Source: Fidelibacterota bacterium (GTDB lineage: Bacteria; Fidelibacterota; Marinisomatia; Marinisomatales; UBA2128). From it: DNA of 32,574 bases. Below are positions 1 to 32,574 of this stretch, piece by piece. Under the pieces are notes generated by a model. That model did not search any database. It worked only from the letters and a program-made list of their open reading frames with translations, and was not told where the DNA came from. The stretch is from contig JBHHUM010000023.1 in NCBI GenBank assembly GCA_046861645.1, positions 1 through 32,574 on the forward strand, written 5' to 3'. Each line of letters begins with the position of its first letter. Within the stretch, counting starts at the first letter, position 1. Made by a program: the position numbers and the translations under genes.

Positions 1-352
1 GTGTATATCTGACGCGCATTCCGGAACGGCTTGCACAAGCGCTCGTGTCCCTGGTTGGAGACGAAGCGGAATCACTCGTGAAGTCGAGCGTCTCCAACCG
101 GATGGAGTCAAGAAAGACCTTACCGTAGTGCTCGTAGGTACGCTTGAGGATGGTCTGGTAGTAGGTTTCTGTACGATTGGGAAAAGCTTGTTGCAGTTGC
201 TCCAGCGCTTTATTCTGGCGTATTCTCAGATGATCATAAGCAATCCGTCCCAGCATGACACCAAGCCGCAAGGTTGTCTTCCTCGGAAGCCGGCAGAGAA
301 GATGCCTGAGAAACTGAAGAGTATAGTAGGTAAAAGAATTCTTCTGGCGCAC
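1..352 (-). CDS. Lipid A lauroyl/myristoyl acyltransferase family (LpxL/HtrB-like), N-terminal part only; runs off the left edge and appears disrupted near nt 60-90
   Basis: Not in the ORF track; translated by hand. GTG at 352 preceded by AGGAG. Reads MRQKNSFTYYTLQFLRHLLCRLPRKTTLRLGVMLGRIAYDHLRIRQNKALEQLQQAFPNRTETYYQTILKRTYEHYGKVFLDSIRL, the typical LpxL N-terminus (LP..LG..LG..Y..R...L..AFP). The catalytic H-x4-D/E region is not reached. Confidence 0.75.
   Translation of the reverse strand, partial: MRQKNSFTYYTLQFLRHLLCRLPRKTTLRLGVMLGRIAYDHLRIRQNKALEQLQQAFPNRTETYYQTILKRTYEHYGKVFLDSIRLETLDFTSDSASSPTRDTSACASRSGMRVRYT
3..80 (+). other. Short foreign-looking coding fragment resembling the mid-region of putative HNH restriction endonucleases
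   Basis: Frame +3 reads VYLTRIPERLAQALVSLVGDEAESLV, recalling the VYLT..P..LA..L..L.G.EA segment of that family. GC-richer than the flank. Only 26 aa, recognised from memory. Confidence 0.3.
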
Positions 353-444
353 TTATACAGGTCTCCTGTTCAGTCAATTTATTTGGTGGTCTATCGTGAA
401 ACAAGCTCTTTGTATGAGAATGTTTTTTTCTGTTCATGTAACCG

Positions 445-473
445 TTGTTTTTTGCCGCACCTCACAGTAAACT
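445..473 (+). promoter_or_regulatory. Putative sigma70 promoter of the nfeD operon (near-leaderless)
   Basis: TTGTTT(445-450)-17 nt-TAAACT(468-473); ATG 9 nt later, no SD. Confidence 0.4.
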
Positions 474-482
474 TTCATTGTC

Positions 483-1847
483 ATGAGACTCCGCTGGTTA
501 AGCATCTTACTCATTTTTCTTCTCTCTACGGGAGCTTCATCCGCTGACCTTGTTTTCCATGTCCCCATCCATAAAACCATAGATCTCGGCCTGCCGGCAT
601 TCATTGAGCGAGCCATAAGAGATGCTAAAGCAGATAAAGCCGGAGGCATCATATTTGACATTGATACCTTCGGTGGCCGGATAGACGGTGCTACGGAGAT
701 CAAAAACGCCATCCTTGAACTGGATTCTACTATTATTACGGTGGCTTTCATCACCGGGGAAGCTGCTTCCGCTGGTGCCCTCATTTCGCTGGCTTGTACC
801 AGGATTGTCATGACCAAGGGAGCTTCCATAGGTGCTGCAACGGCAGTTGATCTGCAGGGGAAAAAGGCCAGTGAAAAGGTGATTTCCTACATGCGTAGTA
901 TGATGCGCTCCACAGCGGAAGCCCGGAACCGCAGTCCCATCCTGGCGGAAGCCATGGTGGATGATAGTATCGGCTTCAGTCACGTTCAAGTCAGGGGAGA
1001 TAGTCTGGAGGCTAATGACCTGGAAGGTTCTAAGAGAGGGAAACTCCTCACATTGAGTACGTCTCAAGCGTTGAAATACGGGATAGCGGATTATACTGTA
1101 GAGACGTTGTCCGGAGTGCTGGAATTTCTAGAGATGAAAGATGCCGTAGTGAAGGAAGTGAATGTCAACTGGTCAGAAAAATTAGTACGGTTTCTGACTG
1201 ACCCCATCGTCAGCTCGCTCCTGATGACGATTGGTTTTCTGGGCCTCCTATTCGAAATTCAATCTCCGGGCTGGGGTGTGCCTGGTACCGTCGGCATCGT
1301 AGCATTGGCTCTTTTCTTTGGAGCCACACTTTTTGCTGAATTGGCTACCATGGAGGAATTATTGATTCTTTTAGTAGGCGTAGCGTTGGTGCTGGTGGAA
1401 GTGTTGGTAATCCCCGGGTTTGGTGTGGTTGGTATCTTAGGAATTATTGGTATCCTGGTAGGACTTTATTTGATGCTGGTTCCCATGCATCCTTTACCCA
1501 GCGACTTGTCGTCAGCTTCATGGGGGCTGGTTATCGGGCTGGTTGGTGGGTTGGTGGGTCTCTTTCTGATGGGAAAAGCACTGGTGCACAGTCGGTTTTG
1601 GCACAAGATTACACTGCCCCTGTCGGAACGCAGTTCCGAGGGATACAGTACCTCTTTCGGTCTGGAGGAACTGGTCGGTTCCCAGGGGAAAGCTATTACT
1701 GATCTTCGGCCGGCTGGTCAGGTGTGTATAGGGACTCGTCGTATTTCTGCAGTAAGTGAAGGAGACTTTATTAACAAGGGAGATAATGTTGAGGTTTTAC
1801 GCGTGGAAGGATATCGCGTGGTTGTAAGAAAACTGGAAGCATCTTAA
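483..1847 (+). CDS. nfeD: NfeD family membrane-bound serine protease (long form, YqeZ-like)
   Basis: Signal peptide, ClpP-like domain ([14 protein letters not shown]), multi-TM middle, C-terminal OB-fold (DLRPAG...SEGDFI); upstream of floA. Confidence 0.92.
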
Positions 1848-1860
1848 GGAGGTGACATTC

Positions 1861-2880
1861 ATGTTTGGTTCCATACTACCGTTTGTACTATTGGCAGCAA
1901 TTTTATTTTTCATTTTTTTACTACTGTACTATGTGCCCCTGGGTCTATGGATTCAAGCCCTGGTTTCACTGGGGTTGGGGCGGATTACTATCATCGACTT
2001 GATCCGTATGCGCTTGAGGAAGATTCCCCCTAGAATTATTGTGGATGGGATCATCAACCTGCACAAGGCGGGGCTGGAGAATATTTCTACCGGTATGTTG
2101 GAAACTCATTACTTGGCGAGTGGGAATGTGCCCAATGTAGTATTTGCCATGATTGCTGCGGACAAAGCAAAAATCCCCCTGACATTTGCCACCTCAACGG
2201 CTATCGATTTAGCCGGTCGTGATATCAAAACAGCGGTACAAACTTCGGTTTATCCCCGGGTAATTGATGCCCCCTCTGATGGTAAACTGGCTGCAGTGGC
2301 AAAGGATGGCATTGAGGTTAAAGCGAGGGCCAGGGTTACCGTACGTACAAACATTCCCGGACTGGTGGGCGGTGCTACCGATGAGACAATCATTGCCCGG
2401 GTAGGAGAAGGAATTGTGAGTGCTATTGGTTCCTCGAGATCTTACAAAGATGTACTGGAAAACCCCGACTACATTTCACGAAATGTATTGGAAAAAGGTC
2501 TCGATGCCGGCACTGCTTTTGAGATATTGAGTATCGATATAGCAGATGTTGACATTGGCCGGAATGTGGGTGCTCACCTGCAAGCTGACCAGGCTGAAGC
2601 AGATTTGAGAGTAGCTCAAGCCAGGGCTGAGACTCGTCGGGCTATGGCTGTCGCAGCAGAGCAGGAAATGGTGGCACGGGTAGCGGAAATGCGCGCCAAA
2701 GTTGTGGAAGCTGAAGCTGAAGTTCCTAAAGCAATGGCTCAAGCTTTCCGGGAGGGAAACCTGGGCATCATGGATTACTATCAAATGCGCAACATCCAGG
2801 CTGATACCTCTATGCGTGAGTCTATCTCCGGTTCTGGCGAGAAGGGGGGCACTGAAGCTCCGGAAAAAAGTGATGATTAA
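1861..2880 (+). CDS. floA: Flotillin-like protein FloA (YqfA/UPF0365)
   Basis: [72 protein letters not shown] places the start at ATG 1861 rather than GTG 1852. Confidence 0.95.
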
Positions 2881-2886
2881 CAGCTG

Positions 2887-3426
2887 ATGGATTTCGAAAT
2901 CCTATATTGGATTGTCCTGGGACTCATTTACCTGATGGTAAAGAGACTCCGCAGTAGACAACAGCAGCCACGTCCCCGTCGCTCAAGTCGTTCTTCGTCA
3001 CAGACTGAAGAGGTCCAGGGCGAAGAGGAACTACCATCCTGGCTGGAGAAACTCGTGTTAAGTGAGGAAGAGGACGAGGATTCTCTCCTGTCAGAACTCT
3101 TTTCTCAGGAAAAGCAAAGAACCACCATGAGGGAAGAGTTGGCTGCTTTTGATGAAAGCCTGGTAGAACCTGCTGTTGATATTGACTCTTCTGCTCAAAC
3201 AGTTTCGAAACCCTTGGAGGATCCGGAGGATATGAGGTCTCAGGTTCGTCCCCAAGTAGTTTCACTTACAAAGAATCAAAGGGAACAGAAACGTCGAGCT
3301 CTACTACTTCCAGAGATAAGGGAAATGGTTGATGATCGGGAGAAACTACGTCAGTTGATTATCTATAGGGAGGTGTTAGGTCCACCTCGGGCACTGAACC
3401 CATTTCGTACTGGAAGGCATTTCTAA
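2887..3426 (+). CDS. Hypothetical single-TM protein, positional equivalent of YqfB
   Basis: N-terminal TM, acidic low-complexity body, C-terminal LRQLIIYREVLGPPRAL motif typical of the third gene of nfeD-floA operons. Confidence 0.75.
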   Translation: MDFEILYWIVLGLIYLMVKRLRSRQQQPRPRRSSRSSSQTEEVQGEEELPSWLEKLVLSEEEDEDSLLSELFSQEKQRTTMREELAAFDESLVEPAVDIDSSAQTVSKPLEDPEDMRSQVRPQVVSLTKNQREQKRRALLLPEIREMVDDREKLRQLIIYREVLGPPRALNPFRTGRHF

Positions 3427-4020
3427 TCAGGTAATCTGGCTGTAAATCTCGTCAACCTGTCGAATCAGGTCTTCTTCACTTCTGTTATTGTCTATAATGA
3501 AATCTGCCATCTTTGCCTTTGCTTCTTCAGGCAGTTGAAGATCCATCCGCTTCTGAATCTGATCTCTTGTCAGTTTTCCCCGCTGTAAAGCACGACGCAT
3601 TCTTTGACCGAACTGGGCGGTAACGACGATAACATAATCGAGGTGTTGATCCAGTCCAGATTCGTAGATGAGGGCTGCATCGACTACGAACAGAGTAGCT
3701 TCTCCTTTAACAGAGACTTCCTCGTAACGGTTATCAATGGAATCAAAAACGTGAGGGTGAATAATAGCATTCAGGACAGCCTGATTTTCCTCGTTGGCAA
3801 AAGCCACCCGGGCTAGTTTCTCGGGATTTATTGTTCTATCAGGGCTAAGAATATCAGAACTGAATTCCTCGATAAGATCCTTTTGCACCTGTTCGTTGTT
3901 CCTAAGGATCTCTTTTGCTTCCTTATCGGCGTCGAACCGGTATGCTCCCAATTCCTCCAGGCGAATGCTGGCTACACTTTTGCCGCTGCCGATTCCGCCT
4001 GTGACCCCAACCTTTAACAT
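3427..4020 (-). CDS. coaE: Dephospho-CoA kinase
   Basis: VGVTGGIGSGKS, FDAD, LNAIIHP, ADFIIDN. Confidence 0.96.
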   Translation of the reverse strand: MLKVGVTGGIGSGKSVASIRLEELGAYRFDADKEAKEILRNNEQVQKDLIEEFSSDILSPDRTINPEKLARVAFANEENQAVLNAIIHPHVFDSIDNRYEEVSVKGEATLFVVDAALIYESGLDQHLDYVIVVTAQFGQRMRRALQRGKLTRDQIQKRMDLQLPEEAKAKMADFIIDNNRSEEDLIRQVDEIYSQIT

Positions 4021-4022
4021 GA

Positions 4023-4676
4023 CTATTTTTCTCCGTTTATTAGATTTTTCAAAATACGGGTCGTTACTTTTTTGATAGTACCTTCTCCGTTCACTCTGAT
4101 GAGTTGACTTCTCTTTTCGTAGTAGGAAATAAGTGGTTCTGTTTGTCGCTGGTACACTCGTAACCTTTCACGAATCACATGGGGTTGATCATCATCTCTC
4201 AGAATAAGTTCCCCACCACAATGATCACAAGTGTCCTTCGCCCGAGGAGGGGTAAAAAGGAGGTTCGTGATGGCACCACAGGAGGCGCATGTACGTCGAC
4301 TGGAAAGTCTTTTTATTAGGAGCTCATCACCACCTTCCAGAGCTATTACACTGTCAAGATTCTGTTTGATTCGCTGCAAGAGTTTGTCTAAACCATCAGC
4401 TTGTGGCACTGTCCGTGGGAAACCGTCAAACAGATAACCGGTAAAAGTATCGGGTTGGTGTAAACGGCTCTCCACCATTTTTAGAATGACGTCATCCGGT
4501 ACGAGTCTACCTTGATCCATATAGGTTTGGGCTTCCTTACCCAGCACAGTTTTGGCGGTAATGGCTTCTCTTAGCATGTCGCCGGTGGAAAGATGAGCCA
4601 TGGAGTACCGTTGACAGATTATCTTTGCCTGAGTTCCTTTGCCAATTCCAGGTGGTCCCAAGAAAACCAGTCTCAT
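4023..4676 (-). CDS. adk: Adenylate kinase (long zinc-LID type)
   Basis: GPPGIGKGTQA, HLSTGDMLR, DGFPRT, LID CASC...CDHC, RDDD. Confidence 0.97.
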   Translation of the reverse strand: MRLVFLGPPGIGKGTQAKIICQRYSMAHLSTGDMLREAITAKTVLGKEAQTYMDQGRLVPDDVILKMVESRLHQPDTFTGYLFDGFPRTVPQADGLDKLLQRIKQNLDSVIALEGGDELLIKRLSSRRTCASCGAITNLLFTPPRAKDTCDHCGGELILRDDDQPHVIRERLRVYQRQTEPLISYYEKRSQLIRVNGEGTIKKVTTRILKNLINGEK

Positions 4677-4685
4677 AGTTTATCC

Positions 4686-5903
4686 TTAGAGTAACAAACC
4701 AGCAATAGTAGCGGTCAACCAGGAAGCTAGAGCTCCGCCCGTCATCGCTTTTAAACCTATTTTAGCCAGGTCCTTTCTTCTCTCTGGTGCGATTCCGCCG
4801 ATGCCACCCAATTGAATTCCAATGGAAGCAAAATTAGCAAATCCGCAAAGAGCGTAACTGGCAATGATGGCTGTTCGGTCAGTGATTTCATGCGCCAAAC
4901 GCAAGTCTCTTAAGTCCCCATAGGCGATGAGTTCAGTGAGGACGATTTTCTTACCCATCAATGTACCTAAGGTAGCAGCTTCGTTCCACGGTGCACCCAT
5001 GGTCCACGCCAGGGGACGGAAGATGACTCCAAAAATTTCTTCCAGCGAAGTGTCAAAAATTCCCAAGAAGGCATTTAGCATGGCAACCATAGCCACGAAA
5101 GCGACCAGCATGGCGGCTACATTGGCTGCCAGTTTCATGCCACTGGTGGCGCCCTGTGAGATGGATTCCATTGCGTTGTCAGCAGTTTTTTCAACCTCAA
5201 TCTTAACGCTTCCCGCGGTTACAGGCTGGCCAGTTTCGGGGAAAATTATTTTTGCAATTACCATGGCTGCGGGTGCACTCATGATAGATGCTGCCAAAAG
5301 ATGACCAGCAATACCGGGCACATCGGAGAGCATCTTCACGTAGATCGCCATAACACCACCAGCAACCGTGGCAAACCCTCCCACCATTACGGCCATCAGT
5401 TCTGATTGCGTCATGGTTCCCACAAAAGGACGAATCATCAAAGGTGCCTCTGTTTGCCCCACAAAGATATTAGCTGAGACGGATAAAGTTTCGGCACCAC
5501 TGGTTTTAAGGGTTTTCTGCATGGCCCAGGCTATTCCTCGGACAATGGCCTGCATGATACCAAGGTGGTACAATAAGGCCATAAGCGATGAGAAAAATAT
5601 AATGGTAGGTAATACCCGAAATGCAAAGTTAAGTAAGGGAGCTTCTACATAACCTTCACCAAATGATTTAAAGAGAAAGTCACTACCAGCATCCGAAAAG
5701 CTGAGTAATCTGCGAATGAAACCGTCAACAGTTGAAAAGAACGGTTGACCAATAGGAGTTTTCAAAATGAAGATAGCGAACACGATCTGTAGCCCCAATC
5801 CCCAGAGGATAATTCTATAATCTATCTGTTTACGATTGTTGGAAAGAAACCAGGCAATTCCCAATAGGGCCAAAATACCTAGTATTCCGGTCAGTTGTCC
5901 CAT
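4686..5903 (-). CDS. nupC: Concentrative nucleoside transporter (NupC/CNT family)
   Basis: VLPTIIFFSSL, ANIFVGQTEAPL, GGFATVAGGV, YALCGFANFASIGIQLGG. Confidence 0.95.
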   Translation of the reverse strand: MGQLTGILGILALLGIAWFLSNNRKQIDYRIILWGLGLQIVFAIFILKTPIGQPFFSTVDGFIRRLLSFSDAGSDFLFKSFGEGYVEAPLLNFAFRVLPTIIFFSSLMALLYHLGIMQAIVRGIAWAMQKTLKTSGAETLSVSANIFVGQTEAPLMIRPFVGTMTQSELMAVMVGGFATVAGGVMAIYVKMLSDVPGIAGHLLAASIMSAPAAMVIAKIIFPETGQPVTAGSVKIEVEKTADNAMESISQGATSGMKLAANVAAMLVAFVAMVAMLNAFLGIFDTSLEEIFGVIFRPLAWTMGAPWNEAATLGTLMGKKIVLTELIAYGDLRDLRLAHEITDRTAIIASYALCGFANFASIGIQLGGIGGIAPERRKDLAKIGLKAMTGGALASWLTATIAGLLL

Positions 5904-5915
5904 TATCTGTCCCTG

Positions 5916-6476
5916 TTAATCTGGCTTTTCATAGCAGTTTCTACAGCGTGCTTCGTATAGGTCACTTTCACCTATGATAATCTGGTCTTTGTCCTCAGAT
6001 AACCGTTGTGTATAGTTAGCAGGATTCCCGCAGACAATACATATGGCAAGAGTCTTGGTAATATACTCTGCCTCAGCTAGCAGGGCCGGGATGGGTCCAA
6101 ATGGCTGTCCCAAATAATCTTTATCCAGTCCGGCAACAATAACTCGCTTTTTAAGTTGGGCTAACTCCTTGCAGACATTAACCAACTCGTCATCGAAGAA
6201 TTGAGCTTCATCGATCCCGATGACCTCAGCCTGATCAGATAGTCTTAAAATATCCATAGAGGAATCTATAGTTTGTGATTTCATCATAGATTGGTTATGA
6301 GAAACAATATGGTCTGCATGATATCGGGTGTCGATACGCGGTTTAAAGATTTCCACGGACTGCCGGGCAATTTCAGCCCTTCTCAATCTACGGATCAATT
6401 CTTCCGTCTTGCCGCTGAACATGCTGCCGCAAATAATTTCAATCCATCCTGTCTCGCGTGGGCTGTGAGTGGGCAT
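5916..6476 (-). CDS. tdk: Thymidine kinase
   Basis: [31 protein letters not shown]...YEARCRNC. Confidence 0.97.
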
Positions 6477-6488
6477 AGATTTTAGTTC

Positions 6489-7109
6489 TTAAGTAGTTAG
6501 AAGGAGCTGAATCTTTTCCTGAACAAGATTTATTGCCGCCAGATTGTTCCCTCCCTTGGGGATGATAATATCAGCATAAATTTTGGTTTTTTCCACAAAT
6601 TGCTCATGCATTGGGCGTACGGTTTCCAGATATTGCTGGATAATACTTCTAATATTCCTACCCCGTTCTTCTATATCGCGAGTAAGTCTGCGTATAAAGC
6701 GAATGTCAGCTGGAACATCGATGAAGACTTTAATGTCCATTAAGTGTCGGAGGGACTTCTTACCTAAAACCAAAAGGCCCTCGATAATAATAATCGGGGC
6801 TGAAGGAGTTGTCTCTTTTTCTTGTAAGCGAGTATGGGTTGTGAAGTCATAACGAGGCACTTCCACTTCTCTTCCCGAAAGCAATTCTTTGAGATGCTGT
6901 CTCATCAAATAAAAATCTAAGGCATCCGGATGATCATAGTTCAGTTTAGCTCTCTCTGCTGGAGTCAAGTCTGAGCGATCCTTATAGTAGGAATCCTGGG
7001 AAATAATGGTAGTTTTATGGGCTGGGAAAAGTGAGGCGAGGTGGTAAGAAGCTACAGTTTTTCCTGATCCTGAACCTCCGGCAATTCCAACGAGGACCCT
7101 CTGTTTCAT
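6489..7109 (-). CDS. udk: Uridine kinase
   Basis: GIAGGSGSGKT, QDSYY, NYDHPDA, RDIEERGR, VRPMHEQFVE. Confidence 0.96.
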   Translation of the reverse strand: MKQRVLVGIAGGSGSGKTVASYHLASLFPAHKTTIISQDSYYKDRSDLTPAERAKLNYDHPDALDFYLMRQHLKELLSGREVEVPRYDFTTHTRLQEKETTPSAPIIIIEGLLVLGKKSLRHLMDIKVFIDVPADIRFIRRLTRDIEERGRNIRSIIQQYLETVRPMHEQFVEKTKIYADIIIPKGGNNLAAINLVQEKIQLLLTT

Positions 7110-7489
7110 TTCTTAAGACTGGAATGATCAAATGGTTTCGGCAGTAACGCTGCGGCTGAAGTTTCTGTCTCTTGACCAGCATCATTCACCAGAGTGATGG
7201 GTATATCTCCGCAAAGTTCCCAGATAACTTGGCGACAAGCTCCACAAAGTGAGGCTTTATTTTTGGAAATGACTACCAGCCTCACAAATGAATGAAAACC
7301 TTGGGCAACAGCTGCGGAAACTGCCACACGTTCAGCACAAATGGTAAGCCCATAACTGGCAGATTCTACATTACAGCCCATAATTATGGTGCCATTTTCT
7401 GTCTCAATAGCTGCACCGACCGGGTAGTTTGAAAAAGGGGCGAAAGCTCTGGACTGAGCGGTTTTGGCAGCCTTGATTAATGAATCCAT
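7106..7489 (-). CDS. cdd: Cytidine deaminase (homotetrameric type)
   Basis: APFSNYPVGAA, GCNVE, ICAER, CGACRQ. Confidence 0.95.
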   Translation of the reverse strand: MDSLIKAAKTAQSRAFAPFSNYPVGAAIETENGTIIMGCNVESASYGLTICAERVAVSAAVAQGFHSFVRLVVISKNKASLCGACRQVIWELCGDIPITLVNDAGQETETSAAALLPKPFDHSSLKK

Positions 7490-8241
7490 TATACCCTCCT
7501 GATGTTAATCGTTTTCATGAGATAAAGGGTGACAATCCCGGTTAAAAACCCCCCGATATGAGCAAACCAGGCTACACCTCCAGTAGTGTCTAAACCAATG
7601 GTACCCAATCCATTGGTTAGTTGGATCAAAAACCAGAAACCGAGGTAGTAAATAGCAGGAATCCTCATAGTCATTCCCCACCAGAAAAAGAAGGGGAGAA
7701 AGGCTACTACTTTTGCCCGGGGGAAGGAGATCATGTAGGCTCCCAATACTCCAGCGATTGCGCCGCTGGCTCCTACCATGGGAACGATTGAAGAGGGATC
7801 GCTGATTATTTGCGCTACTGCAGCACCGATCCCGCAGAGCAAGTAGAAAATAAGGAAACGAGTATGACCCAATAATCCTTCCACATTATCGGCAAATATC
7901 CAGATAAATACCATGTTCCATAGTATATGCATAAAACCTCCGTGCATAAACATGGACGTAAAGATGGTGATTAGGGGGGAGTGAACGGTGGCATTTAATT
8001 CAACGCGTTGCCGGAAGCGTTCACTGAGATAGCCTTCCCACGCTTCAACTATATCTTCTCCTGATGTTCCCGTAACTTTGGCGGGGACCAAACCATATGA
8101 GAGTGTGAGTTCCTGCTCAGCAAAGGGAGTAGAACCCCCCCCTATCTGGAAAAGAAAGATTGCTACGTTCAGTGCCACGATTGCATAGGTTACTTTTGGA
8201 ATGATGACTCTTGGGTTTTCGTCTCGAAGGGGAATCAGCAT
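7489..8241 (-). CDS. Rhomboid family intramembrane serine protease
   Basis: IPLRDENP N-terminus, FMHGGFMHILWNM, VGASGAIAG (Ser), AWFAHIGG (His). Confidence 0.95.
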   Translation of the reverse strand: MLIPLRDENPRVIIPKVTYAIVALNVAIFLFQIGGGSTPFAEQELTLSYGLVPAKVTGTSGEDIVEAWEGYLSERFRQRVELNATVHSPLITIFTSMFMHGGFMHILWNMVFIWIFADNVEGLLGHTRFLIFYLLCGIGAAVAQIISDPSSIVPMVGASGAIAGVLGAYMISFPRAKVVAFLPFFFWWGMTMRIPAIYYLGFWFLIQLTNGLGTIGLDTTGGVAWFAHIGGFLTGIVTLYLMKTINIRRV

Positions 8242-8248
8242 AAGAAAA

Positions 8249-10501
8249 TTACCTGATAGAAAATCTGACTTCCTTAGATGATGTATTGCCTACTTGGTCC
8301 TGTGCGGTAATAACCATGAGATGATCTCCACTTTCTAGTGGCAGCCGGAGACGTAAGGATATTTCCTTTTTAATAGGGTGATATTCAAAAAGCAGCTCCT
8401 TTCCATCTAATTGTAATGTGATTGCTTGATCGCCTGCAATGCCCGCCAGTTCGTCATTGACTTTGGCTTTTAGTACTTGAACATCTTCGTACTCGTAGCT
8501 ACCACCATCATCGGGGAAAGTCTGCTCGATTATTGGTTGAATGGTATCCCGAATGACTGTTACCGCTTCCAGACTTTGTAGTGAGGAAAAAAACATCCAC
8601 TTTTGCTCATCAAACCGGCTGCGAAGATAGGTCCAGCCCTCTTTCTGGTCATAGTAAAATATTCCTGCCCGGGAGTAATCCCTCTGGTAACGGGGGAAAA
8701 CAATGGCAATGTTTGCGGAATCTTGTAGAGGTTTATCAAATGGTTGCAGTTGGAAAGCATTTGTCAGAAAAGAACCCCCCTCCACTGGAACAGGTGAACT
8801 GATATCTTCAATCCAAATGGCTGTAGGATTGTAAAATGTGGTGGGTGTTGTACGGATGGAACAATTCCCGCTGGGGGAGACAGCAGCAACCGACTTGGTA
8901 GAATCAGATAGCTTGGAGCGAATTGAGAACCAGGATTCCCGGATGGGTGATCCGTGAAAAGTGACGACAATTTCTCTGGTACCAGCAAATTTCTCCAGAG
9001 TCAGGGGTGGAGAGAGAAAGGCTGTAGGACTCACCTGCTGCAAGTCCGTCAGATCCAGCTCATGGTTATTGCGAAGGGTAAGTTCCGGTATCATATCCAG
9101 ATAGGAATCGGCTTCTACCTGGATCACAATTGATTGTTCCAGGTGTCTGATTTTCAGGTCGAAATCCACTGTCATATAATCGGCAGGCTCGAGATCGATG
9201 GCAAGATGGTAAGGTCGGCTCACAGCGCCCTGGTTGTTGATGCCAATAAATTGGAGGACTTTTCCTTGTACCTCTTGTAATGGTAAAGTAACGTTCAACA
9301 CCCTTCCGTTCCTATTCATTTCCTTTGCAGCAATTGCTGCCTCAGGGAATCCTCTGGATTTGAAAGAATAACAGGTAAATTGTGTAATGGGGAAGGGACT
9401 TCCCTCAGGCTCGATTTGAAACTTGACAGTAGTGTTTGTACGGTCAACCTCAGTAACAATTATGGAAGAGGGAGGAGCCTGATACAGGACTCCCCTAATA
9501 GTGACCATATTCTTTAAGGCATCGTAGAGTTTGATAGATGCCCTGTGATAACCTGGAGAGAGAGATAATTGCCCATGAGAATCCTTGCTGATGAAGTCTA
9601 AAGTCTGACTGTTTTTATCAGTAAAAAGACGATGAAAATCACCGTCATTCATACGTGCCAGAGAATGATCCCGTTCCAGATCCACGAGTCTTGAATGTTT
9701 AAAGTTAAACTGTTCAAATTCTATGCGATATAACTCTACATCATCAACTGATAGTACCGCACCGAAAATGTTAAACTTATTCTTCATCCGGGACATATGG
9801 TCAACAACTGAGACTCCAACTCCTACCGTACCGAAAACATGAACGGTATCCATGAAGGCATATTCCCTGGTTTTGATCCGCTGTAGTGGAAATATCTGAG
9901 GCAGGGGTGATCCATTGATTACGGCATCCACACTCAGTGGGATAATAGAAATCGCATCTGTAACAGGGAGACGTCCGTCTTCTAACTGAAAACCGTGGGT
10001 GAGGGGATTAAGGGGTCGGTTGGAATCATCTCTAAGTTCGAAATGCAGATGAGGGGCAAAAGCTCCCCCACTTTCTCCTGAGTAACCCAGCAGGTCGCCC
10101 TGATCGACTACAAAATTCCCCGGGGAGAAGTATTTATCTATAGTGTAGGAATTGGCTTTCTCCTGTTCCAAAGCTACCAAATCTTCCAGAATGGGATTAA
10201 AACGATCCAGATGAGCATAGAGGGCGATTCTACCGTCGTTGAGTTTAAGATAGAGTGCCCTTCCGTAGCCAGACGATGAGGTACGAACTCTCCAGATCTG
10301 TCCTGGAGCTATGGCTTTAACTTCATGACCAACAGTACCTTTAGTCTGGATGTCCAAACCTGCATGGAATCGTCCGGGTCGAACTTCCCCGAAGTTGGAA
10401 GAAATCCGACGGGGTAGATCCACAGGCCAAATATAATCCTGACCTGGAAGAGGTGTCAGAGCAAAGAGAACTAATAGAGCTGAGATGCAGAAGTGTTTCA
10501 C
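8249..10501 (-). CDS. Secreted M23 family metallopeptidase with long C-terminal beta/Ig-like extension
   Basis: Signal peptide, SSNFGEVR, HAGLD, YAHL, PHLHFELRD. GTG 10501 preferred over TTG 10522, which lies only 3 nt below a putative -10 box. Confidence 0.88.
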   Translation of the reverse strand: MKHFCISALLVLFALTPLPGQDYIWPVDLPRRISSNFGEVRPGRFHAGLDIQTKGTVGHEVKAIAPGQIWRVRTSSSGYGRALYLKLNDGRIALYAHLDRFNPILEDLVALEQEKANSYTIDKYFSPGNFVVDQGDLLGYSGESGGAFAPHLHFELRDDSNRPLNPLTHGFQLEDGRLPVTDAISIIPLSVDAVINGSPLPQIFPLQRIKTREYAFMDTVHVFGTVGVGVSVVDHMSRMKNKFNIFGAVLSVDDVELYRIEFEQFNFKHSRLVDLERDHSLARMNDGDFHRLFTDKNSQTLDFISKDSHGQLSLSPGYHRASIKLYDALKNMVTIRGVLYQAPPSSIIVTEVDRTNTTVKFQIEPEGSPFPITQFTCYSFKSRGFPEAAIAAKEMNRNGRVLNVTLPLQEVQGKVLQFIGINNQGAVSRPYHLAIDLEPADYMTVDFDLKIRHLEQSIVIQVEADSYLDMIPELTLRNNHELDLTDLQQVSPTAFLSPPLTLEKFAGTREIVVTFHGSPIRESWFSIRSKLSDSTKSVAAVSPSGNCSIRTTPTTFYNPTAIWIEDISSPVPVEGGSFLTNAFQLQPFDKPLQDSANIAIVFPRYQRDYSRAGIFYYDQKEGWTYLRSRFDEQKWMFFSSLQSLEAVTVIRDTIQPIIEQTFPDDGGSYEYEDVQVLKAKVNDELAGIAGDQAITLQLDGKELLFEYHPIKKEISLRLRLPLESGDHLMVITAQDQVGNTSSKEVRFSIR

Positions 10502-10525
10502 AGGAATTAGTATATGTATCAAAAC

Positions 10526-10554
10526 AATTTAGACAACCATCGAGGGACATTCAA
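10526..10554 (-). promoter_or_regulatory. Putative sigma70 promoter of the M23-to-coaE operon
   Basis: Minus strand TTGAAT-17 nt-TAAATT. Confidence 0.45.
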
Positions 10555-10585
10555 TCGTTTTTGCCATGGATAAATATTTCCCAAC

Positions 10586-10612
10586 AAAAAAGGACGACGA
10601 TGGTCGCCCTTT
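10586..10612 (-). terminator. Intrinsic terminator after the PDZ gene
   Basis: Minus strand AAAGGGCGAC-CATC-GTCGTCCTTTTTT. Confidence 0.7.
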
Positions 10613-10645
10613 CATTGGGTCTTCGTTAAAATGAAGGATTAGCTC

Positions 10646-11461
10646 CTATTTGTCCTTCATTTTTTCCAGTTCATTTCTTAATTCTTCTAAATCTTCACGC
10701 AACTTAGCTATTTCCTCTTTCATATCATCATGACGTTCTCCGAAAGACGGTAACCATTTCATCATTTCTCCGTTATGTTCTTCCCTCCCCGGTTTGAACA
10801 TGAAAAGCTTTTCGGGAAAATTCACCTCGCGAGATGACAATGTTGCTGTTAGAGTTTTCTGACGACCCTTCCGAATAATAGTAATTTCAACCTCGTCGCC
10901 TTCCTCCCTTGCAAAAATAGATTTAACCACGTCATCTTGGTTACTGATTTTATTTTCACCCACGGCAATAATGACATCTCCAGCTTCAATTCCAGCTTTC
11001 TCGGCAGGACTATCCTCTACAACTTCTGAAACCAGCACACCACTGTCGTCTTTAACGCGGAAGTAATCACGAAGCTGTTCGGTCAGAGGCTGAAGATAAA
11101 CACCTAGCCAGGAGCCTCGATGATGCTTCATCATAGCCATATGATGCTTTCGTTTACCGGTGAAATCGTCAAGATCATCGAGATCGGTAATGTTCAGATT
11201 CAGATCAATATCTGTCTTCTCCAGTATCTCCTGGAGGGATGTACCAAGATCATCTAAATCATCTATGGAAAATTCAAACTCTTCAGTATCTCCATCTTTA
11301 TTCAGTACGATATGGCAGATGCCATCTTCCACTTCACAAACGATTTTTAAATGATCATCATCCGTACTTAAAGTGTATTTGTCTACTCGATCTTCTTTTT
11401 CCTCAGCAAGTAAGGAAGTAGTGAACAGGAGTCCCAGTAATATTATTAACAGTCTTTTCAT
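10646..11461 (-). CDS. Secreted PDZ-domain protein without protease domain
   Basis: Signal peptide; WLGVYLQPLT...GVLVSEVVEDSPAEKAGIEAGDVI is a DegP/HtrA-like PDZ; C-terminal coiled coil; SD GGAGG. Confidence 0.9.
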   Translation of the reverse strand: MKRLLIILLGLLFTTSLLAEEKEDRVDKYTLSTDDDHLKIVCEVEDGICHIVLNKDGDTEEFEFSIDDLDDLGTSLQEILEKTDIDLNLNITDLDDLDDFTGKRKHHMAMMKHHRGSWLGVYLQPLTEQLRDYFRVKDDSGVLVSEVVEDSPAEKAGIEAGDVIIAVGENKISNQDDVVKSIFAREEGDEVEITIIRKGRQKTLTATLSSREVNFPEKLFMFKPGREEHNGEMMKWLPSFGERHDDMKEEIAKLREDLEELRNELEKMKDK

Positions 11462-11488
11462 AACTTACCTCCCAGGATTTGTCTGTGA

Positions 11489-11514
11489 TACGAGTCACGC
11501 AGGATCATGGTTCC
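11489..11514 (-). promoter_or_regulatory. Putative ECF sigma factor promoter for the PDZ gene
   Basis: Minus strand GGAACC-16 nt-CGTA, matching the AAC...CGT ECF pattern. Confidence 0.55.
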
Positions 11515-11606
11515 CTGAACGATTAGAAATTTTATATGTGCCTTTAAGGAGAAAGTTCTAAATTGGCATAGGTTTACAAACGTTATCTTGCTCATAGGAG
11601 GTATTT

Positions 11607-12293
11607 ATGAAAAAGGCACTGTTTTTTGTGATACTAATTTTGGCGTTCACCTTTACGCCTCTGTCAGCAATAGGTGGCTTGGGATTGCAACTGGGTCAAG
11701 GAACATACACGGTGGCGTCTACCACTGATCAAGATCAAAATGGATTAATAACAGTGACGACCGGTGAATTTAATAATCCTTTAAATTTGGGTTTCTACTT
11801 GTATTTGGATATTATTCCGGTTGTTGACTTTGAAGCTGACGTTCAGATAACCGCGAGTGAATATAATTTTGAATTTAATAATGCTCTGGGTACTGCTGGT
11901 CCTTATGATGCCTTTTGGGGTGGAGCTTCAACATATCTTACTTTACGGAAGGAAATTTTCGGCTTAGGAATCCCATTTTTAGGTGGGGGCAGTATTTTTG
12001 CCGGCGGAGGCTATAACATTCATTCTTATGCACCCCTGGCAGATTTATCTCTGGTTGAAAGTTTGATGGGAAATCTAACAGATGAACCGACTTTTTCCGA
12101 GGACGAGCTTATCGATTTTGTGAAAGAAAATAAAATTGATAAGACTGGTTTCCATTTTCAGGCAGGTTTCCAGTTCAAACTGTTGATGATTGATACCTTC
12201 ATTTTCTATCGTCAGACCTTAGGTAAGTTTGATAATATTGTAGGTAATGACTCATTTGGTACATTTAACATCCGGTTTGGTTTAGGAATTTAA
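11607..12293 (+). CDS. Hypothetical outer-membrane beta-barrel protein
   Basis: SD AGGAGG, signal peptide, alternating Gly/aromatic strands, C-terminal FNIRFGLGI. Confidence 0.7.
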   Translation: MKKALFFVILILAFTFTPLSAIGGLGLQLGQGTYTVASTTDQDQNGLITVTTGEFNNPLNLGFYLYLDIIPVVDFEADVQITASEYNFEFNNALGTAGPYDAFWGGASTYLTLRKEIFGLGIPFLGGGSIFAGGGYNIHSYAPLADLSLVESLMGNLTDEPTFSEDELIDFVKENKIDKTGFHFQAGFQFKLLMIDTFIFYRQTLGKFDNIVGNDSFGTFNIRFGLGI

Positions 12294-12322
12294 CTCTCTT
12301 ATCTACAAAACCTAATTTCATG

Positions 12323-12350
12323 GGGGTGGTTTTCCACCCCTCTTTTGTTT
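12323..12350 (+). terminator. Intrinsic terminator between convergent genes
   Basis: GGGGTGG-TTTT-CCACCCC followed by TCTTTTGTTT. Confidence 0.7.
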
Positions 12351-12356
12351 TATGCG

Positions 12357-12953
12357 CTATTCCGTTAAAGGCACTGCAGCCTGATAAATCCAGTTCTTTA
12401 AGTCCTTGGAGTAGTAGTGACGTCCAGAGGCTGTAAAGGCCAGGAAGTGGGGTTTTGAAACTTCTGTTCTGGGTATAATGCTCAGAGAGATAAAATCGTC
12501 ATAAGTATCGATTCGGGTTAAAAATGTGAATTCAGTTCCAACCGTTGTGGGATTCACATTCTTCATGGTAAAGACATTTCCGAGGTTGGTTAAGAGAACA
12601 AATCCTGTCACCGGGGGTGCTGAACCAAAAGTAAAATGAGAAGAAGAGACGATCAATTCCCCTTTCTGAACATGAGTGGAGTCCAACTTTTGAAGAGCGG
12701 TTTCAAGCTCTTGAACAAGTTCTTCAGGAATCGATTTACCTGCAGGTCCTGAGGGTCCTATAGGTCCTGGAGGTCCAGTAGGACCAGGGGGTCCAGCTTT
12801 ACCCGGTGGTCCTGGATCACCGGTGGGGCCCTGAGGTCCCGGAGGACCTGTAGCACTGCAGGCGATAAGGGTCAGTATTAATCCTGCGAGGAAAAGGCTC
12901 CTGATCCTTTTGCCTTTTAGAAGGGGGCGGTATCTGTTGCCTGTTGAAGCCAT
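12357..12953 (-). CDS. Collagen-like lipoprotein
   Basis: Lipobox LIAC, then 13 Gly-X-Y triplets, a short helical neck ([14 protein letters not shown]) and a beta-rich C-terminal domain. Start uncertain (ATG 12953 or 12971); both overlap the upstream gene. Confidence 0.85.
12732..12848 (-). repeat. Collagen triple-helix (Gly-X-Y)13 coding repeat
   Basis: [39 protein letters not shown]. Confidence 0.9.
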
Positions 12954-13471
12954 TTCATTGACGATGTCCATGCCAGGGACATAATGATGATAAGTTCGGA
13001 CATAATCGCTGCCACGAAGAACAGTATGGATCTTTTTAAGGCGACGTTCTTATACAGGTTTATTTTTCCGAGTGAGAAAACTTGAGTGGCAAACATCTCA
13101 TAGACTTTTCCTGGCTCTCCAGATACTTTCTTCAGATGGGCAGCATAACTTTCCGGTGTAGAGAATTTAGCAATTCCAGCGAAAAAGGTGGGGTTATCAG
13201 GTCTTTTTTTAGTGCTTACTTTGTCTTTTCTGATGCGGGGAACGATAACCAGAATCAATTGGATTATAGTCATTAAAGCTGAAACAAAATAGATGATGAC
13301 CATAAAGAAGATAAACCAGTTAATTTCCATTTTGGTAAAGTGTACCATAAAAAAAACCATGAACACTCCCAGGATAGATAACATGGTAAATGCCTTCTGA
13401 TCCGTGCGCTGCAGAATTTGCTGTTCGCTGGACAGAACGTGAAATAGAGCTGTAAAATCTCGGTCAATCAT
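12917..13471 (-). CDS. Pycsar-type transmembrane effector family protein (PycTM/DUF5706-like)
   Basis: RTDQKA (cf. ADxKA), two TM helices ending in [11 protein letters not shown] (cf. LxFFGxIA), [12 protein letters not shown] (cf. QIxxLSxIxxxK), third TM; 184 aa. Confidence 0.8.
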
Positions 13472-13479
13472 GAGCCTGA

Positions 13480-13508
13480 AATATAGGATACGATATTACC
13501 AAATGCAA
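13480..13508 (-). promoter_or_regulatory. Putative sigma70 promoter of the effector gene (leaderless or near-leaderless)
   Basis: Minus strand TTGCAT-17 nt-TATATT, ATG 8 nt later; the promoter plus those 8 nt fill the 37-nt gap. Confidence 0.55.
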
Positions 13509-15167
13509 TTACCTCAGTGTCTCAGCTAAAACTACTGTTTTAATCCACACAACGGTCTGTCCGTTTATCTGGTCGACTGCTTCAACCTTAAGGATATACA
13601 TTCCAATCCGGGCGCGGATGCCACTATCGGTATGGCCATCCCAGATGAGTATCCCTTCTGCTCCAGAGATGAGATTCCTTGCCAAAGTTCGCACTTCACG
13701 GCCTATACTATCGAAAACCAGTATAGTGATGTAAGCCTGAGCGAAAGGTAGACTGTAGGTAATCCTGAGTTCCTCATCAAAGCCATCTCCATCCGGAGAG
13801 AACGGATTAGGATCAAGAAGAATAGTACCCGCTTCTGGCAAATTTTCCACAAGAATGCTGTTGTTCTCACCCGGTGTCATTTTTTCTTCTGCTGTACAGG
13901 TTCCCCAGTTTTCAGCTTTTGGTGAATCCAATTTAGGGTTCAGCTTTTCCAGGGAACGACCATCACCTCCACCCCAGTCATCCGTAAAACTAAGGGAATC
14001 AATTACTGACCGAGTGGGGTCAAAAAGGAAGATATCATCACCACTGTTGTTAAGTGTGGGGAATCCATCCGGTGATACCAACAAAAGTGCCGATAGCGGC
14101 ATGTAGGGGAGCAGTGTGGAGTCGCTGCTCACCACTATAAGGTTACCGGGTGATCCTGTTATTTCGGGAAAAGCTCTTAGATTTGATGTATCGCTGTCAG
14201 AAAAATACCAGCCAGATAGATCCAACTCTCCTTCATCGAGGATAGCCAGTTCAATAAATTCAACCATACCAGCAACTGGGGAATAGTGTATTTCATTGAA
14301 AGTGAGCACTCTTTCGGTAAATCGTACAGCCAGCGAGTAGTCAGCATGGTTATTGGTTGTGTCAGCGTCCTCAGCAACAAATAGGGAAATGTTAAAAAGG
14401 TGTTGACCGGGGCTGAGTGTTCCAAGAGTTGCGTTCACCAGAGCGGAGTCGCCGTCTAGTATATTAGAGAACGTGGTTGAACCCACTATTGAGGATTTTT
14501 CACTCACCATAACTGTTCCCGAAATAGGATTGATACCCTCGTTTCTGACAGAAGCTAAGAGAGTGACTACATCATTCGGTGTAGGTTTATCAGGAGTATG
14601 ACTGAGGGAGGAAGTAATGAGAACGGCCTCTATTAAAGGAGGAGCAACACTGTTAACGAAACCAGGAGTTCCGAGGGAATCAAGACTCGTAGCCCAGTTG
14701 GCAGTAGTGTTGGGTTGGTTGAGCCTTTTTCGTTCATAGGAGAAACCGGATGCAGATATATCAGCCCAACCGACACTATCAGAAGTAGTGCTGGAACTGT
14801 TGGTGAGGAAAAGAGAATCTGCAGAACTCAACCCGTTTCCAATACTATTATCATCAACTCGAACAACAAGAACCGAGTCAGGAATAAGATCCAGATAAAT
14901 GCCAGTTGCCGGGTCGTAATCACCTTCAAAAATCAGAGCGTAGCGCTTGGGAGCGATGGTTGTACCCATACCACCATCTACAAGTTCATCAGTGGAGAAT
15001 TTGTCTCTGATTTTCCAAAGGGAAAGATCAATGGAGTCGGGACTGTCGTTGTAAATTTCCACAAACTCGTTAGGGGAGTCAGACCCCGCTAAATCAAACA
15101 TCACCTCGGAAAATATCAGTTGAGCAGATAATGGTAGGGTGGTCAGTAATATGAGAAATAAGATCAA
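13509..15167 (-). CDS. Secreted lamin-tail-domain protein (LTD - CARDB-like Ig - LTD - FlgD-Ig-like C-terminal domain)
   Basis: IFSEVMFD...EFVEIYN...IDLSLW; FNEIHY...EFIEL; GTPGFVNS/MTPGENNS; NPFSPDGDG...IWDG...IGMYI; TTG start 6 nt after the arsC stop. Confidence 0.85.
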   Translation of the reverse strand: MILFLILLTTLPLSAQLIFSEVMFDLAGSDSPNEFVEIYNDSPDSIDLSLWKIRDKFSTDELVDGGMGTTIAPKRYALIFEGDYDPATGIYLDLIPDSVLVVRVDDNSIGNGLSSADSLFLTNSSSTTSDSVGWADISASGFSYERKRLNQPNTTANWATSLDSLGTPGFVNSVAPPLIEAVLITSSLSHTPDKPTPNDVVTLLASVRNEGINPISGTVMVSEKSSIVGSTTFSNILDGDSALVNATLGTLSPGQHLFNISLFVAEDADTTNNHADYSLAVRFTERVLTFNEIHYSPVAGMVEFIELAILDEGELDLSGWYFSDSDTSNLRAFPEITGSPGNLIVVSSDSTLLPYMPLSALLLVSPDGFPTLNNSGDDIFLFDPTRSVIDSLSFTDDWGGGDGRSLEKLNPKLDSPKAENWGTCTAEEKMTPGENNSILVENLPEAGTILLDPNPFSPDGDGFDEELRITYSLPFAQAYITILVFDSIGREVRTLARNLISGAEGILIWDGHTDSGIRARIGMYILKVEAVDQINGQTVVWIKTVVLAETLR

Positions 15168-15173
15168 TGGGTA

Positions 15174-15587
15174 TTAGTGATTCTTAATGAATTCAACCAC
15201 CCGATCTCTAATAAGATTGCGACAATTACGGTAGTTTACCAGGAAACGATCTTCACTGCTCCACCCTGAGAAAGGGTCTGGGATGCTCCAGTGATACTGT
15301 TTAGTTTTTTCTGGAAAAGTAGGGCACAGTTCTTTTGCTGAATCACAGACAGTGATGACAATGTTGATTCCCTGATCTAGGTACTGGTCAATGTCATCTG
15401 ATGTATGATGGGAGATGTCAATACCCCATTCGGCCATTATGCGGATGGTCATAGGATGAACATGACTGGGGTGAGTACCGGCGCTATAGACCTCAAAGAG
15501 GTCACCTGCCAAATACCTGAGTAAACCCTCCGCCATTTGAGAACGACAAGAATTACCGGTACAAATAAAGAGAACTTTTTTCTTCAT
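15174..15587 (-). CDS. arsC: Arsenate reductase, thioredoxin-coupled (LMW-PTP fold)
   Basis: LFICTGNSCRSQMAEG, VITVCDSAKELCP, HWSIPDP. Confidence 0.9.
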   Translation of the reverse strand: MKKKVLFICTGNSCRSQMAEGLLRYLAGDLFEVYSAGTHPSHVHPMTIRIMAEWGIDISHHTSDDIDQYLDQGINIVITVCDSAKELCPTFPEKTKQYHWSIPDPFSGWSSEDRFLVNYRNCRNLIRDRVVEFIKNH

Positions 15588-15797
15588 ATTTATAAACTCA
15601 GGAGAAATTAGTTTTATTGAAAACCGAATGTCAACTGCTATACAATTTACAAACGTACATTAATGAAAACCATATCCGGTAAACAATTAATTTTTTCTAT
15701 TTAGATAACCATTCTCGGGGATACTAAAGATGACGTCTAATGAGCTATTTACTTATATTTCTTCTCCCCTTTATACTTGACACTTTTCCTTTTTACA

Positions 15798-15825
15798 TTG
15801 CTATTGCTGAACTATTTAGTAAAAT
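15798..15825 (+). promoter_or_regulatory. Putative sigma70 promoter (leaderless) of the 15832-18547 operon
   Basis: TTGCTA-16 nt-TAAAAT, ATG 6 nt later, no SD. Confidence 0.4.
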
Positions 15826-15831
15826 TCTATC

Positions 15832-16242
15832 ATGTACTTACGACAGGATCGTTATTCACAATTTTCACTGGGTAATGCCTTTGGTCTGTTTATGGTTGTT
15901 CTTAGTGCCATTGGTTTCAATTTATTCTCGTGTTCAGGAGTAATCATATCAGATACTATTCTTCCCGAGGAAGTAAAAATCGTTCCAGACGATCACGAGC
16001 TATATGATGGGCGCCAGGTAGTATTTGCCAATGAATCAGGTTCCTGGTCTCCAGTGCTTCCTTCTTCACTTAGCGGGAGAAAATATTATCACTATGAAGA
16101 TCTTATGGGAGTGAGTGGAGTAGTAGAAGGAGAATACGAAATAGATCATGGCCGATATGTGGTCATCAGATTTGCAGATGGCACTTTGGTGAAAGTTGCC
16201 AGTGAGGTGTTCCTTGAAGTAACCGATTTCATTAAAGAATAA
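15832..16242 (+). CDS. Hypothetical protein, possible lipoprotein
   Basis: Hydrophobic N-terminus ending LFSC, acidic beta-rich body; first of four tightly packed genes. Confidence 0.6.
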   Translation: MYLRQDRYSQFSLGNAFGLFMVVLSAIGFNLFSCSGVIISDTILPEEVKIVPDDHELYDGRQVVFANESGSWSPVLPSSLSGRKYYHYEDLMGVSGVVEGEYEIDHGRYVVIRFADGTLVKVASEVFLEVTDFIKE

Positions 16243-16243
16243 T

Positions 16244-16633
16244 TTGAATAGGCTTATTTATTTGCAACGATCTTTTTGCTTTGTATGCTTTCTATTTTTC
16301 CATGTGAGCTCTGTAAGTGGGCAGAGTCCTCAAGATACAGTAGAGATAATTCTTGAAGATCCCTGGTTCGGTTACGACAAGGTACAGCATTTTACCTTTA
16401 GTTTTCTCTGGGTTCTCAGCTGCCAATATGTAACCGAAAACAAATTTGATCTTACTGAAGAAGATGCCATTCCGATCTCTGTAGGGAGTGGAGTGACTCT
16501 GGGACTTCTAAAGGAAATCCATGACGACAGGAAGAGGCACAATCAATTCAGTATCCGTGATCTTATAGCAGATGGAGCAGGTATATTATGTGGTGTGATG
16601 ATAATTAAAGGTCTGCCAGCTCAAGGAAGTTGA
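16244..16633 (+). CDS. YfiM/DUF2279-like small membrane protein
   Basis: DPWFGYDKVQHF, GLLKEIHD, FSIRDLIADGAG. Confidence 0.75.
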   Translation: MNRLIYLQRSFCFVCFLFFHVSSVSGQSPQDTVEIILEDPWFGYDKVQHFTFSFLWVLSCQYVTENKFDLTEEDAIPISVGSGVTLGLLKEIHDDRKRHNQFSIRDLIADGAGILCGVMIIKGLPAQGS

Positions 16634-16634
16634 C

Positions 16635-17783
16635 ATGATTAAGAAAGGAGAGATCACAAAATGTTTGCTATTAGTGTTATTTCTAGGAAGTTGTGATCCG
16701 ATTGTTACTACTTTCTCAGGTGGTGGGGAAGTGGTGCTGTATGAGGCGGCTGATTTAGTTGAAACTGGGTTACTGCCGCCTGAAGGTCTAACTGAGGTTG
16801 TAGTCATGACTTGGAACATTCGCTTTGGAGCAGGGCGACTGCCCTGGTTTGGTGATGGCTGTGGTGACCGAGTAATTCTATCCGACTATGAAATTGAAAC
16901 AGGGCTTCACGGAATAGCTCAAAAAATTAATTCTGTCAATCCTGACATATTACTCTTACAGGAAGTGGATGTTCTTTCCAAACGTACTGGTTACCTAGAT
17001 GAAGTACAATGGTTATTGGATAATACTTCCTTGAATTTTGGTGTTTATGCTTCTGCCTGGCAAGCACAATTCATCCCCAGTGATGGGCTGGGCAGGATGG
17101 ATATGGGTAATGCCATCCTCTCTAAGTGGCCTGTTGTGGAAGCTGAGAGGATACCTTTAGCCCTACGTGGTGACCAGGATGCTCTCACCCAATATTTCTA
17201 CTTGCGACGCAATATTCTTAAGGCAGAGATTAACGGCCCATTTTCTATCTCAGACAACCTCTGGGCTGTTAATATTCATGCAACAGCTTTTTCTACTGAC
17301 GATACAAAGAAGGAACACCTTGAGAAATTTAAGGATGTTCTGGATGAGTTAGATGAAAATGGTAATTTTTTCGTTGCTGGTGGCGATTTAAATGAAGTCC
17401 CACCAGGCGCAATAAAGCTGGATTACTGCCTGGAAGATGCTTGTACGGGAGAGGTATTTCATACAGATGCCGATGGGGGACCACACTTAGAGGGAAGCTA
17501 TTTTCAGTACTTCGAGGATGAAAACCAATGGTTGCAACCTTTTGATGAAGAATACTTACCGGCAGTGTCGCGTGAGGTGTATCTTGCTGAGGAATCACCA
17601 TATTTCACCCATTCAGCAGAAGTCGATTCTACTGACGAAAACTATGACTGGAATCGCAAGCTGGACTACTTGTGGACTAACGTTCAGTGGATCACTGGGT
17701 CAGACTCAACCCACCAAGATGGTAAAAAACTTTCAGACCACGCTGCGGTGAGCTGTCGACTCAATCTGGGGGTTAATCCATGA
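16635..17783 (+). CDS. Endonuclease/exonuclease/phosphatase (EEP) family lipoprotein
   Basis: Lipobox LGSC; MTWNI, LLQEVD, GNAILSKWP, GGDLN, LDYLW, SDH. Confidence 0.92.
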   Translation: MIKKGEITKCLLLVLFLGSCDPIVTTFSGGGEVVLYEAADLVETGLLPPEGLTEVVVMTWNIRFGAGRLPWFGDGCGDRVILSDYEIETGLHGIAQKINSVNPDILLLQEVDVLSKRTGYLDEVQWLLDNTSLNFGVYASAWQAQFIPSDGLGRMDMGNAILSKWPVVEAERIPLALRGDQDALTQYFYLRRNILKAEINGPFSISDNLWAVNIHATAFSTDDTKKEHLEKFKDVLDELDENGNFFVAGGDLNEVPPGAIKLDYCLEDACTGEVFHTDADGGPHLEGSYFQYFEDENQWLQPFDEEYLPAVSREVYLAEESPYFTHSAEVDSTDENYDWNRKLDYLWTNVQWITGSDSTHQDGKKLSDHAAVSCRLNLGVNP

Positions 17784-18547
17784 AATCGGTCAGAGATGTA
17801 ATAGCTGTTTTGTTACTGGTATCATTGGTACAAGCTGGTAATGAGATCTGGTCAGAAGGTACAGCCCGGACTCTTCCAGCAGGACGGAGAGAGGTAGGGA
17901 TATTCAGTCCCTGGCGTTATGGCAAGAATGATAGAATGGAAATAGCTACACATCGTATCGCCAATATTCTTATACCAAATGTCCGATTCAAATTGAGCTG
18001 GCCGCGGTCGGATGGCTGGTTTCTGGCGAGCCGGCACAGTTTTGTCTATCCTACCCCCTTGTTACGGGTAATCTCCCGGGAAGGCACGGGTGGGATAATT
18101 TCTCCGGAGTTTAATGTTCCATGGATACTGGTTACACGACAAGAAGTGTTAGTTACAAGAGAATTCGAACGACGGAGTCTTTTCACTGCAAAAGCTGGCT
18201 TAGCCCTGGCTTTGCTTGGAGGTAAGTTGGATAGTCGTACCAGCATTGATCTACCAGTGATCTTTCCCAGAATGGTAGTCTATTACAATAGTTGGGGCAT
18301 CAATTTAGGGGTGGACATCTCACGACCTATTAATCAGAAGCTATACTATCTGATTGACTTTGATTTACATATTTCCCCGGGAGCCGAAGAAAGTGTCGCA
18401 CTGGAACACAAGGGCTTACTCCTCTGGCGGAAACACGATCTTTTCTCTATCATGGTGGGGTACAAGCTAACCTATGGCGAGTATCCCTTTGGCACACAGG
18501 CTCATCTTTTTCCTGTGTTAGATCTGGTCTGGGCCAAGCAGCACTGA
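17780..18547 (+). CDS. Hypothetical secreted, probably outer-membrane beta-barrel protein
   Basis: Signal peptide, TARTLP motif, amphipathic aromatic strands; ATGA overlap with the EEP gene. Confidence 0.65.
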   Translation: MKSVRDVIAVLLLVSLVQAGNEIWSEGTARTLPAGRREVGIFSPWRYGKNDRMEIATHRIANILIPNVRFKLSWPRSDGWFLASRHSFVYPTPLLRVISREGTGGIISPEFNVPWILVTRQEVLVTREFERRSLFTAKAGLALALLGGKLDSRTSIDLPVIFPRMVVYYNSWGINLGVDISRPINQKLYYLIDFDLHISPGAEESVALEHKGLLLWRKHDLFSIMVGYKLTYGEYPFGTQAHLFPVLDLVWAKQH

Positions 18548-18743
18548 AATAAATTCTCTCAATCCCCTGATAAATAGACCCTTGTGTTATATTCTTGATT
18601 GACCGATGAGAAGTACTGAGTCAGTCAGCGAGAGAAAGTGGGAAAGTTACCTCAGAGGATGAGCTTACCACCGTATCATTCTAATTACCAGACAACGAAG
18701 GTGACGGGGGTGTTGGATAGACAATTATCATACAGGAAGAGAT

Positions 18744-19547
18744 CTATCTTGAATAAAATGTTAAGGGCAGGATATGCTTTTTCTTTTTGCCCTTCTTTTT
18801 CTTATAAGTACCCCATTTATATTTTTCAGTTTTGATAGCCGTAAGCTCTAATTCACCCTCTCGAGATAATTTGAGGATACCATATTTGGGGATAGAATTA
18901 AAGTGCTCAACGAATACCTGAGCTCGTTTGCCTTTATTTGGTTTTTTACCGGAAAAATGAGCCTCTGTAACTTGTAATGTATCGTTCCACGACTTTTCCA
19001 CCGGACCAAAATAGGAAAAGCTAAGGTATACCTTATCATACTCCTGATCTGTTCCAGTGATAGTGGCAACAATGTTTTCAGTGGTGAATTCATAGTTAAG
19101 GACATTGGCCAATAAACGGGAATACATTACTTTTTCCTGAACAGGTAGTTCGCTATTCAACTTTTCTTGGATTGTGGGGAAGTAATCCATAGCATTTAAT
19201 AGGACTTCTTCAGCAGACAGTTTTGATTTTATCTCGATAGTAGGTCCTTTTTTCATTTTAGCCTTGCCACTCAATACTTCTCCCTTGATACTTAAACCTG
19301 ATTTCCACAATGATACTGTAGTACTTCCAACAGAAAGATTCTTCTTATTTTTTGATAAGTCAATAGCGATAGATACGGATTTTCCCGGATTGGTAGTGCC
19401 TATTTCGTAACCATTCCAGAGGATAGCTTGCGGAGGTAATCCTTTAGGGAAATCAGGAGTGGTTTTTACTTTAATTGTCGTTTCCTGTGCAGACAGTGGA
19501 TTAAAAGAAACGATAGAAATGAATAACATCCAACACAACGAATTCAT
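18744..19547 (-). CDS. Hypothetical secreted Lys-rich protein, N-terminus weakly PEGA-like
   Basis: SD AGAGGGG before ATG 19547; signal peptide ending PLSA; IKVKTTP...WNGYEIGTT; basic tail KKKKGKKKKH. Confidence 0.65.
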   Translation of the reverse strand: MNSLCWMLFISIVSFNPLSAQETTIKVKTTPDFPKGLPPQAILWNGYEIGTTNPGKSVSIAIDLSKNKKNLSVGSTTVSLWKSGLSIKGEVLSGKAKMKKGPTIEIKSKLSAEEVLLNAMDYFPTIQEKLNSELPVQEKVMYSRLLANVLNYEFTTENIVATITGTDQEYDKVYLSFSYFGPVEKSWNDTLQVTEAHFSGKKPNKGKRAQVFVEHFNSIPKYGILKLSREGELELTAIKTEKYKWGTYKKKKGKKKKHILPLTFYSR

Positions 19548-19831
19548 ATGAACCCCTCTTTTAAGTATAAATAGAATGGATGATGTTTTTATGCCCGATA
19601 CTTTGGTCTCTATTACCTGATCGGTAGGCAATTTAATTGTCGATTAATTTTATAGCAAGGACTCCTCGATATTCTTTCTCTACTCCTTTCAATATAATTA
19701 TGTTATCCAATTAAACTATTGAGGAAAACAGTTTTTGTTAAGGGAAGTATTCAGTAAAACACAAAATAGGTAGGATATTATGGATTAATAGATTTATCTC
19801 ACGATCCCTGCAAATATAAAAATTAGATAGA

Positions 19832-20254
19832 CTATTCATGTTTACTATCTCTGGAAGCAGTACTGGTTATCTTTTCTTGAGTAAAACGAAAATAGTCCTT
19901 ATCATGATTCAAAATGTGATCGGTTACCCAATTGTAAATGAATTCTTTAAAATTGTATTCGAAGTTTTCATTTTCAAAGGAGCGGATATTCATTTTATGT
20001 AGCTCGGTAATTAATTTCTTGTGGTGCTCTTTGTGTTCGGTAAGCTTCGGATAGCCTATTTTCGCCATCATATTTTCTTCATCCTCAAAGTGCTCTCGAA
20101 TATGCTTGTATAAACGTCTGATTATTCCACTATTATCCTCATCTTTCCTATCTTCAGAGAGTGAATTGGCTAATTCAATCATACTTTTATGTTGTGCATC
20201 TATATCAGGATTACCGACAGAGTATTTTTCATCCCACATAAATTCTTTATTCAT
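19832..20254 (-). CDS. Bacteriohemerythrin (single domain)
   Basis: W...YSVG...IDAQH, HFEDEE, HKEHH, W..DHILNHD di-iron ligands. Confidence 0.93.
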   Translation of the reverse strand: MNKEFMWDEKYSVGNPDIDAQHKSMIELANSLSEDRKDEDNSGIIRRLYKHIREHFEDEENMMAKIGYPKLTEHKEHHKKLITELHKMNIRSFENENFEYNFKEFIYNWVTDHILNHDKDYFRFTQEKITSTASRDSKHE

Positions 20255-20479
20255 TATGGCATCCTTTGGAGTTGCTTACTTCCATATAATAATACAGGAC
20301 TTAATTATCAACTAATCTCATTATACACAACTATCTTTTGAAAATCAATACAAAGGTATTCATTTCGACAAAATTTCCTGGTTGGTTATCGTAACTGAGG
20401 TAACCCTCGGTAATTTCTCTGAAATACTCTATTTGTGGTTAATGAATCATATAATTTCAAAGGGGATAAGAAGTGACTT

Positions 20480-20508
20480 TAAATAATAATAGGAATTATT
20501 ATTATTTA
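20480..20508. promoter_or_regulatory. Fur/PerR-type operator palindrome
   Basis: TAAATAATAATA-ggaat-TATTATTATTTA, perfect 12-bp arms, directly abutting TTGCTT-17-TATTTT upstream of the Fur-family gene. Confidence 0.65.
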
Positions 20509-20565
20509 TTGCTTATCTCCTACCTTTATAGTATTTTCACTATAATTGAATCAAGATAATAGAGG

Positions 20566-20934
20566 ATGAAGCGCTACAGCAAACAGCGGGAACTGGTCTT
20601 GGAGATTGTATTGGGCACCAATTCCCACCCCACGGCAGATTGGATATTTCAGCAGGCTAAAATGCAGATGAGAGATATCAGTTTAGGAACTGTTTACCGG
20701 AATCTGAACCAGTTAGTTGAGAACAGTCTCATTTTAGCTCATAATATAAATGGTGTAGTTCATTATGATGGTTTTATTGAGGACCATCAACACTTCTATT
20801 GCACCAGCTGTAAAAAATTGTATGACGTTTCATTACCTGTCAGGGAAATTATGTCTGTGATTGAGGAAGGTATCGTACATACCGTAAAGCGGTATGAAGT
20901 TCGTTTAGAAGGAACGTGTAGTTCATGTCAGTAA
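20566..20934 (+). CDS. perR: Fur family transcriptional repressor, PerR-like
   Basis: HPTA, SLGTVYRNL, YD, HQH, CTSC, LYD (Asp as in PerR), CSSC; upstream of ahpC. Confidence 0.82.
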   Translation: MKRYSKQRELVLEIVLGTNSHPTADWIFQQAKMQMRDISLGTVYRNLNQLVENSLILAHNINGVVHYDGFIEDHQHFYCTSCKKLYDVSLPVREIMSVIEEGIVHTVKRYEVRLEGTCSSCQ

Positions 20935-20959
20935 CTGAATAAAAAGGAGAGTGTAAACA

Positions 20960-21604
20960 ATGATTGTAACCAAAACAGCTCCGGAGTTTTCTGCGGAGGC
21001 GATTATGCCGGATAACAGCTTCAAGGAAATTAGTCTGGCAGACTATAAAGGTAAGAAGGTAGTCTTATTCTTCTATCCTTTGGATTTTACGTTTGTCTGT
21101 CCAACTGAAATCATCGCATTTGATCACCGCCTGGAGGAGTTTGAGAAGCGTAATGTACAGGTTATTGGATGTTCAGTCGATTCCAAATGGACTCACCACG
21201 CTTGGAAAAATACAGAAGTAAATAAGGGTGGTATCGGCAATGTTAGGTATCCTCTGATTGCGGATATAGATAAATCCGTAGCCCGTGCTTTTGACGTTCT
21301 GAAGGATGCTGAGCCAGCCACTGTCATGACGGACGAAGAAACATTCGACACTTCTATCAGGGGAGATGTTGCCCTGCGTGGATCATTCCTTATTGATGAA
21401 GAAGGTATTGTCCGCCACGCCGTCATAAACGATCTTCCTCTGGGGAGGAACATAGACGAGATGCTCCGTATGGTAGATGCCCTGACGTTTCATCAGGAAC
21501 ATGGTGAAGTCTGTCCAGCTGGATGGCAGGAAGGCAAGGAAGCCATGGGAGAAAATCCGGAGGGAGTTTCCAGCTACCTCGGCTCACACGCTGACGAGTT
21601 ATAA
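20960..21604 (+). CDS. ahpC: 2-Cys peroxiredoxin (AhpC/Prx1)
   Basis: YPLDFTFVCPTE, GGIG, GRNIDE, EVCPAGW. Confidence 0.95.
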   Translation: MIVTKTAPEFSAEAIMPDNSFKEISLADYKGKKVVLFFYPLDFTFVCPTEIIAFDHRLEEFEKRNVQVIGCSVDSKWTHHAWKNTEVNKGGIGNVRYPLIADIDKSVARAFDVLKDAEPATVMTDEETFDTSIRGDVALRGSFLIDEEGIVRHAVINDLPLGRNIDEMLRMVDALTFHQEHGEVCPAGWQEGKEAMGENPEGVSSYLGSHADEL

Positions 21605-21637
21605 TAAACCAGTCAGTAAATATGTGTGATACATCTT

Positions 21638-21664
21638 AGAGGGGCAATATTGCCCCTCTTTTCT
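21638..21664 (+). terminator. Intrinsic terminator after ahpC
   Basis: AGAGGGGCAATATTGCCCCTCT followed by TTTCT. Confidence 0.8.
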
Positions 21665-21713
21665 GTTCTTGCCATTAAGCACTCAGAGTAGTAGTATTCC
21701 CTTAGGAGTAAAG

Positions 21714-22109
21714 ATGATCACACTCAATATCAAGACTCGTCAACGAATAGATTTCGTGGACATCACTACCCGTGTCCGGGATGCTGTAGCGGCGAACGAA
21801 GTACTGGATGGAATTGTTGTAATTTACGTTCCCCATACCACCTGTGGCGTTACGATCAATGAGAGCGCTGATCCTGATGTAGCTGTTGATATTAAAAGTC
21901 AACTGGCCAAGCTGATACCTCACAATGCTGGCTATGCACACTTAGAAGGGAATGCCGATAGCCATATTAAAACAAGTCTCGTAGGATCATCGGAACAGGT
22001 ATTTATTGAGAATGGAAAACTTATTCTGGGTACATGGCAGGGAATATTCTTATGTGATTTTGATGGACCCCGAACAAGAAAAGTGTTTCTTAAGATTCTC
22101 TCTGACTAA
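21714..22109 (+). CDS. yjbQ: YjbQ/UPF0047 family protein
   Basis: [43 protein letters not shown] before ATG 21714. Confidence 0.93.
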
Positions 22110-22113
22110 ACCA

Positions 22114-22779
22114 TTGCACCCTTATATTATACCTTTACAAAATCTTTTTTCCCTCCACACCCACCCAGAGAATTCCATTCCCATGAAACAATACATGAAA
22201 GACCAGTTCGAGTTTTTTGGTATTAAGTCTGTTGAAAGAAGGGAGCTGACGAGGAAATTCCTGGCGTCTTATGGTCTACCGGGTGAGAAAGACTATGATT
22301 CGATCATCCGGGAATTTTGGACCTTTCCTCAGCGAGAGTTTCAATATGCTGCTCTTGATATCCTGGAGAGGTTAGTGAGGAAAATACCAGCCAGTGTTGA
22401 ATTACTTGAGGATCTAATTATTACGAAATCATGGTGGGATACTGTGGACTGGTTGGCAACAAAAATTGTAGGCTTTCGTTTCAGTCAAAACCCTGAGCTG
22501 ATAACTCCTGCTTATACTCGCTGGATGTTATCCGATAACATTTGGTTACAGCGAGTCTGCATCTTGTTCCAGTTAAAGTACAAACAGAATACAGATAAGA
22601 AACTACTTTTTTCCACGATACAGAAGCTTTCCGGATCAAAGGAATTTTTCATTCGCAAGGCTATCGGTTGGGCTCTGAGGGAATATTCTAAATCTAATCC
22701 GGAAGGAGTACGAAAATTTGTGGATAATAATGATTTAGCCCCACTCAGCAGAAAAGAAGCTCTTCGATTACTTCATTGA
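22114..22779 (+). CDS. alkD: DNA alkylation repair glycosylase, AlkD family
   Basis: MKQYMKDQFEFFGI, REFQY, KSWWDTVD, EFFIRKAIGWALREYSK; TTG 22114 gives an MHPY N-terminus like Bacillus AlkD. Confidence 0.9.
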   Translation: MHPYIIPLQNLFSLHTHPENSIPMKQYMKDQFEFFGIKSVERRELTRKFLASYGLPGEKDYDSIIREFWTFPQREFQYAALDILERLVRKIPASVELLEDLIITKSWWDTVDWLATKIVGFRFSQNPELITPAYTRWMLSDNIWLQRVCILFQLKYKQNTDKKLLFSTIQKLSGSKEFFIRKAIGWALREYSKSNPEGVRKFVDNNDLAPLSRKEALRLLH

Positions 22780-22780
22780 G

Positions 22781-23557
22781 CTAATCATCTTTCGTTTTGA
22801 TTGTTTCCCAAATCTCGTCCATCTCTTCCAGCGATGCTTCATCAACAGAACTACCGCGCTGCTGAAGCTTTTTTTCTACCAACCGGAATCTGTAAATAAA
22901 TTTTTCATTTGTATTCCGGAGGGCGTCCTCAGCAGGGATTTCCAAAAAGCGACAAAGATTTACCAGGGCAAAAAAGAGATCACCTATCTCCTCAGTGATA
23001 TGCTTTTTGTTACCACTGGTGTGAGCTTCCTTCAGTTCATCGATCTCTTCGTGTATCTTGTTCCAAACGGGCTCTATTTCTTCCCAGTCGAAGCCAACGT
23101 AGGCCGCTTTTTGCTGAAGTCGTTGAGCACGGATGAGAGCGGGAAGCGTTTTGGGTACTCCATCTAATCGAGATTCACGTCCTTTTTCTTTCTGCTTAGC
23201 GGCTTCCCAATTCTGTTTAGCATGGAAAGCGCTATTAGCATGTTTATCTCCAAAGACATGTGGGTGGCGGCGAATCAGTTTCTCATTGATTCCTTTAAGG
23301 ACATCCTCTAAGGTAAATTCATTATTCTCTTCTCCAATTTTAGCTTGAAAAACGGCGTGGAGAAGTATGTCACCCAATTCTTCAGATAGAGTTTTCCAAT
23401 CCTCCTGATCTACAGTTTCGATAACTTCATAAGCCTCCTCCAGAAAAAATGGTAACAGGGAGGCATGAGTTTGTTCTTTATCCCATGGACAGCCATCCGG
23501 TCCGCGGAGTCTGGAAACGATTTTTACTAATTCATTAAACTGTTCACCATGACCCAT
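22781..23557 (-). CDS. mazG: Nucleoside triphosphate pyrophosphohydrolase MazG
   Basis: LRGPDGCPWDKEQT, EEAYE, EELGD, RRHPHVF, GFDW, EEIGD. Confidence 0.96.
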   Translation of the reverse strand: MGHGEQFNELVKIVSRLRGPDGCPWDKEQTHASLLPFFLEEAYEVIETVDQEDWKTLSEELGDILLHAVFQAKIGEENNEFTLEDVLKGINEKLIRRHPHVFGDKHANSAFHAKQNWEAAKQKEKGRESRLDGVPKTLPALIRAQRLQQKAAYVGFDWEEIEPVWNKIHEEIDELKEAHTSGNKKHITEEIGDLFFALVNLCRFLEIPAEDALRNTNEKFIYRFRLVEKKLQQRGSSVDEASLEEMDEIWETIKTKDD

Positions 23558-23558
23558 A

Positions 23559-24812
23559 TCAATACTCCATTTTGGTTATGATTACTTTGAGAATCCTGTT
23601 TTCAGCAAGTGACCCCACTTTAAAGCTGAATCCTCCATATTCCGTTCTATCTCCTATCTGGGGGATATCTCCAAATTGTTCAAATAGAAACCCTCCTAAC
23701 GTATCATATTCTCTCTCGTCAGGGAATTTAATAGGGATGATTTCAATGAGATCGTTGATGGTTGTCTTAGCGTCAATCAACCACTTTCCTCTACCCAAAG
23801 GATGTAGAAGTTGGTCTTCCTTGTCGAATTCATCTTGTATCTCACCAACAACTTCCTCGACGATGTCCTCTACAGTTACCAGGCCGGCTGTGCCCCCATA
23901 TTCGTCAACTACAATTGCTATATTCTCTCTTCGTTCCTGAAAATCTTTTAGTAAGTCGTCTATCTGTTTTGTTTCCGGAACAAAAAAGGGTTGTCTAATG
24001 AGCGATGTAACTTTTATCTCATTAATGTCTTCCCGGTTTATATAGGGTAATACATCTTTTGCATAGAGGATTCCTCGAATCCTGTCAATATTGTCTTCGT
24101 AAATGGGGAATTTAGAGAGGCGATTCTCCCGGATAACAGAGATGGCATTCTTCAAGGAGGTATTCTGTTCAATGCTAACGATATCAATGCGTGGAACCAT
24201 TATTTCACGTACCGCGGTTTCGTCTAGATCAAAGACGGACTTGATCATACGTCTTTCTTCCTCCCTCAGGGTTCCACGATCCGCACCCAAATCAGCAAGG
24301 GTTTTTAATTCCTCTTCAGAATCAAACAGTTCTTCCTCTTTATGAGGAATCCAGCTCGTGATAAGTCGTGTGAAATTGTAAAGCAAAGCAGCTAACGGGA
24401 AGAGAAAAGTGCTGACTATCCTTATGGGAAGGGCTACCTTTCCTGCAAATACTGCTGAGTTACGGATGGCAAGAATCTTGGGTGTTATCTCACTAACTAA
24501 GAGGATGACTATACTCAGAATGATTGTTTCAATAATAAGAAAGAGAGGGATACTGACGCCAGTATTCCCAGCGATATCTGCAGTGATGATGGCTGCAAAA
24601 AATGCCAAAATAGTGTTTACAATGGTGTTCCCAGTTAAAATTGTGATGAGCAATCGACGGGGATTTGAGAGAAGATTCCAAACCTGTGAGCTGATAAGTT
24701 GTTGTTTCTTTTTCGACTTCTTAAGTGAAAAAAATGCAGCCTCTGCTCCGGAGAAAAAAGCCGAAAGGGCTAACAAAACAATAAACAATATTACTTCCAG
24801 TGCAATCTTCAC
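23559..24812 (-). CDS. HlyC/CorC (CNNM + CBS pair + CorC) family membrane protein
   Basis: SAFFSGAEAAFFSL, SEITPK, VREIMVPR, VVDEYGGTAGLVTVEDIVEEVVGEI, YDTLGG. Confidence 0.93.
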   Translation of the reverse strand: MKIALEVILFIVLLALSAFFSGAEAAFFSLKKSKKKQQLISSQVWNLLSNPRRLLITILTGNTIVNTILAFFAAIITADIAGNTGVSIPLFLIIETIILSIVILLVSEITPKILAIRNSAVFAGKVALPIRIVSTFLFPLAALLYNFTRLITSWIPHKEEELFDSEEELKTLADLGADRGTLREEERRMIKSVFDLDETAVREIMVPRIDIVSIEQNTSLKNAISVIRENRLSKFPIYEDNIDRIRGILYAKDVLPYINREDINEIKVTSLIRQPFFVPETKQIDDLLKDFQERRENIAIVVDEYGGTAGLVTVEDIVEEVVGEIQDEFDKEDQLLHPLGRGKWLIDAKTTINDLIEIIPIKFPDEREYDTLGGFLFEQFGDIPQIGDRTEYGGFSFKVGSLAENRILKVIITKMEY

Positions 24813-24880
24813 CGATCACCACTCATTTATCCATTATGGTGGCTAGCCGGTAGAGTTGATAACCACTCACCAGCTATCAT

Positions 24881-25327
24881 TTACCACTCACCAGTTATTA
24901 GTCTGGTCTCATCAAAATCGGCAAGAAACCGATTTTCCTCTTCTCTCATAGTTTTTTTCTGCTGAGTGTTATCGTCCTTCCAGCCCAGAAGATGAAGAGT
25001 ACCATGTATTATCAGTCTACTCATCTCGTTAGCGAAAGTCACGCCATAGCTGAGGGCATTTTCGGCAGACCTTTCTGGACTGATATAGATTTCCCCTTCC
25101 AAATGATTCTTGTCATCGTTGAGGATAAAGGCAATTACATCCGTATAGACATCCTCTGCGAAGTACTCCCTTTTAAGTTTATTGAGCAGTTCGTCCGATC
25201 CAAAAACAATATTGATATCGGCTTCCCTAATATGATAATCGGAAAGAATGGTGTTGATCAGATGTTTAACAGTGGCAGAATTTATTTCTGGAGCATCGTC
25301 CTCTTGGGCAATAGTGATAGTAATCAT
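24881..25327 (-). CDS. ybeY: rRNA maturation endoribonuclease YbeY
   Basis: TDVIAF, GEIYIS, IHGTLHLLG. Confidence 0.92.
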   Translation of the reverse strand: MITITIAQEDDAPEINSATVKHLINTILSDYHIREADINIVFGSDELLNKLKREYFAEDVYTDVIAFILNDDKNHLEGEIYISPERSAENALSYGVTFANEMSRLIIHGTLHLLGWKDDNTQQKKTMREEENRFLADFDETRLITGEW

Positions 25328-27675
25328 GATGGAGGAGCTGTTTCTGTTTTCCTGGTGTTGGGATACTCAACTCGAATATGATAAATTCCTCTAAGTACTG
25401 GCATCAGACCGTGTTTACCCCGCACGTCTCCCTTCAAGTTAGCCAAGTCCCGCATGGTAAGTGGACAATTGTCTAATTGACCCTCTTTCAGTCTTTTTTC
25501 AATGATGGAATCCACCATTGCCTCAATACTACCGAGGGTAGGTTTTTTAATGGAACGCACAGCAGCTTCAACCGCTTCACAGATCATTAGGATACCCGTC
25601 TCTTTTGTATTAGGTGTTGGACCAGGATAGCGAAAATCTGATTCATTTACTTTAGTCTCGTCACCTTCTGCTTGTTGAACGGCTCGCTGGTAGAAGTACT
25701 CGATTCGTGTAGTGCCGTGATGCATGGGAATGAAATCGCTGAGTGTGGAAGGTAGACGGTATTCCCGGGCAAGTTTAAGACCATCTTTCACGTGATTGGC
25801 TATGATAGTGGCCGAAAGAGTAGGAGAGAGGGTGTCATGTTTGTTTTCACCACCCATTTGATTTTCAATGAAGTACTCGGGTCGTACCATTTTTCCGATA
25901 TCATGATAATAAGCCCCTACTCGGCAGAGTAGGGGGTTAGCCCCCGCTGCATTGGCACATGACTCAGCCAGGTTACCCACTACAACGCTGTGATTAAAAG
26001 TACCATTAGCTTCTTGCGATAATCGTTTAAGCAAAGGATGATTAAAGTCTGTCAGTTCAAGCAATGTCAGATCGGAAGTAATACCGAAAACTATTTCGAA
26101 TAAGGCACTTAATCCATAGGTGACAAAAGGCGCTAACACTGCTCCGACACTCAGGTAGAGGAGATTGTTAGATATTGTATTCCAATGTGCTTCCTTCAGT
26201 AAACCTATGCAGACGATAGCTAGAGCTCCACTGGCGAGGATATAGAGTATGGCATAGAAAATCTGAATTCGGGCACGTAGTTGCCTTACGGCAAACACTG
26301 CTGCCACACTGCTGAAGAGGGAAACAATCACGAAGTCGAGCTTGTTGCCGACCATGAAGGCAAGGATGATGGCTAATGTTACCGTAGCCATTACAGCGAT
26401 CCTGGCATCGAGAAGTACGGTAAATACCATGGCAGCGACTGTAATGGGAATAGCATATTCTGAGAGTCCCAACCAGACTGCAAAAGTCCACCCTACCGCT
26501 ACTAACATAATGTACATGGTACTGAACAACAGGATCATGCGATTGTCTTCAAAAAGAGTCTTACGGTAAGTACGCAAGAAAGTGAAAAAGAATGACAGTA
26601 CAATACCTACTAATAAAATTCGAGCTAACCATCCTGTTATAATATCTAGTAGGGTAGCTTCTTCACTCTTTTCCTTCCAGGCGCGAATATAGGATTTTAT
26701 TTTCTGAAGTGTTTCAGGAGTGATGCGCGTATTGGCATCGACGATACGCTCGTTCTCAAACACGGTTCCAATAGCCTGAGGAACCTCGGCTTTCTTTTTC
26801 AACTGCTCAGCTTGTGTCTTTTCGCTATCGTAGATAAGATTTGGTCGAAGGAATTCACCGACGATTTTGGCCCCGATGATACTGTGAATGTCATTGGGAA
26901 CTGGATAGGTAGATTCTAATTCTAAACGAGCTTTGACCAAAGCTTCCGGGATATCAAGGAAATCATCGGGACTCATATTCTCGTCATGGATACCTTCATG
27001 TAGAATATCGAGTAGGTCAGTCTTAATATTTTTCTTGTCAACTGATAATATTCCATGAGTCCAAAGTCCTCTGGTAATATTGACAACAATCGTAGCGAAC
27101 TCCTCGTAGTCAATTCGCTCCACTGTTTGTATGTCGTCACCGAGAAACTCTGTCCATTCGGGATCTAATAGATCGAAGGGATAGACGGAATTGAAGTTGG
27201 AGATCTCTTTAGCCAATGTAGCGCTGTCAGTAGCAACTCGAGCCTGAACTCTGGCGAAATATTCGGGATTGTGCCCACCATCCTGACCACCTGCTTCCCA
27301 CCACTGCTGTTGTGCTTCTTTCAGGTTTAGTCGGGCACGTCGGACCCGTTGTAGTACACTGAAGAATTCTCGTATACGAGAAGATTGTTCTTCCTTTATT
27401 TCATCCTTTCTTTCAAAGTAGTAAGGAACCTCTCGTATAGCTGCCTCTTGATCAGCCAGATACTTAGCATCATCTTTATAAATCGGAAAGTCGAACTCGG
27501 CAACAATCTCTTCCTCAGTGATATCTCCTAATTCGTAGTTTAATTCCAGAACTTTTCCTCTGGGGAAAAACAGCGATAGAACGATTGCCAGACTAACGAA
27601 AATGAGTAAGCGGTGCTGGCGGTTAGTGCGCTCCTGGGCATCAAGCGGTATTTTTTTGTTCTGGTTAAAAGGCAT
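25324..27675 (-). CDS. 7TM receptor with intracellular HD hydrolase (PgpH-like cyclic-dinucleotide phosphodiesterase family)
   Basis: N-terminal TM, large extracytoplasmic domain, 7 TM, GTFNHS, YYHDIGK, YFIENQ, HHGT, FRYPGP; upstream of ybeY. Confidence 0.92.
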   Translation of the reverse strand: MPFNQNKKIPLDAQERTNRQHRLLIFVSLAIVLSLFFPRGKVLELNYELGDITEEEIVAEFDFPIYKDDAKYLADQEAAIREVPYYFERKDEIKEEQSSRIREFFSVLQRVRRARLNLKEAQQQWWEAGGQDGGHNPEYFARVQARVATDSATLAKEISNFNSVYPFDLLDPEWTEFLGDDIQTVERIDYEEFATIVVNITRGLWTHGILSVDKKNIKTDLLDILHEGIHDENMSPDDFLDIPEALVKARLELESTYPVPNDIHSIIGAKIVGEFLRPNLIYDSEKTQAEQLKKKAEVPQAIGTVFENERIVDANTRITPETLQKIKSYIRAWKEKSEEATLLDIITGWLARILLVGIVLSFFFTFLRTYRKTLFEDNRMILLFSTMYIMLVAVGWTFAVWLGLSEYAIPITVAAMVFTVLLDARIAVMATVTLAIILAFMVGNKLDFVIVSLFSSVAAVFAVRQLRARIQIFYAILYILASGALAIVCIGLLKEAHWNTISNNLLYLSVGAVLAPFVTYGLSALFEIVFGITSDLTLLELTDFNHPLLKRLSQEANGTFNHSVVVGNLAESCANAAGANPLLCRVGAYYHDIGKMVRPEYFIENQMGGENKHDTLSPTLSATIIANHVKDGLKLAREYRLPSTLSDFIPMHHGTTRIEYFYQRAVQQAEGDETKVNESDFRYPGPTPNTKETGILMICEAVEAAVRSIKKPTLGSIEAMVDSIIEKRLKEGQLDNCPLTMRDLANLKGDVRGKHGLMPVLRGIYHIRVEYPNTRKTETAPPS

Positions 27676-27678
27676 GTA

Positions 27679-28848
27679 TCAGGTCTCCGGGATATTATCT
27701 ATGAATCTTTTAGTTATTTCCCTAGAAATGATTAGGCGTTGAATTTCACTGGTCCCTTCACCTATTGCCAAAACCTTGGCATCACGAAAGAATCGCTCAA
27801 CAGGATACTCCTTGATGTATCCATATCCACCAAAAATCTGTATGGCATCTGTGGCTATTTTCATGGCTGCTTCTGAAGCAAAAAGCTTCGCCATAGCAGC
27901 TTCCTTAGTTGTATCTTGCCCTGAATCGTATTTATGAGCTGCATTGTAGACGAGCAGTTTAGCCGCTTCAATATCAGTAGCCATATCCGCCAGTTTAAAA
28001 CCGATGGATTGGAAACGGTGAATGGGTCTACCAAATGCCTCCCGTTCCGTACTGTATTTAAGAGCTGCTTCATAAGCACCTTCGGCGGTTCCCACAGAAA
28101 GAGCACCAACCGAAATTCGACCACCTGTCAAAGTCTTTAGAAATGTCTTAAATCCATCCGCAGGTTCACCTAAGAGATTACTTTCTGGTACATGCAAATC
28201 TTCAAAGTATATCTGCCTGGTATCAGAAGCTTTCCATCCCATTTTTTTCTCAGCAGGTGCGATATTCAGTCCTGGATTGTCTGCTTCTATTATAAAGGCA
28301 CCGATACCCGTTACTTCACTAGCTACCACAGTTTTAGCAGTGACAGTAATAAGTCCTGCTACTCCGGCATTTGTGGTGAAAATCTTACTGCCATTGATAA
28401 TCCACTCATTACCCTTGCGGATAGCCGTGGTTCGAGTCGCGCCAGCGTCACTTCCTGCCTCAGGTTCTGTTAGTCCAAAGGCGCCAATCATTTTACCTGA
28501 GGCGAGGAGTGGGAGGTATTTCTGCTTCTGCTCCTCAGTACCGGCTAAAAGTATGGGAGTAGTCCCAAGGGAAGTATGAGCTGCCATGGTAATAGCGGTT
28601 GAAGCACATACTTTCCCTAACTCATGGACAGCAGTCACATAAGCTACATAGTCCATACCTGCACCACCATATTCCTCTGGAATGGGAATTCCCATCAGGC
28701 CTAATTCAGCCATTTTCGCTACTATTTCATAGGGAAACTGTGCCTTAAGATCTAACTCCGCTGCTACCGGAACCAATTCGTTTGTTGCAAATTCCCGTAC
28801 CATATTACGGAGCATCAGATGTTCTTCAGTAAAGAATAAATCGTTCAT
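27679..28848 (-). CDS. Acyl-CoA dehydrogenase (short/branched-chain type)
   Basis: GAFGLTEPEAGSDAG, INGSKIF, KKMG, QIFGGYGY, RDAKV.AIGEGTSEIQR. Confidence 0.95.
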   Translation of the reverse strand: MNDLFFTEEHLMLRNMVREFATNELVPVAAELDLKAQFPYEIVAKMAELGLMGIPIPEEYGGAGMDYVAYVTAVHELGKVCASTAITMAAHTSLGTTPILLAGTEEQKQKYLPLLASGKMIGAFGLTEPEAGSDAGATRTTAIRKGNEWIINGSKIFTTNAGVAGLITVTAKTVVASEVTGIGAFIIEADNPGLNIAPAEKKMGWKASDTRQIYFEDLHVPESNLLGEPADGFKTFLKTLTGGRISVGALSVGTAEGAYEAALKYSTEREAFGRPIHRFQSIGFKLADMATDIEAAKLLVYNAAHKYDSGQDTTKEAAMAKLFASEAAMKIATDAIQIFGGYGYIKEYPVERFFRDAKVLAIGEGTSEIQRLIISREITKRFIDNIPET

Positions 28849-28922
28849 ATTAACCTATTAGTTAATGCAATCAGTAGAAAGTCAATTTATTGTTTTAGAC
28901 CATGATGCACAAAGCAACAACC

Positions 28923-29912
28923 CTACCATCGCACCGCTGCTGAAGCCCAGGTGAATCCTGAGCCGAAAGCCGCCAGAATGATTGTATCTCCAGAGCTGAA
29001 TTTTCCTTCCGCCAGGGCTTCAGACATTGCAATGGGGATGGATGCTGCTGTTGTATTACCATACCTGTGGATATTACTGTATATTAAATCCATATCAGCC
29101 CCCAGTCTTTTAGCGACAGCTTGTGAAATTCTAAGATTAGCCTGGTGGGGGATAATCAATTTAATATCGTTTAAATTAAGTCCGTTCTGTTCCAGAGCCT
29201 CATGGATAACCTCTGGAAAGCGGATAGTCGCATTTTTGAAAACTTCCCGTCCGTTCATGTGGGGAACATGCATTTCATTATCAATAATATCCTTGGAAAT
29301 AAACGGTCTGAAGCTACTTCCTGGTGCAGGCATCCACAAATCTTTCACATGGGATCCGTCAGAGTGGAGGTGGGTGGAAAGAATCCCGTTTCCGTCATTA
29401 CTGGGTTGGAGTATTACTGCCCCGGCACCATCACCGAATAATACCGCTAAATCACGGTGGGCAGAATCAAAGTTTAAGGCCACAGTTTGTGCTTCTGAAC
29501 CAATCAGGAGAATGTTCTGGTATGCACCAGATTTAATGAACTGGTCAGCTACACTCAAGCCGTAAATAAATCCTGAACAGGCAGCCCGTATATCGAAGGC
29601 ACCAATTTTCCCCATCCCCATTCTGTCTTGAATTTGGGTAGCACAGCCCGGAAAGAAATGATCCGAGGAAATAGTAGCAAATATGATGAGGTTAACATCT
29701 TCTGGTTCAACACCAGCCATCATTAGGGCTTTTTCAGCTGCCTTGATACCCAGGTCTGAGGCAGCTTCCTCGACAACATGCCGCCGCTCCTTGATGCCAG
29801 TTCGGGTAGTGATCCATTCATCGGAAGTCTCCATTATTTTTTCCAAGTCTGTGTTGGATACCACATGATCCGGGACATGGTGACCAATACCAGCAATCTT
29901 GGTTCTGTTCAT
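28923..29912 (-). CDS. fabH: 3-oxoacyl-ACP synthase III
   Basis: AACSGF, LFGDGAGA, PHQANLRI, YGNTTAASIP, AFGSGFTW. Confidence 0.96.
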   Translation of the reverse strand: MNRTKIAGIGHHVPDHVVSNTDLEKIMETSDEWITTRTGIKERRHVVEEAASDLGIKAAEKALMMAGVEPEDVNLIIFATISSDHFFPGCATQIQDRMGMGKIGAFDIRAACSGFIYGLSVADQFIKSGAYQNILLIGSEAQTVALNFDSAHRDLAVLFGDGAGAVILQPSNDGNGILSTHLHSDGSHVKDLWMPAPGSSFRPFISKDIIDNEMHVPHMNGREVFKNATIRFPEVIHEALEQNGLNLNDIKLIIPHQANLRISQAVAKRLGADMDLIYSNIHRYGNTTAASIPIAMSEALAEGKFSSGDTIILAAFGSGFTWASAAVRW

Positions 29913-31618
29913 TATCTTCCTCCTCGCACCTTGATATCTCGAACATTAAGCTGTATAGATTTCCTACCCTGCCATTCATTCTCTTCCACAACATAAGCAA
30001 GATCGAACGGTTTTCCACTGATTAGATCAGTGTAGAATTTGGCCATATTAAAGGCAATGGCACCCCATGTTTTTCCGTTCTGTCTGGCATTGAACTTGAG
30101 ATGCTCTCCGTTGCCGACCAATCGCGGACTACCGGCAATCTCTACTTTTCGGGAAACAAACTGTGGTCGCATGTTTCCCGGTCCATAAGGAGACAATTCG
30201 GTTAGGAAGCTCATAAACTTCCCGTTAATATCGCTCAGATTCATCTCGCCTTCTATTGAAAGGGTACCGACTAAATCTGACTTTGAAAGAGTATTGTTGG
30301 CAAGAGTAATAAATGATTCCCGGAAGGCATCAAGATTAGCTCGGGTGATGGTTAGACCAGCAGCCATGGGATGTCCACCATACCCCTCGAGATGTTTGGC
30401 GCAGTACGTCAGGTTTTTATAAAGATCAAATCGTGGAATAGTCCGTGCCGATCCCTTGCCGGTACCTTTTTCCATGGCGATTATGACAGTGGGACGATGG
30501 AACTCCTCCTTAATTCGGGAGGCAACAATTCCGATTACACCCGGATGCCATCCCTCAGCCCAGAGTACAATAGCATTTTCGTTCTCGAGATCACATTCTG
30601 CATTTACCTTTAGGAGTGCTTCATCAACAATAGTTTTCTGAATCTCCTGACGGTGTCTATTTTCCTCATCTAATTGATTGGCAATCGAATTAGCCTCAAT
30701 GGGGTTATCAGTAGTGAAAAGATCCACAGCACGATTGGCGTCACCAAGTCTACCTGCGGCATTAATTCTTGGTGCAGCACCGAAAATGAGACGTCCGACA
30801 GTTAATTCTTTTTCAAGTAGATTGCTAACCTCCAGCAGAGCCTGTAAGCCAGGTTTTATAGATGTCTGAAGTGATTTCAAACCGTGATACATTATGTTTC
30901 GATTTTCTTCCAGCAGAGGGACCAAGTCTGCTGCAGTCCCTAAAGTGATTAAGTCCAAGTGAGTATGGACAAGCTCAGGATCGCAATCCAGTATTTGCGC
31001 AACAGCTTCAGCTAATTTAAAAGCAACCCCTCCACCGCAAAGGCCTTTAAATGGATAGGAGCAGTCGTCTCGATTAGGATTGAGGATAGAAAACGCATTC
31101 GGGAGTTCGAACCCTGGTATATGGTGATCAGTAATAATGACATTAATACCTTTAGAATTGGCGTAGTCGACAGCTTCAAAACCATTGATACCGCAGTCGC
31201 AAGTAATAATCAATTGAGCATCTACTTCTTTAGCCCGATCTATGCCCTGAAAAGATAGTCCGTATCCTTCAACTTCCCGATCAGGGATGTAAACATCTGA
31301 TTTTCCACCTGCGGATCGAATGAAGAGGCCTAACATAGATGCCCCGGTAGTGCCGTCAACATCATAATCACCAAAGATAAGAATGTTGCGTTTATTTCTT
31401 ATAAGGTCAGCAATGTAATCAGCGGCTTTATCCATGTCACGCATCAGGAAAGGATCGTGTAATTTATCAAGAGAAGGGGAAAAGAAGTTCTGAGCTTCTA
31501 TTTTTGTCATGATATCCCGGTTGGCCATGACCCGGGCTACTATTTCTGAGCAGTAGAATTCCTGTTGAATTCTATCAACTGTTTGAGGGTCAGGTTCTTT
31601 TATCTTCCAGGTGGCCAT
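29912..31618 (-). CDS. recJ: Single-stranded-DNA-specific exonuclease RecJ
   Basis: GDYDVDG, ITCDCG, ITDHH, PRINAAGRL, GGHPMAAG. Start moved to ATG 31618 because the track's 31696 lies inside rnpB. Confidence 0.96.
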   Translation of the reverse strand: MATWKIKEPDPQTVDRIQQEFYCSEIVARVMANRDIMTKIEAQNFFSPSLDKLHDPFLMRDMDKAADYIADLIRNKRNILIFGDYDVDGTTGASMLGLFIRSAGGKSDVYIPDREVEGYGLSFQGIDRAKEVDAQLIITCDCGINGFEAVDYANSKGINVIITDHHIPGFELPNAFSILNPNRDDCSYPFKGLCGGGVAFKLAEAVAQILDCDPELVHTHLDLITLGTAADLVPLLEENRNIMYHGLKSLQTSIKPGLQALLEVSNLLEKELTVGRLIFGAAPRINAAGRLGDANRAVDLFTTDNPIEANSIANQLDEENRHRQEIQKTIVDEALLKVNAECDLENENAIVLWAEGWHPGVIGIVASRIKEEFHRPTVIIAMEKGTGKGSARTIPRFDLYKNLTYCAKHLEGYGGHPMAAGLTITRANLDAFRESFITLANNTLSKSDLVGTLSIEGEMNLSDINGKFMSFLTELSPYGPGNMRPQFVSRKVEIAGSPRLVGNGEHLKFNARQNGKTWGAIAFNMAKFYTDLISGKPFDLAYVVEENEWQGRKSIQLNVRDIKVRGGR

Positions 31619-31635
31619 AATGAAAAGATTTATTA

Positions 31636-32063
31636 GAGCCGATCTATAAGCCGAATTCTGTATCCTGACATGTTGCCAAGTCGGGACGGTGATCATTCAT
31701 CTGGTCCCAACCTCACGATCGAGATCACGCGATCTACCCGCTCCTTCAGCCTGAATGATGCTATCTGTCCAAGACAGACAACAGAATGGGGCAGTGATGC
31801 GAGCGACATCTTGGAGCTGCTTGATCTTGCACTGGATGGGGTTTACCCAGCTTCCGATGTTACCACCGGAACTGGTGGTCTCTTACACCACCATTTCAAC
31901 TTTATCCTGCCATAGCAGGAAAGTCTGCTTTCTGTTGCACTTGCCGTGTCCCGACATTGCTAAATATCGGGACCCCTCCCGTTAGGAGGCATCCTGCTCT
32001 GCAGTGTTCGGACTTTCCTCCCCGATTACCTTCAGTGAATCGAGGCGATCACCCGACCGGCTC
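31636..32063 (-). ncRNA. rnpB: RNase P RNA, bacterial type A
   Basis: Minus strand GAGCCGGUC...GAGGAAAGUCCG...AGUGCAACAGAAAG...GGGUAAACCCC...ACAGAAUUCGGCUUAU-AGAUCGGCUC; the ends pair as P1. Confidence 0.96.
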
Positions 32064-32111
32064 TAATGTAAAAAAACGACTATGTCTGAACCCGAACATC
32101 ATGCGGTACCT

Positions 32112-32574
32112 TTAAGATGCTTTGGACCAGTACAGAATTCTTCGACAGGAGGGACACTGATGTACCTCCTCTCCATTACGTATCTCTGTCTCCCGCTGAG
32201 GGGTAATTCGGGAGTGGCAACCTCCACAACCATGATTAATAATAGGGACTACAGCCACGCCATCTTTTGCCTCTCGAATACGCTCGTAGAGGGAAAGATA
32301 TTTTGATTCAATGTCAGGCAATATTTTCCCTCTTTCGTCCATTAAACGATTTTCTTCTTCCTGGGAACTGGCTACTCGTTTTTCCAGCTCATCGGTCTGT
32401 TTCTTCAGTTCAACAGCCAATTCATCAATCTGCGATTCATCAAAATTAAGTTGTTCTTTTAAGAGTTCTTTTTCTTCCATTAAGTCGAGTTCACGACTTT
32501 CCTCCTCATCAATTTCAGTCTCGAGATGATCAATTTCACTCATCAGGGCGTCATATTCCCGGTTGGTCTTCACC
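32112..32574 (-). CDS. Coiled-coil protein with C4 zinc ribbon (COG1579/DUF164 type), 5'-truncated by the window edge
   Basis: REYDAL..EI, long coiled coil, YERIR, CGGCH...CPSCRRILYW; this family commonly lies upstream of rnpB. Confidence 0.9.
   Translation of the reverse strand, partial: VKTNREYDALMSEIDHLETEIDEEESRELDLMEEKELLKEQLNFDESQIDELAVELKKQTDELEKRVASSQEEENRLMDERGKILPDIESKYLSLYERIREAKDGVAVVPIINHGCGGCHSRITPQRETEIRNGEEVHQCPSCRRILYWSKAS

Follow-up and report, generated by a model that had tools for sequence, protein, structure and literature searches.

The two genes described here lie on the minus strand of a window of 32,574 nucleotides, which is the whole stretch of DNA that was analysed (contig JBHHUM010000023.1 of assembly GCA_046861645.1). 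The upstream gene, taken from the list of open reading frames, occupies 12917..13471 and encodes a protein of 184 aa that belongs to the PycTM / pJV1-SpdB3 family; the gene and its product are called PycTM below. The downstream gene, COL (12357..12971), encodes a collagen-stalked lipoprotein of 204 aa counted from M1, with M7 at 12953 as the likely start, and the ESM Atlas record of COL also starts at residue 7. The reading frames overlap by 55 nt when counted from M1 and by 37 nt from M7, so the overlap noticed in an earlier annotation made from the letters alone (the sequence-only reading) holds for either start. From M7, the COL start lies within the 3' end of PycTM (12917..12953, minus strand), an arrangement of translational coupling.

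Downstream of the pair, between the convergent genes, lies a GC-rich hairpin (12322-12341; 8 base pairs, of which 6 are GC; -15.6 kcal/mol; z -2.6). The sequence-only reading had ended the unit convergently at a hairpin at 12323-12350; the hairpin is present, but its T-run is 3' on the plus strand and no U-tract follows the stem on the minus strand, which makes it primarily the terminator of the convergent gene at 11607-12293. Upstream, only 37 nt separate PycTM from an LTD-domain gene. A promoter of its own had been proposed for PycTM and was not recovered: a sigma-70 scan, which does not cover FCB-type promoters, gave 9 sites against 7.0 expected, with no minus-strand site between 13471 and 13508, and is uninformative for this phylum.

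The genes neighbouring the pair in the window are housekeeping genes. No cyclase (PF00211), CD-NTase or defence family was recognised among the 35 window ORFs scanned, in agreement with what had been noted from the sequence, and neither an outer-membrane phosphoesterase nor ppk1 was recognised in the window. A holin/spanin remnant or prophage was considered and rejected, since the window held no recognisable phage genes and neither member of the pair was found on viral contigs; by Pfam scan the family of the 3-TM protein is PF18967, which is not a holin family.

The 184-aa protein scored 52.7 bits on PF18967 (PycTM; cut-off 27.2; E 6.2e-14), with residues 55-155 aligned to profile positions 10-107 of 107. 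It also matched the PADLOC PycTM models (PDLC02364, E 1.7e-15; others, 7.6e-14 and 3.7e-8), and its Atlas feature matches were all PF18967 clusters, at 0.94. The profile match thus confirms the earlier assignment to PycTM/DUF5706, and the motifs on which that assignment drew coincide with the family-conserved D24, K26, P78, FF96-97, L134, G135 and K141; the residues conserved across PF18967 are kept in the window protein. Hydropathy gave three hydrophobic spans, with TM helices at residues ~27-45, 52-77 and 148-168. Together with the K+R counts, this places in the cytosol an N-terminal helix with the invariant RTDQKAFT and a basic TM2-TM3 loop (residues 78-147, 15 K+R), and leaves a short C-terminal tail (169-184) in the periplasm. 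The AF2 model (pLDDT 77) has helices at 3-45, 52-76, 106-117 and 120-181 and agrees, with hydropathy and charge, with the three TM helices assigned before. The part exposed to the periplasm is small, consisting of a loop of ~6 residues and a tail of 11-16. Profile searches of the PDB at E up to 1 returned no solved relative, with the EcPucTM entry not among the matches, and the best Foldseek match of the model had E 1.2, to unrelated helical proteins.

Among 17 orthologues, PycTM has 50 invariant columns and a mean column identity of 61%. Its dN/dS is 0.02-0.07 and that of COL 0.05-0.15, indicating purifying selection on both; on these values and on conservation, a gene-calling artefact was rejected. 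The periplasmic tail carries a clade-specific motif, W-x-RALP(F/Y)LFP. It is restricted to the COL-paired clade and is absent from solitary type-2 PycTM proteins and from HD-PycTM fusions, although in the window's own genus the 16-residue tail departs from the consensus despite the presence of COL. The overlapping COL start could account for part of the conservation of the tail.

Stalk, neck and head of the lipoprotein

COL begins with a lipoprotein signal peptide (12858..12953, minus strand) whose lipobox L-I-A-C satisfies the pattern [LVI][ASTVI][GAS]C and, as read from the sequence, makes Cys38 the lipidated first mature residue. In most of the 79 COL orthologues the lipobox Cys follows a signal peptide of 13-17 residues when starts are chosen heuristically. 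The collagen-like stalk (12732..12848, minus strand) consists of 13 uninterrupted Gly-X-Y triplets at residues 42-80, and the Pfam Collagen family PF01391 matched COL at 29.5 bits against a cut-off of 27.2. Repeats are present in 17/17 aligned orthologues with uninterrupted runs of 5-14 triplets, a variation in length that argues against a fixed-length ruler. The alpha-helical neck (12672..12731, minus strand; residues ~81-100) bears the conserved (V/I)P(P/E)EL..LE, with L85 and L89 conserved, and the head (12360..12671, minus strand; residues ~101-204) follows it. The AF2 monomer model left the stalk without secondary structure, gave a helix at 83-98 and placed eight strands at 107-199 in two groups of four (block pLDDT mostly 84-96). 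The head accordingly models as two four-stranded beta-propeller blades, the second of which bears an Asp-box-like S-x-D-L-K-x-W. The (GXY)13 repeat, helical neck and globular head of the sequence-only reading are thus all recovered.

Searches with the head by sequence remained within the family. An exhaustive profile search returned 95 proteins, in which the full-length matches were all short proteins of the COL family; the weak multi-stretch matches of the head profile that were scanned (three: P0168, P0171 and P0174) are propeller-repeat proteins. A word-indexed search returned 18 proteins, close relatives only. No Pfam lectin family matched the head, and COL had no PADLOC match. The structural searches reached further. 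RSL (Ralstonia solanacearum lectin) and BambL (Burkholderia ambifaria lectin) are trimeric fucose lectins in which two-blade subunits form a six-bladed beta-propeller. Foldseek of the head gave 7p2j_A as best match (E 6.8e-4), and VIA-align scored the head against pairs of propeller blades at Z 9-10, including BambL 3zw0_A (Z 9.1, rmsd 2.5, 81/87 residues aligned) and the RSL fusion 7p2j_B (Z 9.1, 83 aligned). With an identity of 10-13%, no common Pfam family and many ordinary WD40 blade pairs scoring equally (Z 9-10), the likeness to RSL and BambL is one of fold only. The best Foldseek matches are engineered fusions of RSL with a trimeric coiled coil, and they mirror the order in COL of a natural, putatively trimerising rod followed by two blades.

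In its architecture COL shares the design of stalk, neck and head with collectins, ficolins and the C1q family, which implies a trimer that would present a recognition surface away from its anchor. Those proteins are eukaryotic and secreted, with non-homologous C-type lectin, fibrinogen or C1q heads, whereas COL is a bacterial lipoprotein. Among bacterial proteins, Bucl8 of Burkholderia likewise places a collagen-like triple helix on an envelope channel system, a trimeric outer-membrane efflux component (PMC7682875, available text). The collagen of Bucl8 lies outside the cell, joined to the outer-membrane channel in one protein, whereas COL is a lipoprotein in its own right next to a 3-TM protein of the inner membrane. 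In the limited literature searched, no description was found of a lipid anchor combined with a collagen stalk, a coiled-coil neck and a two-blade propeller head; DUF5706 was not found there either, nor anything relevant on collagen in Marinimicrobia. The orphan-Pycsar literature held nothing on the gene pair among the matches listed, and Pycsar in the phylum Marinimicrobia goes unmentioned in the accessible part of a preprint on defence in marine single cells.

Linkage and inheritance of the pair

The pair was compared across 61 related genomes, 31 with a strong PycTM match and 30 without the pair, and across a second set of 80 species-level loci from genome contigs. COL lies directly downstream of PycTM on the same strand in 29 of the 31 genomes, and directly downstream in 79 of the 80 loci, so the co-occurrence that the sequence-only reading had proposed to look for is found. 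In 79/79 loci the COL start falls between -73 and +8 nt of the PycTM stop (36 loci at -4 nt, 28 at -1 nt, 10 between 0 and +8 nt, and 5 between -25 and -73 nt). Genomes without PycTM yielded no COL orthologue, save G020, where the gene is at a contig end. The pair stays intact in at least 12 families while its flanks differ between them; the order LTD gene, PycTM, COL and OMP-like gene is found in families f1, f3, f4 and f8, and LTD gene, PycTM and COL in f5.

In the PycTM tree, 6 of the 7 multi-row families form single branches, and a second copy of the pair in genome G044 groups with another family (98/95 support). Strong matches were obtained in 19 of 151 genomes of a phylum sample, all of them belonging to a single order of Marinimicrobia (Fidelibacterota). 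Viral contigs, scanned by pattern, gave no relative of PycTM or of the COL neck and head, and tblastn against plasmids gave no match to the window PycTM. The pair is vertically inherited within one order of Marinimicrobia (Fidelibacterota). The patchy, mobile, defence-island distribution that is usual for Pycsar, though not a formal criterion, was not seen; monophyletic families, conserved synteny and housekeeping neighbours were found instead. One clear lineage has an intact PycTM and no COL (G046, identical to L023, and L091), from which it follows that COL is not strictly required. The end branch of this lineage measures 0.92 against a median of 0.064 and against 0.11 for the sister genome G009, and its PycTM lacks both W52 and the tail motif.

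Cyclases and alternative explanations

A search of the genome for class III cyclases found four, all on other contigs. Two are paralogous, stand-alone minimal enzymes of 172 aa, on contigs C44 and C10, which by eye retain the Asn/Arg motifs and the Asp residues that bind metal, and which match the PADLOC PycC model PDLC00734 (E 1e-15 and 5.7e-14; 55.7 and 50 bits). They would be the candidates for a PycC in trans if PycTM were a classical Pycsar effector, as one branch of the sequence-only reading had it. The PycC model is non-discriminating, since the ordinary CHASE2 sensor cyclases of the same genome match it higher (84.1 and 73 bits), and the match therefore does not mark the small cyclases as Pycsar cyclases. 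Strong matches to them occur in 6 of the 61 genomes, two of which (G052 and G027) are without the pair, and 27 of the 31 pair-bearing genomes have no small cyclase; because this distribution does not co-vary with the pair, the small cyclases were rejected as trans partners. The genome also has only one PF18967 gene, with no adjacent cyclase, and given a syntenic, vertically inherited locus under strong purifying selection we consider activation in trans very improbable. Cyclic nucleotides could also act in a housekeeping channel gated by cAMP or cGMP from the cell's own CHASE2- or GAF-linked sensor cyclases, with COL as an accessory periplasmic subunit, a reading that overlaps the preferred one (below) and differs from it in the primary signal. 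According to the available parts of PMC11224242 and bioRxiv 10.64898/2026.08.12.744502, the characterised family members are activated by cyclic nucleotides; the preprint, in its available part, defines no nucleotide site for the TM effectors. A Bacteroidota HD-PycTM fusion adjoins a cyclase-domain gene, and in one genus (L130, L133 and L135; 3/80 loci) a 392-aa GAF + PF00211 cyclase (160 bits) follows COL by 18 nt on the same strand, which leaves room for cyclic-nucleotide control. Against this, a cyclase is missing from the surrounding 3 kb in 76 of the 80 loci, and in the fourth locus that has one (L141) it is on the opposite strand. At least one PF00211 cyclase is present in 29 of the 31 pair-bearing genomes, but cyclases are also present in 21 of the 30 genomes without the pair, which makes the association weak; no cyclase was found in the pair-bearing G001 (90% complete) and G012 (87% complete), and the 7 ordinary cNMP-binding-domain proteins of the genome are able to serve its cyclases. 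Gating by cAMP or cGMP as the primary signal is on balance unlikely.

A defensive role could also be independent of cyclases, as a chromosomally fixed abortive infection system in which COL senses phage attack on the envelope, opens the PycTM pore and kills the cell. Defence systems typically have such a layout of sensor and effector in two genes, experimental work on relatives in the accessible portions of the sources cited here concerns only the Pycsar and Pucsar suicide pores, and the second copy in G044 could be a transfer. We nevertheless hold this to be improbable, given the vertical inheritance, the stable chromosomal position among housekeeping genes with no defence gene recognised nearby, the strong conservation and low dN/dS of PycTM, the lack of a PADLOC match for COL and the lack of any relative found on viral contigs or plasmids. 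The two genes might, on the other hand, share an operon and have unrelated functions, their adjacency being an accident frozen in a single lineage. Gene order is inherited jointly by related genomes, so that counts across them are non-independent, and a physical interaction of PycTM with COL is a proposal. The pair persists, however, as both flanks change over at least 12 families, the stop/start overlaps of 1 or 4 nt are maintained, COL was not found without PycTM, and where COL is lost PycTM evolves faster and loses its tail. We accordingly consider a frozen accident quite improbable.

Function of the pair

The pair is best explained as a lineage-specific, vertically inherited cell-envelope module and not as a Pycsar phage-defence system. 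This reading, a housekeeping module in which an inner-membrane channel of the PycTM/SpdB3 family works with a periplasmic trimeric partner, has in our judgement about an even chance of being correct. This favours the other branch of the sequence-only reading, a domesticated membrane protein with a trimeric envelope sensor or tether, in that the PF18967 match is real and COL is adjacent to PycTM at nearly all loci. SpdB3 spread proteins are encoded by plasmid-borne actinobacterial genes and act with a DNA translocase. PF18967 is called 'pJV1-spdB3 family 3TM' after the SpdB3 proteins in the available text of bioRxiv 10.64898/2026.08.12.744502, and SpdB3 of the Streptomyces plasmids pJV1 and pSVH1, as far as the accessible part of PMC4447253 describes it, resembles the window protein in being a family member that serves something other than phage defence, as part of a complex for translocation across the membrane. 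The PycTM/PucTM effectors resemble it in Pfam family, size class, three TM helices, a helical cytosolic TM2-TM3 region and conserved residues. Among them EcPucTM was solved as a hexameric channel, and the TM layout of the window protein matches the layout described for it (bioRxiv 10.64898/2026.08.12.744502, available portion). In Pycsar and Pucsar a dedicated class III-type cyclase (PycC or PucC) is encoded next to the effector, which responds to cCMP, cUMP or cGMP and protects by abortive infection. Unlike these systems, the pair has no adjacent cyclase and no defence context, is vertically inherited and carries a clade-specific periplasmic C-tail. It also differs from the Pycsar and Pucsar loci described in the available portions of bioRxiv 10.64898/2026.08.12.744502, PMC11224242 and PMC13069673 in the near-obligate, coupled lipoprotein partner.

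By analogy with hexameric PucTM, the 3-TM protein would assemble into an oligomeric inner-membrane channel. Trimerisation of COL would be driven by its collagen segment, and three two-blade heads brought together in this way would close into a six-bladed periplasmic propeller. This propeller may work with the periplasmic face of the channel, through W52 and the clade-specific tail, either gating or sensing, or tethering the channel to the outer layers of the envelope. The output might be, as a guess, a flux of ions or small solutes tied to the state of the envelope, and additional control by a cyclic nucleotide from ordinary cellular cyclases would be possible but not required. Complex prediction of PycTM with the COL neck and head scored 0.00 in two runs made without controls, a result that weighs neither for nor against contact.

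A possible propeller lipoprotein is also found near a PF18967 membrane domain in Bacteroidota. The locus on Fulvitalea pFA2 has an HD + PycTM gene (107 bits), an adjacent cyclase-domain gene and, divergent from them, a gene for a lipoprotein of 302 aa that matches propellers weakly; unlike this locus, the window PycTM has no HD domain. Loci of solitary type-2 PycTM genes and of HD-PycTM fusions, those of Fulvitalea and Chondrinema among them, gave no match to the COL head profile, and the propeller in COL, unlike that of the Bacteroidota HD-PycTM modules, would be assembled from collagen-stalked two-blade subunits. A bolder and rather improbable version of the model would be a capped channel, in which a pseudo-six-fold propeller of three two-blade heads sits on the periplasmic mouth of a hexameric 3-TM pore with one blade per subunit, the collagen triple helix is lipid-anchored in the outer membrane, and a mechanical or chemical change in the outer envelope opens or closes the conductance of the inner membrane. 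With the Bacteroidota HD-PycTM/propeller modules, the housekeeping use would then be the older and broader one, from which the Pycsar and Pucsar pores were recruited.

Relatives of the PycTM gene are annotated as "Pycsar system effector family protein", and genome surveys count PF18967 genes as defence; the pair is a caution against taking a solitary PycTM gene for an immune gene. Here PycTM evolves slowly and is inherited in an uncultured marine lineage of global distribution, tied to an unusual periplasmic partner, and the evidence points to an undescribed cell-envelope device. A lipid anchor, collagen stalk, coiled-coil neck and two-blade propeller head, as modelled, would add an architecture to those of bacterial proteins. 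The pair would also offer a tractable two-protein system for studying what members of an immune pore family do outside immunity and how such pores are gated.

Two overlapping genes and their products

The PycTM gene (12917-13471, minus strand) is an ORF of 184 aa. Its product has the PF18967 family feature: it scored 52.7 bits against the 107-position Pfam profile (curated cut-off 27.2), aligning from position 10 to 107, and matched three PADLOC PycTM models (top E 1.7e-15); the gene family is already known and annotated. By hydropathy the protein has three hydrophobic spans, with a very basic loop (15 K+R) joining the second and third; on this evidence its N-terminus and long loop are cytoplasmic and its final 16 residues periplasmic. 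The AF2 model contains helices only (mean pLDDT 77). Among 17 aligned orthologues, 50 columns were invariant and TM1 was almost invariant, and no solved relative was found using a PDB profile search and Foldseek.

The COL gene (12357-12971, minus strand; ORF of 204 aa) overlaps the PycTM gene and encodes a lipoprotein whose signal peptide closes with the lipobox LIAC (Cys38), followed by 13 uninterrupted Gly-X-Y triplets (Pfam Collagen, 29.5 bits; cut-off 27.2). Past the stalk, the AF2 model has a helix at 83-98 and then an eight-strand beta domain, with a pLDDT of ~83-96 for this block. The sequence-only reading had described a PycTM-type protein with 3 TM spans, overlapped by a lipoprotein with (GXY)13, a helical neck, and a globular head, and both descriptions held. 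No description of this lipoprotein architecture was found in the literature searched.

The COL head was compared with the PDB using Foldseek, where engineered RSL-trimeric coiled coil fusions ranked first (7p2j_A, E 6.8e-4) and DDB1 blades next. Exhaustive structural comparison gave Z scores of 9-10 to adjacent blade pairs of many WD40-type propellers, 9.1 to RSL (83 residues aligned), 9.1 to BambL (81/87), and 8.9 to a Kordia fucose lectin; for the modelled head this shows a fold match only, to two propeller blades, with no function implied at such Z. Atlas structure neighbours were Fidelibacterota proteins first and WD40 propellers next. A neck and head profile run against 1.84 billion representative proteins returned 95 matches at E ≤1e-3 and 27 at ≤1e-10, the full-length matches being short COL-family proteins only. 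The three weaker multi-stretch matches that were scanned (P0168, P0171, and P0174) had FG-GAP, DUF6242/HVO_0234-like propeller, and PSII_BNR hits and align to the COL head near its S-x-D-L-K-x-W segment.

Trimerisation is obligatory for a collagen segment, and the two-blade subunits of RSL and BambL trimerise into six-bladed propellers, in agreement with the PDB titles. By this analogy, we infer that COL would carry a trimeric six-bladed head on a coiled-coil neck and a stalk of ~11 nm (13 triplets at a collagen rise of ~0.29 nm per residue). Stalk length ranged from 5 to 14 uninterrupted triplets across 17 orthologues and is therefore no fixed ruler. In one genome (G002; L008/L029), the COL ORF extends to 330 aa in antisense overlap with the convergent OMP-like gene, perhaps through loss of a stop codon or through misassembly.

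COL start sites were assigned in orthologues at 79 loci using an in-house start-codon heuristic. Relative to the PycTM stop, the COL start lay at -4 nt in 36 loci and -1 nt in 28; of the rest, 10 had it at 0 to +8 nt and 5 at -25 to -73 nt. On these assignments, all 79 junctions have a spacing typical of translationally coupled genes. In the window, M1 and M7 are the only in-frame start codons 5' of the lipobox, both within the PycTM gene; the ESM Atlas record of COL begins at M7.

Genomic setting, distribution, and inheritance

The gene 37 nt upstream of PycTM (13509-15167, minus strand) encodes 552 aa with two lamin-tail domains (LTD) and, at the C-terminus, a weak type IX secretion signal. 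Given its synteny with the pair, seen in five families, it may share the transcript. The promoter previously assigned to the PycTM gene was not recovered: a scan built for sigma-70 sites, and not for this phylum's kind of promoter, found no sigma-70-like site in the 37-nt gap. On the other side, a convergent gene (11607-12293, plus strand) encodes 228 aa including a signal peptide; its product matches no Pfam family and may be a small beta-barrel of the outer membrane. This gene is syntenic with the pair in families f1, f3, f4, and f8. The hairpin proposed to end the unit is present at 12322-12341; its T-run is on the plus strand and not on the minus strand of the pair. Among the other 33 ORFs scanned in the window, no cyclase, CD-NTase, or defence family was recognised, as had been read from the sequence. 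Neighbours include flotillin/NfeD, a rhomboid, an M23 peptidase, a PDZ protein, Fur, peroxiredoxin, YbeY, RecJ, and a tight nucleoside-salvage/nucleotide-kinase cluster (3427-7489, minus strand), which follows the rhomboid protease gene and comprises cytidine deaminase, uridine kinase, thymidine kinase, Na+/nucleoside transporter, adenylate kinase, and dephospho-CoA kinase genes.

A strong PycTM match (E ≤1e-30) was found in 31 of 61 same-order genomes sampled from 16 families, and COL lies directly downstream on the same strand in 29 of the 31. Of the two exceptions, G038 yielded only a partial PycTM, on a short stretch; in G046 the PycTM gene is intact and the next gene is SUI1-like, not COL. 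COL without PycTM was seen in G020 only, at a contig end; a further COL-search match (G041) was to collagen only, in a 374-aa frame. In the GTDB species collection, 150 stretches encode a PycTM relative, and the head domain is downstream on the same strand in 79 of the best 80 loci; the two counts are not independent, since the sets partly overlap and the loci are related. Strong matches (E 3e-72 or better) occurred in 19 of 151 genomes of a phylum sample, all of this order, and 11 weaker matches were distant PF18967 relatives or fragments. Named relatives bear the titles Marinimicrobia, Neomarinimicrobiota, Fidelibacterota, or FCB group, and some already carry the NCBI name "Pycsar system effector family protein". 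No relative of PycTM or COL was found in viral contigs (pattern scans), and no match to the window's PycTM in plasmids (tblastn).

When 23 PycTM proteins were placed in a maximum-likelihood tree, single branches were recovered for six of the seven families with more than one row. The exception was due to the second of two pair copies in G044 (contigs C29 and C8; L018, L040), which groups with f9 (support 98/95) and reflects either horizontal transfer or an error of binning. The order LTD gene-PycTM-COL-OMP-like gene was found in f1, f3, f4, and f8 and LTD-PycTM-COL in f5; in the remaining families the flanks vary and the pair is intact. Both genes are under purifying selection, with dN/dS of 0.02-0.07 for PycTM and 0.05-0.15 for COL (0.070 and 0.146 in unsaturated f4 pairs, dS ~0.27). 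From these comparisons, linkage of the pair is tight and ancient, and translation of the two genes is coupled.

Relatives of PycTM and a possible mutual dependence with COL

A second, solitary kind of PF18967 protein (type-2; 173-179 aa, 69-86 bits; L058-L062 in G027, G008, G022, G050, and G058) was found in f6 and f11, families without the COL-paired type. Its genes have housekeeping neighbours, and no cyclase or lipoprotein partner was recognised alongside. One type-2 orphan shares 35% identity with the C-terminal half of a 406-aa HD-PycTM fusion (PycTM 107 bits) of Fulvitalea axinellae plasmid pFA2 (170417-173107). There, the fusion gene is followed by a cyclase-domain gene scoring only 26.5 bits (PF00211), and the divergent upstream gene encodes a 302-aa propeller-like lipoprotein that matches propeller families weakly (NHL 22.1 bits). 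The Fulvitalea locus and the Marinimicrobia pair alike have a PycTM domain and a propeller-like lipoprotein gene; the Marinimicrobia pair lacks HD and has a collagen-stalked two-blade subunit, not a whole propeller. The COL head profile found no sequence relative in the HD-PycTM loci searched, so the parallel is one of design.

Several comparisons favour a mutual dependence of the two proteins. In the COL-less lineage (G046, locus L023; L091 in the species collection), the PycTM end branch was 0.92 changes per column, against a median of 0.064 and 0.11 in the COL-bearing sister G009. This lineage carries a substitution at W52, a residue otherwise nearly invariant and located where TM2 reaches the periplasm, and lacks the W-x-RALP(F/Y)LFP consensus of the periplasmic tail. 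Compared with the type-2 proteins and two Bacteroidota HD-PycTM fusions, which terminate straight after TM3, this tail is confined to the COL-paired clade. Against dependence, the window's own genus has a divergent tail despite COL, the tail coding sequence partly overlaps the COL start in some lineages, and PycTM was retained without COL in G046.

Cyclases and competing explanations

Pycsar, as PMC11224242 describes it, pairs a PycC cyclase with a PycTM or PycTIR receptor, with cCMP or cUMP activating the receptor and leading to aborted infection. The pair lacks the Pycsar system features that could be tested, and no cyclase was found within 3 kb in 76 of 80 orthologous loci. The genome's four PF00211 proteins are all encoded on contigs other than that of the pair. 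Two are CHASE2 sensor cyclases; the others are paralogous, minimal stand-alone class III cyclases of 172 aa (C44, L003:1489-2007; C10, L004:1489-2007; 83% mutual identity), the candidates for activating an effector in trans, as the sequence-only reading had offered. The small cyclases matched PADLOC PycC at 55.7 and 50 bits but are outscored by the CHASE2 cyclases (84.1 and 73 bits), so that the match marks a class III cyclase and no more. The small cyclase had strong matches in 6 of 61 genomes (G000, G003, G057, G052, G027, and, partial, G020), two of them without the pair; any PF00211 protein was present in 50 of 61, namely 29 of the 31 pair-bearing genomes and 21 of the other 30. The genome also carries seven ordinary cNMP-binding-domain proteins. 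Trans-activated Pycsar is thus very improbable. The 172-aa cyclases are patchy in the order yet unusually similar across families (72-89% identity), a combination suggestive of mobility. Ahead of one of them lies a SNase-like gene with a PADLOC candidate "SNc+LTD" match (E 2.9e-6). In a variant of the housekeeping reading, a cyclic nucleotide would be the main signal of the pair. In one genus (L130, L133, L135) a 392-aa GAF and cyclase gene (PF00211, 160 bits) starts 18 nt after COL on the same strand, the L133 and L135 copies being 97% identical; PycTM of this genus has an additional C-terminal hydrophobic segment, which may be a fourth TM helix. This variant is considered unlikely.

A fixed, cyclase-independent defence module is less likely still: the pair shows the pattern of ordinary inherited genes, unlike a mobile defence system. 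That the two genes are unrelated neighbours is quite improbable. The earlier observation was largely confirmed, and its second interpretation, a domesticated membrane protein with a trimeric envelope sensor or tether, is the one supported. No housekeeping, vertically inherited PycTM with a translationally coupled, collagen-stalked propeller lipoprotein was found in the searchable literature.

A housekeeping module with the lipoprotein as working partner is given about an even chance. EcPucTM, according to bioRxiv 10.64898/2026.08.12.744502, is a hexamer with a ~15 A channel lined by TM2 helices, and by analogy PycTM would be an oligomeric inner-membrane channel. The COL head would form a trimeric propeller touching W52 and the C-tail of PycTM; a matching of six pore subunits to six blades is speculation. 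The pair would thereby couple the state of the envelope to membrane conductance.
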